Source: a virus
Lineage: Duplodnaviria; Caudoviricetes
Direction: 5' to 3' (one strand)
DNA: 64,000 bases
Virus record (IMG/VR): IMGVR_UViG_3300017492_000173
Location: 3,925-67,924 of that record
The position numbers and the translations under genes are program-made. The notes under the pieces were generated by a model that was not told the DNA's origin, searched no databases, and saw nothing but the letters and a program-made list of their open reading frames with translations. Of this stretch, positions 1 through 64,000 are shown piece after piece; the stretch's first letter is position 1, and each line of letters starts with the position of its first letter.

Positions 1-1591
1 TATATTCTTTTGGTCCCGCTGGGTCTTCTTTCGATTCATAAATTCTCCTCAGAGCTTCACCATACGCCTCTTTTAACGATTTCAACTCAGCCGCCTTACT
101 TTCAACCTGATTTCTTATCAGTTGCGCTACAGTCTTATCTGTTATCTTCGACCCAGAATCTATTTTATCTTTTATTTCATCTTGTATTTTTGTTACTTCC
201 TCCTCGTAATTAGAATATATGTCCGATACGGTGTTTGCGTATTGCCGTTCCACACCTTCTTCCTTTATCAAGTCTATAAGCCTTTCTCTGTTCTTATTGA
301 CTTGCTCCAACTTGTCGCCTTCCTTGTCAATCTCAATTCCGTATTCCTGACACGTGGAAGTGAGTTTATCCAAAGCGTCTTTATATGTCTTTGAGCCTTT
401 TGAGGCGGTGTTTACGATAAAATACAGACTCTGCGTTTTGTCTAATATCTTTCCCGCTTCTTCGCCGAATTCCTGCATGCTTTCCGTCGTGTCATCCGCT
501 TTGTCCTTGAAGGATACCAAAGCTTCCACAACTGTGAATATCGCCATCGCCGCTATGACATACGGATTTTTCAACATCACGAGATTAAGACTCTTTTGCG
601 CTTTGCTCGCTATCACCGTCGCCGCAGCTTGCGCCATCGTAGCCTTCGTATGTCTTATTACAGCCAGCCTTTTCGCAGCCGCAATCGCAAGGCTTACCTT
701 TTCGTATGCAGTAACCACCATTACGGCGGTCTTGTAAACGCCATACGCCTTTGCGCACTCTATCACCACGTTGCCGATTGTTCGGAAATGTGCTGCGACA
801 CTCGCCAATGCGTCCAAAGTCCAATTTATAGTACCCTCATTGTCTTCCCCTATATCGGAAAAGGCTAATTGAATGGAGTCTCGAATCTTTTCCAACCGTC
901 CCGATATGGTCTCTGACTTCTTAACCATAAGGTCATCGAACTTTGAATTAGCCATATCCTTAATAGCTGCATCGAAAACTGCAGACGTTACCTTTCCTGC
1001 GCGCACAGCCTCTTGGAGAGCGTCTTCGGCGATGCCTAACTGCTTGGCAAGATACTCTCCGATAGGAATACCTCTACCGAGGAACTGCCGCAAGTCCACG
1101 GTGTACATGTGCTGCTGTCTGATAGTAGTGCCATAGAGGAAGATAAGCTCACCGAGGTTGCGCCCCATGCCTGCTGCGATGTCGCCCAAATCTTTCAGAG
1201 TGTCGTTCACTTCTTCGGCGGCGATACCGTAGGCTAAAAGCTGATTAGCTCCTTGCGCCACATCCATGAATGAGAAAGGAGTCTCAATGGCGGTCTTTTT
1301 CATTTGCCCGATAAGAACCTGCGCTTTCTCCGCGCTATTCAGCAACGTGGTCATAGTAACCTCAACATCCTGCAGCTGCCCTCGCATCTTTACAAGCTGG
1401 TTGATAAATTCCGACACACCCATGCCAACGCCAAAGGCTACCGCCGTGTCTTTCAGCAGCCCCGTTATGTTTTTCAATGTGCCAGACAAATCCTTGAACT
1501 TCGCCGATGTCTGGTCAACGGAGTTGTTTATGTTGTTGAGGTTTCTCGTAGCCTCCTTAGTCTCAATTACTATTCTGAAATCTACGCTCAT
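1..1591 (-). CDS. Tape measure protein 1 (5' part; runs off the left edge, absent from ORF track)
   Basis: Reading the minus strand from ATG 1591 gives MSVDFRIVIETKEATRNL...ETPFSFMDVAQGANQLLAYGIAAEEVNDTLKDLGDIAAG...LRQFLGRGIPI, a typical tape-measure N-terminal domain. It follows the chaperone gene directly. The start region was translated by eye; the far 3' part was not checked codon by codon. Confidence 0.85.
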   Translation of the reverse strand, partial: MSVDFRIVIETKEATRNLNNINNSVDQTSAKFKDLSGTLKNITGLLKDTAVAFGVGMGVSEFINQLVKMRGQLQDVEVTMTTLLNSAEKAQVLIGQMKKTAIETPFSFMDVAQGANQLLAYGIAAEEVNDTLKDLGDIAAGMGRNLGELIFLYGTTIRQQHMYTVDLRQFLGRGIPIGEYLAKQLGIAEDALQEAVRAGKVTSAVFDAAIKDMANSKFDDLMVKKSETISGRLEKIRDSIQLAFSDIGEDNEGTINWTLDALASVAAHFRTIGNVVIECAKAYGVYKTAVMVVTAYEKVSLAIAAAKRLAVIRHTKATMAQAAATVIASKAQKSLNLVMLKNPYVIAAMAIFTVVEALVSFKDKADDTTESMQEFGEEAGKILDKTQSLYFIVNTASKGSKTYKDALDKLTSTCQEYGIEIDKEGDKLEQVNKNRERLIDLIKEEGVERQYANTVSDIYSNYEEEVTKIQDEIKDKIDSGSKITDKTVAQLIRNQVESKAAELKSLKEAYGEALRRIYESKEDPAGPKEY

Positions 1592-1595
1592 AGCC

Positions 1596-2309
1596 TTAGT
1601 CCCAATTCATTCTCTTAATCTGTTCCATACCCTCCTTAGTATCGGCGTTGATGCGTGAGCGGTCGGTAGGTATGTGTACCCTCTTTCTCTCCTTGTCAGA
1701 GAGATACACCGTAACAGGAGCGTCAGACATCAGCATACGCAATAGGGTGTAGCTTATGCCCCATATCACCTGCATCGGCGTGAGGTTCAGCTTCTCGCAC
1801 GCAGGCACGATTAGCGACCCGAACACGCTCTTGCCGCAGAAGTCCAACGAGGAGCTTTTATCCCTCGCCTTGCTGCATTTCGCTATCAGCTCATGCTCTT
1901 TCGTTATGCCGAGGTAGTCCTGCATCTCCTTGATGTTGTCCTGCCTCATTATCACGAGCAACAGCTTCGTCAAATCCTGTATGCTGCCTTTCTTCTTGAA
2001 GAAATCGGCACGTTCCAAGACAACGGACGCATCGCCTAAATCTTCTTTCTTGTCAAAGGTGCTGTACGATATTATCCTGCAAACGACATCGCGCTTATCC
2101 TCCACGACACGCATCATCTCCAACGTGGGGTCAACCTGCGCTATCTCGTTGGATATACCCAACTGCTCATACAGCGGCGCAAGTAAGTATTGCTTTCCGA
2201 GAGTTACGGGGTAAATGCGAAATGTCTCACCCTCCATTTCAAATTCCTTTGGGAGAGAGACTATCACATCGTTAATGTCTTGTATTATGCGCTTATCGTC
2301 ATCGGTCAT
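1596..2309 (-). CDS. Tail assembly chaperone-like protein
   Basis: 237 aa, lying between tail tube and tape measure. C-terminal ACEKLNLTPMQVIWGISYTLLRMLMSD resembles phage tail chaperones. Confidence 0.6.
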   Translation of the reverse strand: MTDDDKRIIQDINDVIVSLPKEFEMEGETFRIYPVTLGKQYLLAPLYEQLGISNEIAQVDPTLEMMRVVEDKRDVVCRIISYSTFDKKEDLGDASVVLERADFFKKKGSIQDLTKLLLVIMRQDNIKEMQDYLGITKEHELIAKCSKARDKSSSLDFCGKSVFGSLIVPACEKLNLTPMQVIWGISYTLLRMLMSDAPVTVYLSDKERKRVHIPTDRSRINADTKEGMEQIKRMNWD

Positions 2310-2323
2310 AATATTACAGCTTT

Positions 2324-2367
2324 AAAAGAAAAGCAGGTTGGCTGGTTTCTCCAACCACCCAACCTGC
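2324..2367 (-). terminator. Intrinsic terminator after the tail tube gene
   Basis: GCAGGTTGG...CCAACCTGC stem, followed on the minus strand by TTTTCTTTT. Confidence 0.65.
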
Positions 2368-2404
2368 GCCTTGATTGATTATTCTTGGAATAACGATAAT
2401 TCCT

Positions 2405-2953
2405 TTATGCTGCTATAACCTCGCCAGTAGCGCAGTCGAACATATCCGTTGTGCCTTCTGTCTCTTCGGGGTCGCACGTTACCTTAGAGATAACGCCGTC
2501 AGCCTCCGTGATTGCAATGACACCCCAATAGACTTGCTTGAAGTTCGTGGCTTTCTTGATAGCGTCAAAGGTGAACGTCCAACTTCCACCCTCTTCTGTA
2601 GAGAAAGCGTCCTCAACGGACACGGCGGACTTCAAGATGCACACGCCTTGAACCGCAGGGTCTTCGGGCTGCACAACAACTGCGAAGTTGTGGTCAACAA
2701 CACCGTCTGTGTGGGAGATAGGACACTTGCGACCCTTAGCCGCACGAACCTGACACGCCAATGCGTAGGTGTTCTTGTTGTACTTCACATCCTCGTTTTC
2801 ACCACCCTCTATGGTAGCCTCTTTCTTGTCGCCCTTTTCGGTTGACAATTCCGTGGAGTTTTCCACTGGCGTAGGCATTTCCTGCCATGAGGAGTTTGAC
2901 GTATCGAGGTCTTTAAACAATATTCGGGGCTTACCCCATCCGATAAATGCCAT
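2405..2953 (-). CDS. Major tail tube protein (putative)
   Basis: 182 aa beta-rich acidic protein (MAFIGWGKPRI...PVENSTELSTEKGDKKEATIEGGE) in the canonical position, with a terminator after it. Confidence 0.65.
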   Translation of the reverse strand: MAFIGWGKPRILFKDLDTSNSSWQEMPTPVENSTELSTEKGDKKEATIEGGENEDVKYNKNTYALACQVRAAKGRKCPISHTDGVVDHNFAVVVQPEDPAVQGVCILKSAVSVEDAFSTEEGGSWTFTFDAIKKATNFKQVYWGVIAITEADGVISKVTCDPEETEGTTDMFDCATGEVIAA

Positions 2954-2974
2954 AATGTTATCCTTTCTTAATTG

Positions 2975-3373
2975 TTACTCGTTTGACTGCCTGTATAGCA
3001 GCCGATTGTTGATAATGTGTTCATTGTTGCTCTCGAAATACAGCAGCTTCTGGCTTTCTAACGTTATGCGGTAGCTGTCATGGCTGTTGTAAACATCGAA
3101 GAGGTCAGCGGCAAGGCGCTCCAATTTTGAAGCCCTCAGACTGTCAACGATATACCTCTGTTCCGCGAACAGGTCGGGAACGTAGATGTTGACGTTCACG
3201 TAAGCCTCCTGTATCTGCCCATTTTGGTTGGCTGACACGGCAATCGTTATGTCCTCATCCCGTGAGTCAAGAGGTCTCTGTGTCTTGCAGAGCTTTCCTT
3301 TTATTTCCTCGTGTAGCTCACTGCCTTTTATGAGGTCGTAAACATCCTGTGTTATATCGTCAACTGTCTTCAT
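2975..3373 (-). CDS. Tail terminator/completion protein (putative)
   Basis: 132 aa, immediately upstream of the tail tube gene; synteny only. Confidence 0.5.
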   Translation of the reverse strand: MKTVDDITQDVYDLIKGSELHEEIKGKLCKTQRPLDSRDEDITIAVSANQNGQIQEAYVNVNIYVPDLFAEQRYIVDSLRASKLERLAADLFDVYNSHDSYRITLESQKLLYFESNNEHIINNRLLYRQSNE

Positions 3374-3867
3374 TGAACCATTTGTCGAAGTCTCGCTGTC
3401 GCTCTTGTCATAGCACCCTCAATCCTGCTTCTGAGGTTTTGGCTCGCCCATATCTTGGTGTTGCCAATGACATCCTTGTTCTGTAACGCTTCCACATAGA
3501 TTGCGTATTCCATACCTGCCACGACCACCAACCCAAGAGGGTATTGCGCTATATCCTTAGCCTTGTCATTAAGGTAATCACGCCCCTTCTGCCCTCCATT
3601 GAGAGGTCTGTTTTGCGGATTTTCCTTTGCCGGTATCTGTTGGAAACTTGATGAGTTGGCATTGTCAACAATACCGTTCTCAACGACACCGTAGCCAATG
3701 GAGCTGCGCAGGTTTCCCGTGTGGTCTATCCAACTGTCTGCTTCCGAGCGGTTGCGTATGCGTATCACACACTCCTCGCCCAACACCGCCAACGCCCTCT
3801 TCAGCTCCTCATTGAGGACTTGCATCACCGTTTTGGTGAACGTCCTTATGTCAACAGATTTGGGCAT
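3370..3867 (-). CDS. Neck/tail completion protein, HK97 gp10-like
   Basis: DHTGNLRSSIGY and VVAGMEYAIYVE motifs; ATGA overlap with the next gene. Confidence 0.7.
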   Translation of the reverse strand: MPKSVDIRTFTKTVMQVLNEELKRALAVLGEECVIRIRNRSEADSWIDHTGNLRSSIGYGVVENGIVDNANSSSFQQIPAKENPQNRPLNGGQKGRDYLNDKAKDIAQYPLGLVVVAGMEYAIYVEALQNKDVIGNTKIWASQNLRSRIEGAMTRATARLRQMVQ

Positions 3868-4196
3868 CAGCCTATGTAAACTTTCAGTTGGTGCTTGTAC
3901 GGTCGGGTGTTTATGACTTTCAGAATATACTCCTGTCCCTCGCGCAACAATTTTACCTTAACCCCTTTTTCGATAACGCCGACAAGCAAAGGACTCACGT
4001 AAACGATGAATGTAAAATGGTGGTCTTCACCATCCTCATAAATGACATCCGTTGCCTTCGTAGTGGGGACTGCATCGCACACCCAGCCTCCGACCCATTC
4101 GGTGGTGCCTGCGTGGTAGTTGCCGTTCTCATCCTCATAGCCGCCAGTTTCCTGCTCGGCGTAGAGGACATGCCTGCGCATTTCAACTATTGCCAT
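3867..4196 (-). CDS. Head-tail adaptor/closure protein (putative)
   Basis: 109 aa starting with GGYEDENGNY; synteny. Confidence 0.55.
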   Translation of the reverse strand: MAIVEMRRHVLYAEQETGGYEDENGNYHAGTTEWVGGWVCDAVPTTKATDVIYEDGEDHHFTFIVYVSPLLVGVIEKGVKVKLLREGQEYILKVINTRPYKHQLKVYIG

Positions 4197-4532
4197 TTAG
4201 AAGTCGTTTATGTAAACCATCGGCTCGTCAACCATATTCTCCTCTTCTCCAATAGAAGCATACAGCCTGTTCGCTTTCTTCAGGATAAGCTCTTTCTCTC
4301 CCTCATACATGTAAACGGACTTGTCTGCCTCATTGAAGTTGGGGGCTTCGATGATAGAGACAAGACAATCGGCTACGACTCCAATCCACGTGTCTGAGTT
4401 CGCCACTTCCGTAGTGAACTCATCATCACCGCAGAGACCCCGCCTTATAAACTGGTTCTCGAAGTATTTCTTTCCGTCGTAGTCCAACGGAAAATGAATC
4501 TCGTCAATCAGAGCCTGCCGTATTGTCTTCAT
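4197..4532 (-). CDS. Head-tail connector protein (putative)
   Basis: 111 aa helical protein directly after the capsid gene. Confidence 0.55.
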   Translation of the reverse strand: MKTIRQALIDEIHFPLDYDGKKYFENQFIRRGLCGDDEFTTEVANSDTWIGVVADCLVSIIEAPNFNEADKSVYMYEGEKELILKKANRLYASIGEEENMVDEPMVYINDF

Positions 4533-4546
4533 CGCACTAATTCAGT

Positions 4547-5854
4547 TTAAGAGGCTATGTAACTCTTCGCGAGAGTCTTCAAGTCCTCCTGCTCCTCTTT
4601 CGTGAGCTTGTTCACGGCTGCCACTACCTGCTTGTCGGTAGCTCCGCTCGCAATGGTCGTGTAGTTCTGCAGCAAGGCTATGAACTCAGCTTTCTTGTAT
4701 TTGTTGCCAAGAACGGTGACGTATGCGTCTGCTGTGTCTGCCGTCTCCGCTGTCTCGTCAACGGCCTGTGCGCCCGTGAGGTCAAGGACATAGATGCCCT
4801 CCGTGTCCTCTATGACAGGCAGAGAGAATGACTGCGCAGAGCAGATTTCCTGCAATGACGGCTCGTTCTTGCTGTACTGCGAGATGAGCTTGTAGCTGTC
4901 AACCTCTTGGTACTGCACACCCTCCACACGGTTGTCAGCCTCCGCACAACGTCCATAAACGAGTGCGCCAAGCATAGTGTTGGAGCAGAAGATGACCTTC
5001 TCTTTGCCAAACGGCTTCACGTATTTGCGTGTTCCGTTGGTCTCCATGAGGACTTTACGGTTCACCTTCTCGAAAGAGATACCGCCGAACTCATCGGCGA
5101 AAGCCTCGTCAAAGAGCGATGGGATAGGCACTGGCAACTTCGTGGCTGATGTGTAGGTCAAACCACGGTAGTTAGCCGCAAGCTCCTTAGCACCGTCAGT
5201 CTGGCGCAATGCGTCATACACTGACTTGTCAATCCAAATCTTGTCAATCGGATTGCCGTCCTCGTCCGCACTCTCAATGACATTGCGGATGTCGTCAATG
5301 GTCAGCACCCCCTTTTCGCTCACGCTGAAGATGTGGCTGTCAAGGTAGTTGTACGACACACGCATGATAGTGTTGTCAGAACCCTCTGCGTCCTGCACGT
5401 CAACGCAACCGTCATACAGACCTTTCAAGAAAGCGTACTCGTTTCTCTCGTCGATACCTGTCGAGCAGAATACGGCATCGTTTGTCAGCACACGGACAAT
5501 CTCTGGCGCGTTGTTCTGCAACTCCATAATCTGAAGCTGCTTGATGTCGGTCTCGCCTCTCTTACGCTTGATGCCCTGCTTCGGGAGCTCGCCACTGTTC
5601 GACTTGAACGTGTCGCGCTTCTTTAATGGCAGAGGACTGTCCATTGCCACGTAGTCGGCAGCGACGTACTGGGTGTTCACCTGCGTTGTCTTCCACTTGT
5701 TGTCAGGGCTGTACACACGACGCAGGATGCTTGTGTTCTTGTGGTAGTACGGAAGAGCCTCCTCCTTAGTGCGCTTCTCGTTGACTCTCGTAACGATAGT
5801 CTGCAACTTCGGATAGAAAGTCTCTATGTACTGCGCAAATAAACTTTCATTCAT
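4547..5854 (-). CDS. Major capsid protein
   Basis: 435 aa with ADYVAMDSPLPLKKR and IDERNEY motifs of Bacteroidales capsid proteins; follows scaffold and decoration genes. Confidence 0.8.
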   Translation of the reverse strand: MNESLFAQYIETFYPKLQTIVTRVNEKRTKEEALPYYHKNTSILRRVYSPDNKWKTTQVNTQYVAADYVAMDSPLPLKKRDTFKSNSGELPKQGIKRKRGETDIKQLQIMELQNNAPEIVRVLTNDAVFCSTGIDERNEYAFLKGLYDGCVDVQDAEGSDNTIMRVSYNYLDSHIFSVSEKGVLTIDDIRNVIESADEDGNPIDKIWIDKSVYDALRQTDGAKELAANYRGLTYTSATKLPVPIPSLFDEAFADEFGGISFEKVNRKVLMETNGTRKYVKPFGKEKVIFCSNTMLGALVYGRCAEADNRVEGVQYQEVDSYKLISQYSKNEPSLQEICSAQSFSLPVIEDTEGIYVLDLTGAQAVDETAETADTADAYVTVLGNKYKKAEFIALLQNYTTIASGATDKQVVAAVNKLTKEEQEDLKTLAKSYIAS

Positions 5855-5892
5855 AATTGTTATCCTTTAATCTTTTTACCTTAGTAAGAACC

Positions 5893-6279
5893 TTAGTCGT
5901 GGTCGAAATACAGGGCGGGCAGTGCCGTCTGTATCGCAGACTTGATAGTGTCAATAGAGTAAGGAAGAGCCGCATCGTTCACCTCTCCCATTGTCAGCAT
6001 ACCCACAAAGGGCTTCTCTTTCACCACCGTGGCGACCGCTATACCTGCGTATGCGTAGCCTTCAGGCAGTGTTCCATACGCTCCATCGCTGATAGGCATC
6101 GGTTTGTAAGCACCGTCCTTGCCGATGATTACCTGTCCCGCCTGTATGACATCCAACGTATAGTCGGACACATCAAGCATGACACCCTTTGTCTTGGCGT
6201 TGAGAGCGTTTCTCACAATAATCGGGTCGTTGCCAGCGTCATACGCCTCGGACTTACCCACATTGATTACATTTGCCAT
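5893..6279 (-). CDS. Head decoration protein (putative)
   Basis: 128 aa between scaffold and capsid; VIQAGQVIIGKDGAYKPMP is decoration-like. Confidence 0.6.
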   Translation of the reverse strand: MANVINVGKSEAYDAGNDPIIVRNALNAKTKGVMLDVSDYTLDVIQAGQVIIGKDGAYKPMPISDGAYGTLPEGYAYAGIAVATVVKEKPFVGMLTMGEVNDAALPYSIDTIKSAIQTALPALYFDHD

Positions 6280-6298
6280 AATTTAAAGATGTTAATTG

Positions 6299-7000
6299 TT
6301 AATTTATTCCATCTACGAGCTTGTCGATGTCCTCATCTGAAAGCTCTTTCTTATGGTCGCCACCCTTGCTTCCACCAGCGGCACTCGCCCCAAGTGCGTC
6401 AAGACCTTTCTCAGTCCTCTCCTTGTTGTAGGCTTTTATGCCCTCGTCAACATCAGAAGAGAACTCCTCAAAGTCATCTTCATCCTTGAAGCTCATGCGG
6501 TCAAAGTTCTTTAGGATTTGCTTTCCATATTCGCCCAAGTCCTTGACTTTGGCTTCAATCTTCGACCTGCGTGTCTCAGTGGCCTTACCCGTCTTTATGG
6601 CGGAGAGTTCGCTTTCCACTTTCTCAAACTTCTCAGAGAGAGATTTGAGGAGCTTTAGCGTCTCACTGTCGCCCTTGTCGTCAGCTTTCGGTTTCGTGTC
6701 TGCTGACGAGTTGTCATCATCGTCATCATCTCCGTTGCCGTCCTCTTTCGGCTTCTTCTTCGGGTCGGGCTTGTTAGCATCAATAATCCTGCTTGCGTAC
6801 GACTGACCAAACTTCAAGACCGGAACAACTGCCTCAATCTGTTCATCAATGGCATTTGTAACATCTTCGTCCTTAGCGTCATCTGGAAGAGTGAGATTGT
6901 CGTCAATGATGCCTGCGACACTCATCAGCTCTTTCTTCGTGAACCCGAAAGACTTAACTTTCGGTTTCAATGCGGCGTAAATTTGCTGCTTTCTGTCCAT
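6299..7000 (-). CDS. Capsid scaffolding protein (putative)
   Basis: 233 aa, highly charged coiled-coil with an acidic linker, first gene of the head operon. Confidence 0.65.
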   Translation of the reverse strand: MDRKQQIYAALKPKVKSFGFTKKELMSVAGIIDDNLTLPDDAKDEDVTNAIDEQIEAVVPVLKFGQSYASRIIDANKPDPKKKPKEDGNGDDDDDDNSSADTKPKADDKGDSETLKLLKSLSEKFEKVESELSAIKTGKATETRRSKIEAKVKDLGEYGKQILKNFDRMSFKDEDDFEEFSSDVDEGIKAYNKERTEKGLDALGASAAGGSKGGDHKKELSDEDIDKLVDGIN

Positions 7001-7059
7001 AAGTTTTGAAATTGTTATCCTGATAAATCTTTTTACCTCTGTAAATAGTTTTCTGCGAA

Positions 7060-7120
7060 CAAATATACGTAACTTTATCGTAAAGTAAATACACCTTTAC
7101 GAAACTTTATTGTATTTTTG
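7060..7120. promoter_or_regulatory. Divergent Bacteroidetes-type promoters for the scaffold operon and the portal operon
   Basis: Minus-strand TATATTTG at 7060-7067 and plus-strand TATTTTTG at 7113-7120 match the TAnnTTTG -7 box. Confidence 0.55.
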
Positions 7121-7138
7121 TCGCAAAATCTTCGTTTT

Positions 7139-8614
7139 ATGGCAGATATACAGGAAATTCTTACCCAAACACCCAACGCAGCGATTAATTTACTGCGCCA
7201 AAAGTCCATAGACATACCGTCATGGGCAAGGCTCTTGAAGGACTATGAGCCTAAGTTCCACAAAATAATGCACGACCACATCGCCCGCAAGGACAAGGTG
7301 CGCAAGGACAAGCAAGGCAACGTCATCGCCATAGAGCCTGCGGCGCGAATATCCTTCGGGCTTGAACGCCTGCTCGTCCACCGCATGTCAGAATTTATGT
7401 TCACGACACCTGTGCGCCGCCTTTACCACAACATAAACGGCAGCAGGCAGCGGCAAGAGATAACAAAAGCCATCGAGGCTGTCTACAAGGTCGCCCGCAT
7501 CGACACCGAGAACCTCAAACGTGCATCGCTCTATTTCTCCACCTGCGAGCTGTTCACGCTTTGGTACACCGTGCGCCGCAAAAACAGCGTCTACGGCTTT
7601 GACTCCCACTACAAGCTGAAATGCAAGACCTTCTCCCCGATGGACGGAACGCGCCTGTGGCCTCTCATTGACGAGTATGGCGAGATGTCCGCAATGTCAT
7701 TGGAATACTACGTCCAGTCCGGGCTTGACCGCATATATTACTTCGAGACCTACACCGACTCCGCACGCATAAAGTGGCGTTTGGAGGGCAGCGAGTGGAA
7801 AGAGATAGACCGCAACCCCGACATTCAGCTGATGAAAATCCCTGGTGTCTATGTCTATCGTAACCGCCCCATCTGGGATGGCCTTACCGTGATACGGGAG
7901 GAAATAGAATATACCATGTCTCGTAACTCCGATGTGATAGCCTACAACTCCGCACCAGTGCTTAAAGTTGCCGGAATGGTCAAAGGCGTGGAGGACAAAG
8001 GCGAGACGCGGCGTGTCTATCGTGTGGAGAATGGAGGCGACGTGTCTTACGTTTCTTGGACGCAAGCAATCGAAGCCCTTAAATACCACGTTACCACGCT
8101 CCTCAATATGTTCTGGTCTCAGGCGCAGATGCCCGACATCTCCTTTGACAACATGAAAGACCTCGGCAACATAGGCTTTGACGCACGGCAGACACTCCTC
8201 ACTGACGCACACCTCAAAGTCGGCGACGAGGCAGGCGTGTGGATAGAAGCCCTTGAGCGTGAGGGCAACGTCATTAAGGCCTTCCTCAAACTTATGAAAC
8301 CCGAATGGTCAGATGACCTTGACGCTATCGACATTGAACACATCATAACTCCGTTCATACAAAACAATGAGACTTCGGAGGCAGACCGCATACTCAAGCT
8401 CAACGGCAACAAGCCCGTGATGTCCCATCTCGAATCCATACAATACGCAGGTTACTCCACAGACCCCGAAACAACCCTCAAACAAATACAGGAGGAAGAG
8501 AAGATAGATTCTTCTACTCGTGCTATCCGTGTGCAAGGCATTGACAGCGCAACGGTCTCGGAGCAGATAAACGGCACCCAAACCACATCCGAGGGCAACA
8601 ATACCGAGGAATGA
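7139..8614 (+). CDS. Portal protein, SPP1 Gp6-like
   Basis: ~490 aa with LLKDYEPKFHKIM, SDVIAYNSAPVL and YVSWTQAIEALK; followed by the minor head gene. ATG at 7139 preferred. Confidence 0.85.
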   Translation: MADIQEILTQTPNAAINLLRQKSIDIPSWARLLKDYEPKFHKIMHDHIARKDKVRKDKQGNVIAIEPAARISFGLERLLVHRMSEFMFTTPVRRLYHNINGSRQRQEITKAIEAVYKVARIDTENLKRASLYFSTCELFTLWYTVRRKNSVYGFDSHYKLKCKTFSPMDGTRLWPLIDEYGEMSAMSLEYYVQSGLDRIYYFETYTDSARIKWRLEGSEWKEIDRNPDIQLMKIPGVYVYRNRPIWDGLTVIREEIEYTMSRNSDVIAYNSAPVLKVAGMVKGVEDKGETRRVYRVENGGDVSYVSWTQAIEALKYHVTTLLNMFWSQAQMPDISFDNMKDLGNIGFDARQTLLTDAHLKVGDEAGVWIEALEREGNVIKAFLKLMKPEWSDDLDAIDIEHIITPFIQNNETSEADRILKLNGNKPVMSHLESIQYAGYSTDPETTLKQIQEEEKIDSSTRAIRVQGIDSATVSEQINGTQTTSEGNNTEE

Positions 8615-8719
8615 AAATTCTTTCACAGGACTTCATGTTTTCGTCCGACCCGATAAGTTGTGCGGCGAGGGCGTGAAGTCCTTTCATACGCAACGCAAAC
8701 CGCCAAAATCCTAATCGTG

Positions 8720-9691
8720 ATGATTGACATAGCCGCAAAACAGCAGCAAGATTACACAAACCTCAATACAAGGCTCAACCAATACGCCACCAAACTGCAA
8801 CTCCTTATCGACGACCTCATAACCGAAGTCGTTACAATCGTTACGTCCTCACCAACATACCCCTCATACTTCACCCTCGACAGCGACCGCATAGAACGAC
8901 TGCTTGAGGACTACTCCCTTTCCGTGAACACCCTAATCACCAACGGACAATCAGCCGAGTGGTCTGCCGCCAACCTCGCCACCGACATTCTCGTGAACAG
9001 CGTAATTGAGGAATACCTTGACTTTATCTCCCCCACACGCCGTGCAGCCTATTTCCTCGTGAACGCAGACGCTCTCGCAGCGTTCCAAAGACGCACCCTG
9101 TCAGGTCTCGCTCTCTCCGGCCGTATATGGGATATAGCAAAGGACTTCCGCACACAGCTCACCGCAACCATAGCGCACGCCATACAGAACGGCACATCTT
9201 CCGTAAACCTCTCACGCCAAGTCCGAGACCTCATAGCAAAACCCGACACCGTGCAACGCTCCTACCGAAACATCAGCGACACTCACGCCATAACAATGCG
9301 ACTCGCTCGCTCCGAGATAAACATGGCATACCGCACAGCGGAACAGACACGGTGGAGACAACTCGACTTCATCGTAGGCTACCAAATACTGCTATCACAC
9401 CGACACCCCAAGACCGACATCTGCGACCGACTTAAAGGCAAATACCCAAAATCTTTCGTTTGGACGGGGTGGCACCCCTGCGACCTCTGCTTCTGCATAC
9501 CCATACTCAAAACAGAAAAAGAACTCTGGGCGGTGGACTATAACGACATTCAATCCACCGCATCCGTCAACGAAATTACAGACCTGCCTCAAAACTTCAA
9601 ATCCTACATAAACGAGAATAAAGCCAAAATAAACAATATGAAGTCAAAACCTTACTTCATCACTGATAATCCTCAATTCGTTAAGCTATAA
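8720..9691 (+). CDS. Minor head/head morphogenesis protein (SPP1 gp7/Mu F-like)
   Basis: RLARSEINMAYR...HP..DICD.LKGKYPK.F.WTGWHP.C.C signature. The ORF track start is 8660; ATG 8720 is preferred. Confidence 0.8.
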   Translation: MIDIAAKQQQDYTNLNTRLNQYATKLQLLIDDLITEVVTIVTSSPTYPSYFTLDSDRIERLLEDYSLSVNTLITNGQSAEWSAANLATDILVNSVIEEYLDFISPTRRAAYFLVNADALAAFQRRTLSGLALSGRIWDIAKDFRTQLTATIAHAIQNGTSSVNLSRQVRDLIAKPDTVQRSYRNISDTHAITMRLARSEINMAYRTAEQTRWRQLDFIVGYQILLSHRHPKTDICDRLKGKYPKSFVWTGWHPCDLCFCIPILKTEKELWAVDYNDIQSTASVNEITDLPQNFKSYINENKAKINNMKSKPYFITDNPQFVKL

Positions 9692-10756
9692 AAACATATA
9701 TCTCACGCCTGCCCAATTAACAAATTCTACCTACACCCCAACAAAAGAAAAGAGAGAAAAAGAGAATAGAAAAGAAAAGACGAAAGAAAAACAAAACAGA
9801 AAAAGAAATTGCCTTTCCCCCCCACCCCCATACTATAAAGAAAAAGAATAAAGAAAAAGAAAGAAGAAAAGATAAAGACAAGAGATTAAAGAGAGAAAAT
9901 AAAACCTTTGTCAGTTTTAACACGAGTTAACATATTTTTGACACAAAAGTTAAAATCATTTTCCTTTACAAACACACCCTTGCACAGAGCCAAACTTCTT
10001 TTTATCTTATCCTATCCAAAATTTTACCCCAAGATATTTTTCCTAACACCCTTCCGTAAAAACCAAATCCCCATACAAAACACCTCACGCATAGGCGACC
10101 TCATATACATACCACTCCCAAAAATTCAACCCGGAAAATTTTTGCCTACACACCTCCATTACTTACACTTTCCAAAAATTTGCGCCAAATATTTTTCAGA
10201 ATGCCTTTCCCATAAACCCAAATCCCGTATCGCAACACTTATCAGATAAAAGCCAAATAGGGTATTTAAAATCACCGAAAATTTGGAGACGGGGTTTATA
10301 AATCATCAAAAATTTAGAGATGGGTGGGGCTGGGCGTTTTGGGGGTATCGGATTGTAAACAAATATCGCATCGGGGGGGGCGTTGTCAGGGAGGGGCGGC
10401 ACGATTGACGGCGGCGCGGCGGCAAATAGAGCCGTTCACGGCGTTAATTCGTTGGCGGTGGTAAGGTAGCAAGGGCGCAAGGAGAAAGCCCCGCCACGGC
10501 AAAGGAAACGAGTAAAGCGGCGGTGGTGGGAGGTGGCAGGGGAGGACAAAGAGCAAAAGCCGTTTTATTTCGTTTGTATCGTGTTAAATTGTGGGCAGGT
10601 AGATAGTTGCACGGCAAAAGGGAGAAAAGCCACCAAAACGGAAACAAAGGGGCAAATAAGGGGTGTTTGCGGTTTAAAGTGTGCAAGCGGACAAACGACA
10701 AACAACGGGTGCAAATTGCATCCGCCGGAAATGATACGCAGCATATAGGGAGGGGC

Positions 10757-10787
10757 AAAGAAAAACCCCGCCGGAGTGTGGCGGGGT
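10757..10787 (-). terminator. Intrinsic terminator after ORF 10809-11441
   Basis: ACCCCGCC-N7-GGCGGGGT stem, followed by TTTTTCTTT on the minus strand. Confidence 0.7.
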
Positions 10788-10808
10788 CGTTGGTGGTGGG
10801 ATATAATG

Positions 10809-11441
10809 TTATTTCACCGTTTTAATTTTGGTTTGTTTCAGCGTTTTAGCGTCCGTTTCAAAAGTCAGGAAATCGGCGTTTTCCGTATAAAGTACCATTG
10901 CATTAGTTAGCGCGGCACGGTTTGCAGGTAGGTTTTTGCAGCGGTATTGTTTCACGGTTGCCGCCGTTGTTTTGGCCGCGGTTTTTGTGGCGGGTTTTGC
11001 GGGTTTTCCCGTTGCGGTGTCCGTTGCCGCCGTTTTGTCCGTTTTGGCGGGTTTTTCAACGGGGGCGCAAGCACGCCAACAATAGGCGTTCAACCCGTCA
11101 CACATTATAGATAATATGCCATCATCAATTACGGGATGCAATTTGTTTGCGGTTTTGTTCGTGCCAAAGTCGGTATTGGATTTGTCAAGTTTTTTACCGT
11201 TGGTAACGTTGGCAATTTCGGCGGGTATTGCATCCATGTTTACACCGTTAGCAATTTCGCCGCGTAACATTCGCGTAAGGTCGTATATTTGGCGGCGTGC
11301 GCGTTTGCGGTCGTCAACCGTCCAAGATGTAACGATTTCCAAACCATTGGCGGCGGCAGTTTCCGCGTTCCAAACGTTTTCCAGTGTTGCAACATTTTCA
11401 ACCATGTTTTTTGACGTTGCGAAATAAATGTTAGTTGTCAT
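10809..11441 (-). CDS. Hypothetical protein, 210 aa, with an Ala/Thr/Lys-rich linker
   Basis: Open frame with its own promoter (TATCTTTG at 11527-11534) and terminator. No family recognised. Confidence 0.7.
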   Translation of the reverse strand: MTTNIYFATSKNMVENVATLENVWNAETAAANGLEIVTSWTVDDRKRARRQIYDLTRMLRGEIANGVNMDAIPAEIANVTNGKKLDKSNTDFGTNKTANKLHPVIDDGILSIMCDGLNAYCWRACAPVEKPAKTDKTAATDTATGKPAKPATKTAAKTTAATVKQYRCKNLPANRAALTNAMVLYTENADFLTFETDAKTLKQTKIKTVK

Positions 11442-11715
11442 AATATTGTGGCGGTTGTATATATCCGAGCCGCCAAGTTTTTAAAGTGAATAATTATAAA
11501 TGTTTGTTTGTCATTGATTGACGATGCAAAGATACGGCGAAATATTTAACCGCGCAAGAGATTTTTTGCGTTTAACATTACATTAACACGTTTTTAACAA
11601 TCATATTTTTGTAAATCATTTTATTTCAGTTATTTACGTTTTAGGTGTTAATGCAATATCTTTTTTGCGGTTTGTCGTTTTTTTGCCGTAAATTTGCGGC
11701 GGTAAATATATATAT

Positions 11716-12027
11716 ATGAATATAAGCACCCGTATTATCGAGTTAATGAAGGCGCACGGCACCACAATTTCCGACATTGCCCGCCGCGTGAACGTGCCAC
11801 GGCAAAGTATATCGCAGGCAATTTGTGCCAACCGTTTCAGTTTTGCGACATTAGAACGTATTGCCAACGGTTTAGGCGTTCCGTTGTGGTTGTTGTTCGT
11901 GTCGGAGGCGGAGGCGTTGCAATACATTCAGGCGCACCAGCCAGCGGCACCCACCGCCAGCACGCCCGCCATTTGCCCACATTGTGGCAAACCGTTGGTA
12001 ATCAGTATCACAACCGCCGTGGAGTGA
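11716..12027 (+). CDS. XRE/Cro-type HTH regulator with C-terminal CPHCG zinc-ribbon half-motif
   Basis: RIIELMKAHGTTISDIARRVNVPRQSISQAI...LERIANGLGVPLWLLF HTH, then ICPHCGKPL. Promoter TTTG-N21-TAAATTTG at 11664-11696. Confidence 0.8.
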   Translation: MNISTRIIELMKAHGTTISDIARRVNVPRQSISQAICANRFSFATLERIANGLGVPLWLLFVSEAEALQYIQAHQPAAPTASTPAICPHCGKPLVISITTAVE

Positions 12028-12441
12028 TTTCGTCTCTCCTCTACGCTCCTCTGCTGTCTCATGCTTTGCCGCCAGAAAAGGGTTCGCCTCTTGCCTGTTT
12101 ACGCTGCCGTTTTGACAAATAAACGGATTGATTTTAACATTTTCGATTTCTTGCTCCAAAAACCGAAAAACAGAACAATTACCCCTATTTCGAGGGTGTT
12201 TTCTCGGGAATTTTGTTGCCACGTAAAAATATTTTACAGAAAAACAGAACAATCACGACTATTAAAAGGTAAAGTATCTTGATTTTCACTTTTTCAATTT
12301 TAACATTTCGCCCAAACGCAGCCCCAAGCCTCGCAAATCGCCGATTTCAAACCCGATTTTCACCCAAATCCCCACTTACTCTTCCTCGTACCTTAACCAC
12401 ACATTCCAACCACCTAAAACCATTCCTTGAAAATATCTTAC

Positions 12442-12524
12442 AAATCCGACTTTTAGAACACCGTTTTCGGTCTAACCCCCGTGATTTTCGAGACCCAAAG
12501 CCTAAAAATCCGACTTTTAGAACA
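12442..12524 (+). repeat. 19-bp direct repeat AAATCCGACTTTTAGAACA, two copies
   Basis: Identical copies at 12442-12460 and 12506-12524. Confidence 0.85.
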
Positions 12525-12686
12525 TTCTCGCTTCCTCAAACTAACGCCTTCTCCTCCCTCCGCATTCCGAAATCGCCCATCCTTATCCCAACCCATAGAC
12601 ACCCTCCCACACCACAGCCTTATATCGAAGCATTATACATAGTATAATACTACAATATAAAAATCTTCGCTGCCGAAGTTTCTTTC

Positions 12687-12788
12687 CTGCGCTCACTTTT
12701 TCTTCGCTGCGCTGGAAATATCTCCTCTGCGCTCGCGTCATATTATCTTTGCTGCGCTAACCATATCCGCATTTATCTTCTCTGCACT
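12687..12788 (+). repeat. Phased CTGCGCT repeats
   Basis: CTGCGCT at 12687, 12707, 12727 and 12752, plus CTGCACT at 12782. Confidence 0.8.
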
Positions 12789-13702
12789 GATACATTGAAT
12801 ATCTCCCAAGCTTCACTGCCATAATCTGACATTCCTCCCGATTTTATATTGAATATCTTGTTTAACTATTTGCTGTAACTCGTTGATTATCTTTTTTTTA
12901 AAGACTTTTACAGACACGAAGCCGTATTTTCTTTCCTGCACATTTTCAAGGCGTGAAAAGGTCGTTATTTCGTGTTTTCTTTGTGTTTTAGGCTGTTGCG
13001 TATTTTTTGTGTATGCTGTTTCCTGTCTGTATGTTTTTTGCTTTTCCGCTTTGTTTTCAGTATATTGTCTGCATACAAAAAGTATTTTGGTTGTTATTTC
13101 ATCTTTACTTTTGTGTGTTTTATGTGCTGTTGGAAGTGTGTATATTATCTTTGTCGTATCTTTGTTTTATTGTGTGATGTTTAGTTTAGGTGTATTTAGG
13201 TATAATTCTTTGTTAGTCCTTAGGAATTGCGCATTAAATCTTTTTTATTCGCGTGTTGTTTTGTTGTTGTTTGTGTCTATATGTTGTATATATGCCGCCG
13301 AAGGGTTGGGTGTGTTTTGCTGTTGGTTCTGTTCTGATCAGAGATGGTTGTCGGGTCGTGTTTGGCTTTCCTTTGTCTTTGTGGTTAGTGTCGGGAGTTT
13401 TTTTGTTTCGGGTTCTCCGTCTGTGTGCTTGTGTTTTTTGCCAAGCTTTTGGTTTTTGTGGTCTATAAAATTATTGAGAGTTTCTTTTCTCCTTATGCGG
13501 TTTAATGTGCCGTGGTCGGATTCTTTTCTGCCGCCGAAGGGTGCAGCGTTTCTTTTCTCCGTTTTGGAGTGATGTCGTTTTGGGGCAGACCTCCTTGGAT
13601 TGCATGTACAAAGATAGTGAAAATCTGCGAGTTGCGCAAATCTTCACTACCTTATTTTTGTAAGTTTTTATTAATCTTCGTCCGAATGCGTCTATGGGGT
13701 CT

Positions 13703-14017
13703 TTAGCCAAGACAATAGAGACAAATTGAATCTCGACCTTTTCGCAGTTCCACATCGGGACGATAGCCAGCGGCCCACCTTATATCCTCATCGCTATCGT
13801 TGTCGTACACCACGCCGACAAATTCATCGCTTAAGTATTCAGCCTTTGTGCCGAAATTTGTAGTTACCTTCCAGTCATCAAGGTTCAAGCCTAAATTGTA
13901 CGCAATCCAATCCATGCCACGGCGATTTTCTGGATAACGCGCAGGTTCTACAAGTGCGACATTTTCATTGGTGAGACCTTCAGTCAACATCATTTGGATA
14001 AATTCTATTCTTTTCAT
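13703..14017 (-). CDS. Hypothetical protein
   Basis: ORF MKRIEF... downstream of promoter TACCTTTG at 14055-14062. Confidence 0.65.
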   Translation of the reverse strand: MKRIEFIQMMLTEGLTNENVALVEPARYPENRRGMDWIAYNLGLNLDDWKVTTNFGTKAEYLSDEFVGVVYDNDSDEDIRWAAGYRPDVELRKGRDSICLYCLG

Positions 14018-14164
14018 AATCGTATTGTTTAATTGTTTATAAATATTTACGTTGCAAAGGTACAACCAACCTACCGCATGTGTCTTTAAGCCTTTGGGGA
14101 AGATTTTTCGTTAACACCATTTTACAATTAGGTTTAGAGTTCACCGTTTAGCAGGGAACGCAAC

Positions 14165-14219
14165 AAAAGAGCGGCTGCGGTAGAAGTCGTTTTTCTTCGA
14201 TATGACTTCATCGCAGCCG
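14165..14219 (-). terminator. Long hairpin/terminator after ardC
   Basis: CGGCTGCG..GAAGTC / GACTTC..CGCAGCCG inverted repeat with a T-tract on the minus strand. Confidence 0.6.
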
Positions 14220-14262
14220 TTTCGTGATAGTATGATAAGGCAGCATTTTTCGCTGCGTTACA

Positions 14263-15324
14263 CTAAACGTTTGCCATACATTCTTTTTCAGCGTTTACCT
14301 TGATATTGTCAAGTTTCTCCGTTATCATATAAGCGGCACGTTTCACATCCAACAACACCGTCTTTATGAATTTCGGGTTCTCATGCAACGCATCAAGCCA
14401 ATTCTTCAAATAGGCAGCGGAGTCTTCCTTGAGGTGTTTGGCTATTCCATAGCGTGTAGCCACCAGCGCAGCTCCCATCTCAGCCACGAGTTCCTCACGG
14501 GCGTATTCTTTCTTGTCGCCATTACCCTTGAAACGGTCAAGCCGTGTCTTCGCTCCTGTGCTATGTATCATCTCATGCAGGCAGGTGGTGTACCAATCCT
14601 CGCCACATGGGAATTGTTCCTTTATGGGCATCACGATTTCGTCTTTCGTCAGTGAGTAATACGCCTTGTCTTGATATTGTGGCTTTATCGGACACAGCCA
14701 TTTCTCTCTGTATATCATCTCGTCCATCGGCTCAAAGGTGAAATCGTCCCTGTTCTCAAGTTGTTTCGGCGTGTTCTCGTTCAGTATTTTCTCATACATT
14801 TCGGGTCGTGCTTCCTTGAGGTTCGTCTGTTCGATATTGAAGACGTTATACACCTGCATACGAGGATAGACATCGTATTTGTCCTTTTCCTCCTGCGAGA
14901 GTTGCTTGTACACTTCGTATTTGATTTTTTCCTTTGTTTCCTTGTTCACTACCGTATATGTGGTAAGGAAGATAGAAAACGACTTCTCTCCCTTGATAAT
15001 ATGCACCTTTGGAAGCTCATTGCCGTCAGCGTCAAGTTTTTTCTTCCATTTATCGCCTACCTTTGTGAAGTTCATGTAGCTCATGGTGTCGAAAGTACAG
15101 AACACGGGTATCTTATAGCCTTTATCCTCACAATGCAACATCAACATAAAGGCGTTCATGCATCCGTACTCCCTGCCGTAAAGATTCTTCGGCCACACAC
15201 TGCCGTCCGCGAACCACGGTTTCTTCCAATCGCCGCTTATCGTTTCGATTTTCTCAATCATTTTGTTGGTGAACAATTCCAACGCCCTATCCTCGGCGGA
15301 GGGCTTGTTTTCATTCTTTTTCAT
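14263..15324 (-). CDS. ardC: ArdC-family antirestriction protein (ssDNA-binding domain + zincin metallopeptidase)
   Basis: WKKPW, P.NLYGREY.C.NAF.L, YNVFNIEQT, AYYS...DEI.MP...QF, HEMIHSTG and YAREELVAEMGAA motifs. Confidence 0.9.
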   Translation of the reverse strand: MKKNENKPSAEDRALELFTNKMIEKIETISGDWKKPWFADGSVWPKNLYGREYGCMNAFMLMLHCEDKGYKIPVFCTFDTMSYMNFTKVGDKWKKKLDADGNELPKVHIIKGEKSFSIFLTTYTVVNKETKEKIKYEVYKQLSQEEKDKYDVYPRMQVYNVFNIEQTNLKEARPEMYEKILNENTPKQLENRDDFTFEPMDEMIYREKWLCPIKPQYQDKAYYSLTKDEIVMPIKEQFPCGEDWYTTCLHEMIHSTGAKTRLDRFKGNGDKKEYAREELVAEMGAALVATRYGIAKHLKEDSAAYLKNWLDALHENPKFIKTVLLDVKRAAYMITEKLDNIKVNAEKECMANV

Positions 15325-15369
15325 TGTCGTAGTGTTTAATTCGTTATTAATGTTTTTTCTTTGCTGCGC

Positions 15370-15687
15370 TTATGCCATTTTCGGTGAAACGAGTTCCGTG
15401 TATCTTCGCTGCGTTTCTTCAAGCATATCGCAAATGGCTATCTTGCGACCAGCCGCTACCAACTTCGGTAGATAGGTGTCAAGAGCGTGGTATGGAAATC
15501 CTGCTATCTCCGTTCCGTCCGTAGCCCTTGAATATACGAGCTGCAGGATTGCACTTGCATCAATAGCATCTTGCCCATAAGATAGGTAGAAGTTGCCACA
15601 CCTTAACAACACCAATACATTGGGATACTTGGTTTTCAATTCATGGACTTGCGCCATGTTGTTGTCTTTCTTTTCTGCGTTATTCAT
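15370..15687 (-). CDS. Standalone MutS domain I protein
   Basis: LKTKYPNVLVLLRCGNFYLSYGQDA...AGFPYHALDTYLPKLVAAGRKIAICD matches the MutS mismatch-recognition domain. Confidence 0.85.
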   Translation of the reverse strand: MNNAEKKDNNMAQVHELKTKYPNVLVLLRCGNFYLSYGQDAIDASAILQLVYSRATDGTEIAGFPYHALDTYLPKLVAAGRKIAICDMLEETQRRYTELVSPKMA

Positions 15688-15867
15688 ATTCTGTAATGTT
15701 AAATGGTTTATAAATGTTTTATATTCACAAGGGCAAAGGTAGTTATCATCTCCGAAAGCGGCGAAAGAACCTTTTACAATCCTTTCGCCGCACCAACATT
15801 TATAAACACTTAACAATTCGTATCTTTGTGGATGCGTTTATATCCTGTGATTTCTTCACGACTATAA

Positions 15868-16173
15868 TCATATACTGTAAAACATTCCGTTGACTTCACC
15901 CCACGACGAAAACGCAGGGTCTGGGTCGCCATCGTGCCAACCCAGCCATTCGTTATACTCCTTTGCTTCCTCGGCTGCGTCGAGTTCATCGAGGTCGTCT
16001 TTTCGGTTGCCCAATTCAAATTCAATAGCTCCGATTATATCATCTTTACTGTCAACATTGTATTCCACACAGACATCCTCAGTGGGGGAGTTCTTAATGT
16101 GTTCGAGTTCGTCCGTCAAGGAACGTATCTCGTCTTCAATTTTCATTCTTTCCATTATTACATCCTTTCCCAT
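15868..16173 (-). CDS. Hypothetical acidic protein
   Basis: 101 aa ORF coupled to its neighbours. Confidence 0.6.
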   Translation of the reverse strand: MGKDVIMERMKIEDEIRSLTDELEHIKNSPTEDVCVEYNVDSKDDIIGAIEFELGNRKDDLDELDAAEEAKEYNEWLGWHDGDPDPAFSSWGEVNGMFYSI

Positions 16174-16334
16174 TTATTAAGTGCTTCAAGAGCCGCTTCT
16201 AACGCAGCGTTAATTCTGATGTAGGCGGCATCATAGTCGGTCTTGATTTGTTCAACCTGTGCTGTAACAGATGCGATTTGCGCAGTGGCTTCATTTGCCA
16301 ACGTCACAATGTTAGTTAAATGTTCTTGTACCAT
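16158..16334 (-). CDS. Small coiled-coil hypothetical protein (58 aa, below the ORF track cutoff)
   Basis: MVQEHLTNIVTLANEATAQIASVTAQVEQIKTDYDAAYIRINAALEAALEALNKWERM, downstream of promoter at 16363-16370. Confidence 0.55.
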   Translation of the reverse strand: MVQEHLTNIVTLANEATAQIASVTAQVEQIKTDYDAAYIRINAALEAALEALNKWERM

Positions 16335-16534
16335 AGTTTATTGTTTATTAATATTTACGATACAAAGGTAGTAATCATCTATTTATACAGACTTATTTAT
16401 TTTTAATAAACACAGAAATTAACACCACTTATCGGCACGTCCTGTATAGCGGTATAATACTTTACTTGGCTATAACATTTGTGATTTCCTTTCTGCGGAC
16501 TAAAAGAGAAATAAGGAAGTCATAAGCAACTTCC

Positions 16535-16753
16535 TTATTTCTCTGTGGCAATTCTCAAAATGAGCAACGCTATAAATAACAGCCAAAATAGGCATCCCCA
16601 AATGGGTCTTGCTTTCCCAAATTTGCCCCACGGTCTGAAATCTCGTTTGTCTCCGTACTTCATCTTGTTTGGCATTTTGTTGAATGGGTTTTCATCTGGA
16701 GCGGAAATCAACCACCTCCAAAAAGACATCTCTTTTCCGTTTATATCTTTCAT
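16535..16753 (-). CDS. Small membrane protein, paralog A
   Basis: 72 aa with a C-terminal hydrophobic helix; shares WGKFGKARxIWGCL with the next ORF. Confidence 0.75.
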   Translation of the reverse strand: MKDINGKEMSFWRWLISAPDENPFNKMPNKMKYGDKRDFRPWGKFGKARPIWGCLFWLLFIALLILRIATEK

Positions 16754-16762
16754 AATTCTTGT

Positions 16763-16996
16763 TTAAAATGGCACAGGCCGTGAGAGAACATCTATTAGCG
16801 TCCAAATGAACCATATCACAAAAAATAGAACTAACAGGATAGGCAGACACCCCCAAATATGTCTCGCCTTTCCGAACTTGCCCCAACCTTCAATGTCATG
16901 TCTCGTCTTATACCCTTTCTTTTCTGGATGTCCGTTGTATGGGTTGTTAGCATCCGCACTAATTAGAAATTTCCAAATTGCTTTTAATGTATTCAT
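16763..16996 (-). CDS. Small membrane protein, paralog B
   Basis: 77 aa with the same motif and a TM helix; promoter at 17034-17041. Confidence 0.75.
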   Translation of the reverse strand: MNTLKAIWKFLISADANNPYNGHPEKKGYKTRHDIEGWGKFGKARHIWGCLPILLVLFFVIWFIWTLIDVLSRPVPF

Positions 16997-17112
16997 AATC
17001 GCATTGTTTAATTGATAGTTAATGTTTACGGCGCAAAGGTAATGGTTATCTTTTTATAACAAAAATAATTAGACAAATTTCCCTATATTGCTGGTTAATA
17101 AAAAGAAAAGCG

Positions 17113-17550
17113 TTAGGCTTTTATTCCAGCCGATTCTGCTTTCTTCCTTGCATTGTATTCATGTTGGCGCGCCAAACAGCGTTCCCTGTTCTTTTTATAA
17201 TATTCCTTTTGACGCTCTTTTCTCTTTATGTCGTGTAAAGCCATCCTTTCAGCCTTTTTAGCTTCCTTTTCTGCCGCCCTTTTTTCTTTCTCCTTTTTCT
17301 TCGCCTCATATTCTTTCATGTGACGAAAACATAATTCCATGCCTTTGCGGTCTTCCGCTTCTATTATGAAGAGAGTGTGTCCATTGTCGTTTGCGTAATT
17401 TATAGCCTTGAAAATATCTTGTTTCTGCAATACAAGCGCAAAGATTTTCAATATCTTTTTGTCTTTTGACGTGTAAACATCTTCTGCGCCAAAGAATTTT
17501 TTAGCTGCATCAATGTCAGCTTTTATGAAACGAGTTCCTTTGATTATCAT
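17113..17550 (-). CDS. Hypothetical protein with a basic helical C-terminus
   Basis: MIIKGTRF...; tail ERQKEYYKKNRERCLARQHEY is very basic. Confidence 0.6.
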   Translation of the reverse strand: MIIKGTRFIKADIDAAKKFFGAEDVYTSKDKKILKIFALVLQKQDIFKAINYANDNGHTLFIIEAEDRKGMELCFRHMKEYEAKKKEKEKRAAEKEAKKAERMALHDIKRKERQKEYYKKNRERCLARQHEYNARKKAESAGIKA

Positions 17551-17673
17551 AACGCTGTTTTTCTTTTTGCAAAAATACGAAAATAGTATAATATTATCAT
17601 CTTTCCCATATAAAAGGTGACCGCATTTCACAATGAAGCCACCTCGACAACTAATTATTTCGCAACCTGCATC

Positions 17674-18207
17674 TTATGACGCATGGTTGACAATCTCCGC
17701 CGAAACGGATTTTTCTGTAATTCCATTTGATATTTCTTCAAACAGGGCTTCCATATTGATGTCAATCTCGGCTGGCGGCTCCGGCAACTCTGTTCTTTCC
17801 GTTTTCGCCGCATCAGCCACAGGCTCAGTCTCAACTTCAATCTTTTGTGGTTCAGGCTCAATTTCTTGGCGGCAGATTACATAATGTTTGCCCTTTACCT
17901 TAACCCAAGCGTTGCCCGTATTCTCGTTCATGTCCGAGTTTCCTTTATTCGTTTCAACATCCCATTTTGTTATCTCGGTCTTGCCGTCTTTGCCCCACAA
18001 GAAACTCATTGATGCAGGCGCATCCCCAAGACCTTTTACCTTGCGGAGTTGACGGATGCAGGTATATATATACCTTCGAGCCGTTTTCCTGTCATCAAAT
18101 GGCATCGTGTCAAGAACCTTGATATTGTTCTTAATGTCGTCATACTTGTAGTTTATATCAAAACTACCATTGTCAATCACTTGTGCAAAAATCACATTTG
18201 TTTTCAT
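17674..18207 (-). CDS. Hypothetical protein
   Basis: 177 aa ORF with promoter at 18254-18261. Confidence 0.65.
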   Translation of the reverse strand: MKTNVIFAQVIDNGSFDINYKYDDIKNNIKVLDTMPFDDRKTARRYIYTCIRQLRKVKGLGDAPASMSFLWGKDGKTEITKWDVETNKGNSDMNENTGNAWVKVKGKHYVICRQEIEPEPQKIEVETEPVADAAKTERTELPEPPAEIDINMEALFEEISNGITEKSVSAEIVNHAS

Positions 18208-18304
18208 AATCTGTGATGTTTAATTGTTTATTAATGTTTTATTGTTTACGTTGCAAAGGTACGTTGTTTCTATCATTCACGCAAATACATACTTCGTTTT
18301 TTAC

Positions 18305-18395
18305 AGAAAAGAGCTGCCCTGCGATACGCAAGACAGCTCGTGTAAACATTAATAAAACGGCAACTCGTTTCACAACGAGACTGCCTTCAAATTAA
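18305..18395 (-). ncRNA. Candidate ~90 nt small RNA
   Basis: Promoter TAACTTTG at 18402-18409, then a GGCAGTCTCGTT-GTGA-AACGAGTTGCC hairpin, then a terminator GAGCTG...CAGCTC-TTTT. No ORF ends within it. Confidence 0.45.
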
Positions 18396-18526
18396 ACGCT
18401 GCAAAGTTAATCCTTTTACTCCGAACTATGCCAATTTTCACATCCTTTAGCCTAATTGCGCCACTTCAACGAGCTTGTAGCCCTAACTTTTTATCAGCCG
18501 TCTGTCATTGTCTGTCAGTTCAATCC

Positions 18527-20023
18527 TCAATCCTCCTTGAATAAATCCGTCTGCGTTTCTTGTTTCCTCTTTCTTGACGGTTTCGGGGTTTTCTTCGGCA
18601 ACGCCCAGCCTTTCGCCTTTGCGCACTCGTAGTTGAACTTAAACCACACGTCCTCATCCAAGAACTCGAAGTGCATCGTGCCTTTCTTGTAGCCCTTGCA
18701 GCGGAAGAAGCCCCAATCAAACCATTCTCCCCAAAAGCGATGCCAACTGCCATATTCCAAAACACTCCATAAGCTGCCTACTTGGGAATAGTCCGTCCCA
18801 GTTATATAGCAAAGAGCCTTTGTCACATCGTCCAACTTATTGGAGAAGCCTCCGTAATCCAGCTTGACATACGGTTCGGGATTGTGGCAATAATCATAAC
18901 CCTTGCACACATGCGGAACGATGAACTTCCTGTTCACCATGTAGTTGGCGTTGGTCTTCCACTTCTCGCCCGCCGTGCTGTTCTCCGCCGAGAAGGAGCA
19001 TATCAAGTCGAAAGCGTCCGACAACGCCGTCTTCATCCTCTGGCCGTTTGTCCCCACGATGACCTCAAGCATACGGTACACGTTCCTCATCGTGAACGGT
19101 ATGTTGCTCTGCTGCTCGATGAACTTGTTGAGCTGCTGCCGCAAGGTCTCGGTGGAGTATTTCTCCATGTTGAGCTTGTTGAAGATTATGCGCCAGTAGT
19201 ACTTTTGCAGCTCCTTCTTGTACTGGGCGTGCGTCACGGTGGTCTCGTGTCCTTGCGCCGTGACCGCCGTGAACTTTATGGGCGGGTAGCCATACTTCGA
19301 GTCATCTGCTTTCGCCGTCTCGTTTATCTTGTCTGCCATTTCCTTCACGGTGTCGAACATCTTGACTGCCGAGGCGTAGCGGTTTACGAGGTCTCGAACC
19401 ACGTTGTACTCCATGAGTCCGGGCTGCGTGTTGCTGTTGTCGTCCTCGTCAAACTCCGAGAAGAAGTAGCCGTCGAACTCGTTATCGCCGCTGCCCTCCT
19501 TGTAGAGCTTGACGAGAGACACTTCGCAGCCAGTCCTCCGCTCCGCCGTCTTGAACGCATCGCCGAGGCTTTCGCTCCGTCCGTACAGTTCGATGAGTTC
19601 CTTCAGCCTGTCGTATTTTTGGTTCTTGTACCAGCTGCTGTGATAGAGGTTGTCCGAGTTGCACAACGCCGTTATCACGCACCCTGCGGGAGCTATTTCC
19701 CATGCGTGGATGATATGCTCCGCGCCGTGGCTGAACGGCGGGTTCATCACTATCTGGTTGACGTGGCTCACCTGCTCCGCCGTGACGGTGAGGAAGTCGT
19801 CGGCTATTATCTCGCACTTGCCGTCGAGCAGCCTCCGTATGTTCGGGTCGTTCTCGCAGGCTATGACCGCCGCTCCGTGACCTTTCAGCCAGTCCACGAT
19901 GTTCCCTTTTCCGGCGGACGGCTCAAGTATCGTCTGCCCTACTGTTTCCTCGCCCATCATCATCTGTTCGATGACCTCATCGGGCGTGGGGTAGAAGTCG
20001 GGGTTGTCTGTAAAAAGTTTCAT
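18527..20023 (-). CDS. N6-adenine DNA methyltransferase fused to a DUF4942-like domain
   Basis: DFYPTP, ILEPSAGKG (motif I), IVMNPPF (motif IV), and C-terminal WGFFRCKGYKKGTMHFEF typical of DUF4942. Confidence 0.85.
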   Translation of the reverse strand: MKLFTDNPDFYPTPDEVIEQMMMGEETVGQTILEPSAGKGNIVDWLKGHGAAVIACENDPNIRRLLDGKCEIIADDFLTVTAEQVSHVNQIVMNPPFSHGAEHIIHAWEIAPAGCVITALCNSDNLYHSSWYKNQKYDRLKELIELYGRSESLGDAFKTAERRTGCEVSLVKLYKEGSGDNEFDGYFFSEFDEDDNSNTQPGLMEYNVVRDLVNRYASAVKMFDTVKEMADKINETAKADDSKYGYPPIKFTAVTAQGHETTVTHAQYKKELQKYYWRIIFNKLNMEKYSTETLRQQLNKFIEQQSNIPFTMRNVYRMLEVIVGTNGQRMKTALSDAFDLICSFSAENSTAGEKWKTNANYMVNRKFIVPHVCKGYDYCHNPEPYVKLDYGGFSNKLDDVTKALCYITGTDYSQVGSLWSVLEYGSWHRFWGEWFDWGFFRCKGYKKGTMHFEFLDEDVWFKFNYECAKAKGWALPKKTPKPSRKRKQETQTDLFKED

Positions 20024-20099
20024 CTTAGTTATTATTTTGAATGTCGTATTTTCTTATTTGCTGTTTTTTTGGGGGGGGGGGAGCTCTTCTGTTGGCTGA

Positions 20100-20324
20100 C
20101 TACCAAACACCAATGTCGCCGATATGGTCAAACAAACCCTCTTGCCTTTCCAACATGGCTATCGTATTGGCTAAATGCGTGTCGGACATTTCTTTTATTG
20201 GAATGTCCTTTCCTGCCTTCGTCGTCCATACGATATTTCCTCGCTCACGGTCTCGCAGAAACCATTCCATGTACAAGTCATTCAAATCCGCTTTCTTCAT
20301 AGTTCCAACCTCCTTTTCGCCCAT
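20100..20324 (-). CDS. Hypothetical protein
   Basis: 74 aa with [26 protein letters not shown], a recurrent small-phage-protein motif. Confidence 0.55.
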
Positions 20325-20447
20325 TCAACATCAATATAAGGTTTCCATCCGCTCACGTGGAGTTCTACGGCGGCTTCGTACAGAGTTTTCTTGCCGTTAA
20401 GGACATCCCTCCTCAAAGACTCAAATATGGTAGGTATCTCAATCATG

Positions 20448-20672
20448 TTACTTTTCTTTCAAGTCGTTCAAAACTTTTTCAACCTTTGCGTCGGTCATCC
20501 ACATAGGCTCGTAGATGTAGTATTGCAGTTCCTCGTCTTTCACCTCGTAGGCTTCAACGGCATCGGGGAAGTGAGCCTTTGCCCACGTTTCTACTTGCTG
20601 TGGCGATAGCACCTTGTTCTCAAAGAACATCATAACTCCGCTGCCTGTCTCGAAATTGATAAATATGTTCAT
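20448..20672 (-). CDS. Hypothetical protein
   Basis: 74 aa ORF in operon. Confidence 0.55.
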   Translation of the reverse strand: MNIFINFETGSGVMMFFENKVLSPQQVETWAKAHFPDAVEAYEVKDEELQYYIYEPMWMTDAKVEKVLNDLKEK

Positions 20673-20674
20673 AA

Positions 20675-21229
20675 CTATATCCTTTCTGTTATTTCGTTCA
20701 ACTGTCCTGCGAACAACTCGTCTGCGGATATTTCTTGCTCCGTTGACGGGTCGTTCTTGTCATATCCGACTAACGCCAAACTCTCATACGTTTCGTTGTA
20801 GCCTATCGACTTGACAACGATGTCGCACGGCTCATCATAGAGATAGCCTGCCACTACAAGATGTTCATCGTCATCAAAATCTCTGACTTTCTTTCCTCCA
20901 TTCTTCTCGCTGTAAGCCTTCAAAGCTGCCAAACATTCTTCTTGCTCACGCTTTTTCAAGTCTTTCTCGCGGTCGTAAGGAGTGCCTAAGCGCAACCTTT
21001 CATCGCAGGCTTGATGTACTTCCTTTCTGTCACCCTTGTGGGTGGCATAGCGGTGGTATTCGATTGGAACATACTCCGCATTTGGCACTGCCATCCAAGA
21101 ATAGATGTCGGGGTCGCCATAGCCGTGTTCCTTGAGGAATGGATAAACGCTGTCATCGTTAATAATCTCGTCTTCAACGTCAAGGTATATCACCTTTGCG
21201 TTTTTGCTGTCTAATATTACTATCTTCAT
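20675..21229 (-). CDS. Hypothetical protein
   Basis: 184 aa ORF in operon. Confidence 0.65.
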   Translation of the reverse strand: MKIVILDSKNAKVIYLDVEDEIINDDSVYPFLKEHGYGDPDIYSWMAVPNAEYVPIEYHRYATHKGDRKEVHQACDERLRLGTPYDREKDLKKREQEECLAALKAYSEKNGGKKVRDFDDDEHLVVAGYLYDEPCDIVVKSIGYNETYESLALVGYDKNDPSTEQEISADELFAGQLNEITERI

Positions 21230-21235
21230 ATTCTA

Positions 21236-21454
21236 TTAATTGAACCAAAACTCATCTTCTTCAATTCCGGCCGAAACAAGGAGTTCCGTAACCTCTGCCT
21301 CCAACTGCTCTTCGTCCATCAGACCGTCTTCGTCTGAAGCCAGTTCGTATGCGTTGGAGGATGTCTGTATGAGATACTGGAAGAGTCCTTTGTTGTCTTC
21401 CAAAGCCTCATTCGCTTTGCTTGCGTATCTCAAGCTGATTTCTAATTCTTTCAT
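21236..21454 (-). CDS. Hypothetical acidic protein
   Basis: 72 aa, very acidic, first gene after promoter at 21498-21505. Confidence 0.55.
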   Translation of the reverse strand: MKELEISLRYASKANEALEDNKGLFQYLIQTSSNAYELASDEDGLMDEEQLEAEVTELLVSAGIEEDEFWFN

Positions 21455-21633
21455 TCCTGTGGGTTTTTGAATTAATGCGTTATCTTATTTGCTGATACAA
21501 AGATACTAACATTTTATCAAATGAGCAATTTTAAGAAGAAAAAAGTTAGTCCTAAAATGTTAAAATTATCACATTTGCTATCATTACGACATTTTTGAGC
21601 TACCTTTGTCGAAAACTAAAAATAGGTACCCAT

Positions 21634-22776
21634 ATGAAGAGGCATTACGATATACCACATTTGCCATTACCCTATGATCTCGAAACAAAATCTGTGCTAA
21701 AACAACTGAACCGAGCAAACAAGAGTTTGGCAGAGTTAAAAGGTGTCGCAGCGACAATTCCCAACGAGCAGATTCTTATAAGCACTCTTACTCTTCAAGA
21801 GGCAAAAGACAGTTCCGAAGTGGAGAACATCGTCACGACACAAGATGACCTATACAAGGCCACCATGAACATACACCAAGATTTCATAAATGCTGCGACC
21901 AAGGAAGTATTGAACTATCGTGAAGCCATACAACATGGCTTTGCGTTGGTACGTAAAAACAAGATATTACGCCTTAACGATATTTGCGCGATACAAGAGC
22001 GATTGGAGTACAACCGTGCTGGGTTCCGCAAAGTGCCAGGCACTGCGTTGAAACGTAGTGACGGAGAGACGATTTATATCCCGCCTCAAGATGGAAACAC
22101 GATAAAGGATTTTATGGAAAACCTTGAATTTTTCATCAATGATGCTTCGGTTTCTGACCTTGACCCATTAATAAAAATGGCAATCATACATCATCAATTT
22201 GAGAGCATACGCCCTTTCTATGACGGGAACGGACGTACAGGACGGATTATAAATGTGCTTTTTCTTGTTATGAATGACCTTCTTGACCTTCCAATATTGT
22301 ATTTGAGCAGGTACATAACACAAAACAAAGGTGAATATTACCGTTTGATACAAGCTATACGCGATAAAAACACAGACAATGCCGCCGAATGGGAAGAATG
22401 GATTCTCTATATGCTTAAAGCTGTCGAGCAAACATCCATCGAGACCATTGGCATGGTGAAAGGCATTTCAAAACTAATGGGCGAGTATAAAGCCATTCTT
22501 CGTCCGATGTTTGACAAACGTTACAGACATGAACTCATAAACAACCTCTTTTTTCATCCATACACGAAAATAGAATTCCTTGAAAAGGATATGATGGTGG
22601 GAAGACAGACTGCCTCAAAGTATCTTGAGAGGATTGTGGATGCTGGGCTTTTGCAAAAGATGAAACTCGGACGTGAAAACTATTATGTCAACACAAAATT
22701 GATGAATCTATTTCTCAACCATACGGCACATGAGGGAAACGCGCCAACAATAGAATCCGTCACTTCTGTGGGATGA
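21634..22776 (+). CDS. fic: Fic-family protein with a degenerate catalytic motif
   Basis: Fic N-terminal LQEAKDSSEVENIVTT, motif HHQFESIRPFYDGNGRTGR, C-terminal HTH. Promoter TACCTTTG at 21601-21608. Confidence 0.9.
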   Translation: MKRHYDIPHLPLPYDLETKSVLKQLNRANKSLAELKGVAATIPNEQILISTLTLQEAKDSSEVENIVTTQDDLYKATMNIHQDFINAATKEVLNYREAIQHGFALVRKNKILRLNDICAIQERLEYNRAGFRKVPGTALKRSDGETIYIPPQDGNTIKDFMENLEFFINDASVSDLDPLIKMAIIHHQFESIRPFYDGNGRTGRIINVLFLVMNDLLDLPILYLSRYITQNKGEYYRLIQAIRDKNTDNAAEWEEWILYMLKAVEQTSIETIGMVKGISKLMGEYKAILRPMFDKRYRHELINNLFFHPYTKIEFLEKDMMVGRQTASKYLERIVDAGLLQKMKLGRENYYVNTKLMNLFLNHTAHEGNAPTIESVTSVG

Positions 22777-22780
22777 ATAT

Positions 22781-22853
22781 GTGTTAATGAAATCGGCTTT
22801 TCTTCGACATGTTTTCGGAACGTGTTAATGAAATCGGCTTTTCTTCGACATGT
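22781..22853 (+). repeat. 32-bp tandem direct repeat GTGTTAATGAAATCGGCTTTTCTTCGACATGT, two copies
   Basis: Copies at 22781-22812 and 22822-22853. Confidence 0.85.
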
Positions 22854-22867
22854 CCTGCCTAACAGGA

Positions 22868-22901
22868 ACGGGGAATGCCCTTCGCACTCCCCGTTTTTTT
22901 T
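22868..22901 (+). terminator. Intrinsic terminator after fic
   Basis: ACGGGGAATGC-CCTTC-GCACTCCCCGT stem followed by a T-tract. Confidence 0.75.
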
Positions 22902-22979
22902 ATTTGCATAGGAACGTTTTTTCTAAATCTCTTATTTTATTTGCATAGGAACGGCCTCGTTGACCTTAAATCTGGTTTC

Positions 22980-23630
22980 TTATTTGCATAGGGACGGCTT
23001 GCTAAAGCGGCTCGGATATTTGGCTTTGTTGGCTATCAGTGTTATATTAAAGCAGTTCAGTATCTCTATTCTGTGGCAGACCTTTTTGAAATGCTCTTCA
23101 GGGAAAGGCATCTCTTGGCACTGGAGCTGTGCGCAGAACAGGTAATCTTTCAGCACATCGGACAACAGCGGTATGAATTCGTCAAGAGGGACATAGGTGT
23201 CGAAGAACTCCTCAAGGGTGGGATAGGGATCGTCTTCCTCTTGTGGAACTTTCGTCTCCACCTGTATCGTGGCTTTCGATGGCTTCTGTTCCTTCGGGTT
23301 CTCCGGCACCTTCCATGTGACTGGGAGGGAAAGCACCCACTTGCGGTAACCGTCAGCCTTATTCTTGCGGCTCTCCGCTATGAGTGACAGGAAACCGTCA
23401 GAATCCACGAACTCATGCCCTGTTACCACTTTCGTTCTTTTCACGAAGAATTCCTTGGTAGCGCATTCGCTCTTCCTTACTATCTTCATGCCCTCTCTTT
23501 TCAAGAGGTCCAACCCACGGCAGACATCCGTCAAGCAGAACATCTTTCCGTGTTCCTTATCCACGGCGATGTTCAACTCTCCGAATCTTCCGTCGTAGAA
23601 CTTTCTTACTTCTGGACTTTGTTTTACCAT
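22980..23630 (-). CDS. BRO-N domain protein (antirepressor-like)
   Basis: FGELNIAVDKEHGKMFCLTDVCRGLDL...FLSLIAESRKNKADGYRKWV matches Bro-N. Confidence 0.75.
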   Translation of the reverse strand: MVKQSPEVRKFYDGRFGELNIAVDKEHGKMFCLTDVCRGLDLLKREGMKIVRKSECATKEFFVKRTKVVTGHEFVDSDGFLSLIAESRKNKADGYRKWVLSLPVTWKVPENPKEQKPSKATIQVETKVPQEEDDPYPTLEEFFDTYVPLDEFIPLLSDVLKDYLFCAQLQCQEMPFPEEHFKKVCHRIEILNCFNITLIANKAKYPSRFSKPSLCK

Positions 23631-23854
23631 ACTTTTTTCTCTTATTTGACACTACAAAGATAATAATTCCTTATCACTCCTGCAAGTTTATAACTATCTT
23701 ATTTACAGATAGTTATGCGTGTGGAGGTTAAAAATTATCAAAATTTCCCATATATGAAAATCATTTGAAATACGCAATTTTTGGATATGCGGATGAAAAT
23801 ATGTAACTTTGCCAACGAAAGTTTTTAGTGGAATCTTGCACAAGCTGCATTGCC

Positions 23855-24976
23855 ATGGCAGAAAGGGTGAGCATACCACAGGAACGTTACCGTTGGGCCA
23901 TACAACGTGCGGGACTGACCGTGGAGGGCTACGAAGATAGTCATCCTGCGCTTGCTTTGTCTGAATGGATGACAGGAGAGAAATCCCCTACGGTGAAACA
24001 GCTTGAAACTTTCGCCAAAAGTGTGAACGTGCCTTTCGGATACCTTTTCTTGGAAAACGCACCAACAGAAAATGTACCATTCCCTGTGTTCCGTGGAGAA
24101 GCAGGGCGCAACGACCATTTCGACCTTAACGTGTATGACACTGTGAATGCGGTGCAGCAAAGGCAAGATTGGCTGGAAGACTATCTGACTGAAAATGAAA
24201 TTGACACCAGCTCCATTGTGGGATGCGTTACCCCTCAGACACCTATAGGCGAAGCCGTTGAACTGTTGAGAAAAATCCTCGGATTGGAAGCAAGATGGGC
24301 TTTTGGACTGGCAAGCCCAGAAGCGGCCATAAGCAAAATGACGGAAGCAATGGAAGAGGCCGGCGTGTTTTTGGCATATAATGGCGTGGTTGGCAACAAT
24401 ACACACCGTCCGTTGAAAGTCAGTGAATGCAGGGGCTTTGCCCTTGTCAACGATGTCGCACCATACATTTTCGTAAATAGCGGTGATGCTCCGACAGCCC
24501 AGCTGTTCACTCTGATACATGAGGCTGCTCATTTGATGCTTGGTGTCAGCGCAGGGCATGCAGGAACGGACATAATATCCCATGACACCACGGAAATATA
24601 TTGCGACATGGTGGCAGCGGAATTCTTGGTTCCCGCAGCGGAATTGCGAAAAGTATGGAATGGGGAATTGAAAAGTACCGCACGTAAGTTCTGCGTGAGC
24701 GAGATTGTGGTGGCGCGTAGGGCGCATGACTTGCATTTGATTACCGATGAAGTTTACAGGGCTTTTTGGCAGGAATACAGAAACAGGCCTCCATACAAGA
24801 GAAAAGCAGGGAATGGAGGCAGCTTTTATAGAACAAGCGTCAAACGTGTCGGACGGTTGTTTGCTATTCATATAAAGAATGCTGTGGGAAGCCGCCAGCT
24901 GTCTTACCTTGAGGCGTATAGGCTCACAGGACTCTACGGCAATACCTACACACACTTTATGAACAACAATATCTGA
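23855..24976 (+). CDS. ImmA/IrrE-family metallopeptidase with N-terminal HTH
   Basis: N-terminal KSPTVKQLETFAKSVNVPFGYLFL, ECRGFAL, and FTLIHEAAHLML (HExxH). Promoter TAACTTTG at ~23806. Confidence 0.9.
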   Translation: MAERVSIPQERYRWAIQRAGLTVEGYEDSHPALALSEWMTGEKSPTVKQLETFAKSVNVPFGYLFLENAPTENVPFPVFRGEAGRNDHFDLNVYDTVNAVQQRQDWLEDYLTENEIDTSSIVGCVTPQTPIGEAVELLRKILGLEARWAFGLASPEAAISKMTEAMEEAGVFLAYNGVVGNNTHRPLKVSECRGFALVNDVAPYIFVNSGDAPTAQLFTLIHEAAHLMLGVSAGHAGTDIISHDTTEIYCDMVAAEFLVPAAELRKVWNGELKSTARKFCVSEIVVARRAHDLHLITDEVYRAFWQEYRNRPPYKRKAGNGGSFYRTSVKRVGRLFAIHIKNAVGSRQLSYLEAYRLTGLYGNTYTHFMNNNI

Positions 24977-24984
24977 ACACATCT

Positions 24985-25467
24985 ATGGAATATTTATTTG
25001 ACTCCAACATATTCATAAGGTCAAAAAACGAAATGCCCATGGAGATATGGCCGACATTTTGGACTCGAATCACAGAGCTTATCCGTGGCAGAAGAATTTT
25101 CACGAGCATAAAAGTCAAGGATGAGATAGACCGTGGAAAGGATGAATTGACTCAATGGATGAAAGACAACTCAACGGTAGGCTTTTACTGTAAAGTTGAT
25201 GCAGATGTTCTCGCAAAATATTCAGAGGTGCAGAACTGGGCTAACAACACCCAACGTTACACCGCTGCCGCTCTACAAGATTTCGCAAATGTAGCTGACG
25301 CTTACCTTGTCGCAACCGCATCAGCGAAAGGGATGACATTAGTAACCTATGAGATATCAGACCCCGGTTGCAAGAAAAGAGTGAAAATACCCGATGCTTG
25401 TATCGCCCTTGGTGTTGAATGCTGTGATTTGAATACCGCTTTCCGTGTACTTGGCGTACGGATTTGA
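24985..25467 (+). CDS. DUF4411-family PIN-like protein
   Basis: YLFDSNIFI, ADAYLVATA, LVTYE and KIPDAC motifs; coupled to the IrrE gene. Confidence 0.85.
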   Translation: MEYLFDSNIFIRSKNEMPMEIWPTFWTRITELIRGRRIFTSIKVKDEIDRGKDELTQWMKDNSTVGFYCKVDADVLAKYSEVQNWANNTQRYTAAALQDFANVADAYLVATASAKGMTLVTYEISDPGCKKRVKIPDACIALGVECCDLNTAFRVLGVRI

Positions 25468-25651
25468 CACTTCAAGATTTAAAAATACAAAGTAAAAGGT
25501 GGCTCAAAAAAGTCACCTTTTTAGTAGTGTGAAATATGGAGAAAATGCATATTTTACGTGTTAAATAATGTTTAAACGGGGGGGGTAAAATTAATGTTGT
25601 ACCTTTGTATTTTGAAACAGATGTTACATACCTGTTAAGGCATATAAGAAT

Positions 25652-26251
25652 ATGTTTTCCCTTGTTATGACAAATAAAAGAAAATCTATCGTAAAGACAT
25701 GGGGCAACTTGATAATACATAGGTCTCTTGTCCTAATATTGTTTGTGCTTCCTCTCAATGGGATGGCACAGGAAAGCTCCATCGACAAGCCAAAGTTTTT
25801 TCCGAAACTATTCGGATTGAATAAAAGTGTTGCCATCAGTGTCATGGGCTGCGCTGTTGACAACTTCGATTACGGCGCGGTTGGACTCAACGCCACCGTT
25901 TACGGCATTTATGTGGACTTCATGGGCTGGCCTCGCAAGAATGCCAAGAACGTAAAAACCACCGATTGGGAGGAGCTTTCAGTGTGGGCTACGCATATTG
26001 GTTACCAAATACCTTTTCATAAGTATTTGGACGGAAGCATAAGGATAACTCCTATGGTGGGCTATTACGCCAAGAAAGAGGGGGCTGTTATATATGATGA
26101 CAAGACAGCCACCGCCACAACAGGGCATTTTGACTACGGAGCGGCATTGGTGTTCCAAAACAAGGACAGAAATATCGGCTCTTACACTTTCTCATTGGGT
26201 TGCACTCGTTATGCCGTATGGGCTGGCTTTGGCTTGGAGTTCCAATTATAA
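25652..26251 (+). CDS. Exported beta-barrel-like protein
   Basis: Signal-like hydrophobic segment, aromatic beta strands, C-terminal GFGLEFQL. Confidence 0.6.
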   Translation: MFSLVMTNKRKSIVKTWGNLIIHRSLVLILFVLPLNGMAQESSIDKPKFFPKLFGLNKSVAISVMGCAVDNFDYGAVGLNATVYGIYVDFMGWPRKNAKNVKTTDWEELSVWATHIGYQIPFHKYLDGSIRITPMVGYYAKKEGAVIYDDKTATATTGHFDYGAALVFQNKDRNIGSYTFSLGCTRYAVWAGFGLEFQL

Positions 26252-26269
26252 TCATATAAAACATTTGCT

Positions 26270-26965
26270 ATGACAAAGAAAAAAATCATTTGGTGGGGGA
26301 TAGGAATATTCTTGGGAATGAGCTTCCTCGGTGCTATCCTTGACGAATACGACAAAGGTGGAGATGAAAAGCAAGCAGCTGTCAGCACTTATTATTTCAC
26401 GGCAGACAGTTTGCTGGTTTTAAGCAGTGAAGACACTCTAACCATTGACGGAGGAAAGTTGGTATTGCATTCAAAAGACCAATGTTTAACAGCTTATTTC
26501 GAGCTTCACTTCACCGAGGAAATGTTTGTGACGCAGGACGGGATGGAACCAACCGTATCAGGAACTTCAAGCAACACTTATAGGTTGGCTTTTTCTGGCG
26601 ACTACCTTGACAATGATTCACGCGTTATTTCATGGGGAAAACACTATGTATGCCGTTCCGCATATAAAGGTGCCGACAAGAACGTAATCTTGGAAATGCT
26701 GCGAAGACTTGAGAAGAAGAAAATGGAAGCAGAGTTTGAAGCCATGACATCTTATGATACAGAAAAGAAAATGAAATATCAAGCATGGGTAAGGTGTATT
26801 GCCGAAAAAGCCGTAGACCTCCCTGACCATATCGATAAGATAACCTTAACCGTTAATGTCCTTGACAATAAAGCCCGTCGTTATGAATTTATACCGTCTA
26901 TGGGTGACACCTACAACACTCTGATTAATTTCATCTTTGGAGAGACCATTTATGAAACCAAATAA
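26270..26965 (+). CDS. Membrane-anchored hypothetical protein
   Basis: N-terminal KKKIIWWGIGIFLGMSFLGAIL TM segment. Confidence 0.65.
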   Translation: MTKKKIIWWGIGIFLGMSFLGAILDEYDKGGDEKQAAVSTYYFTADSLLVLSSEDTLTIDGGKLVLHSKDQCLTAYFELHFTEEMFVTQDGMEPTVSGTSSNTYRLAFSGDYLDNDSRVISWGKHYVCRSAYKGADKNVILEMLRRLEKKKMEAEFEAMTSYDTEKKMKYQAWVRCIAEKAVDLPDHIDKITLTVNVLDNKARRYEFIPSMGDTYNTLINFIFGETIYETK

Positions 26966-26977
26966 AACATTCATATT

Positions 26978-27553
26978 ATGAGAAAATTTGCATTCCTTTT
27001 TATCGCGCTGTTCACCTGCTTGACCGTTCAAGGGCAGACTATAGAATTTGACGACTATTTGGATGACAGCATAAAGGTTTACTCCACGTCATCTGTAATC
27101 TGTCGGAGCTTAACAGACAAAATGGTTCTGTCCGTGTCTCTGACAAAATACACGTTTAGGAGCAGTCACGACTATTATACAATAAAGCTGACGGTCAATA
27201 CTGGCGAACACTGCTCCATACCTAAAGGCGGTCGTGTACTCATAAAAACGGCTGATGATTCAGTCATTGAACTAAAATCCATTTCCGATGCCGAATCTGA
27301 AATAAGAACGGATATAGTAAGTGGCATCGCAATAAAAACGGTGCAGTTGGTTGGTGATTATGTCGTAAGTGAGACTGACTTGCAGAAGATGTTCAAGGGA
27401 GTGAAGAAAGTGCGAATGGAGATTCTTCCTACGAACTACGAAAAGGATTTCAAGAAAGACAAAATAGGAAAAGCCTTGCAAGCAGAATACAACCTGCTAA
27501 AAGACAAGGCTTTTAGCGAGCAACGAAAAAGCAATTTTTCCGAAGGGTTTTGA
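26978..27553 (+). CDS. Exported hypothetical protein
   Basis: Signal peptide MRKFAFLFIALFTCLTVQG. Confidence 0.7.
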   Translation: MRKFAFLFIALFTCLTVQGQTIEFDDYLDDSIKVYSTSSVICRSLTDKMVLSVSLTKYTFRSSHDYYTIKLTVNTGEHCSIPKGGRVLIKTADDSVIELKSISDAESEIRTDIVSGIAIKTVQLVGDYVVSETDLQKMFKGVKKVRMEILPTNYEKDFKKDKIGKALQAEYNLLKDKAFSEQRKSNFSEGF

Positions 27554-27577
27554 CCGACCAACGATTATAAACACGGC

Positions 27578-27617
27578 AAGCGACCCACAGACTAAAACAA
27601 TGTCTGTTGGGTCGCTT
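27578..27617. terminator. Hairpin between convergent genes (likely bidirectional terminator)
   Basis: AAGCGACCCACAGAC / GTCTGTTGGGTCGCTT inverted repeat overlapping the MTase stop. Confidence 0.6.
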
Positions 27618-28344
27618 CACTTTTTATGCGTTCAATAGCCACATTATAGAATTTCTCCAGCTTCTCTATCCCGATGTACTTTCTTTCAAGCCGCATGGCC
27701 GCTATAGCTGTTGTTCCAGAGCCTAAGAAAGGGTCAAGTACCACATCGCCCTGCTTTGTGGATAGGTTGATTAGACGAGAGAACAACTCCACAGGCTTTT
27801 GTGTCGGATGCAACTTTCTCTTCACGCACGGGAAGTGCATCACCCTGTTGTAACACTCGTTGTCATCCACCTTGTTCAACGCCGTGCCGTTGTCATAGAT
27901 ACGGACAATGAACTCCACGTTCTGCGAGAAACGGCTTTTGCTGATAATGGTCAATGGTTTCTCCCAAAGCAAGAGAGAGAACTTGAAGCCATGCTCCTCC
28001 GCCCATAGCGCATAGATTGGTATCTGCGCTTCCGAACACATGATGTAAGCGTTCATCTTCTTCATCAGACGGACAGCCTTGTCAAGCCACTTGTAGATTT
28101 CATCCTTTGTGAAACCTGCTTTGATACGGCAGTCGCCTGTCTCATCCTCATAGTCATACAAGGCAGATTTCGACATTAGCTTCTTCGAGGTTTCCTTGTA
28201 CATTTTCGTGCAGTTGGACTTCGTGAAATTATATGGTGGGTCTGTGAGTATAAGGCTGATGCTGTACGCTGGCAAATCGTCCATCACATCGAGGTTGTCA
28301 CCAAAGTAAACCTCGCTCTTCTTTATCTCGTTGTAATGCTTCAT
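27592..28344 (-). CDS. Orphan N4/N6 DNA methyltransferase (beta class)
   Basis: LILTDPPY (motif IV) precedes HPTQKP and VLDPFLGSGTT (motif I). Confidence 0.9.
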   Translation of the reverse strand: MKHYNEIKKSEVYFGDNLDVMDDLPAYSISLILTDPPYNFTKSNCTKMYKETSKKLMSKSALYDYEDETGDCRIKAGFTKDEIYKWLDKAVRLMKKMNAYIMCSEAQIPIYALWAEEHGFKFSLLLWEKPLTIISKSRFSQNVEFIVRIYDNGTALNKVDDNECYNRVMHFPCVKRKLHPTQKPVELFSRLINLSTKQGDVVLDPFLGSGTTAIAAMRLERKYIGIEKLEKFYNVAIERIKSEATQQTLF

Positions 28345-28574
28345 AGTTTTACATTTTTCCTCATTCGGTCTATCAGCTTGTAAACTCCTCGCTCGGACAT
28401 CCCGTATTTCTCGCTAAGATGATATATGATGTAGCCTATCTTGTGCCCCTTGGTCTTCATAGCCTTGTACTCTGTCACAAGCTCAAGGTGCATGACATCC
28501 TTCGGGTCTATGGCGTTTTCAGCCAGCACCTTCATCAAAGACTGGTTTAACTTCATGAGTTCATATCTTGTCAT
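28341..28574 (-). CDS. Small HTH protein (Mor-like C-terminal HTH)
   Basis: YHLSEKYGMSERGVYKLIDRM. Confidence 0.6.
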   Translation of the reverse strand: MTRYELMKLNQSLMKVLAENAIDPKDVMHLELVTEYKAMKTKGHKIGYIIYHLSEKYGMSERGVYKLIDRMRKNVKL

Positions 28575-28588
28575 TGCGCGCTTTCTGC

Positions 28589-31500
28589 TTAAAGGTTATC
28601 CAGGCTCTGTATTATCTCCACCCTATGCTGTGTCTCGGTTATTTCCTCCACCGACACCACAGGACGTATGTTGATTGCCGCTTGCGTGAAACTGTCCGTC
28701 AAGTCATCCGCACGGAGGTTCGTGTCACGGTAGGCGTTGTTCACCGACACTGGCACGACCCCTGCCCCGACATTGTTCATCGCCACAAGAAGAGGCTCGA
28801 ACAGCTTCGTTGCTTTCGCCGTCATGACGAACTCACCGTTGGAGAGGTTCGCAGGAATGCTGTCGGATGTTCCACTGCCTGGTCCACTCACCCTTCCTCC
28901 TTCCGCGAAGTTCGCGGAATTCACTGTGGATATGGCTGTCGCCATATTGGTCATGACGGTTGCCACGGTCGTTGCGACTGCTGGAATACAGGCTGGCCAT
29001 CCTACTGCTATTGCTTTTGCGACACCTGCGGAAATAGCCTTACCTGTATCTATGGCTATTTGTGCCAATGTCAATATCTTGCTCAACCTTGCAAAATTCT
29101 CATCGCTCTCACCTATGGCAGAAGTAAGCGATATGAGGCTGTTCGTTATTGCCTTTGAAGCATTGAGATGGGCTTTCTCGTTTTTAATTTCAGCATCACG
29201 GAGAGCTTTCTTCGAGTCAACCATATTTCCATATGCCTGCAATCGGCGGCTGTTGTACGATTCCTCCGTCTCTCCCACGAGCTGACCTTGTGCTACAATG
29301 GAATTGTAGTATTCCTCTGCCGCCTGTTGTTTGGCTGCGAGAATGTCCATTTCCCCTTGCTCAACAATCTCAAGATTGAGCATTTGGAAACCTTCTTGCT
29401 GGTTTAGATAAATTTCAGCATCTTCTTCGGTCTTCCCCATACGCTGCAACTCCTCTTCGGTCTGCCGTATTTCCATCTCGCTTATTTGGTTCTGCCATGC
29501 CTGCTGACGAAGGTCTGCGAGATTCTGTTGGTACTGCTGCTCCAATTCGAGCTGTTGCTGACGGTGCGCCTCCTGCAAGTTCGCCCTGCGCTCAAGGAAC
29601 GCTGACTCTATCTCCAGCTGGTGCTCCTTTGCCGACTGCGCCTGCTCGCTCTCTGCTCCATACTGGGCTATGGCCGCTTGCAGCCTTTGCTGCGCATCGT
29701 TCATTTGAACACGCTCCTCTTCTTTCAAGGCTTGTTCGTCAAGAATGAGTTGCTGGTCGTTCTGCTCTTTCTTTATTCTCAGCTCGTCCTCCGAGCCTTT
29801 TTTCGCGATGGAAAGACGGGAGGACAGCAATTTCTGCTTTTGCTCAACATCACGCTTCAGCTCTTCTTCTGACAGTTTCTCCAGTTCCTGCTGCAATTTC
29901 TGCTCCTTGTTGATGATGGCCTGCCGTATTGCCTCCTTTGCCTCCTCGCTCAGACTCTTCTCGGTGGCAAGGCGCACTTTCAGCCTGCGTATCTCATCGT
30001 TGTATTGCTTTTCAATCTGCATACGGCGTTTCTGCGCTGTGTCTTCCATGAGGTCAAGCATGGACTGCTCCGCTTCCTGCATGGCTTTCAGCTCTGCCTC
30101 AGCTTTCTTCTTGGCGGCTTTCTCCGCTTTTGCATCTGAAGTGCTGCCAGTGCCGCCGCTTACACCGGTCTCTGGCGATTCGCTTACGCTTTCTTCTGTT
30201 GTTACGGTTTGTGCAGGAGCGGATTTAGGTGTACTTTTTTGCTTTTTTTGTTTGGATTGCGACTTGCTCGTGTTTCCTATATTGGAGACACTTTCGCTGC
30301 CGCCAAAGGCTTTGCTGCTGGCTGTTTCCTCCGCAGCATTCTTTATATTGCTGACAGCTTTTTTCGTATTGTCCACAATCTCTGTTGTAGCGTTCTTCGC
30401 ATTGGATGTAGTATCTTTCCAAAAGTTCGTCACAGCAGTGCCAACTTGCCCTATGCCTCTCTTGACATTATCCCAGTTAAGGGTGAACAGCCCTTCCAAT
30501 GCTGTCGCCACACCTCCGACAATTGAGATAAGACCTTTGAATAAAGCCGCTATCTGTTTCAGCCCAGTTTTAAAGATAGTCCATACGGTCTTGAACACCA
30601 CGCCCAAGATGTTCATATTGGTTTTCAATCCGAGCAACGCCACTTGCATGAGACGACTGTTCTCCGTGAAGTCCTTGAACCATCCCACTACACTGCTTAC
30701 GGCGTTTACAAGCATGTTCAGTCCTTTCTTGATGAACCCTGTAACGGCAGATGTTATCTTTCCAAAGGTGCTGTCCGATGACGTGTCAATGAAGCTGAAC
30801 AGCTTTTGTATGGCCTCGAAAGCGAGCATGATGACGGCAGTGAACACAAAGCCTTTGAGTGCTGTCTTTGACGCTGTTACAAATCCTTTTACCGCCACGC
30901 TGCAAGCTGTCATCGCGCTCTTCCATGTGGATGCAGAATTCAACGCTGCGGCTTTCTCCCACGTCTGTATCTCAGCTGTCTTCGCCTTTACAAGAGCCTT
31001 TTCCGTATTGGCGAGTTCCCTCTTGTTGGCAAGCAGCCTCGCCTCTATCATCTTGCGCTCCGTTCCGCTTGCGTTCTCTATGGCAACGGTTTGGGACGCC
31101 ACGGTCTTGCGCAAGGTTATCTCTTGCTGCTGCAATGTCTTGACTGTGGCACTCGCCGCCTCCGCATTGGTAACGGCCGAGTTCCTTATCGTGGTAAAAG
31201 ACGCTTGCGCCTGGCTTACCAGTTTTGCGAAGCTGACCGAGGCGAGCAAGGACACAATGAAATTGGAAACTTCAGGCAAGTGTTCCTCAAGCCAGCGCAC
31301 TAATTCTGTCAACCCTTCCATAGGGGCAATAAGCGCCCCACTGTTGCTCTCTCCTAACGATATTTTAAACGACTCCCAAGCAGATGAAAGTGTGAATAAA
31401 GATTGCGACACATCCGTATAAGACTGGTTGAACATCCTTTCTGTCGTTCCTTGCGACTCTTGCAAAACGCCAAGTTTCCCTGACAATTGGTCTATATTAT

Positions 31501-32782
31501 TCACGAGAGCCATAACCTGCGGTGTAGCCCTGCGTCCGAACACATCGGCGAGTTTGTTTGCGGAGTCTGATGCCTCCATAATGCCGCTTGCTTTCAGCTT
31601 TTGCAAAGTCTTTGTCAGTCCATCTGCTTCAAGTGAGCTTTGGCTGATGTCTATGCCGAACTCCTTGAACACCTTTTGTTGTTTCGCCGTGGATGTTGAA
31701 AGACCGAGAATAACCATACGCAGTGCCGTGCCTGCATCTGCCCCTCTGATACCCACATCCGCAAGAACACCCAACGCTGCGTTAACCTCCTCTATCGGCT
31801 GCTTTAACGCATGTCCGAATGGTGCCGCATTTTTCAGCGCCTCCCCAAGCTCCACCACGTTTGTCGCAGAACTTGCCGCTGTCTTTGACAGTACGTCATT
31901 GGCGTGTTCCATTTCCTCCTCGCTGATAGGCATGTCAAAGCCACGCATTGTCCTTATCATAAGGTCTGCCGCCGTGTCAAGGTCTACTGTGTTTGCTTGT
32001 GCTAATTGCAAAGTCTTCGACAATGCCGCCGTTGCTTCTTCTGCATTAAAACCGCCTCGTGCAAGTGTTTCCATAGCCGCAGCCGCATCAGTGGCGTGAT
32101 AGATGGTTTCACGTCCCATTTTCCTCGCCTCATCGGTCATCTTTTTCATATCCTCCGCAGATGCGTTGGTGACAGCCTGCACACGTGCCATGCCATCGCC
32201 AAACTCCCTTGACACATTCAGCACATCCTTGCCGAAGTCGAGCGCACTTCCCACACCAGCAGCCGCAAGGAGCGTCTTGCCAACATCCTGTATCTTCACT
32301 TTTACCGTCTCAAGTCCAGATGTGGCTTCTTGGTAGTTGCCCACATTACGGTAGAAGCGCAACGTGGACTCTTCCGCGCCTTTCAGCTCCTTTGTTATCT
32401 CATTGATATGGCTGCGCAGCTCCATTCCGCTCGCAGACTCACGCTCCGCGCGGCTCATTGCATCGAAAGCGGCCGTGGCGTTGGAAAGCTCCGCACGGAG
32501 CTGTTTGAGACTGCCTTCCTGTTCTTGCTGCGCCTTTATCTGATTATTGACTTGGTTCTGCAATGTTCGCATGGCCTCGTTGTTCTGACGGATATACACT
32601 GTGCTGGACGCCATGCTTTGATCATACTCCTGCTGCGTTATCTTGCCGTCTTTCAAGTCCTTTTTCAAATCCTTTTGGATTTTCTGCGCTTCAGCTATCG
32701 CTGTGCGGTATTTGGCTATCCCATCCACCGCATCTTTGTAGCGCACTTGAATGTCTATTATCTTAACCTTTGTGTCTGACAT
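28589..32782 (-). CDS. Tape measure protein 2, TP901 family
   Basis: 1397 aa. MARVQAVTNASAEDMKKMTDEARKMG...GIRGADAGTALR core, long coiled coils, and FAEGGRVSGPGSGTSDSIPANLSNGEFVM near the C-terminus. Confidence 0.9.
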   Translation of the reverse strand: MSDTKVKIIDIQVRYKDAVDGIAKYRTAIAEAQKIQKDLKKDLKDGKITQQEYDQSMASSTVYIRQNNEAMRTLQNQVNNQIKAQQEQEGSLKQLRAELSNATAAFDAMSRAERESASGMELRSHINEITKELKGAEESTLRFYRNVGNYQEATSGLETVKVKIQDVGKTLLAAAGVGSALDFGKDVLNVSREFGDGMARVQAVTNASAEDMKKMTDEARKMGRETIYHATDAAAAMETLARGGFNAEEATAALSKTLQLAQANTVDLDTAADLMIRTMRGFDMPISEEEMEHANDVLSKTAASSATNVVELGEALKNAAPFGHALKQPIEEVNAALGVLADVGIRGADAGTALRMVILGLSTSTAKQQKVFKEFGIDISQSSLEADGLTKTLQKLKASGIMEASDSANKLADVFGRRATPQVMALVNNIDQLSGKLGVLQESQGTTERMFNQSYTDVSQSLFTLSSAWESFKISLGESNSGALIAPMEGLTELVRWLEEHLPEVSNFIVSLLASVSFAKLVSQAQASFTTIRNSAVTNAEAASATVKTLQQQEITLRKTVASQTVAIENASGTERKMIEARLLANKRELANTEKALVKAKTAEIQTWEKAAALNSASTWKSAMTACSVAVKGFVTASKTALKGFVFTAVIMLAFEAIQKLFSFIDTSSDSTFGKITSAVTGFIKKGLNMLVNAVSSVVGWFKDFTENSRLMQVALLGLKTNMNILGVVFKTVWTIFKTGLKQIAALFKGLISIVGGVATALEGLFTLNWDNVKRGIGQVGTAVTNFWKDTTSNAKNATTEIVDNTKKAVSNIKNAAEETASSKAFGGSESVSNIGNTSKSQSKQKKQKSTPKSAPAQTVTTEESVSESPETGVSGGTGSTSDAKAEKAAKKKAEAELKAMQEAEQSMLDLMEDTAQKRRMQIEKQYNDEIRRLKVRLATEKSLSEEAKEAIRQAIINKEQKLQQELEKLSEEELKRDVEQKQKLLSSRLSIAKKGSEDELRIKKEQNDQQLILDEQALKEEERVQMNDAQQRLQAAIAQYGAESEQAQSAKEHQLEIESAFLERRANLQEAHRQQQLELEQQYQQNLADLRQQAWQNQISEMEIRQTEEELQRMGKTEEDAEIYLNQQEGFQMLNLEIVEQGEMDILAAKQQAAEEYYNSIVAQGQLVGETEESYNSRRLQAYGNMVDSKKALRDAEIKNEKAHLNASKAITNSLISLTSAIGESDENFARLSKILTLAQIAIDTGKAISAGVAKAIAVGWPACIPAVATTVATVMTNMATAISTVNSANFAEGGRVSGPGSGTSDSIPANLSNGEFVMTAKATKLFEPLLVAMNNVGAGVVPVSVNNAYRDTNLRADDLTDSFTQAAINIRPVVSVEEITETQHRVEIIQSLDNL

Positions 32783-32805
32783 ATTATGTACTTTTACTTG
32801 CTTTG

Positions 32806-35800
32806 TTAGAAATTTCGGAACGGTCTTACGTAAGAAAGAACATCACCTCTTCCTTCTATCTGAAATTTCAAATAGCCACCTGATGAATAATAATAAACCC
32901 GACGCGCTTTTAGATTGTCTGTGCATCCTGTGGAAACCCACCAAACTTTTGACAGTTTTTCTCCACCGATGGCTGTCAACAATTTATTTATCATTCCAAG
33001 ATAGGTATTTACCACAGTCCATTCACCATAGGATGCAAGATAACCTTTTTCTCCTGATGGGAAAGTGTATGCGTTGGCAATTGCAGCTGCGCTATAAGGA
33101 GATTCTGTAAAACCAGCTGTTGGTTCTGTTATAGCAGCTATGATTTTCAGAGTATTCCCTTCACCATCAAAGTCAGACTCATCTGTAGGCAATCCCGATA
33201 TTTCAATAGATTTGCCACCAAATCCATACGCTGTGCCGTTGGCATCTTCTTTCGCAATGACAAACCGATGAGTTCCATCGGAGACAGCGATACCTTCCAC
33301 GTCATTTAAGGATAGCCCCGAATTCTCGTATTCGCTTTGACTATAGAAAAAGCCGTTACAATCAGCTATTAATACATTTTCTTCATCCAATTTATCTGTA
33401 TTCCATGCTCCAATATATACCGCTATAACAGTAACCGTCCTCGTAATCTGAACACCGTTATACTCCGCTACGACGGTAATATCCGCCGTTTCATCTGAGG
33501 TAATTCCTTCTACCGAAATACGGAAAACAGGTATGCCGTTATATTTAGTACATTCAACAGAAACAGAACTATTTGTGGAAGATGCTCTTATCGTTGTGGC
33601 TGTTTTCCCCGTCTGTGAAATTACAGGACACAACTCGAAACTTCCTGAGCCGTTGACCGCATCAAAATCGTAGAAATCTCCATCTGTCCCGCTCATGCGA
33701 TTTTTATAGAGGAGCAGAGACATTTTATAGAGCGATATATCTTTTCCTTTTGTGAATGACGTTCCATCTGCAAGCATTACTTTAACTGTTATCGTGATGC
33801 TGCTATCAGATTCTGGGACTGAGTCCGCCTTCAATGTAAATCCGTTTATACTAATATCTGACACATTAAGCACAGGCGTACTTTCAGGTGTCGTAACCTC
33901 GACTGATGCCGCTTCTACATCTGCATGTGCTGGAGAATAAGAAAGTGTATATGTATGCTCTACACAATCACCTATTTTCGTGTCTCCGCTGATAGTCACA
34001 TCTTTTACTTTTGTTGTCTCGTCTCCGTCATGCTCATCGCCGAAATCGTCCGTTATCACACTTTTGTCTACCGCCGACACGAACCAGTACACTTTCTTGC
34101 GTAATTTCATCACGACATCTCCCTCTTCGTTGACAATATCTGCGATAAACTTGAACACATGATACTGCCCAGCTTCGCTTTTCGTGAATGTCAGCGTGGT
34201 GTTTTCCGTAATTCGCTCATCATCATAGTAGGTGCGGAGATTCACGGATAACTTCGCAGTTGACACTGTTTCTGTACCAACCAATTTCTTCACCGTGTAA
34301 CTGATTGCATTGTAAATGCTGCAATCCAGCGTATAGCTGTCGCCACTTAAATAATCAAAATCTTCAGGACATGCGAACTTTGATACATATCCACCGTCAA
34401 GCGGCAATGTCAAAGTGTTGCCATTCGTTAGCCATGTCTCGTTTTGGTTGTTGACGAATATGTCGTACACTATAGGACATTTATTTGTCGTGTATGTCCT
34501 TGACAGGTTGAGCTTGAAATAAATAAGGACACCCAGTGATACGCTGTACCTTGTATCCGCATCGCCGTATTCTTCCTTGCTTACGAATATAGGAGAAGTC
34601 CAGCTTCGGTATTCAACGATTTCTCCGTACTGGTTGCGGATGGGTATCTCTATTTTAACCGTGTGCCAGCTTTCGTCGCCGCTCTTTATGGACTTGTACT
34701 CATCACTGCCCCATGCACTTCCATCGTAATAGATGTTCGCCTCGCTACGTACAACACTCGTCTTCTCTCCGCTATCAGGGTCTGTGTATGTGAACCTGTA
34801 CTGTCCTACGGCAGTGGCATAGATGCGAAGGACAGGGTCTGACGTGCTGTCTGCCGTGACGGCATATATTCCTGTACTGCCGAAATCAACGCGTCGACCC
34901 ATGTATTTCTCCCAGTCATCGTCTTTTGTGCTTTTTACATAGACGCTTGACGTGTCATTGCTCCCTGCATCGAATGTTACGTAGCCGGAGGACAGCAATT
35001 CCACCTCATACGAAAGGTCTATGCTGTTGAGGCTGTCCTTCACGCGTGGCAGCTTGACAAGCTCTACCGTGCAGATGCCGTTCTTATCCCGTTGGATAGT
35101 TGACACCGCGAAGTACGAGTTGTACTTGTCAAGATACACCGGCATTGACTCGTCAAAGTCACGGAGGTCTATCTCGTTAAGCAGGAACTTCTCTTTCACC
35201 AAAACGTAGTTGTCAAGTATTGACTGCAAATAGCCAAACAGCCTCTTACGCATATCATTGTCATCAAACGGGGAGAATATATCCATGCGGTGGTGGAACT
35301 GCGCAATGTCGGCCATGCCAGGACGCTCCGCGCTGACATCCTCAAAACTCGAATCAAGCGCACGGTACACCATTATCCCATAGATTGGATACGTGCTGTC
35401 TGTCAAACTCTTGTCTCCCTCCCACACCTTGCAGGTATTCCCCGTTTTTATCAGCGGGTAACGCTTGTTCTGTGTGTAAGCAGGATAGAAAGGCGACTTG
35501 TACACGGATGCCTCTTCATCCAGCGTATCGTCCTCTATTGTCAGAGTGCCGTAGCCGTCACCGTATTGGTCAAGCTCTTCCGCAATTTCGTCCTCCGTCT
35601 TCTCACGGTTGCTGGAAGCCATCTCAAAATAGTTGTTCCTTGCGAAGCTGCTGTTATGGAATTTCGTCGATGAGGCCATATCTCCGTTTGAGGAAAGCAA
35701 CTTGTCTGACCAGTCAAGAGCCTCGCCGTCATTCATGCGGTCTCGCAATTGGTTGTAATACATAGCGGAGATGGTCTTGCCGTCTCGCTCCACCCTCGGC

Positions 35801-37641
35801 ATCGCTCCGTTCATGTAGAACATCGCCTTCATGAAATTGAAAACGGAAATGTCTGGCAGGCTCTCCGTCACCGTCATTGACACAGGCAACGTTTTCACCT
35901 CCACAGAGGGCGCAAGCTCGGATATGACCAATCCCTCTAAATACAAGTCACCTTCATTGAGGTCAAGGTACTCCTCCTCTTCCGAGGTCTCTGTGCCGTC
36001 ATCGTCCACAGTGGTCACCGTCTTTGTCTTCTTATGGTCGTCAGGGATATACGGCAGCAAGACATACGCCTCCAGTTCCTCCTCATCATTGGCATCTACC
36101 TCTATCTTTCGTGCGGTTACGGTCTGCCCGAAGTCGAAATGGCATACATACGTTCCTGTCGCCTCATCGTATGAGGGAACATCCGTAGATTGGAACCCCA
36201 CGTCGCTGTCTATGTCCTTCTCCGTCACAGCCTCCGGCTCATTACTGTCAGAAGTCTTAGCCGCAAGACAAATCCACATATATCCACTTACATCCACCCT
36301 TCCTGCGTCAACAGCGTCCTTGTTTATGTGAAGTACACATGAACCCTTCAGCGTGAAAGCGCACCTTGTGAAGAAGCCTACTATGCCGATATTCGAGCCT
36401 GCATCTCCTCCTTGCATGGAATACACATGATAATATGTCGTGTCCTCCGAACATTTCGCCTCTGTAGTCCATGCCTTGCCCTGCTCCTGCGTGAAGCTGT
36501 CAACAACTTGCTCTACGCCAGTGTATGTCCTCGTTCCCCATTTAAACGACACGTCATACCCTTGCTTTCGCGTGATTTCTGCTCGCTCACCCTTTTTCTT
36601 GTTGAACAAAGACAACCCTGTGTCATGCTGGTAACAGTAAACAGGTTTCAGGTACTTGTTTCCGTTGAACTTTTCAAGAACAGGCAATCCTATAGCCATA
36701 ATCTTAGGTTCCATGTATGTAGCCTGCAACTGCTCGCTGTCTTGATTCGTAAGGCTGGTGTATTCTCCTTCCGTGACACCCCAGTGCAACAGGTATAATG
36801 GGTTTGAAGTGCTTCCCGAACCTCCTACAGCCACATCCCATTTCTGCGTGTATTCGAGACTTCTGTATTTCATGGCATGGTTGTTCCCCGTGCCATAAAT
36901 GCCGCTTATTTTATACTCTTCGTCACTGCTTGCGCAATCAACAAGAGGTATTACGCCATTGGATATATAGTCGTCATACACCCTTTTGCCGTAATAGTTG
37001 GCGTTGTTAAGATAGCCCTTCGGCTTCATCCCCATGCCTGCGGACATCAATGTTCCGATATTGAACTTGACACCGAATGTGTCGTTTATCATCTGTATAA
37101 GCCTATATACAGGAACGCATGGCTTCGGCGGCGTGTCTTCCTCGTGCGGCACACCTGCGTCATAGTCGGGATAAACGACATCATCCGCATTCGATATGCC
37201 TGCGTCCGTCCCACCGTAGGTCTCGCCACCACCCCATGTGATCCTGCCGAGCGAGCCAAGGTCTGTAAGTTTCTTGTCGCTCTCTTTCAACGTCTCGAAA
37301 GCCTTGAGGACTTTCCATGTCATAACGCACGAAAAGGTTGTCGTCATCTCACTGACATACAGATTGGCGTTGGGGCAAAGACAGATGCCATTTATATAAA
37401 ACTCGGCCCTTACCACCTTACGCACCAACCCATTTCCGTGGCGTATGTCATCCGCAAGCTCAAGGGCGTGGCGGTTGCCGGCTGTCATGGGCAGCTTGAA
37501 TGTGTAGGAGTATGAGCAAGTCAGCTTTGAGAGGTCTTTGAAGATGTTCGACACCCACTTCAACGTGATGTCGCTTGACGCGCCCAAATCCAATTGCCGC
37601 CGCTCTCCATTGGAGTTTATGATATATAACTCTTCTTTCAT
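32806..37641 (-). CDS. Large tail tip/baseplate protein with Ig-like repeats and a C-terminal lectin-like receptor-binding domain
   Basis: 1611 aa. N-terminal ITLKWVSNIFKDLSKLTCSYSYTFKLPMT tail-protein motif; C-terminal DFDGEGNT...YLASYGEW...WWVST...VRPF. Confidence 0.75.
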   Translation of the reverse strand: MKEELYIINSNGERRQLDLGASSDITLKWVSNIFKDLSKLTCSYSYTFKLPMTAGNRHALELADDIRHGNGLVRKVVRAEFYINGICLCPNANLYVSEMTTTFSCVMTWKVLKAFETLKESDKKLTDLGSLGRITWGGGETYGGTDAGISNADDVVYPDYDAGVPHEEDTPPKPCVPVYRLIQMINDTFGVKFNIGTLMSAGMGMKPKGYLNNANYYGKRVYDDYISNGVIPLVDCASSDEEYKISGIYGTGNNHAMKYRSLEYTQKWDVAVGGSGSTSNPLYLLHWGVTEGEYTSLTNQDSEQLQATYMEPKIMAIGLPVLEKFNGNKYLKPVYCYQHDTGLSLFNKKKGERAEITRKQGYDVSFKWGTRTYTGVEQVVDSFTQEQGKAWTTEAKCSEDTTYYHVYSMQGGDAGSNIGIVGFFTRCAFTLKGSCVLHINKDAVDAGRVDVSGYMWICLAAKTSDSNEPEAVTEKDIDSDVGFQSTDVPSYDEATGTYVCHFDFGQTVTARKIEVDANDEEELEAYVLLPYIPDDHKKTKTVTTVDDDGTETSEEEEYLDLNEGDLYLEGLVISELAPSVEVKTLPVSMTVTESLPDISVFNFMKAMFYMNGAMPRVERDGKTISAMYYNQLRDRMNDGEALDWSDKLLSSNGDMASSTKFHNSSFARNNYFEMASSNREKTEDEIAEELDQYGDGYGTLTIEDDTLDEEASVYKSPFYPAYTQNKRYPLIKTGNTCKVWEGDKSLTDSTYPIYGIMVYRALDSSFEDVSAERPGMADIAQFHHRMDIFSPFDDNDMRKRLFGYLQSILDNYVLVKEKFLLNEIDLRDFDESMPVYLDKYNSYFAVSTIQRDKNGICTVELVKLPRVKDSLNSIDLSYEVELLSSGYVTFDAGSNDTSSVYVKSTKDDDWEKYMGRRVDFGSTGIYAVTADSTSDPVLRIYATAVGQYRFTYTDPDSGEKTSVVRSEANIYYDGSAWGSDEYKSIKSGDESWHTVKIEIPIRNQYGEIVEYRSWTSPIFVSKEEYGDADTRYSVSLGVLIYFKLNLSRTYTTNKCPIVYDIFVNNQNETWLTNGNTLTLPLDGGYVSKFACPEDFDYLSGDSYTLDCSIYNAISYTVKKLVGTETVSTAKLSVNLRTYYDDERITENTTLTFTKSEAGQYHVFKFIADIVNEEGDVVMKLRKKVYWFVSAVDKSVITDDFGDEHDGDETTKVKDVTISGDTKIGDCVEHTYTLSYSPAHADVEAASVEVTTPESTPVLNVSDISINGFTLKADSVPESDSSITITVKVMLADGTSFTKGKDISLYKMSLLLYKNRMSGTDGDFYDFDAVNGSGSFELCPVISQTGKTATTIRASSTNSSVSVECTKYNGIPVFRISVEGITSDETADITVVAEYNGVQITRTVTVIAVYIGAWNTDKLDEENVLIADCNGFFYSQSEYENSGLSLNDVEGIAVSDGTHRFVIAKEDANGTAYGFGGKSIEISGLPTDESDFDGEGNTLKIIAAITEPTAGFTESPYSAAAIANAYTFPSGEKGYLASYGEWTVVNTYLGMINKLLTAIGGEKLSKVWWVSTGCTDNLKARRVYYYSSGGYLKFQIEGRGDVLSYVRPFRNF

Positions 37642-37775
37642 GATTTCTTATTCAATCCTTTACGTTTCAGATTGTCTGCGTAGATGATTACCGCACACAG
37701 AACAAGCCTTATCACAAAGTAAGCGATAAGGAACAAAATCGACACACTCGCTGCTATAACAAACACCGTTTTCAT
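37638..37775 (-). CDS. 45 aa hydrophobic protein (possible holin-like; not in ORF track)
   Basis: MKTVFVIAASVSILFLIAYFVIRLVLCAVIIYADNLKRKGLNKKS, with ATGA overlaps at both ends. Confidence 0.4.
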   Translation of the reverse strand: MKTVFVIAASVSILFLIAYFVIRLVLCAVIIYADNLKRKGLNKKS

Positions 37776-37954
37776 ATCCTCGCCAAATATGTATAGTTAA
37801 ACCATTGCTTCACAATATCCATGCCGACACGCTTCGCTCTGACATAGACATCGGAAGTCTTTCTGTTAATTTCAATCACCCTTCCGAGTTCGCCCGTCTG
37901 GATAATCACGCATTCGTCACCAATCTTCAGCTTCTTAAATTCGTCATACACCAT
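37772..37954 (-). CDS. Small SH3/KOW-like hypothetical protein
   Basis: 60 aa, LKIGDECVIIQTGELGRVIEI. Confidence 0.5.
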   Translation of the reverse strand: MVYDEFKKLKIGDECVIIQTGELGRVIEINRKTSDVYVRAKRVGMDIVKQWFNYTYLARI

Positions 37955-37956
37955 AA

Positions 37957-39066
37957 TCAGAGCGTTTGCGTCGGTGTTTGCTGCATCGACAAGGTTATCT
38001 CGTAATCCGTCAGCCGCAAGTCTGCGGCCATCTTCGTTGTTCCTGCGTCAAGGCTGACGGGCTGCCATAGCTCGTTGCCGTCAAAGTCCTTGCCAATATA
38101 CATCTCGATATAGGGCGACTTGTAGATTGTCTCGACATAAGCGAGGATTTCATCTGGCAGGTTGGTGGCGCAGCAAGTTATGGTGTCCGTGTTCTCCACC
38201 GTGAGATAGCGTGACGCTCTGTAATAAACGCCGTTATGCGAGAACTCCGCGTCAACTTCCGTGCTGCTCATCTTGTTCTTGCTTTGCCTCTCGCCTTTCA
38301 CGAAAAGGTAATACTGCCAGAAGCCGTACTGGTCTATCCAGCGGAGGTATATGCCCGCCGTGTCCTCGCAGACTGTCAGCCTCACTATGTAGGCGAGCTG
38401 CGAAAGCTCCTCAAACACGATGTCAAAGTTCGCGTCAAAGGCGTTGCTTGTGGCGTCCTTTCTCATCACCACGAAAACAAGCTCCTTTTTGGCACTCGGA
38501 CATACAGTGTTAACATCATACTCAATGATGCCCACATCGTCATCGGTCGTGTCAATATCAATCTTGTTTTGGCTGTCATAGACCGCATACATCTGATGCT
38601 CGTTAGACTCGCGGAACAGCGACACCTTGAAAGGGAAATTCTTGAACCACACGACCCTCCTCTCCTGCCTTGGCTCGGAAGCGCGTCCATAGGCGAACGG
38701 AAGATAATAACCATAGCGTTTGCCAAGTTCCAGTGCGCCCCACACCACGAGGAAATCGGCGGTTGCCAATGCCTCGTCATTTTCCGTGCTGACTGTAAGG
38801 GTAACCGATTCTGACCGTGTGGCGACATAATCATCGAAGAGGACTTGCAGTATCTTTGATATGTAGCATTTCGCCGAGCCTTGATACAAAGCCACCTCAA
38901 TGGTATACTTCGTCTCGCCATAGCTTACGGAGAGCTGCAACGCCGCAACACCCTCTTCAACGCTTATCTCAATATAGTTCGGGTTAAACGCATAAACCAC
39001 ATGGTCGGGAATCACGACCATTCCCGATATACCCAAAGTGTCGTTGTCTATTTCAATCTTCCGCAT
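37957..39066 (-). CDS. Distal-tail-like structural protein (putative)
   Basis: 369 aa upstream of the tail tip gene; YLRWIDQYGFWQYYLF motif. Confidence 0.55.
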   Translation of the reverse strand: MRKIEIDNDTLGISGMVVIPDHVVYAFNPNYIEISVEEGVAALQLSVSYGETKYTIEVALYQGSAKCYISKILQVLFDDYVATRSESVTLTVSTENDEALATADFLVVWGALELGKRYGYYLPFAYGRASEPRQERRVVWFKNFPFKVSLFRESNEHQMYAVYDSQNKIDIDTTDDDVGIIEYDVNTVCPSAKKELVFVVMRKDATSNAFDANFDIVFEELSQLAYIVRLTVCEDTAGIYLRWIDQYGFWQYYLFVKGERQSKNKMSSTEVDAEFSHNGVYYRASRYLTVENTDTITCCATNLPDEILAYVETIYKSPYIEMYIGKDFDGNELWQPVSLDAGTTKMAADLRLTDYEITLSMQQTPTQTL

Positions 39067-39550
39067 CGTCTTTATCGTTTATTTCGTCCACTTTCATCTC
39101 GAACAGCCCCATGGTCTCATCCGACATCTTCTCCACTTCCTCCTCTACAAGAGAGTCGTATATGTCGTTATATCCTTTGTCCCTGTATAGTTTGGTGCCT
39201 TTCTGCATAATGCTCCTCGCTATAAGGTAACTTAGGCTGTTCAGCCTTGTATCGGGAGAAGCCTTTGGCGAGCCTACACCGCTGTAGCTGATGCCTTTGC
39301 GCACTATCCAATCCTTTATGACCGACGTAAAATCGCGAGGCACACCGCCTGGTCCTCTTCCTTGTTGCATGACCGCCCAGTTGGGAGAGCCGAGGATTGT
39401 GCCTGTGACATTCTCTCCCTCCGTCACCTCGACCTCAAGCGAAGCGACAGAACGCCCTGATGCGGAACGGTGCAGACGGGTCATATTCATGGCCATACCC
39501 GCCTGCACCACTTTCAAATGGCTGAGAATAATATCCTTCACGGTCTCCAT
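39053..39550 (-). CDS. Neck/tail completion-like protein (second copy of this functional class)
   Basis: ASGRSVASL...GRGPG..P..F...IKDWIVRKGI; position. Confidence 0.5.
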   Translation of the reverse strand: METVKDIILSHLKVVQAGMAMNMTRLHRSASGRSVASLEVEVTEGENVTGTILGSPNWAVMQQGRGPGGVPRDFTSVIKDWIVRKGISYSGVGSPKASPDTRLNSLSYLIARSIMQKGTKLYRDKGYNDIYDSLVEEEVEKMSDETMGLFEMKVDEINDKDDAED

Positions 39551-39555
39551 TCTTG

Positions 39556-40062
39556 CTATTCCGTTTCTTCATCAGTTATCTCATCCTCTGTACGCACCTC
39601 GTCCTCGCATATTATCACGCCTTCCTCCTCTATGAGCGGCGGCGTGATGACAATGCCTGTCACGTTGTGGTCAAGATGGTCGTACAACACCCTATAGTCT
39701 ATGTTCCCCTCTATTGTTTCGAACAGCCCGCTTGCGTTGAGAGCCTTCACGAACCTTATGCAGAGCCTTTTCATCCGCTCGATGATGTCATCGTTGTCCT
39801 CCCCGTCAAAGTCGAACTCCGTGGATGCGAGAAACGCTATCTGGCTTAACGGCTTGTCCTTGACACGCGCCCATCCGAAATCAAGCACACCGGACGGAGG
39901 CAGTATGTACACGACCGTGGGCTTCACAATATCGTCTATGGCGACATTCGCTTGCGCCCAGTTCATGAAAAGGTATTCCACATCCGCATCCATGCTTTCA
40001 ACGATGGAGCGTATCTTCTTCTCCACCGTTCCGTGCTTCTCTATGTTCTTCAGCGTTGCCAT
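39556..40062 (-). CDS. Tail terminator-like structural protein (putative)
   Basis: 168 aa; synteny only. Confidence 0.4.
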   Translation of the reverse strand: MATLKNIEKHGTVEKKIRSIVESMDADVEYLFMNWAQANVAIDDIVKPTVVYILPPSGVLDFGWARVKDKPLSQIAFLASTEFDFDGEDNDDIIERMKRLCIRFVKALNASGLFETIEGNIDYRVLYDHLDHNVTGIVITPPLIEEEGVIICEDEVRTEDEITDEETE

Positions 40063-40508
40063 TACTTTATGCCGTTATAATATTTGCCTGCCTTGCAGGT
40101 CAGTTTCTGTCTTCTGTTGCGTGGTCCATAGCTGACATGAATCCAGTCTGGATGACCTTTGCCGTCAACGTATTCGCTGACGAGCTGGTCGAAAGGCAGT
40201 CCCAAGTCTATCAAGCAGTGCAGCAGTTTGTAGTTGTCTTCGGGATTGTCAGACACCGTCCTGATGTCAGCCGCCTGCCCCATACAGTGCTGGCTTGACG
40301 CTGCGCCGCCAATGGCCTTGTTCAGCTTCTCGCTTCGGAAACCGCTCGTTATGATAATGGGTGCTCCCCATCCCTCACGCAAAGGGTCAAGAATGTTCTC
40401 CACCAATTCTTTCAAGCAGGCGCATTGCTCCCTGTTCGGAACATTATTTATTCCGAGCCGTCTTGCCGTAGCGCTCTTCAGAAGCTCATTCATGGTAAAA
40501 TACTTCAT
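40062..40508 (-). CDS. Peptidase M15-family endolysin
   Basis: ITSGFRSEKLNKAIGGAASSQHCMGQAADI...WIHVSY zinc peptidase motifs. Confidence 0.9.
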   Translation of the reverse strand: MKYFTMNELLKSATARRLGINNVPNREQCACLKELVENILDPLREGWGAPIIITSGFRSEKLNKAIGGAASSQHCMGQAADIRTVSDNPEDNYKLLHCLIDLGLPFDQLVSEYVDGKGHPDWIHVSYGPRNRRQKLTCKAGKYYNGIK

Positions 40509-40509
40509 G

Positions 40510-41100
40510 TCATTTCTTGTTTTTGGGTCTGTATTGCTGCGAGAGCTTCCTCTCGTAATCGTTGCGCAGACAGTCGTTCTTCATGCACTGGAAGATGCGC
40601 ACCCACGCCACGGAACGCACCTCGTTCTGGTTCGTTATGCCCATGCGCCTCGCATACCAGTCGAGGATGCCGAAACTGCCGAAATCCAAGTCGCGGACAC
40701 CCGCCGCAATCTCCTCCTTAGAGTAGTGCACCTTCACGCTCTTGAATATCTCGTTTATGCGCCGCAGCTCTGTCGTTATGAAATTGGCGAAGCCGAAAAC
40801 GCTGTTGACATCCTCTTTTAGGAAGTCCGCATATCCCACTCCCAGCAGTATCTCCGCACATGCGAAAGCGGGGTCATCGCCTTTCGTCGCGTTGCTCAAG
40901 TCATCAAGCGCACCGTATGAAAGAGTGTTCAGGTCTTTCGGGACATCCTTTCCACACAATGTATCCGGACGCGGCTGTTCGTGAAGTCTTCCCAGCAAGT
41001 CATCCTGCACGGCTTTGTCACTGTACCCTATGAGCAAGAGGAAATCCTTATACGGACAGGCATCACGGAACGCTGTCCGTTTCCTGTGTCTCTTTCCCAT
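40510..41100 (-). CDS. Hypothetical protein, possible tail assembly chaperone
   Basis: 196 aa. FGILDWYARRMGITNQNEVRSVAWVRIFQCM resembles chaperone C-termini. Confidence 0.45.
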   Translation of the reverse strand: MGKRHRKRTAFRDACPYKDFLLLIGYSDKAVQDDLLGRLHEQPRPDTLCGKDVPKDLNTLSYGALDDLSNATKGDDPAFACAEILLGVGYADFLKEDVNSVFGFANFITTELRRINEIFKSVKVHYSKEEIAAGVRDLDFGSFGILDWYARRMGITNQNEVRSVAWVRIFQCMKNDCLRNDYERKLSQQYRPKNKK

Positions 41101-41175
41101 TGTAAAATTAGCTTTATTTGAATGGTTCTCGTCTTATTCGCATACTGTCTTACTGAACACAGATGTTCAGCAAAC

Positions 41176-41439
41176 TCAAGATACGCCACCTCTCTGGGTC
41201 TTTTCTTCCTTGACTTTTTCTTTCGCCTCCATATAGTCTGAATGGAACATGAAGTCTTTTTTCGGAACGAGGGCGAGGTGAAGGTACTCAATCAGTTTCT
41301 CTATGTACTGGTATTTCAGCCCTCTCTGCCCATTTAGGAAAGAGGACAGGCTCGTCGGCAGTACGCCGCACTCCGTCGCCACACTCCTCACTTTCAGCTC
41401 TCTCCTGCCGATTTCCATCTTTATCTTCTCTCTGAACAT
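41176..41439 (-). CDS. XRE-type HTH protein
   Basis: VRSVATECGVLPTSLSSFLNGQRGL. Confidence 0.7.
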   Translation of the reverse strand: MFREKIKMEIGRRELKVRSVATECGVLPTSLSSFLNGQRGLKYQYIEKLIEYLHLALVPKKDFMFHSDYMEAKEKVKEEKTQRGGVS

Positions 41440-41453
41440 ATCCGTCTCTTTTT

Positions 41454-41657
41454 TTATTGTTGTTCGTCTTTCCTCACGAGGCGCAAGCCGAGATACATGC
41501 ACAGCTTTTCCAAGTCCTCGAAAGGAATAGTCCTTTTGCCTTTCAGATAAGCGGAGAAATTGGACTCCGCGATTCCCAAGTCATTGCAGACAGCCCTGCT
41601 TCTGACTCCTAACTCTTTCATCCTTAGGATGATTTTCTCCCTAATTGTTATTGCCAT
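41454..41657 (-). CDS. XRE-type HTH protein
   Basis: RAVCNDLGIAESNFSAYLKGKRTIPFEDLEKLC. Confidence 0.8.
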   Translation of the reverse strand: MAITIREKIILRMKELGVRSRAVCNDLGIAESNFSAYLKGKRTIPFEDLEKLCMYLGLRLVRKDEQQ

Positions 41658-41672
41658 ATTTCTTATGTTCGT

Positions 41673-43031
41673 TTAATCTTCGTTGCTTCTGATTTGCACC
41701 TTCACTTGCGGACCTGTCGTCGCCTTGCCCCTGCGGAAATACATCGACATCATCAATGCGTCTATGTAGTCGGGCGAATGTCCGAGTATCGCTTTCATGA
41801 CCTCCTTTTTGATGATGGACTTCTTTCCTGTGTCATTGTCAATGGAAGCTTGCTTCAACGCGCCCAGCTCATCTTGTATCCGCTCCCTCTGTTCCGCTGT
41901 GCAGACAATCCGTATCTTACGGTTGTTAATCATTTCCGCAAGCTTGAAGTAGCACTCAGCCCGCAGGTTCTGGTAACGTGGGTCTTTGGGCGTAGCCCCT
42001 CCATGGAACTCCTTTATGCCGTTGAGGTAGCTTTCAAGGAAAGACCCTATGCCGTCAGCGTCGACTATTGTCAGCGAGCGCGGTATCTTCTCCCTTATCA
42101 TCAGCTCCTTCAACGTCTTCTCAACCTCACTGCCCGGAGAGTACTCCATATCCACAGCTATGGTCGCCACGTTCCCTTGCCATGTCACCGCCACGAAACG
42201 GTCGTGTCCTTTGCCCGCTATGTCGGCGGAACAGCTTCTCCCTCCTGTCGGCAGGACATGCTCGTTGTGGAACACATCGCTTATGGCGTCGAAGTCACAG
42301 AGCGTCGCAGGGTCGTCATCATACTCGAAATTGCCGAAGTAGAGACGTTGCACCGTTATGCGGTCAGCACGGAGCAGATTCTCTATATACGCCCTGTCCA
42401 CATGGGGATTGTCCTCCGGCAGAGACTTTATGAACCTGCGGTACGGCTTTATCGTGCCGTTCTTGGCTGGCTTCACGAAATCGTTGTATATCCAGTTCCG
42501 CCTTGGGTTGCAAGTGTACAAGGCTTTCGGTATCGTGTGCCATGACGTGCCGTCTGCCCTTTTCCCATTCAACAAGGAGAAGCGTCCCTTGCACACCGAA
42601 ATGGCTTTCTCGCTCACCTGCTGCGCCTCGTCCACGAACAAGTCCGTTATGCCTAATGAGCCGAGACGGTCAAATTCAGGGTCTCTCGGCATAAACTTCA
42701 AGTCTCTAAAGTATATCACGCTCCCATTGTTGAACGTGGCGATAAGCCGGGAAGCATTGTATTCCACGGCAGATGTGTAATGGAGCATTGACAGCACCTC
42801 GAAGAATGTCACGATGGTAGTGTCTTTCATCTTGACGCTCTCCTCACGGCACACAAGCCCGACAGACCCGGGCATGTTTATCCTCCTCAAAATCTGCCAC
42901 AGGCATCCGAGGAACGACTTGCCTCCACGTGCGCCGCCACCGTACAAGACCTCCGACACCTCCTCGTTGTCTTCGGAGAGGTATTCCAAGGCTCTTGCCT
43001 GCTTGTCAAAAATCTCGACCGTGACTTCCAC
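41673..43031 (-). CDS. Terminase large subunit
   Basis: LYGGGARGGKS (Walker A), FVDEAQQ (Walker B), TCNP, nuclease SADIAGKGHD and HSPDYIDALMM. Confidence 0.92.
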   Translation of the reverse strand: MEVTVEIFDKQARALEYLSEDNEEVSEVLYGGGARGGKSFLGCLWQILRRINMPGSVGLVCREESVKMKDTTIVTFFEVLSMLHYTSAVEYNASRLIATFNNGSVIYFRDLKFMPRDPEFDRLGSLGITDLFVDEAQQVSEKAISVCKGRFSLLNGKRADGTSWHTIPKALYTCNPRRNWIYNDFVKPAKNGTIKPYRRFIKSLPEDNPHVDRAYIENLLRADRITVQRLYFGNFEYDDDPATLCDFDAISDVFHNEHVLPTGGRSCSADIAGKGHDRFVAVTWQGNVATIAVDMEYSPGSEVEKTLKELMIREKIPRSLTIVDADGIGSFLESYLNGIKEFHGGATPKDPRYQNLRAECYFKLAEMINNRKIRIVCTAEQRERIQDELGALKQASIDNDTGKKSIIKKEVMKAILGHSPDYIDALMMSMYFRRGKATTGPQVKVQIRSNED

Positions 43032-43094
43032 ACTTTGCTGCTCCTTTTGCGACCGTTAAATTTGTAAACACCGTCATCCTCTGTCCGTTGGCTT

Positions 43095-44774
43095 TCAACC
43101 GGCTTTCAGAGACTCCGACATGCGCTTTATTATAGTTTCTTTCGTGTCATCCACCGCTCCCGTGATGATTGATGATGTTGAACGCTCTTTCTGAATGATG
43201 TCATACATCCTCTCATCGAATGTGTCCTTGCCCAGCAGATAGACACACGTTACGGAGTTCTTTTGTCCGTTCCTGTGCGCCCTGCACTCACATTGGTCGC
43301 AGTCTGCGGCAGTCCACGGCATTTCAACGAAGAGGACATCGGTTGCGGCGGTCAAGGTAATCCCGACGCCTCCGCTCTGTATGTTGACAATGATGACGTT
43401 GCAGCCCTTCTCGTTTTGGAAGCGGTCTACTGCTTTTTGCTTCTGCTCCGGGCTGTCCGAGCCTGTCACCGTCGCGCTCCCCTTGAACTTGGAATGCAGC
43501 CTTGACGCAATGTTCTTGTGCGCGGTGAACACTATGACTTTTTTCTCTGCGGAGATATAGTCGTTGATCAGGTTCTTCGCCTCTTCCAGTTTACCCTCTG
43601 CCGATATTTGCCGCAGTACGCCGATTTTTATTATCGCCTCATTCATGGCTGCGGTCTTCAGCTTCTCGTCCGAAGTGCTTTTGTAACGTTTGAGATAGCT
43701 TATGAGGTCAGCCTCCGCGGCATCATATTCCTTGCGGTTTGTCAGCTCGCAGGAGTAGAACTGCCTCACTTTCTCGGGCAACTCTTTCAACACGAGCGAT
43801 TTCTCCCTGCGGAAGTAGCAGGTTCGCCACAGCAGTGAGTTCAAGACCCCAAGCTCCTCGTCCGACACGCCGGACGTGCAGAACCTCTTCACAAAGCTCG
43901 CCGTTCCCCCGAAGTCATCCATGCGCCCCATGATTTTCAGTTGCTGCACCAAGTCCCTCACTCTCGTTACGACTGGAGTGCCAGTCAGCATGAACACATA
44001 CTCCTTGTCCCTGCATATCGCCTCCAGATACTTGGAGTAGTGGCAGGTGGAGTTCTTCACCCTGTGGCTCTCGTCAATCACGACAGCCTTGAATATCGCG
44101 GTCCTGCGGTCAAGCACGAGGCTCCTGACAGTGACGCGCTTCCCTCTTACCTTGCGGATGAAGTATTTCTTCACGCTCTCGTAGTTCGTGATGAACACGT
44201 TGCATGTCCCTGTCTCGAACATCCTCTGCCAACTATCCTTGTTGGCGTTGTCAAGTATCACCGCATTCTTGCCGATGAACTTCATGAACTCCCGCTTCCA
44301 CGTCATCTTCATTGCGGCAGGGCACACCACGAGGCACGGATAGGCTCTTGCGATGCTTACGGCGGCGATGGTCTCTGCGGTCTTGCCCAGCCCCATGTCA
44401 TCGCCGTTGAACGTGCGCTTGTGTTCCACCATGTACTGAATGCCTTTCTTTTGGTAATCGTATGGTTCGAGCTTCATCTTGTATGGATGCGTGAGGTCGG
44501 GCATATGCTCCGCCCACACGTTGATGTCAGTCATTCCGTCTTGGTATATCACCTCATTGGCGATGCCACGGTAGCTGAAGTATTCTCCGAGCTGGTTGAC
44601 GAAGAGAGCGTCAGACAGAGGGACGTCCCAACACTTGTCTGTCGCGTTATACGCTGCGGACGGCACTTTCCTTATGAAATGCAGCACCGCCGGGCTGTTG
44701 TCCGACATTATTTTGTAGCATTGTCGCGTCCGGCATATGTAAACGTTACTGCTCATTGTCCTTGCGTGGCGCAC
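43095..44774 (-). CDS. SNF2-family helicase/ATPase
   Basis: GDDMGLGKT, VIDESHR, LTGTP, GGVGITLTAA and QCECRAHRNGQ motifs. Confidence 0.92.
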   Translation of the reverse strand: MRHARTMSSNVYICRTRQCYKIMSDNSPAVLHFIRKVPSAAYNATDKCWDVPLSDALFVNQLGEYFSYRGIANEVIYQDGMTDINVWAEHMPDLTHPYKMKLEPYDYQKKGIQYMVEHKRTFNGDDMGLGKTAETIAAVSIARAYPCLVVCPAAMKMTWKREFMKFIGKNAVILDNANKDSWQRMFETGTCNVFITNYESVKKYFIRKVRGKRVTVRSLVLDRRTAIFKAVVIDESHRVKNSTCHYSKYLEAICRDKEYVFMLTGTPVVTRVRDLVQQLKIMGRMDDFGGTASFVKRFCTSGVSDEELGVLNSLLWRTCYFRREKSLVLKELPEKVRQFYSCELTNRKEYDAAEADLISYLKRYKSTSDEKLKTAAMNEAIIKIGVLRQISAEGKLEEAKNLINDYISAEKKVIVFTAHKNIASRLHSKFKGSATVTGSDSPEQKQKAVDRFQNEKGCNVIIVNIQSGGVGITLTAATDVLFVEMPWTAADCDQCECRAHRNGQKNSVTCVYLLGKDTFDERMYDIIQKERSTSSIITGAVDDTKETIIKRMSESLKAG

Positions 44775-45144
44775 ATACTATGTTGATTGACGTCGGCAAT
44801 GGGTTCTCGATGTTCACGCTCGTCCTTTCCCCGAAGCCCTCGTCGCGTCCGAGCGTGGAAAGCAGGTAGCGGAGCATGTTCGCGTCCGGCTTCTCCACCC
44901 AGCCCTCCATCGTTCCCGTCTGCTTGTCTATCTTCGGCACTCCCATGGCCACAGCATAGGCGACATCAAGGCACTTGTCGAACACTCTCTTGCGCTCGTC
45001 CGTCAGCACCTCTTGAAACTCCGGGTCTGATTTCGTCCAGCCCCATACCGTCTGGCGCGTGACGTTTATCATCCTCGCCGCATTTGTGAGGTTGCCGCCA
45101 GACTTACGCATCAGCTCTCTAAACTCATCTAATGAAGGCTTCAT
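44746..45144 (-). CDS. Terminase small subunit (putative)
   Basis: N-terminal HTH GGNLTNAARMINVTRQTVWGW plus MLRYLLSTLGRDEGFGE; near terL. Confidence 0.65.
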   Translation of the reverse strand: MKPSLDEFRELMRKSGGNLTNAARMINVTRQTVWGWTKSDPEFQEVLTDERKRVFDKCLDVAYAVAMGVPKIDKQTGTMEGWVEKPDANMLRYLLSTLGRDEGFGERTSVNIENPLPTSINIVCAPRKDNEQ

Positions 45145-45156
45145 GTCTTTTGTTTT

Positions 45157-45612
45157 TTAGAATAATGTTGGCTGCGGCGGCAGCTGGTATGCGCCTTCCT
45201 TGGCTATCATGTTGGCGAACCACCAGTTCCTACATGTGTTGAACAGCTGGTTCCGCGACTGTGGCAGAGTCCAGTCTATGTAATCCTTTGTTATCGGGAG
45301 CTGGCGCGCATTCGTTATGTGGCACTTGATGAACTCGTTGTCAAGGATTATCTCCGAGCCAGGACTCTCCGCGAACGCAAGGTGCAGGTTCTTCACCCAT
45401 GTGAAGTTCTGCTCCACGCCGCAAAGGTAGTACCATCTCACGCCTTCCTCCAGTTTCAGGTCTTGCAGCCACCTCATGTAGCCGCGCACCCGTTTGTCGT
45501 TGTGTCCGAGAAGAGACCTCATGCAGTGGTTCGACAGGTCAACGCCGTATATGTAGCGCAGCCACAGAATCTTGTAGGTCTCCTTCATCTTCGCATATTT
45601 TATCTCTACCAT
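45157..45612 (-). CDS. Hypothetical protein
   Basis: 151 aa, Trp/Cys/His-rich; promoter at 45646-45653. Confidence 0.7.
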   Translation of the reverse strand: MVEIKYAKMKETYKILWLRYIYGVDLSNHCMRSLLGHNDKRVRGYMRWLQDLKLEEGVRWYYLCGVEQNFTWVKNLHLAFAESPGSEIILDNEFIKCHITNARQLPITKDYIDWTLPQSRNQLFNTCRNWWFANMIAKEGAYQLPPQPTLF

Positions 45613-45714
45613 CTTGCTTGTCTGGATTGATTATCAATTATACCGCAAAGATAATCATTTTTAATCATATCGGCAAATATATGAAATGAATTTTTATCGT
45701 GTCGGCAATTTCTA

Positions 45715-47079
45715 TTATTTCAGACCATATAAAGCCTTGACCTCGTCTTGGCGGTTGTATGACTTGTTGTTCGGCAGCTTTAGATTGAATTCATAATCCA
45801 CTGCCCATCGGTATTCCTCGTCTGATAGCTCCTTTGTCTTGAATGCTCCGAAGCCCCAGTAGCCGCCTTTGTGGTAGCGCATGAATGTCTGGAAACCGAA
45901 GCGCTCGATTATCTTATCTACGTTCTCTTGGGTGAGGAACTTTTGGAAGAACCACTGTCCCTCGCGCATTATGGACGTCAGTCCGTTCTCGTCAAAGAAC
46001 TTCACTGTGATGTAGTCTGAAGAGTTGCGTTTGAGGTTAAGCTCCTTCTTCGCATATTCCATGGACCGCCCCGACGCATAGATGCGCCCTCCCATCTTTG
46101 TGAACAGGTTGAGGCACATGAACACCGCGTCTTCCGCTTCCTGCGTGTTCACGGAGTTCACCACCGCGTCGCAGATGGTCACATCGAACTTGCCGTTGGC
46201 TTTCACCGTGGCGATGAAGTGGTCTATCATCTCGTGGCCCTTCTCAATGGAAATCCCCTTCGTGTTGTGGTTGAAGAACTCCAGCCCTATGGCGTTCTTG
46301 AAATTGAGCTGCTTGCGGAGCTTTGTGATGAACATCGCCTTTCCGCAGCCAAAGTCAAGAATATGGATTTTCTTTCGGTCAACCTCATCGCTTGTAAGAT
46401 ACGGAACTATTTCCCTGTAAAGGACAGACCAGTCTATGCCCCCATGACGAGGCGGCTGCGCCAGACCCTGCACAAAGTCCTCACGTTCAATGTGCTCATA
46501 GTTGAACACGCCGTAGTCCTGCTTGAAGTAATAGTCGAACATCTGCCGATACTCCTCTCCGAGGAAGTATGCGTGAACCTTAAACCCCGTCGCTTTTGCC
46601 GCCTGCAGGTAGTTATTGCCGAATACCACCTCGTCCCCGATGACAATGGCGCAAAGAGCGTCGCCATAACGAACCATGAGCTGGCACATGTCCTTCACGA
46701 CAGACGCAACGCTGTCCTTGATGTCGAAGTCCTCAATGGGAATGTCATCATAGAAAGTGCCTGTTGGTCTTGGCTTTAGGCAAACGCTATGCTCCTTCGG
46801 CTCAAGCTCAACGCCATTGTGTATCTGGTTGAACATCACTTCCGACTCTATGTCTATGCCGCTGACATAGTAGCATGGGGCTTCCTCCAGCCCGATGGCG
46901 GTCGCTGCTTTGGTGCGCTGGTGGCCAGCCACTATCGTCATGTTGTCCTTGTTCACGATTATCGGCAGTATGAAGCCCAACGTCTTGAGACTGCCCTGCA
47001 GCTCCTTGAACGCTGCCTCGCTTATTCTTCTCGGATTGTATGACGCGGGCTTGATGTCTTTGAATTTTACGATTTCCAT
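45715..47079 (-). CDS. ParB/Srx-like domain(s) fused to a class I SAM-dependent transferase
   Basis: PASYNPRRI...IVAGHQR (ParB-like); ILDFGCGK (SAM motif I); strand-4 motif DAVVNSV in place of [DNS]PP[YF]. Confidence 0.8.
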   Translation of the reverse strand: MEIVKFKDIKPASYNPRRISEAAFKELQGSLKTLGFILPIIVNKDNMTIVAGHQRTKAATAIGLEEAPCYYVSGIDIESEVMFNQIHNGVELEPKEHSVCLKPRPTGTFYDDIPIEDFDIKDSVASVVKDMCQLMVRYGDALCAIVIGDEVVFGNNYLQAAKATGFKVHAYFLGEEYRQMFDYYFKQDYGVFNYEHIEREDFVQGLAQPPRHGGIDWSVLYREIVPYLTSDEVDRKKIHILDFGCGKAMFITKLRKQLNFKNAIGLEFFNHNTKGISIEKGHEMIDHFIATVKANGKFDVTICDAVVNSVNTQEAEDAVFMCLNLFTKMGGRIYASGRSMEYAKKELNLKRNSSDYITVKFFDENGLTSIMREGQWFFQKFLTQENVDKIIERFGFQTFMRYHKGGYWGFGAFKTKELSDEEYRWAVDYEFNLKLPNNKSYNRQDEVKALYGLK

Positions 47080-47092
47080 ATCTTATGTATTT

Positions 47093-47812
47093 TTATATTG
47101 GCAGCTCGTCCTCTGGGGCTTGTTCCACAATGGTTTCCACCCGCATCCCCTTCGCTTCAAGCAAAGACTTGACAAATCCGTAGTTCACACCCATTTGGTC
47201 GATGTAGTCATTGTAACGTTTGACAAGCACATCGTACTCCTCCTTTGTCGTTGAGCAGACGTTCTTCCCAAAAGTCAGCATATTGCACTTGATGGGTGTC
47301 GCCCCCTTTATCTTGGTCACCACATTCTCGTCCTCGTCAGGATTATAGAAAATGCTCTCGTCCATGCCGAAATTTATGAGGTTCACATCATCGTACAAGT
47401 GAAGCAGCTTGTCATAATCGAACTCCCCGTATTCTTGGTTGTCCTTGATGACAAGCTCTTTCTCCTCTTCCTCCGACAAATCCACCACGGTGACATCTGC
47501 CGTCGGATTCGCGGTCCACTCTTTCCAGTAGTCCACGACCTTCTCCCTCTGCGTCTCGGTCATTGACTGCCATTTCTCGTTCTCTTGGAGCACCACCATC
47601 CAGTCTATGGATGTTGTGTTGACTATTTCCTTTAGAACCGCAGTACGTTGGTTGCCTGCAAGGACAACGTTCTTCTTGTTCACGATGATGTCACGCACTC
47701 CGAGCATCTTTGGGAATAGCATGATGCTCTGCTGGAGTCTCAGTTTCTGTTCCGACGTGATTTTCCGTGGATTAATGGGGTTTATAACCAAATCAACAAT
47801 ATTCCTTTTCAT
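47093..47812 (-). CDS. ParB/Srx-like protein
   Basis: INPINPRKI, VLAGNQR, KDNQEYGE. Confidence 0.75.
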   Translation of the reverse strand: MKRNIVDLVINPINPRKITSEQKLRLQQSIMLFPKMLGVRDIIVNKKNVVLAGNQRTAVLKEIVNTTSIDWMVVLQENEKWQSMTETQREKVVDYWKEWTANPTADVTVVDLSEEEEKELVIKDNQEYGEFDYDKLLHLYDDVNLINFGMDESIFYNPDEDENVVTKIKGATPIKCNMLTFGKNVCSTTKEEYDVLVKRYNDYIDQMGVNYGFVKSLLEAKGMRVETIVEQAPEDELPI

Positions 47813-47826
47813 GCTATGTCTGTCTT

Positions 47827-48495
47827 TTAGGATAATAAATAAGCGAGGAAACCGTCACTGTTTCCGTTGTTCTTCTCAAGGTATTCAGCGTAAGCCTTGC
47901 ACAACGTCTCAAACTCGGCATTTGTCATCTGGCACTCCACGTACCCGCACTTGAAATGTTCCGGGAATTTCTTTGTGAGGTTGAGCTCTTTGTCGTTCAT
48001 CTTGTCGTCATAATCATAGAGATTCCATGCGACACTGCCGGTGAAGTCGCTTATCGACTCACGGTCGAAGTTGTGCTTCAAGATGTCAACGTCATCCTCG
48101 CCATAATGCAGGTTGTCCTTCACAAGGAACTCCTTTTGCTCCTCTTCCGTGAAGTTTTCCGCACGGCGGACGCTCACCACCGGCTTCTTCTTGAACTTCC
48201 TCCAGAATTCCCGAAGCCCCTCCTTCTCCTCACTTGGCATAAGGCGGAACTTCTTTTGGTTAAAAAGGTAGTCCTCGATTTCGTCCTCGTCCATCTTGAC
48301 GATTTTCCTCAATACCGACAGGCGCATGTTGCCGCCCAACACGATGTTGTCTTCGTTCACTATGAGTGGACGCGCTTCCATCATACCCGGAAAGACCAAA
48401 ACGCTTTCCGTCAGCTTCCCCTCCATGAACTCGCTAAGAGTCCGTGGGTTCTCCGCATTCTCCTTCAGCTTGTTTATGTCAATTCTCTCATTCAT
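47827..48495 (-). CDS. ParB/Srx-like protein (paralog of the previous gene)
   Basis: NAENPRTL, VLGGNMR, KDNLHYGE; promoter at 48519-48526. Confidence 0.75.
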   Translation of the reverse strand: MNERIDINKLKENAENPRTLSEFMEGKLTESVLVFPGMMEARPLIVNEDNIVLGGNMRLSVLRKIVKMDEDEIEDYLFNQKKFRLMPSEEKEGLREFWRKFKKKPVVSVRRAENFTEEEQKEFLVKDNLHYGEDDVDILKHNFDRESISDFTGSVAWNLYDYDDKMNDKELNLTKKFPEHFKCGYVECQMTNAEFETLCKAYAEYLEKNNGNSDGFLAYLLS

Positions 48496-48631
48496 GCCTG
48501 TAATTGTCTTTTTTCCTGCAAAGTTATCAAAATATTATGAAACACACAATATATTAAATATAAATATTGCCAATATGATATATTTTACAGAAAAAGACGA
48601 AATAACAGGCGTAAATGTCGAGAATGAGAGC

Positions 48632-48937
48632 CTATCCGAACATCAGCTCATGGACTCTCAACAGGATTTCCGTGCTTATCTGAGCCGAACAGAACCACAT
48701 GTTCGCGCCAGCGGCAGAACATCTCTCGCTGTGCCCGCCGAACATGGGCTCTCCGAAGAAGCCGAGCCGCACTTCCGTCAGATCAAGCCACTCGACATCT
48801 TGGCAGTATCGGGGAGCCTGTGTGTCCGCGAACTTTATTCTGCCATTCTTGCGGCTTTCCAGTTTCTTGCGAATGTCATTGAGAAGTTCATTACGGAGTT
48901 CCTTGACTTGCTGTTTGTATGTGCTTGTTGCTTTCAT
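48632..48937 (-). CDS. Hypothetical protein
   Basis: 101 aa after promoter at 48983-48990. Confidence 0.55.
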   Translation of the reverse strand: MKATSTYKQQVKELRNELLNDIRKKLESRKNGRIKFADTQAPRYCQDVEWLDLTEVRLGFFGEPMFGGHSERCSAAGANMWFCSAQISTEILLRVHELMFG

Positions 48938-49117
48938 AATTGTGGAGTTTTAATTGTTGTTTGTTTGTCTTATTTGCTGATACAAAGATAGCAATTCTTT
49001 ATCATTCCACCAAATATTTCAGATAATTAATTTATCGTATTTGATAAAATAATTATCTATTATACAAACACAAGGGCGTGGCTGCACATAAGAAGGACAA
49101 GGTGAAGTCGGAGGCTT

Positions 49118-49852
49118 TCAGTCTTTCACGGCAAGCATGGCACAGAAATTAAGGTAACGCCAAAACGTGTCTATCTTGCGGAAGCCCGCTGTCTTCAACA
49201 GGTTCTCGTTCATCTGCGCCGTGAGCGGCACAAGCGAGCCTTCAAGACTTCTCCTTTTGAATTTGATTTGCTCCTCCGTATATTGGTTCTCGCGCTTCAA
49301 GTCGTAGTATTCGCCCACCAGCACCTTGTCAATGTCATAGCTGTTGCCCATGACCTTTTCCACCAAGACCAACGCGCCGCCACGCTCAAGCGAGTCATAT
49401 ATGCTCTTGAAGATGAACTGGCGGTATTCTATCGGCGTGAATTGGATTGTCAGGCAAGAGAGGATGAGGGAGCAGCCTTTCACGGGCAACCCCTCACGCA
49501 GGTCGCTGTACTTGACGCTCACATACCCTTCCCTTATCTCTGATGAATATCTCTTCCTGCACTCCTCTATCATCGGCTCGCTGACATCGGTCAAGACGAA
49601 ATTGCACTTTGAGCCGAAACGCTCTATCAACAGTTCCGAAGAAGCCCCTACCGAGCACCCGATGTCAAGCACGTTAGTTCCCTCCCTGACGAAGTTACGG
49701 GCCATGCGGAAAACAAGGTCGCGCATGCTCTCATAATTCGGTATGGAACGAGACAGCATGTCATTGAAGACATTCGTCACTTCCTCGTTGAACTGCCACT
49801 TGCCTGTCTGTATGACGGCATCATGGCTTGGATTCCTCTCTATCCTGCACAT
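49118..49852 (-). CDS. cmoA: CmoA-like carboxy-S-adenosylmethionine synthase
   Basis: WQFNEEVTNVFNDMLSRSIPNYE, VLDIGCSVGA, LTIQF, GGALVLVEK, YYDLKRENQYTEEQIKFKRRSLE and AGF...FW...NF track CmoA along its whole length. Confidence 0.8.
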   Translation of the reverse strand: MCRIERNPSHDAVIQTGKWQFNEEVTNVFNDMLSRSIPNYESMRDLVFRMARNFVREGTNVLDIGCSVGASSELLIERFGSKCNFVLTDVSEPMIEECRKRYSSEIREGYVSVKYSDLREGLPVKGCSLILSCLTIQFTPIEYRQFIFKSIYDSLERGGALVLVEKVMGNSYDIDKVLVGEYYDLKRENQYTEEQIKFKRRSLEGSLVPLTAQMNENLLKTAGFRKIDTFWRYLNFCAMLAVKD

Positions 49853-50277
49853 TGGTTTTCGGCTTCTGTCTCATCCTTCGGCTTGCGGTAGTTCACTATC
49901 TCCAGAGACAAAGCCTGCATGATACGGTCAAGGTTGCGCGTGGACGGCATCCGCTTCCCCGTAATTATGGAAGCGACGGAGCATTTGTTGATTCCCGACA
50001 TTTTCTCCACGTCCGCGATGCGGTAATGCAGCTGCTTGACGCGGAAACGCAGAATGTCGGGCAATTGGTCGGCAGACACTTCCGTCAATGTCATCCCTTC
50101 GGGCGCGACCGAAAGGCGAAGATACTGGAGCACGTCTATAAACATCTTGTATGGCATAGTCCTTTTCCCGTGCAAAAACGCATTGAAATTGGAAATGGTC
50201 AGACCCAAGTCCTTACACAGCATGGACTGGTTCACGCCGCGCACGTTCATTTTCTCCTGTATCTGTTCTCTTATCAT
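49840..50277 (-). CDS. Tandem double XRE-HTH regulator
   Basis: Two HTH repeats (SNFNAFLHGKR; SVASIITGKR). Stop overlaps the cmoA start; promoter at ~50297. Confidence 0.75.
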   Translation of the reverse strand: MIREQIQEKMNVRGVNQSMLCKDLGLTISNFNAFLHGKRTMPYKMFIDVLQYLRLSVAPEGMTLTEVSADQLPDILRFRVKQLHYRIADVEKMSGINKCSVASIITGKRMPSTRNLDRIMQALSLEIVNYRKPKDETEAENQCAG

Positions 50278-50499
50278 GCTTTGTATTTCGTCCTGCAAAG
50301 TTAGTAAAATCCTGCCAAACAAAAGCATTTTCAACGCCCATTTATCAAAATTTGGACCAAAACGCTTGCATATCAGATAATATTTGAGTACCTTTGCACA
50401 TAAGAATGATACATTCCTTCTTATTCTATTTCAATTTTTGCCCACAAGCTGGGTTCATTTTGTTATAGTTTTTGGATGGTGTATTATCTTATTTGCATA

Positions 50500-50537
50500 G
50501 GAGCGGCTCGCTTGTGAAAGTGGGCCGTCCGTTTTTT
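50500..50537 (+). terminator. Hairpin + T-tract
   Basis: GGAGCGGCTCGCTT-GTGA-AAGTGGGCCGTCC followed by GTTTTTT. Confidence 0.6.
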
Positions 50538-50538
50538 C

Positions 50539-51072
50539 TCACCCACATCCCTCCACATTCGGAATATCCATCCAGTGCGACACGGCTTCGGTCGGATGAC
50601 AGTCCTCATCCACAAACGCCATTCCTCCCTTGCCGTCATTGACGAGCCTCGCCAAGAACAGATGATTCCCTTCCTCCGGTTTAGCTTTGCACAAGACGTA
50701 TTTGCCGGATCTTGGGCATTCCTTTGAGAAGTCATGCCATAGGGAACTGCGGAAACGCTCTGCTCCCTTGACAAAAGCTATCTCCGCAACACGCCCAAGA
50801 GCCGCTGCGGTTGACAACGTTGCTCCATTTTTCACGAACTGCGCTTTCATCTTTACTCCATAGACCTCTGTGTCGGCAAGGAACTGCTTACCCAACACTC
50901 GCTCAACGAGCAATCTTTCTTTCGGTTCCATACTCACGAACAGCTTGCCATGAACAAAAGGGAGTACATCAATACAGTGTATGCCAAGACCACTAAGGAC
51001 TCCATACACCCGAGTTTTCTTTTCGCCACAGCACCTAACGCGATGCAAAACTGCATAAAGAATATTATGCAA
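50539..51072 (-). CDS. Hypothetical protein with a DUF551-like C-terminus
   Basis: Ends with EAVSHWMDIP. Confidence 0.55.
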   Translation of the reverse strand: MHNILYAVLHRVRCCGEKKTRVYGVLSGLGIHCIDVLPFVHGKLFVSMEPKERLLVERVLGKQFLADTEVYGVKMKAQFVKNGATLSTAAALGRVAEIAFVKGAERFRSSLWHDFSKECPRSGKYVLCKAKPEEGNHLFLARLVNDGKGGMAFVDEDCHPTEAVSHWMDIPNVEGCG

Positions 51073-51116
51073 AGGATTGTGATTGCTGCTATTTTCATAA
51101 GCTCTTTTTTAGTTAA

Positions 51117-51860
51117 TTATTTATTTTGTATCGTTACTTTGTATTTATCTTTCAGTTTATCCACTCCGATGGCTTCGCGTTCTATCTCCGCCACTTCTTT
51201 GTCAAAGTGATTCCATTTCAAAGCGTCAAGTCCTGCCGCATCGATGTTCGCTGGGTCAAGCAACTTATCCGAGAACGCTTCAAACGCCTTTATGCTCGCA
51301 TAGTTCTTTGTGGGTTCAAGTTTGTATTTGTCCGGCTGAAGCAACAGCTGCACTACTTTGTCAAAGAAAATATCCGCATCGGACATACACGCTGGTCGAT
51401 AATCCTCCCTAATGTCAAAGCCGTGTTTCTCATAGAACAGGTCAAAGAACTTATCCCACAAGTTCCTCGCAAGGTGTATCATCGTCATTGCCATCTCCAC
51501 TTGCGCCTTGAAGCGTGTGTCATCCATTCCTCTCTTGTCAAAATACATCTTGAATGTGAGATACAAGTCAAATACAGTCTTTTCCATACGCTTTGACACA
51601 CGGATGCCATAATCGATGACAAGGTTCTTGTATCTCTTTTCACCGAGATTGAGCCATTCAAAGAAATCGTCAAAATTCGATTTGGATATGGTAAGCCATT
51701 TCGCGAGATGGCCACGGATCAGTCCTCGTTCCTCGCACTCGTCATAGACTTTCAAGAACTCATCCTGTGCGATGACTATCACAGGCACCACCTGCGTCCA
51801 AAACAAGGATGAGGCTTCGCGTCTGGCTTTTCCAATCTGTTCTGCAGTCAGTTCCGTCAT
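51117..51860 (-). CDS. Hypothetical protein
   Basis: 247 aa, ATGA-coupled to the ThiF gene. Confidence 0.7.
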   Translation of the reverse strand: MTELTAEQIGKARREASSLFWTQVVPVIVIAQDEFLKVYDECEERGLIRGHLAKWLTISKSNFDDFFEWLNLGEKRYKNLVIDYGIRVSKRMEKTVFDLYLTFKMYFDKRGMDDTRFKAQVEMAMTMIHLARNLWDKFFDLFYEKHGFDIREDYRPACMSDADIFFDKVVQLLLQPDKYKLEPTKNYASIKAFEAFSDKLLDPANIDAAGLDALKWNHFDKEVAEIEREAIGVDKLKDKYKVTIQNK

Positions 51861-52630
51861 AGTCCGATAGGGTTCACTTTCATTGATTTCAGATTGAGAT
51901 ACACGCCTCGACAGTCAAGAGAGCCTTGACTTATGAGCTTCCACAAAAGGCTACAGCCGAAGTCGCTCAATGTAGAGTTGACAAACAAGTCCTGCTTGCG
52001 CAACGCTTCTGCCAGTGAGCAACTCGGCCCGCTGTCATCATCGTTCACCTTTGTCAAGTCGAACTGTTCGTCAACGCACTGGAGCGACGCAACTGTCTCT
52101 ATGCCTTCCATTTTCGGCTGCTTTATCGGCTCTACCGTTCCTATCACCACCTGCCCCATGTCCGTGGCGTTGCCGAAATCGAGCCAGTAGTATGCGGTAT
52201 TCTCGTCAGAGCGGCACCGGTTTTTGACGCTGCGCAGATACTTTCCTGTATCAATCCTTGCCTTTACATTGTCAACGCACGTAATGGTGATATTAGACGA
52301 CTTTTCTTCCGTCCGACAAGGATAAGCCGCTGGCTCCGCGTCCCAATCAAGCCCGAAGAAACGGTTCACGCGAGTTATTAACACCGAAGCCTTGTTTGCG
52401 CCCACCTCCATGCTGGTGAAAAGCTGCCTCCCAAGATTCGGCACCGTTACAATGTCATTGTCGTAGGCTGTCACCTTGAGCCCCAAATGACCGAGGCTGC
52501 GCAAAGCGCAGTTTATCCTTGCGAGAGCCGTCAGCACTTGGCATCCAGTTCCACCCGCCCCTACCACATCAACGGTCAACGGATGGTAAGGGTTGAGCAA
52601 GTAATTATCTGTATAATGTACCTTCCTCAT
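51857..52630 (-). CDS. PRTRC system ThiF/E1-like protein
   Basis: VVGAGGTG, DNDIV...NLGRQ, ITCVDN, YWLDFGN and PSCSLAEAL..QDLFVN. Start moved to ATG 52630. Confidence 0.9.
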   Translation of the reverse strand: MRKVHYTDNYLLNPYHPLTVDVVGAGGTGCQVLTALARINCALRSLGHLGLKVTAYDNDIVTVPNLGRQLFTSMEVGANKASVLITRVNRFFGLDWDAEPAAYPCRTEEKSSNITITCVDNVKARIDTGKYLRSVKNRCRSDENTAYYWLDFGNATDMGQVVIGTVEPIKQPKMEGIETVASLQCVDEQFDLTKVNDDDSGPSCSLAEALRKQDLFVNSTLSDFGCSLLWKLISQGSLDCRGVYLNLKSMKVNPIGL

Positions 52631-53328
52631 TTCATCATCTCCTTCAATGTCATTTTGACTGGTATAAGGACCTCTGACGGGAATGGTCCGCCTGTCTCTA
52701 TCAAACGCTTTGTCAGTACGGCGAGATTGCCCTTTATTGGATTGCCGCCGAGAATATGGCTGAACTCCGACAGCCAAAACATCTTTTCCCAATAGTCGAT
52801 GACATTGGCAAAAGTCCTGTCATCAGGCTTCCTCACTTTGGAGTTTCCGAGACAAACATATTCTTCGCTGACATTCATAAACGGTGCTCGGAACAATCTG
52901 CCTGTGGGCTTCCTCCCTTTGAACGCGAACATCTGGAGTTCGTCGTTTTTAACCGCCCATAGAAGCCCCGGCACATTCATCCTGCCGTCGGGTATTCCCA
53001 AGCCCTCCTTGAAATAGACGTGCCGCTCTTCTGGCTCATGATACCACACAAGCCTTTCATCGCCGACAGACGTGCTGCAATAAAGCAGGTTTCTTGGCAC
53101 AACGCCATGTATGCTGTTGTCAAGCTGGGCGTTGCCTGCCTGTACGTTCCGCATGAGCTTTGCGTAATCCCTTTCCGTAAGTGGCTTGCCTGCGCCCATT
53201 CTGCCATTGCGTATGCTTCTGCGCTCCAAATAGTACCTGCCGTTTTCATAACGGTTGTCAGTCCGATACGCTATGATGGCGGCGTATGGCTTGTACACAT
53301 CCTGCATTATGTTTATCAGCTTACTCAT
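52627..53328 (-). CDS. PRTRC system protein B (prokaryotic E2-like)
   Basis: LVWY..PEERHVYF, PGLLWAV, LFRAPFMNV...VCLGN, WEKMFWLSEFSH. Confidence 0.85.
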   Translation of the reverse strand: MSKLINIMQDVYKPYAAIIAYRTDNRYENGRYYLERRSIRNGRMGAGKPLTERDYAKLMRNVQAGNAQLDNSIHGVVPRNLLYCSTSVGDERLVWYHEPEERHVYFKEGLGIPDGRMNVPGLLWAVKNDELQMFAFKGRKPTGRLFRAPFMNVSEEYVCLGNSKVRKPDDRTFANVIDYWEKMFWLSEFSHILGGNPIKGNLAVLTKRLIETGGPFPSEVLIPVKMTLKEMMK

Positions 53329-54469
53329 TTATGCAATCTAAGAAATCAAGATACCACTCCAACCACCGCATGGGATAGTCGGACTTTTCTATTCTGTCTT
53401 TCACGCTTGACAAAGGCACGGCCTGCAAGAGGATTGTCGCGGAAGCGTCCGCGCTGCTGTTGAACACGTCTATCACGGTCTTCATCACCTCGTCATCCAT
53501 TTCCCATGTGAACAAGAACTGACGCTCGAACTCCATTACCTCATACGCATCCACCTCGTCATCAAGTAAAGACTCGTCACCAAGCCTGTACCTAATGAAA
53601 CGAAGCTCATAGTCCAGCAGATTGTCCTCATTGTACAGTTCAATCCCTTTTTCAAGGAAATCCAACAATAGGTATGTGGGCTTGCAGGCGTATGGAGTTA
53701 TCGGATAGCTTTCAATACCCTTTTCCCTGTATCTTCGTATGCCTTGCCTCATTTTGTTGACGAGGGCTCCCCTCATGGTCGCATACCTTATTCTGCGCTT
53801 TCTTATCTCCTTAAAGTACCGGGCTATGTCACCATTGACATATCTGTCTGCAAGCAGTGCGTAATCCGACTTGCTCTCTCCCATGAAGTCTTCCAGCTCG
53901 ATGTTGTCCGAGTCATCGTTCAGCCCAAGGCAGTACCGCATCTCATAGCTCGCGTCCGGGAGCAGGAATGGCGACACTATCTCAAGGTAGGTGAAGAAGT
54001 CCGTCAGTATCTCCCTTAGTTCCACATCGACAAGGCTCAATACCTTTATCGGCATGAAGAATAGCTTGTAGGTGTCGAAATCATCGAACTCACGGTATAT
54101 CACAAACTCGTCATGCGGCATTTGGCTTCCCTCGTCTTTAACCTTTACGAGGTCTATCCCCGTGAATTCGCCAAGATTGCCACGCAGCATTTTCAACAGG
54201 CTGGACACGTCTTGGAAAACTTTGCCTGTTTGTCGGAAATCAAACTGCTTGCCGATGGCGCGGAAGTAATTCGCCGCTTGCTTTGTGAGCGAGACGGCAT
54301 CAACACCTCCACACCGCTCAGTTACAGTTTCCAGCTTGCTTACTGACAGTTCCTCAAAGCGGAAATTCAGAAAATTATCGAACATCCTTGCTTTGGCAGG
54401 ACGGCTCTGCTTTCCTCCCAAGCTGCCCCTTGCTCCAAAACGCTTCCCAAACTCTGATGAAACTGCCAT
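53321..54469 (-). CDS. PRTRC system protein F-like (by position)
   Basis: 382 aa between the C and B genes; assignment mainly from cassette order. Confidence 0.55.
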   Translation of the reverse strand: MAVSSEFGKRFGARGSLGGKQSRPAKARMFDNFLNFRFEELSVSKLETVTERCGGVDAVSLTKQAANYFRAIGKQFDFRQTGKVFQDVSSLLKMLRGNLGEFTGIDLVKVKDEGSQMPHDEFVIYREFDDFDTYKLFFMPIKVLSLVDVELREILTDFFTYLEIVSPFLLPDASYEMRYCLGLNDDSDNIELEDFMGESKSDYALLADRYVNGDIARYFKEIRKRRIRYATMRGALVNKMRQGIRRYREKGIESYPITPYACKPTYLLLDFLEKGIELYNEDNLLDYELRFIRYRLGDESLLDDEVDAYEVMEFERQFLFTWEMDDEVMKTVIDVFNSSADASATILLQAVPLSSVKDRIEKSDYPMRWLEWYLDFLDCINE

Positions 54470-54495
54470 AGCCTTTCCGCTTCCTTCTTATCCAT

Positions 54496-54705
54496 CTATC
54501 CCTTTGTCCCTACGGTTGTCTTGAACTCATACACCGCTTTGCCACCCTCTATCTTAGGGCCATGAACATTACTTGTCGTAAGCTCTGGATATTGGTTGCT
54601 GTAAAAGTTCATCACTTCTTCGGGCGACATGTTGGGATTTGGGTCAGACAAGACAATCGCTCCATGTTTGAACACCCTCTTGTAATTCTGAATGTTTAGT
54701 GCCAT
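54496..54705 (-). CDS. PRTRC system protein C (ubiquitin-like)
   Basis: LSDPNPNMSPEEVMNFYSNQYPELT...YEFKTTVGTKG, ending in Gly. Confidence 0.9.
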   Translation of the reverse strand: MALNIQNYKRVFKHGAIVLSDPNPNMSPEEVMNFYSNQYPELTTSNVHGPKIEGGKAVYEFKTTVGTKG

Positions 54706-54720
54706 GATTACCTCCTTTCG

Positions 54721-55329
54721 CTATTCTTCATCCTCACTTGTTTCCGCCTTTGCCGCAGGTTTTGTCTTGCTTGCGGACAACTTGACATTCTTTCCGTCAC
54801 TCTTGTCCTCCACCTCTGCGCCGAACATCGAGCCTTCTCCGAGTGCATCCTTTATTTTCTTACGGAGAGTATCAACCTTGGCCATATCGCCGCCTTTCTC
54901 TTTGACGATTTTCTCGGCATTGTCAAGACAAGTGTTAGCATCCTTAAACTTGCTTTCCTTGAAGTTCGTCTCTGCAAGCGCATACCAGCCGTTGAGGTCG
55001 GCTTTACGTTTGGCAGCTTCCTCTTTGGCTTTCTTCTCCATTTCGCTTGCGTTCTTGGCTGCTTCCTGCGCCTTCTCGAAGTCGCCCACGTTAGAGAGGA
55101 ACGACAGGGATTTCTGCATCGGCTGTTTGACAGCCTCGATGAAGCCCTCGTCCATTTCCTGCGCCGTGCCGTTCACGCAAAGCGGGATGATTTTGCTCTT
55201 GGCCGCATCCTTCACGAGACCGTTGCCTGGCAACACACTCACGGACAGACCGTCCGCTCTCTTGGCGATGGTTATAGCAAGTGTGCTTCCCACGCCCATA
55301 ATTTCTGATAATTGCTTGAAAAATTCCAT
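54721..55329 (-). CDS. PRTRC system protein E
   Basis: LSVSVLP...IIPLCVNGTAQEMDEGF, followed by a TPR-like helix pair. Confidence 0.85.
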   Translation of the reverse strand: MEFFKQLSEIMGVGSTLAITIAKRADGLSVSVLPGNGLVKDAAKSKIIPLCVNGTAQEMDEGFIEAVKQPMQKSLSFLSNVGDFEKAQEAAKNASEMEKKAKEEAAKRKADLNGWYALAETNFKESKFKDANTCLDNAEKIVKEKGGDMAKVDTLRKKIKDALGEGSMFGAEVEDKSDGKNVKLSASKTKPAAKAETSEDEE

Positions 55330-55428
55330 TTGTTAAATTGTTGAATGTTAATGTATTGTCTTATTTGCTGCCACAAAGATAGCAACATTTTATCAATTCT
55401 GCAAGCATTTGAGAAATTTTTTTTGTCA

Positions 55429-56136
55429 TCAAGGCAAATTTTCCCAAATATCCCTTTGGTTTCCGCCTTTTTTCTTCGCCGTTCTCTTTTTCTTGTCCGC
55501 ATCCTTGAACATGTCAAAAACAGGTTCCTCGCCTTTCTCTTTCAGTTTCCTCCTCCACTCCTCGTACGATATGGCGTTTCTTCTGCTTTCCTCGTCCTCC
55601 CTTGTTCGGCGTTCTTCCTCGTCGCGCTCCCACTTTCTGGCGAGGTCTCGCCTTTTGTCATTGAGGAAAGCGTTGAACGACTTGATTATCCGCATCGGGT
55701 CCACCGAGCCGTAGAAATCCTCGTACACCCCAGACCGCAACCTTGCGCAGAACAGGACGAACTCCATCATTGTGGTTTGCGGTTGTTCGCACAGTATCTG
55801 CTCACACACGGCATTTATCTGCCAGTCGCTCATCTTCTCCCTGACATTGGCGAACACGCTCACTGCTATCATCTGCGCTTTCATCCACGTCAGCGCGGCG
55901 TTCTCCACGACCGTTCCGTCTTTGGCTGGCATGCCGGAATACGCCTCAGACAGGACACCGAGCGTCGGCGACTGTATTTCGGAACAGAGGTCTATCGTCG
56001 GGCAGGCGCTGATGACGCAAATCTGCAAATCCACAGGGAACATCGCGGTGATGGCGCTTGGCGTGTACCGCCTGCGCAAAGCCAATGCGGCCTCACTGAT
56101 TCTGCCAGTAGCATTCGTCAGCCTTCTTGATGTCAT
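55429..56136 (-). CDS. Replication accessory/helicase-loader-like hypothetical protein
   Basis: MEFVLFCARLRSGVYEDFYGSVDP..I motif; follows the initiator. Start uncertain (ORF track gives 56226). Confidence 0.5.
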   Translation of the reverse strand: MTSRRLTNATGRISEAALALRRRYTPSAITAMFPVDLQICVISACPTIDLCSEIQSPTLGVLSEAYSGMPAKDGTVVENAALTWMKAQMIAVSVFANVREKMSDWQINAVCEQILCEQPQTTMMEFVLFCARLRSGVYEDFYGSVDPMRIIKSFNAFLNDKRRDLARKWERDEEERRTREDEESRRNAISYEEWRRKLKEKGEEPVFDMFKDADKKKRTAKKKGGNQRDIWENLP

Positions 56137-57091
56137 TGATGACAGTCTGCATCTGACGAGTGAGGATATTTCCTGCGACTGACGCTTGCGCTGGTCGGTT
56201 GTTTCTGATTTCGGATATGATGTCATTATATTGGCTGTTGATTTTGGGCAGTGAGAAATTGCTTAATATCCACGACTTGTTGATGCTGCGGATAAACTTG
56301 CCGAAAGCGTCCACAAGGCTGTCGTCATCTGTCGGCAAAGGCACAGGACGGTCTGTGCGCCTGAACTTGATTTTCTGCAATATGGCTTTTGTCGCCACCG
56401 CGTCCTTTGCCGACCAATAGTATGAGTCATCGTAGATTTCCTTGAAGTGGCCCTCGAAAATCGTGCGGCAGCGAGTGACGATATTCGCCTTTTCCTCGCT
56501 TTTCGTCTCTTCGCTTCTCTCGCGCGTACGGATGGAAAGCGTATCAGCTTTGCTGATGCGCACGTCCGTAAGGACGTAACTTTCTTCTTTTATCTTCTTT
56601 TTTCTTTGGTTCTTTCTTTTTTCGTCTTTTTCGTCTTTTGAATTTTCCGAAACTGGGTCATAAGTGGGTCGTGACGCACTCTTTCTATCTGATTTACAGC
56701 CATTTGGCTGGGTCAAAACTGGGTCATTATCTTTCTTCTGGGTCAAAATTGGGTCTGAATTGGGTCTGAAAGCTGTGTAACTGTCGTAATTACAGACAGT
56801 TATCTGGGTCAAATCTGAGTCAGTTTTGAGTCTGATGTAATCTCGCTGTTCCAAATTTTCTATAAAACGCCTTGCTGTATCTCGTGTGGTACGCCACATT
56901 TTTGCAAGCTCACCCCTTGTTGTTATAAGCTCCGCCCTTTTCACTTTATATTTTTTGCCCCTCAATGACATGATGGTGTTGTCTTTGGTTGCCGCATACA
57001 TAACAAGTTGCGACCACCAAAGCAATCTTTGGGGCTTCTCTGTAAACCAAGCATCGTTTACAATTTCGGGAGTTAGGACTATCGGTGACAT
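56093..57091 (-). CDS. Phage replication initiator (lambda O-like, winged HTH)
   Basis: RGELAKMWRTTRDTARRFIENLEQRDYI...ITVCNYDSY, a linker carrying iterons, and a basic tract. Start approximate (MSPIVL; ORF track gives 57274). Confidence 0.7.
   Translation of the reverse strand: MSPIVLTPEIVNDAWFTEKPQRLLWWSQLVMYAATKDNTIMSLRGKKYKVKRAELITTRGELAKMWRTTRDTARRFIENLEQRDYIRLKTDSDLTQITVCNYDSYTAFRPNSDPILTQKKDNDPVLTQPNGCKSDRKSASRPTYDPVSENSKDEKDEKRKNQRKKKIKEESYVLTDVRISKADTLSIRTRERSEETKSEEKANIVTRCRTIFEGHFKEIYDDSYYWSAKDAVATKAILQKIKFRRTDRPVPLPTDDDSLVDAFGKFIRSINKSWILSNFSLPKINSQYNDIISEIRNNRPAQASVAGNILTRQMQTVINDIKKADECYWQNQ
56654..56832. repeat. Iteron array TGRGTC with 11-bp spacing (putative origin)
   Basis: TGGGTC at 56654, 56665, 56709, 56720, 56739, 56750, 56761 and 56805; TGAGTC at 56816 and 56827. 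Adjacent to a pyrimidine/AT-rich tract at 56580-56640. Confidence 0.75.
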
Positions 57092-57537
57092 GAGCGTGAC
57101 AGGTACGTTTGTACCACATATTTGAATTCTTCCAAAGACTTGCATACGACATAGCGGTTTCCGTGTTTCTCTGCGTTGTGCTGCCATGTGCGTTGGTCGG
57201 GCGTTTGATAATTGCCAGGCTTCTTCATCTCCACATAAAGAGCCGCAAACCCTCCGCTTGGAACGCACAGACACAAATCCGCTACTCCACGGACAATGCC
57301 TTCACGCTTGAGACGTGCGCCCATGCCACCGAGCCTTATCCCCTCGTTGGCGATATGGTAAAGCATACCCTCTTGGTAAAGCTGCGGATATTGCATCGCA
57401 AACCATCGTAAGCAATCCTGCTGTATCTGACTTTCGCTCTGACCGTGTTCTTTCACAACCCTTGCAGGGATACTGCTTTTGTCCTTGCCTTGCTTTATGG
57501 CTTCCAATAGCCTTTTGTTGAATGTATCTCTCCCCAT
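57079..57537 (-). CDS. VRR-NUC domain nuclease
   Basis: ESQIQ...YHIANEG...GVADL...YVEMK...QTPDQRTWQ. Confidence 0.85.
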   Translation of the reverse strand: MGRDTFNKRLLEAIKQGKDKSSIPARVVKEHGQSESQIQQDCLRWFAMQYPQLYQEGMLYHIANEGIRLGGMGARLKREGIVRGVADLCLCVPSGGFAALYVEMKKPGNYQTPDQRTWQHNAEKHGNRYVVCKSLEEFKYVVQTYLSRSCHR

Positions 57538-57538
57538 A

Positions 57539-58810
57539 TCAGTAATACACGTTAGTTAAAGGTTTCCATGCGTTATCTACCCAGCCATAGATGATGTACT
57601 CACCTCTCTTAGGTTCATAAAGACGCAGGTTCTCTACCTTGCCGAAACGCTCATAGTTTCCCCCGAGGTCAACGACCCATGCGTCTTTGCCTTTGAATGG
57701 GCGGATACAACGACCGACAATCTGATACCACATCGCCAACGACATCGTAGGACGTGCCATAACAACGGTGTCAAGTTCGGGGTAGTCAAAGCCAGTCGTA
57801 AGTACGCCTACGTTGGTCAAGACCTTTATTCTGCCGCTTTTGAAGTCTTGTATGATACGCTCACGCTCCTTTGGCTTGGTGTTTCCTGTCAACATCTCAC
57901 ACCCCTCTATGCGTTGGCATAACGCTTCGCTCTCAGTAATGAACTGCGTGAACACAAGAATGCCCTTGCGTGGCACTCCGTTCTTCGGATGAAGTAACCT
58001 GTTCACGATGTCTGATAGTCTGTCAGTGAGAGACACACGCTCAAACTCCTTTGACAACGACCTCTCATCGAAGTCTCTGCCAGTTGAATTACGCTTCACC
58101 CGACTCTGGTCTATAATCTGCATCGGGAAATACCTAATCCACGAGAGATAGCCTTGATCCAGTAGCTTGTCTATGCCGATGTCATAGATAACCTTGCTGA
58201 ACATTCTCGGCCTTGTCCTCGTCAGAAACTTCAATATACATTTGTTCACCAGCTCCACGCCTTTCTTTGGTCTGCCATCGTCTTCAAAATACTTTTCCGA
58301 ACTATAAGAGCCGTTGGGCATGAACTTTCCTTCCACCTCAATGCCTTGTGATGTATTAAGGCGATAGGGCGTTGCGGTTAAGCCCAACACCTTTCGAGGA
58401 ACTTTCTCTATGAATGTCTTGTACATACCCTCGGCGGCATTTACTCCGTGACACTCGTCCACAATGACTGCCTTGAAGTTATCGAATAGCTCTATGTGGT
58501 TTATGACGCTGCCTATGGTCGCGAATGTTATCCGGCTCACTTCCTTGCTCTTCAGCGATGCGGAGTATATAGAGCAGTCCTCCACTCCATAGCTTTTCAG
58601 CTTGGCGAAGTTCTGCTCCAATATCTCCTTTGAGGGCTGCAACACAATGACGTTCCCATCAAGCTGTCGGGCGATGTCGGCAATCAGCAACGATTTTCCA
58701 CTTCCTGTTGGCGCTACTATCAAGCCGTTCCATTTGTCTTTCGACAAAAAGAACTGCACCGCCGCATCACTCGCTTCTTGTTGGTATGGTCGTAGTTTGT
58801 AAACAGCCAT
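57539..58810 (-). CDS. SF2 DEAD/DEAH-box helicase
   Basis: LRPYQ, APTGSGKS, IVDECH, LTATP, VLTTGFDYP and YQIVGRCIR motifs. Confidence 0.92.
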   Translation of the reverse strand: MAVYKLRPYQQEASDAAVQFFLSKDKWNGLIVAPTGSGKSLLIADIARQLDGNVIVLQPSKEILEQNFAKLKSYGVEDCSIYSASLKSKEVSRITFATIGSVINHIELFDNFKAVIVDECHGVNAAEGMYKTFIEKVPRKVLGLTATPYRLNTSQGIEVEGKFMPNGSYSSEKYFEDDGRPKKGVELVNKCILKFLTRTRPRMFSKVIYDIGIDKLLDQGYLSWIRYFPMQIIDQSRVKRNSTGRDFDERSLSKEFERVSLTDRLSDIVNRLLHPKNGVPRKGILVFTQFITESEALCQRIEGCEMLTGNTKPKERERIIQDFKSGRIKVLTNVGVLTTGFDYPELDTVVMARPTMSLAMWYQIVGRCIRPFKGKDAWVVDLGGNYERFGKVENLRLYEPKRGEYIIYGWVDNAWKPLTNVYY

Positions 58811-58814
58811 AATA

Positions 58815-59396
58815 CTACTCTGTCTTATGCTCTCCTATCTTGTCTATGACCGTCTCGTTGAATATCTCACCTTGTTCGTTGGTTGTGGAGATAGTCACTT
58901 TCTGACCTTTGGGAATGCTATCAACAAAGTTCTTGACCGCTTTTTTGAGCGCATCATGTTCAAAGACATCTATAATCTGCGTCTCTTCTACTTTCTTGAT
59001 TTCATAGTCAATCATGGTGCTGCCCATGACTTCATCAAGATTGTGTTTCGCTTTTTCAAGGCTCGACGCCTGCACCAAGTGGATAACTGTGCTACGTTTC
59101 TCTTTCTGTGTGGTCTCATTAATGGTGATGTACGACAGCTTGCACACATACCATTTGTCTGCGTCAGCGTTGACATCATCGAAGAATATCTCGCCATACT
59201 TGGCTTTCTTGATGTCGGTTATCTCGAACCCTCCGCTGATGTACTGCGACATCGCTTCCATGATGTTAGCTTCCGCTTCACTCCAGCTTAATGCGTCCAC
59301 CACATACGGTTCTGTTACTTTCTTTACGAGACCATCTTCCATGGTTTTCTCGTAGCGCACTTTGGTTTCAAACCAAATACTTGTCTTACTTCTCAT
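58815..59396 (-). CDS. DUF4494-like Bacteroidales phage protein
   Basis: WFETKVRYEKTMEDG...VVDALSWSEAE...IKKVEETQIIDVF. Confidence 0.7.
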   Translation of the reverse strand: MRSKTSIWFETKVRYEKTMEDGLVKKVTEPYVVDALSWSEAEANIMEAMSQYISGGFEITDIKKAKYGEIFFDDVNADADKWYVCKLSYITINETTQKEKRSTVIHLVQASSLEKAKHNLDEVMGSTMIDYEIKKVEETQIIDVFEHDALKKAVKNFVDSIPKGQKVTISTTNEQGEIFNETVIDKIGEHKTE

Positions 59397-59419
59397 AAAT
59401 TTTATTTTTTTGAATTGTG

Positions 59420-59815
59420 TTACTTAAAAATGAACTCTCCGACAAAGGCATTGTAAGTGTCTATGTCATCGGGAGAGGGCAGGGTCATGCCCCATTCCGT
59501 CTGGGTGTCAGCCTGTATTTGGTTCATGAAATGCGACATGGCATCCCTGCTTAATCCGCTCGTCCCCTTTTTGCCGGGAGGCAGGAACTTTGCCACATAA
59601 TAGTCGTGCCACACCTTTCGCGGCGTTCCCGACCAATACTCCAGTTGGGCCATCCACATCCAGAAGAGCTTGTTCTGCGAGACGGAGCGGACGTATCCAC
59701 GTCTCTCTATGTAGATGTTGTAGTTCCCCTCTGGAAGGGACTCCACGGCATCAACAAGAGACTCGCTTAGCCGTGTGCCCCTTGCCGACTTGTCTAACTT
59801 GATGACGACACCCAT
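59420..59815 (-). CDS. NinB/YbcN-like recombination protein
   Basis: RSVSQNKLFWMWM...MSHFMNQIQA...GMTLP. Confidence 0.65.
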   Translation of the reverse strand: MGVVIKLDKSARGTRLSESLVDAVESLPEGNYNIYIERRGYVRSVSQNKLFWMWMAQLEYWSGTPRKVWHDYYVAKFLPPGKKGTSGLSRDAMSHFMNQIQADTQTEWGMTLPSPDDIDTYNAFVGEFIFK

Positions 59816-59818
59816 GTC

Positions 59819-60241
59819 TTAGAACGGCAGATCGTCATCCGTCTGCGCCTCCATAACCGGAGCCTGTATAGTGGATGCCTGGTTCGTGCTCGGTATCTCC
59901 ATGGCCTTGAAATTCCCGAGATAAACCTTGTTCCTCTCGTCAAGTTCCTGCTGGGTGTGCTTGTTTATCCATTCCTTTGATGTCGAGAGTTTAGCGTGGT
60001 GCGAGTTGCCGTGCTGGTCTGTCTCACGCTTCTCGTAAACCTCAACGCCCAAGGCATAGAGCTTGCTCGTGTACGCCACCCCTTCCTGTGTGGTGCGTTC
60101 CTCCACCTTGATATATATGTCATTGTCCTCAATGGGGATAACTATACATTTTTTCGTGGAGCCTTGCCCTTTCACGTTCATTATGCCCACATTCTTCAAC
60201 CTCGCAAGGTTGATGGAGCCAACCAATTTGCTGTTTGCCAT
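59819..60241 (-). CDS. SSB-like protein
   Basis: Beta-rich N-terminus, acidic DDDLPF tail, position in the recombination cluster. Confidence 0.55.
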   Translation of the reverse strand: MANSKLVGSINLARLKNVGIMNVKGQGSTKKCIVIPIEDNDIYIKVEERTTQEGVAYTSKLYALGVEVYEKRETDQHGNSHHAKLSTSKEWINKHTQQELDERNKVYLGNFKAMEIPSTNQASTIQAPVMEAQTDDDLPF

Positions 60242-60245
60242 AATC

Positions 60246-61050
60246 TTATCCTTTGTTATTGAATATCTTTTTGTCTGTGATGAGGCTGCGGTTCGTGTTG
60301 ATGAAGCGGATGAACGACTCGCACATCTCACGGAGCTTGGGCACATCCCTCTCCTCTTTAAACACATACAGCTCCGTGAATGTCTCACGGAAATTAGTGA
60401 CATTGTACTCGAAAGTGCTTACTTCGATACCACCCTGCCTTAGTGTGTAAGGATAGACAATATGCTGCCAATGATTTTTGAAGGAGCCAGCCGAATACGA
60501 CTTGCAGGTCTTCAAGTCGTGGACGCTGAACGGCATGAGATAGTCGATATATCCGTATAGGTCAACGTTACCATAGCAAGTCTCTATCATTCCTTTCGTG
60601 AAGAACTGCGGCATCGCTCCTTGGTAGTAGTTGCCGAACTCCATTGCGACACCAAGAGGAAATGTCCTCGGGTTCACAAGCACTTCATGCCTGTCGCCGT
60701 TCTCATCCACAACGACACTCCGCTCCGCAATCGTTATCTGCTTCCTTTCCTCATCAGTGTTGAGGACAAACCTGTCGCTTTCCGTGTTGCCTTGCACCAG
60801 CATATCGACAATGTTGTTGAACGCCGTGCCTTTCTCAACCGCCTCGTTGGTGAACGGAACACGGTTTATCTTGTTGATGAGTTCAACAAATTGTTTGTCC
60901 TCCCACTCGTCAGCCGAGAACTTCGGGTCTTCGGAGTGTCCGAAATATTTCTCCCAAAGCTCATCGGTGTCGAGGTAGTTTTGGAAAGCGTCAAGGAGTG
61001 TCGCATAGAATGCGTAATCACTTCCCCTCTGCTGCAGCAGCTTTCTCATA
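60246..61050 (-). CDS. PD-(D/E)XK exonuclease-like protein
   Basis: KGTAFN...LYGYIDYL...HDLKT...WQH..Y. Start approximate. Confidence 0.7.
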
Positions 61051-61977
61051 GCATTTTTTCTCTCTGTTAAATACCAAGCCAAGGTCTGCACAGCGTTTAA
61101 TGAACTTTGTCCTTGCAACGGCAAGGGAGTTGCCTATGTGCTCGTACCCTGTCTTTACGTTCTGTATATAATTGTTGGCTTCGTCAACATCGGCTATGAT
61201 GGCGATGTCGTTTTCGATGTCCTCCATGAGCTTCTTGTAGGCTTCTCCCTCCGCTGAACGCTCAATCAGTCTGTTGCGGTATGCCTTGAACACCTTTTCT
61301 TCCAAGAAGTTGTTCTCGCCAACGATGTTGCCCTTCTCGTCTTTCAGTGACGGTATATCCATCACGGCAGGCATATTGCAAGTGTTCTTCCCTTCTGACT
61401 CCGATGTTGGGTCAAACATGATAGTACGCTTGCGACCGTCTGCAACGAGGTAACCAATGAGGTCAAGCTCGGTTGCAAGACTGTCGTAGTTAGAGCCGCC
61501 GAACAACGGAACGTAACGAGTAAGCTCACCTTGTTTGTCTGTCTGACGGTGTGCCACAAAGACAACGTTTTTCTTCTTGCTGTCGATGAGCTTCATAAGG
61601 GATGTGAACTCTCGCTTGCGCTGACCGTAGCCCTCCAATGTTAGAGAGCCGTTTCGTTTCGCCATCTTTGGATTGAGTCGGATGATGTATTCTCCCATTG
61701 CATCCAACATCTTGCCGCCCGTGTCAATGATGAGGGTCTCGTATGGGGACAAATCCTCTTCGTTGAGGAGCGACAAAATATCCTCGTACTTCTCTACTTG
61801 CACGGTGTCTTTGATGAAATCATAGTCAACTCGGTTGACACCTCCATCGAAGTCCACCAACAATGGCTTCGGTGCACTAAGAGCCAGCGTGGATTTTCCC
61901 ATTCCACTTTGGCCGTAGATGAGCATCTTGATTCGGACATTAACGTCCAACTCGTTTCTCTTCTTAATTAGTACCAT
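61018..61977 (-). CDS. AAA ATPase, Sak4-like single-strand annealing protein
   Basis: IYGQSGMGKSTLALSAPKPLLVDFDGG, LIIDT, VFVAH. Confidence 0.8.
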   Translation of the reverse strand: MVLIKKRNELDVNVRIKMLIYGQSGMGKSTLALSAPKPLLVDFDGGVNRVDYDFIKDTVQVEKYEDILSLLNEEDLSPYETLIIDTGGKMLDAMGEYIIRLNPKMAKRNGSLTLEGYGQRKREFTSLMKLIDSKKKNVVFVAHRQTDKQGELTRYVPLFGGSNYDSLATELDLIGYLVADGRKRTIMFDPTSESEGKNTCNMPAVMDIPSLKDEKGNIVGENNFLEEKVFKAYRNRLIERSAEGEAYKKLMEDIENDIAIIADVDEANNYIQNVKTGYEHIGNSLAVARTKFIKRCADLGLVFNREKKCYEKAAAAEGK

Positions 61978-62126
61978 AATTTAAATTTTTGAATGTTTGT
62001 ATTTTTGCTTATTTTGCACAGGAACTTTGATAATCCATTTCGTTACTCCCTGGATGTGCCTTGTTTCACTGCTTCGGCTCTGAATTTTTCGCCATTCGCT
62101 ACTCCAAAGACCTCTCAAATCGGGAT

Positions 62127-62381
62127 TTACGATAATTTAACTCTCGCCACTGGAAGCGGTTTGATGTTGTTCAGAATGTCGTCTGCCGCAAACTGCCATT
62201 TCGTATTGGCAGCCCCAAAGGGTTTCTCGTAACGGACTTTCTCTTCGAGCATCAGCCTTTCGAGCCGTTTCCTGCCGCCGACAAGACGGACAGCCACAGA
62301 CCACGAGAACGTCATGCCCCGTGTCCGCTCCAAGACGGACTCGAACTTCTGAGCCATTATCTCCGTGCTAAGCCCGCTCAT
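62127..62381 (-). CDS. Small DNA-binding hypothetical protein
   Basis: 84 aa, SVAVRLVGGRKRLERL. Confidence 0.55.
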   Translation of the reverse strand: MSGLSTEIMAQKFESVLERTRGMTFSWSVAVRLVGGRKRLERLMLEEKVRYEKPFGAANTKWQFAADDILNNIKPLPVARVKLS

Positions 62382-62721
62382 TCCTTATATCCCTTTCTCT
62401 GCACTCTATCCTTACCTGCCGGCTTCTCTCATAGTTGCATTGGCGTTCCATGGAGAGGAACACGCAGAACAATCCAAGAAGCAACGCCGCCAAGCCTCTG
62501 CGCCGCAGCTCTTTCGGATTCCACTCCTTGCCGACAAACAAAGAGACCATATACAAGACAAGCTCATGGGTCGTGGCTATCGACAGCTTTCTGTAGATGT
62601 GCTTCTTGTGCGTCCTGACAGTCCATATCGGCTTGCCAAGAGCGGAAGAAATCTCCTTGTCGGTCAGTCCGTGGCAGTATTGCTCCGCCACCGCCAGCTC
62701 GGTCTCGCTCAATGATGCCAT
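62368..62721 (-). CDS. LuxR-type HTH protein
   Basis: LSETELAVAEQYCHGLTDKEISSALGKPIWTVRTHKKHIYRKL. Confidence 0.8.
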   Translation of the reverse strand: MASLSETELAVAEQYCHGLTDKEISSALGKPIWTVRTHKKHIYRKLSIATTHELVLYMVSLFVGKEWNPKELRRRGLAALLLGLFCVFLSMERQCNYERSRQVRIECRERDIRNERA

Positions 62722-62722
62722 G

Positions 62723-62926
62723 TCAACTTATGCGCGTTACGACCAACTCGAAGCTGCTGCGTCTCTCTTTCACGGCGCAGTTCCATCTCTCACGGATAAG
62801 GTCTCTTCGCAGACGGCTGATGACAGACATCACCGAGCTTCTCTGCTCCATCGGGAAGACCACTGTGCCTCCGACCCTAAGGTTGCGGAGTTCGCCAGAT
62901 ATTGGCTTTTTGGCAATTTCTTTCAT
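62723..62926 (-). CDS. Small Cro-position protein
   Basis: 67 aa, first gene of the leftward lytic transcript. Confidence 0.55.
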   Translation of the reverse strand: MKEIAKKPISGELRNLRVGGTVVFPMEQRSSVMSVISRLRRDLIRERWNCAVKERRSSFELVVTRIS

Positions 62927-63030
62927 ATTTCCTCCAATTTTTAATTTTGTTATTTAATGACACCTAACGCAAATGCTGCCATTTGTTGTTTTTAGGTATA
63001 TTTCTTATTTGCACAGGAACGGCAATTTTC

Positions 63031-63070
63031 TTAACTTTGTCGTTGTTATTATTATTTTCAAGTGCAAAGA
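63031..63070. promoter_or_regulatory. Opposed promoters of the immunity region
   Basis: Plus-strand TAACTTTG at ~63031 and minus-strand TATCTTTG at ~63064. Confidence 0.5.
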
Positions 63071-63168
63071 TACGGAATAATTATCATTCACGCAAATTTT
63101 TCAATATCTTTTTCACAAGAAAATCATCATAACTCCCAAATACGGTGGGTAAACCGTATAGATGAAGA

Positions 63169-63681
63169 ATGTTATTCACATTATTATATATGAAAGAAAG
63201 CGAGTACGCAGAGAACAACGTGGATGCAAAAGTCATAATAGCCACTGTCCTCAAGACATTGAAACTGGGAAACACTGATTTCGCCGCCGCCACAGGCATA
63301 GCTTACCAGCGAATTTACGACTTGGTGCGTGGCCGCACCAAGAAGTTCAACCCTGGCGTGGTCAACCAGATCATCGCCGCTTTTCCCCAAATCCGCAAGG
63401 AATACCTTTACACCGGCGAAGGTCCGGTGTTGCAGACCGACATTCCTGTCTCGCCAGCAAACCAGCTTCCATCCGACCCTTCAGCGCTTCTCGCCAAGGT
63501 GCTTGAAATGCAGACCGAGCTTCTTGCGAGAATGGAACGGCTCACGGAGCGTGAGGCCGAACTGCACAGGCGTGAGATAGAACTTATGCGCAAGGAAACG
63601 GAAATAAACGTGCGCATGAAGATGCTCTCCGGTAATCATACGGATAAACACGCATTGATTAACAGATGTGGCAATGAGTGA
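63169..63681 (+). CDS. CI-like HTH repressor (putative)
   Basis: FAAATGIAYQRIYDLVRGRTKKF...IIAAFPQIRKEYLYTGEG HTH plus a coiled coil; divergent from the lytic genes. Confidence 0.7.
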   Translation: MLFTLLYMKESEYAENNVDAKVIIATVLKTLKLGNTDFAAATGIAYQRIYDLVRGRTKKFNPGVVNQIIAAFPQIRKEYLYTGEGPVLQTDIPVSPANQLPSDPSALLAKVLEMQTELLARMERLTEREAELHRREIELMRKETEINVRMKMLSGNHTDKHALINRCGNE

Positions 63682-64000
63682 ACTTGTGCGTAGGTGCTGC
63701 GATGACTGGTCGGCGGATAAAAACCATTGCAGACTATCTTCGTCCGTAAAAGGATGGGGATGCCGTTTGCTTGTGTGCCTGCCTGACAATATGCCGAGAA
63801 CCGACAGGGACAAGGCCAGACTGTTCCACAAAGTGTACACTTACGCCGAGAAAGTCGGTGTGCTTGAATGTCCTCACTATCGGGAAAGTGTCATTGACAA
63901 TGTGCTTGACGCACCCAAAGGACTCCGAGAAATGGTGCATTTGAGCATCCTTACACGAGCCGATTTATTGTCGGAGAAAAACCAAGAAATCCGTAAATGA
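63668..64000 (+). CDS. Hypothetical protein
   Basis: 110 aa coupled to the repressor gene. Confidence 0.5.
   Translation: MAMSELVRRCCDDWSADKNHCRLSSSVKGWGCRLLVCLPDNMPRTDRDKARLFHKVYTYAEKVGVLECPHYRESVIDNVLDAPKGLREMVHLSILTRADLLSEKNQEIRK

Follow-up and report, generated by a model that had tools for sequence, protein, structure and literature searches.

Several systems are known in which a short word is selected against, or is read on one strand only. Restriction-site avoidance in phages, and the EcoP15I bias in T7, where the logic is one of sites kept in a single orientation, show that selection can act on short phage words, strand orientation included. At the RNA level, ACA-less mRNAs that withstand MazF and the GGAG-directed RegB of T4 illustrate that absence of a short word costs codon choice and gives immunity from a nuclease. 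Primases also read short template words, CTG for Escherichia coli DnaG and CTA for Firmicute DnaG, which may not be those of Bacteroidota DnaG, and at ColE1, pAMbeta1, and IncQ-type origins priming of the displaced strand is limited to ssi sites, so that CT is read with polarity on one strand and priming is confined beside the origin. We know of no origin with a kilobase-scale absence of a primase word, of no two-base, strand-polar reader in Bacteroidota or their phages, and of no described element with a one-strand CT-free signature. Viral enzymes that read AG and act on the strand bearing it come from chloroviruses, which encode Nt.CviQII, nicking R^AG, and M.CviQII, methylating AG (PMC3017599; PMC3299994), so that strand-specific reading of a two-base word on DNA does occur in nature.

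Here, we describe a 1.7-kb island, a regulatory module in a phage of Bacteroidota type, which resembles each of these systems in part. Unlike restriction-site cases, which concern 4- to 6-nt sites genome-wide, it lacks a 2-nt word within a module of 1.3 to 2.2 kb, and that word is enriched alongside. Unlike the MazF and RegB cases, in which a single transcript is affected, the void follows a DNA strand over divergent genes, promoter-upstream DNA, and post-terminator DNA. Primase words and ssi origins offer no kilobase word void, and an origin function for the flank seen here is putative. The chlorovirus enzymes, in turn, act genome-wide on host DNA with no protected one-strand island described, and no homologue of them was identified here.

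The window analysed is a 64,000-nt stretch of the virus record IMGVR_UViG_3300017492_000173 (positions 3,925 to 67,924 of that record). Within it, the 1702 nt of the plus strand at 10332-12033 contain one CT (11660-11661), compared with 96.9 expected from base composition and 97.0 ± 7.4 (minimum 69) in 2000 mononucleotide shuffles of the island. The original prediction, which had read these coordinates and this lone CT from the letters and guessed at about 100 expected occurrences, thus agrees with the computed counts, and the comparison with shuffles that it proposed places CT far below both mononucleotide and codon-based expectations. A compositional low-complexity tract is ruled out by the same figures (97 expected and 1 observed), and each base makes up 20 to 29% of the plus strand (A401 C336 G474 T491). 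The single exception divides the island into runs without CT of 1330 nt (10330 to 11660) and 374 nt (11660 to 12034); elsewhere in the 67,924-bp genome, no CT gap exceeds 128 nt. Both AG and CT are unremarkable genome-wide (observed/expected ratios [O/E] of 0.94 and 0.93). Within the island, the plus strand holds 79 AG (112 expected), as the claimed strand specificity requires, together with 53 GA (112 expected) and 229 TT (142 expected), while CA, CC, and CG show no depletion and CG is enriched 1.55-fold. Across the island and its relatives, the strand complementary to the sense of the leftward gene, here called X, retains AG at 0.65 to 0.76 of expectation. CT returns as abruptly as predicted at 12034, with 13 occurrences in the following 100 nt. 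The features of the region are as follows.

9720..10331, unstranded: left flank, with a polypurine tract (plus strand, 9720-9900), then G-poor DNA with repeated (C/G)AAAATTT(G) motifs
10332..12033, plus: CT void, equal to an AG void on the minus strand (the sense of gene X), with one exception at 11660-11661
10332..10808, unstranded: non-coding core of the void, G-rich on the plus strand, with a G run at 10373-10380 and more G tracts
10764..10788, minus: intrinsic terminator of X, a 9-bp stem with 7 GC pairs, then a T run
10809..11441, minus: gene X, 210 aa, without a Pfam or PHROG family; AG in mRNA sense, 0
11508..11534, minus: leftward promoter region of X, palindrome-like TTGTCATTGATTGACG then a -7 box
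11660..11661, plus: the single CT, in the spacer between two divergent promoters
11689..11696, plus: -7-type box TAAATTTG before the HTH gene, a CT-free variant of TAnCTTTG
11716..12027, plus: HTH_3/XRE-type regulator, 103 aa, with a C-terminal CxxC...CPHCGK tail; CT in sense, 0
Beside the HTH stop codon, unstranded: CTC/TCT-rich units, one repeat kind of the adjoining domain
12034..12900, unstranded: adjoining domain, pyrimidine- and CT-rich on the plus strand, purine- and AG-rich on the X-sense strand
~12440 and ~12504, unstranded: 19-mer AAATCCGACTTTTAGAAC, 2 copies
~12663-12790, unstranded: iterons TATCTTnnCTGCGC, about 6 copies

The original prediction had named free occurrence of CT in homologous regions as grounds for rejecting it; instead, the matching module is nearly void in the relatives. 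All seven relatives (L001 and L003 from IMG/VR; L082, L083, L084, and L086 from four Logan runs; L085 from JGI) carry a void, from 1.2 to over 2.2 kb long and in many cases complete; it always concerns AG on the X-sense strand and persists at identities of X down to 33 to 47%. AG-free runs reach 1325 nt in L082, 1368 and 440 nt in L083, 1308 nt in L085, and at least 2194 nt in L086. Counts of X-sense AG are 0 to 1 over 1.3 to 2.2 kb in the island and four relatives, and a few more in L001 (5), L084, and L003 (about 18). Since the void recurs in independent assemblies and shuffled counts lie far above those observed, it is neither a product of chance nor an assembly artefact; a sequencing or assembly error would have had to arise in seven assemblies from three sources. 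About 2 Mb of other phage DNA contained no comparable void, and none appeared in the loci of 78 more distant relatives or in unrelated viral contigs amounting to 0.4 Mb. A similarity search with the void-bearing region (9600-13700) returned no match among 50,697 phage records, and Rfam gave no match above noise over 9000-14500. The purge of CT is still maintained. Among 114 substitutions separating this phage from L001, 5 created a new CT where about 15 would be expected (P = 0.0025), the CTs of L001 arose via several different substitution types, and AG stays near zero at a dS of 0.77.

The constraint reaches into protein sequence. The protein encoded by X starts with a domain that bears a conserved basic helix (KRARR..D..R.LRG); a low-complexity linker of Thr, Lys, and Ala then leads to a beta-alpha-beta-beta-alpha domain at the C terminus. 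The dN/dS of X is 0.12 to 0.38. Back-translation with the genome's own codon usage predicts 37.0 ± 4.6 AG in X (minimum 22), and shuffling its own synonymous codons still predicts 9.9; none are observed. Junctions between a codon ending in A and one starting with G number 0 versus 22 expected, and the residue after each of the 33 Lys, Glu, and Gln residues is never Ala, Gly, Val, Asp, or Glu, the residues with G-initial codons. These two patterns point to a large cost per site. Before G-initial codons, C, T, and G substitute in proportion at the third codon position, which indicates no single mutational direction. The HTH gene shows the complementary bias on its own sense strand, with 0 CT (z = -5.4); 16.7 ± 3.0 (minimum 7) are expected after back-translation with the genome's codon usage and 5.0 after shuffling of its own synonymous codons. 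Searches for the function of X gave little. Its AlphaFold2 model (pLDDT 73.6) had no Foldseek match in the PDB below an E value of 0.3, the list holding only weak KH/ACT-like rows, and VIA-align scores (Z of at most 4.6) were confined to the C-terminal ferredoxin-like domain. A profile search against PDB sequences was empty, the ESM Atlas gave no usable match, and searches of metagenome_contigs and genome_contigs with the X alignment yielded no additional relatives. We also considered whether the void is tied to the X protein domain itself and rejected this, as homologues of the N-terminal domain only (P0009, fused to HNH, P0010, and P0011) sit in ordinary DNA.

The non-coding core is the strictest CT-free part in every relative, with 2 AG versus 131 expected when the seven relatives are pooled, and it is here that the void continues for ~430 nt past the strong terminator of X, the hairpin of which is kept in close relatives. 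At this position, L083, L085, and L086 have small AG-free ORFs that read in the sense of X and end in terminators of their own. At the other end of the gene, the -7 box of X reads CAAAGATA on the plus strand, or TATCTTTG in the sense of X, and the promoter block is nearly identical by two aligners among relatives with 36 to 42% identity in X. In L001, L082, and L085, the void extends 125 to 185 nt upstream of this box, the only recognisable promoter of X, and L083's sole exception is likewise upstream of it. The void therefore coincides with no one annotated transcript, although a long unannotated one might span it. Even the box before the HTH gene avoids CT, the TAnCTTTG form being common elsewhere in the genome. 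Because the void spans genes in both orientations, non-coding DNA, and promoter-upstream DNA, we place the constraint at the level of DNA, on one strand. That part of the original reading, which had set codon usage aside, holds and is reinforced by the relatives and by the ongoing purge. Of the three alternatives proposed there, escape of an exposed strand from priming or from an ssDNA nuclease, and freedom from a phage activity that nicks or modifies CT/AG, may each apply; restriction avoidance proves the weakest.

On the right, the sign of the pressure reverses at the edge of the island. The adjoining domain contains three kinds of repeat that are conserved across relatives, and the HTH gene of the L001/L082 type, which sits in this CT-rich domain, is enriched in CT at synonymous sites (71 versus 45, z = +5.8, and 61 versus 34, z = +6.6). 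For comparison, z was 0.27 ± 1.83 across 57 ORFs of this genome and nowhere above 3.1, although the enrichment in L001 and L082 might in part be due to foreign codon usage. In the repeat array, AG exceeds what purine richness predicts only unevenly (O/E 0.94 to 1.6). An exact-motif scan of viral contigs for the 19-mer returned chance matches only, besides the contig already known, and the loci of these matches served as a negative control for voids. On the left, CT density is normal through 10330. The constraint is thus real, old, and active; it acts on DNA rather than on a single mRNA, overrides protein sequence, and flips sign at a sharp boundary. The original prediction did not include the family-wide nature of the trait, the strict non-coding core, the CT-enriched mirror domain, or the constrained protein sequence.

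The island thus excludes one dinucleotide in a strand-polar manner, 5'-AG-3' in the sense of X and 5'-CT-3' on the plus strand, and is kept so by selection. We infer an enzyme that works at AG/CT on a single DNA strand and has a strong effect per site. Our first choice of reader, to which we assign a probability of only about 0.3, is a strand-specific nicking or base-modifying activity of the R^AG or AG type, like that of Nt.CviQII and M.CviQII, perhaps supplied by the phage's own DNA-modification and nuclease-domain genes. Lacking sites, the X-sense strand of the island would be neither nicked nor modified and would remain unbroken and "naked" all the way between the repeat array and the poly-C tract, while in the array this strand would carry sites at saturating density. 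What such an arrangement would serve is the weakest step of the proposal. The island might provide an unbroken, unmodified template through a regulatory module beside an origin- or pac-like cis array, or it might let synthesis from 3' ends in the array run through uninterrupted. Candidate genes, all predicted, are as follows.

18527-20023: methyltransferase-like gene
27592-28344: methyltransferase-like gene
45715-47079: methyltransferase-like gene fused to a ParB-type domain
47093-47812: ParB-like gene
49118-49852: methyltransferase-fold gene, CmoA according to the original prediction

One of the ParB-type nuclease-domain genes lies above the Pfam cutoff and the second was recognised by a PHROG match, while no HNH domain and no integrase or reverse transcriptase family was found in the phage record, a 72% complete provirus fragment. 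Several observations weigh against an AG-directed nickase or modification enzyme. No phage or host enzyme is even predicted to recognise AG or CT, neither dinucleotide is unusual genome-wide, some relatives tolerate sites (as in L001 and L003), and the AG excess of the array is uneven; nor does the proposal give a reason for protecting this module alone. A broader possibility, which we hold tentatively and at less than even odds, is that a polar process not yet described reads this two-letter word on one strand, and that the AG-dense array and the AG-free island form one device, in which nicks, primer starts, or modified bases would be made in the array and the island would be a run-off zone, the outcome being a long uninterrupted or displaced single strand.

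Other explanations must be weighed against these observations. A dinucleotide read with strand polarity would also suit a primase template word; primases recognise a trinucleotide and then synthesise a dinucleotide (PMC6163395). If DnaG starts pppA-G on template 5'-CT-3', the plus strand of the island would be unprimable and the CT-rich array a dense priming zone, and the island would be copied as a single piece or its displaced plus strand would stay single-stranded. The record yielded neither a DnaG-type primase nor a PrimPol and contains a DnaD-like helicase loader, which would make the host primase the one in use, although a phage primase may have been missed in a record that is 72% complete. 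The iterons, the repeated 19-mer, and the AT-rich DNA of the flank resemble an origin, and the G tracts of the plus strand, with the poly-G run at the far end, could halt synthesis. However, an extra priming site should be cheap, given that use is limited to a few per cent of them, and yet the purge overrides protein sequence; moreover, with a CT about every 16 nt in ordinary DNA, little would be gained from enrichment in the array, and the replication genes lie about 45 kb from the island. We regard exclusion of primer starts as unlikely. A high cost per site would be expected at the level of RNA, where one cut inactivates an mRNA. An AG-free leftward transcript, comprising the X operon and HTH antisense, might evade an endoribonuclease that cuts at AG, the enzyme being a host abortive-infection or a phage host-shutoff RNase, and the idea extends to a rightward transcript free of CU; X would still be produced once all other RNA had been destroyed, as are ACA-less mRNAs under MazF. 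HEPN RNases such as Cas13 orthologues have dinucleotide preferences, the void is mostly one X-sense operon of X and the variable AG-free ORFs of L083, L085, and L086, and the lone exceptions in this phage and in L083 fall outside both annotated mRNAs. Against this, the mRNA of the HTH gene is CU-free yet not AG-free, which would call for an unseen antisense transcript, and the void both reaches upstream of the promoter of X in three lineages and is strictest beyond its terminator. Enrichment of synonymous CT on the HTH sense strand of L001 and L082 would likewise have no role. RNase escape is, in our judgement, rather unlikely.

Two further explanations account for less. The TT excess of the plus strand (+88) about equals its CT deficit (-96), G exceeds C and T exceeds A on that strand, and the sharp edges and near-absolute absence of CT resemble RIP or APOBEC signatures, as might be expected if a region- and strand-targeted mutator had erased CT, for example by CT-to-TT deamination of an exposed plus strand. 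G-rich sequence could favour such exposure in an R-loop, the genes having adapted to what remained; changes of AG to AA or CT to TT never make stop codons in either gene. Yet the DNA deaminases known so far recognise the base on the 5' side of the C they attack and not a 3' T, CA, CC, and CG are undepleted, and third-position A before G is replaced without one direction. Neither the varied origins of CT in L001 nor the CT enrichment of the adjoining domain is accounted for, and no reverse transcriptase was found in the record (72% complete). Hypermutation thus appears quite improbable. We find it more improbable still that the island is first-entering DNA, like the T5 pre-early region, relieved of restriction sites. 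Loss of CT from one strand would remove all palindromes containing AG or CT and leave asymmetric AG sites in one orientation, by the logic seen in T7 with EcoP15I, and anti-restriction-type genes lie near (an ArdC-like gene at 14263-15324 and the methyltransferase-like gene at 18527-20023). But many palindromes remain possible (GATC, GGCC, CCGG, GCGC, TCGA, and others), no set of sites demands one-strand loss of all CT, and nothing places a genome end at the island. CT is lost regardless of context, and its purge from non-coding DNA and codon junctions exceeds any plausible site list; the enrichment next door is again unaccounted for.

Since the void crosses coding and non-coding DNA and reverses in sign, it requires a two-base, strand-polar molecular reader with a large effect per site. 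Such a reader, if found, whether a nickase, a modification enzyme, a primase rule, or an RNase, would be a new player in phage replication, regulation, or defence and could yield a frequent-cutting, strand-specific enzyme as a tool. If array and island do form one device, the module would be nature's counterpart to a strand-displacement cassette, or else a phage origin or immunity insulator of a new kind. The signature is easily computed, and databases can be mined for further cases. Two neighbouring voids, of GG (9535-10094) and AC (13107-13589), are mostly compositional, with just 6.0 and 7.6 occurrences expected. Avoidance of Rho was rejected as a cause of the CT void, as CC and UC persist and the X-sense RNA has an excess of C; it may instead be the source of the outward pyrimidine richness in both flanks (PMC13323073).

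In the 1702 nt between window positions 10332 and 12033 (A401 C336 G474 T491), the plus strand carries one CT, at 11660, far below the 96.9 predicted from base composition and the 97.0 ± 7.4 found in two thousand shuffles (minimum, 69). These counts agree with the original reading of a single CT where roughly a hundred would be expected. The ban is strand-specific, as also noted there, with 79 AG on the same strand. CT-free runs within the void measure 1330 nt and 374 nt, while no other CT gap in the window, or anywhere in the 67,924-bp genome record, exceeds 128 nt. Compared to proteins back-translated with the genome's own codon usage, the minus-strand gene X contains 0 AG (37.0 ± 4.6 predicted) and the plus-strand helix-turn-helix (HTH) gene 0 CT (16.7 ± 3.0 predicted). 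The earlier description of the void was right in all details checked. The sequence is that of a phage, which IMG/VR classifies as a provirus, and it contains -7 boxes of the form TAnnTTTG, which are typical of Bacteroidota promoters. The features surrounding the void are as follows.

Features in and around the void (window positions)
7118-8614: portal gene, left of the void among head genes
8660-9691: MuF-like gene, left of the void
9720-10331: polypurine tract, then a G-poor stretch with AAAATTT-core repeats, directly left of the void
10332-10808: non-coding core of the void, G-rich on the plus strand
10764-10788, minus strand: terminator of gene X
10809-11441, minus strand: gene X, 210 aa, no family
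Between X and the HTH gene, inside the void: spacer with divergent promoters
11716-12027, plus strand: XRE-type HTH gene, inside the void
12034-12900: pyrimidine-rich repeat array, right of the void
Right of the array: T/G-rich stretch
Beyond that stretch: leftward early operon with an ArdC-like gene, a MutS-domain-I gene and a methyltransferase-like gene

X has few homologues, and the void is present on every contig with a full-length one, always AG-free on the X-sense strand. IMG/VR, JGI and four Logan runs all contributed assemblies with the void, which excludes an artefact of assembly.

The void in relatives' contigs (X identity to the window; void; exceptions)
L001 (IMG/VR): 92%; ~1330 nt; 5
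L082 (Logan): 90%; 1325 nt; 0
L084 (Logan): 68%; contig of 1284 nt; 4
L085 (JGI): 47%; 1308 nt; 0
L003 (IMG/VR): 37%; ~1600 nt; ~18
L083 (Logan): 36%; 1368 + 440 nt; 1
L086 (Logan): 33%; at least 2194 nt, reaching the contig end; 0

Pooled over the seven relatives, AG occurs 2 times in non-coding cores (131 expected) and 9 times in X genes (326 expected). We scanned all 16 dinucleotides in 800-nt windows (observed ≤ 0.15 × expected; expected ≥ 25). In 85 related-phage sequences (~1.6 Mb), the scan flagged only the loci listed above; in unrelated viral contigs (0.4 Mb), it picked out the already-known contig and one CpG-depleted sequence, and nothing else. Homologues with the N-terminal domain of X alone lie in ordinary DNA, so the void is a property of the locus and not of the protein fold.

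Four lines of evidence point to a constraint on DNA rather than on one mRNA, as originally argued against a codon usage effect. The void spans divergent genes, leaving X mRNA without AG and HTH mRNA without CU; it reaches 125 to 185 nt upstream of the only recognisable -7 box of X in L001, L082 and L085; its strictest part covers about 430 nt past a strong intrinsic terminator; and the space after X in L083, L085 and L086 holds differing small X-sense ORFs, all without AG. In four lineages the right boundary lies no more than about 20 nt from the stop codon of the HTH gene. L001 and L082 share a lineage in which another HTH gene has taken its place, and there the void boundary is at the homology breakpoint; in L085 no HTH gene was called beside X and the void begins about 250 nt upstream of X. 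This cassette exchange among close relatives (window 11652-12032 versus L001:12990-14003) has sharp breakpoints at the void boundary and replaces a 103-aa, CT-free gene with a CPHCGK tail by a 189-aa, CT-rich double-HTH gene. At the far end (window 10340-10400 and relatives), the X-sense strand carries poly-C(8-11), 5 to 10 nt, a ATTTGTTTAC-like motif, about 10 nt and CCCCC, an element conserved in relatives but not obvious in L083. The void stops 30 to 50 nt past this element, whose stretch of DNA can form G-quadruplexes on the plus strand.

The void is maintained by selection that is still active and outweighs protein preferences. Although 30% of X codons end in A and 35% start with G, A|G junctions number 0 (22 expected). 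Lys, Glu and Gln are encoded by AAA, GAA and CAA only, and the residue following these 33 positions is never Ala, Gly, Val, Asp or Glu (11 such pairs expected), since alternative codons contain AG. All X homologues share these restrictions. Ahead of G-initial codons, C, T and G take the place of third-position A proportionately, which argues against a single directional mutation as the cause. Among 114 substitutions between the window and L001 in the aligned part of the island, 5 new CTs were found, all in L001, where simulation predicts about 15 (P = 0.0025). AG remains nearly absent at synonymous divergence of up to 0.77.

Given dN/dS of 0.12 to 0.38 against relatives, X is a real gene. Fold searches with X returned no significant match. 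A conserved basic helix, together with the fusion of the X N-terminal domain to an HNH nuclease domain (PF01844) in the distant homologue P0009 (L087:83-850), suggests that this domain may bind nucleic acid; no dinucleotide void is seen at the P0009 locus. The X promoter block ATGTTTGTTTGTCATTGATTGACGnTGCAAAGnTA (window 11508-11534) is nearly invariant across L001, L082 and L083, even though X identity in L083 is 36 to 42% (two aligners), and contains a GTCA-N5-TGAC palindrome that is probably an operator.

Right of the void lies a domain of about 1 kb whose X-sense strand is purine-rich (61 to 69% A+G). Three repeat kinds are kept across the family at otherwise unalignable loci (window 12034-12900; L083:4300-5263; L085:4400-5307; L086:1-973; L003:12590-13700): 5 to 8 GCGCAGnnAAGATA iterons spaced about 20 nt, each including a rightward TATCTTTG like a -7 box; 2 to 3 copies of the 19-mer GTTCTAAAAGTCGGATTT; and CAGAGAGGAAT(A/G)TGCG units. 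By its repeats, the array looks like an origin, a pac site or a centromere-type array. The replacement HTH gene of L001 and L082 sits within this domain, with CT counts of 71 versus 45 (z +5.8) and 61 versus 34 (z +6.6) expected synonymously; across 57 ORFs of this genome z is 0.27 ± 1.83 (maximum, 3.1), and X scores -8.2. Foreign codon usage could add to this enrichment, but non-coding DNA past the gene is just as CT-rich. One word on one strand is thus banned in the void and favoured next to it, a reversal more in keeping with a signal than with a by-product of mutation.

This pattern requires a reader that recognises two bases, is strand-polar and has a large effect at each site. Our tentative first choice (probability roughly 0.3) is an AG-type activity that nicks DNA or modifies bases on one strand. 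Viral enzymes of this kind exist: Nt.CviQII, which nicks at R^AG, and M.CviQII, which methylates AG (PMC3017599; PMC3299994). The phage's DNA-modification repertoire of methyltransferase-like and ParB-type nuclease-domain genes is unusually large. It comprises a methyltransferase of N6/N4 type (window 27592-28344), a methyltransferase-like DUF4942 protein encoded in the early operon (18527-20023), a ParB_N-methyltransferase fusion (45715-47079), another ParB-like gene, matched by PHROG only (47093-47812), and a gene of methyltransferase fold previously read as CmoA (49118-49852). The X-sense strand of the island would be neither cut nor modified, and the array would be saturated with sites; this might allow an intact, unmodified strand to cross the regulatory module, or synthesis that starts at 3' ends generated within the array to proceed uninterrupted.

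Exclusion of primer starts would agree with the word CT, the origin-like flank and a DnaD-like loader in a record whose 67,924 bp (estimated 72% complete) yielded no primase family; we consider it unlikely, as the cost of an additional potential priming site should be close to nil. An AG-cutting RNase, a slightly weaker candidate, accounts for the strength of the purge but leaves its extent unexplained. Hypermutation fits poorly and is improbable, and restriction avoidance, also a poor fit, is the least probable of these. A cause outside all mechanisms considered is a considerable possibility, ranking behind only the AG-type activity. We found no description in the literature of kilobase-scale, one-strand dinucleotide absence. 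The closest ideas, each different in kind, are restriction-site avoidance, the biased orientation of EcoP15I sites in T7, and ACA-less mRNAs.

Read in the direction of transcription out of the island, both flanks (9720-9900 and 12034-12900) are rich in pyrimidines, with many T and far more C than G. Judged by criteria for Rho-dependent termination zones (PMC13323073), this composition means that they may be Rho-dependent transcriptional insulators of the island. Farther left, synonymous sites of the plus-strand portal and MuF-like genes (window 7139-9691), measured against genome codon usage, show an excess of CT (z +3.1 and +2.5) and a deficit of AG (z -3.8 and -3.7). These two genes may be a weaker equivalent, on the left, of the CT-rich domain; more distant plus-strand genes show no CT enrichment. 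The adjoining voids of GG and AC are explained mostly by base composition (6 to 8 occurrences expected). The AC void (13107-13589), of which L001 keeps a shorter version, covers the T/G-rich, nearly A-/C-free non-coding stretch in which a 229-aa ORF (window 12883-13572) is almost certainly spurious.
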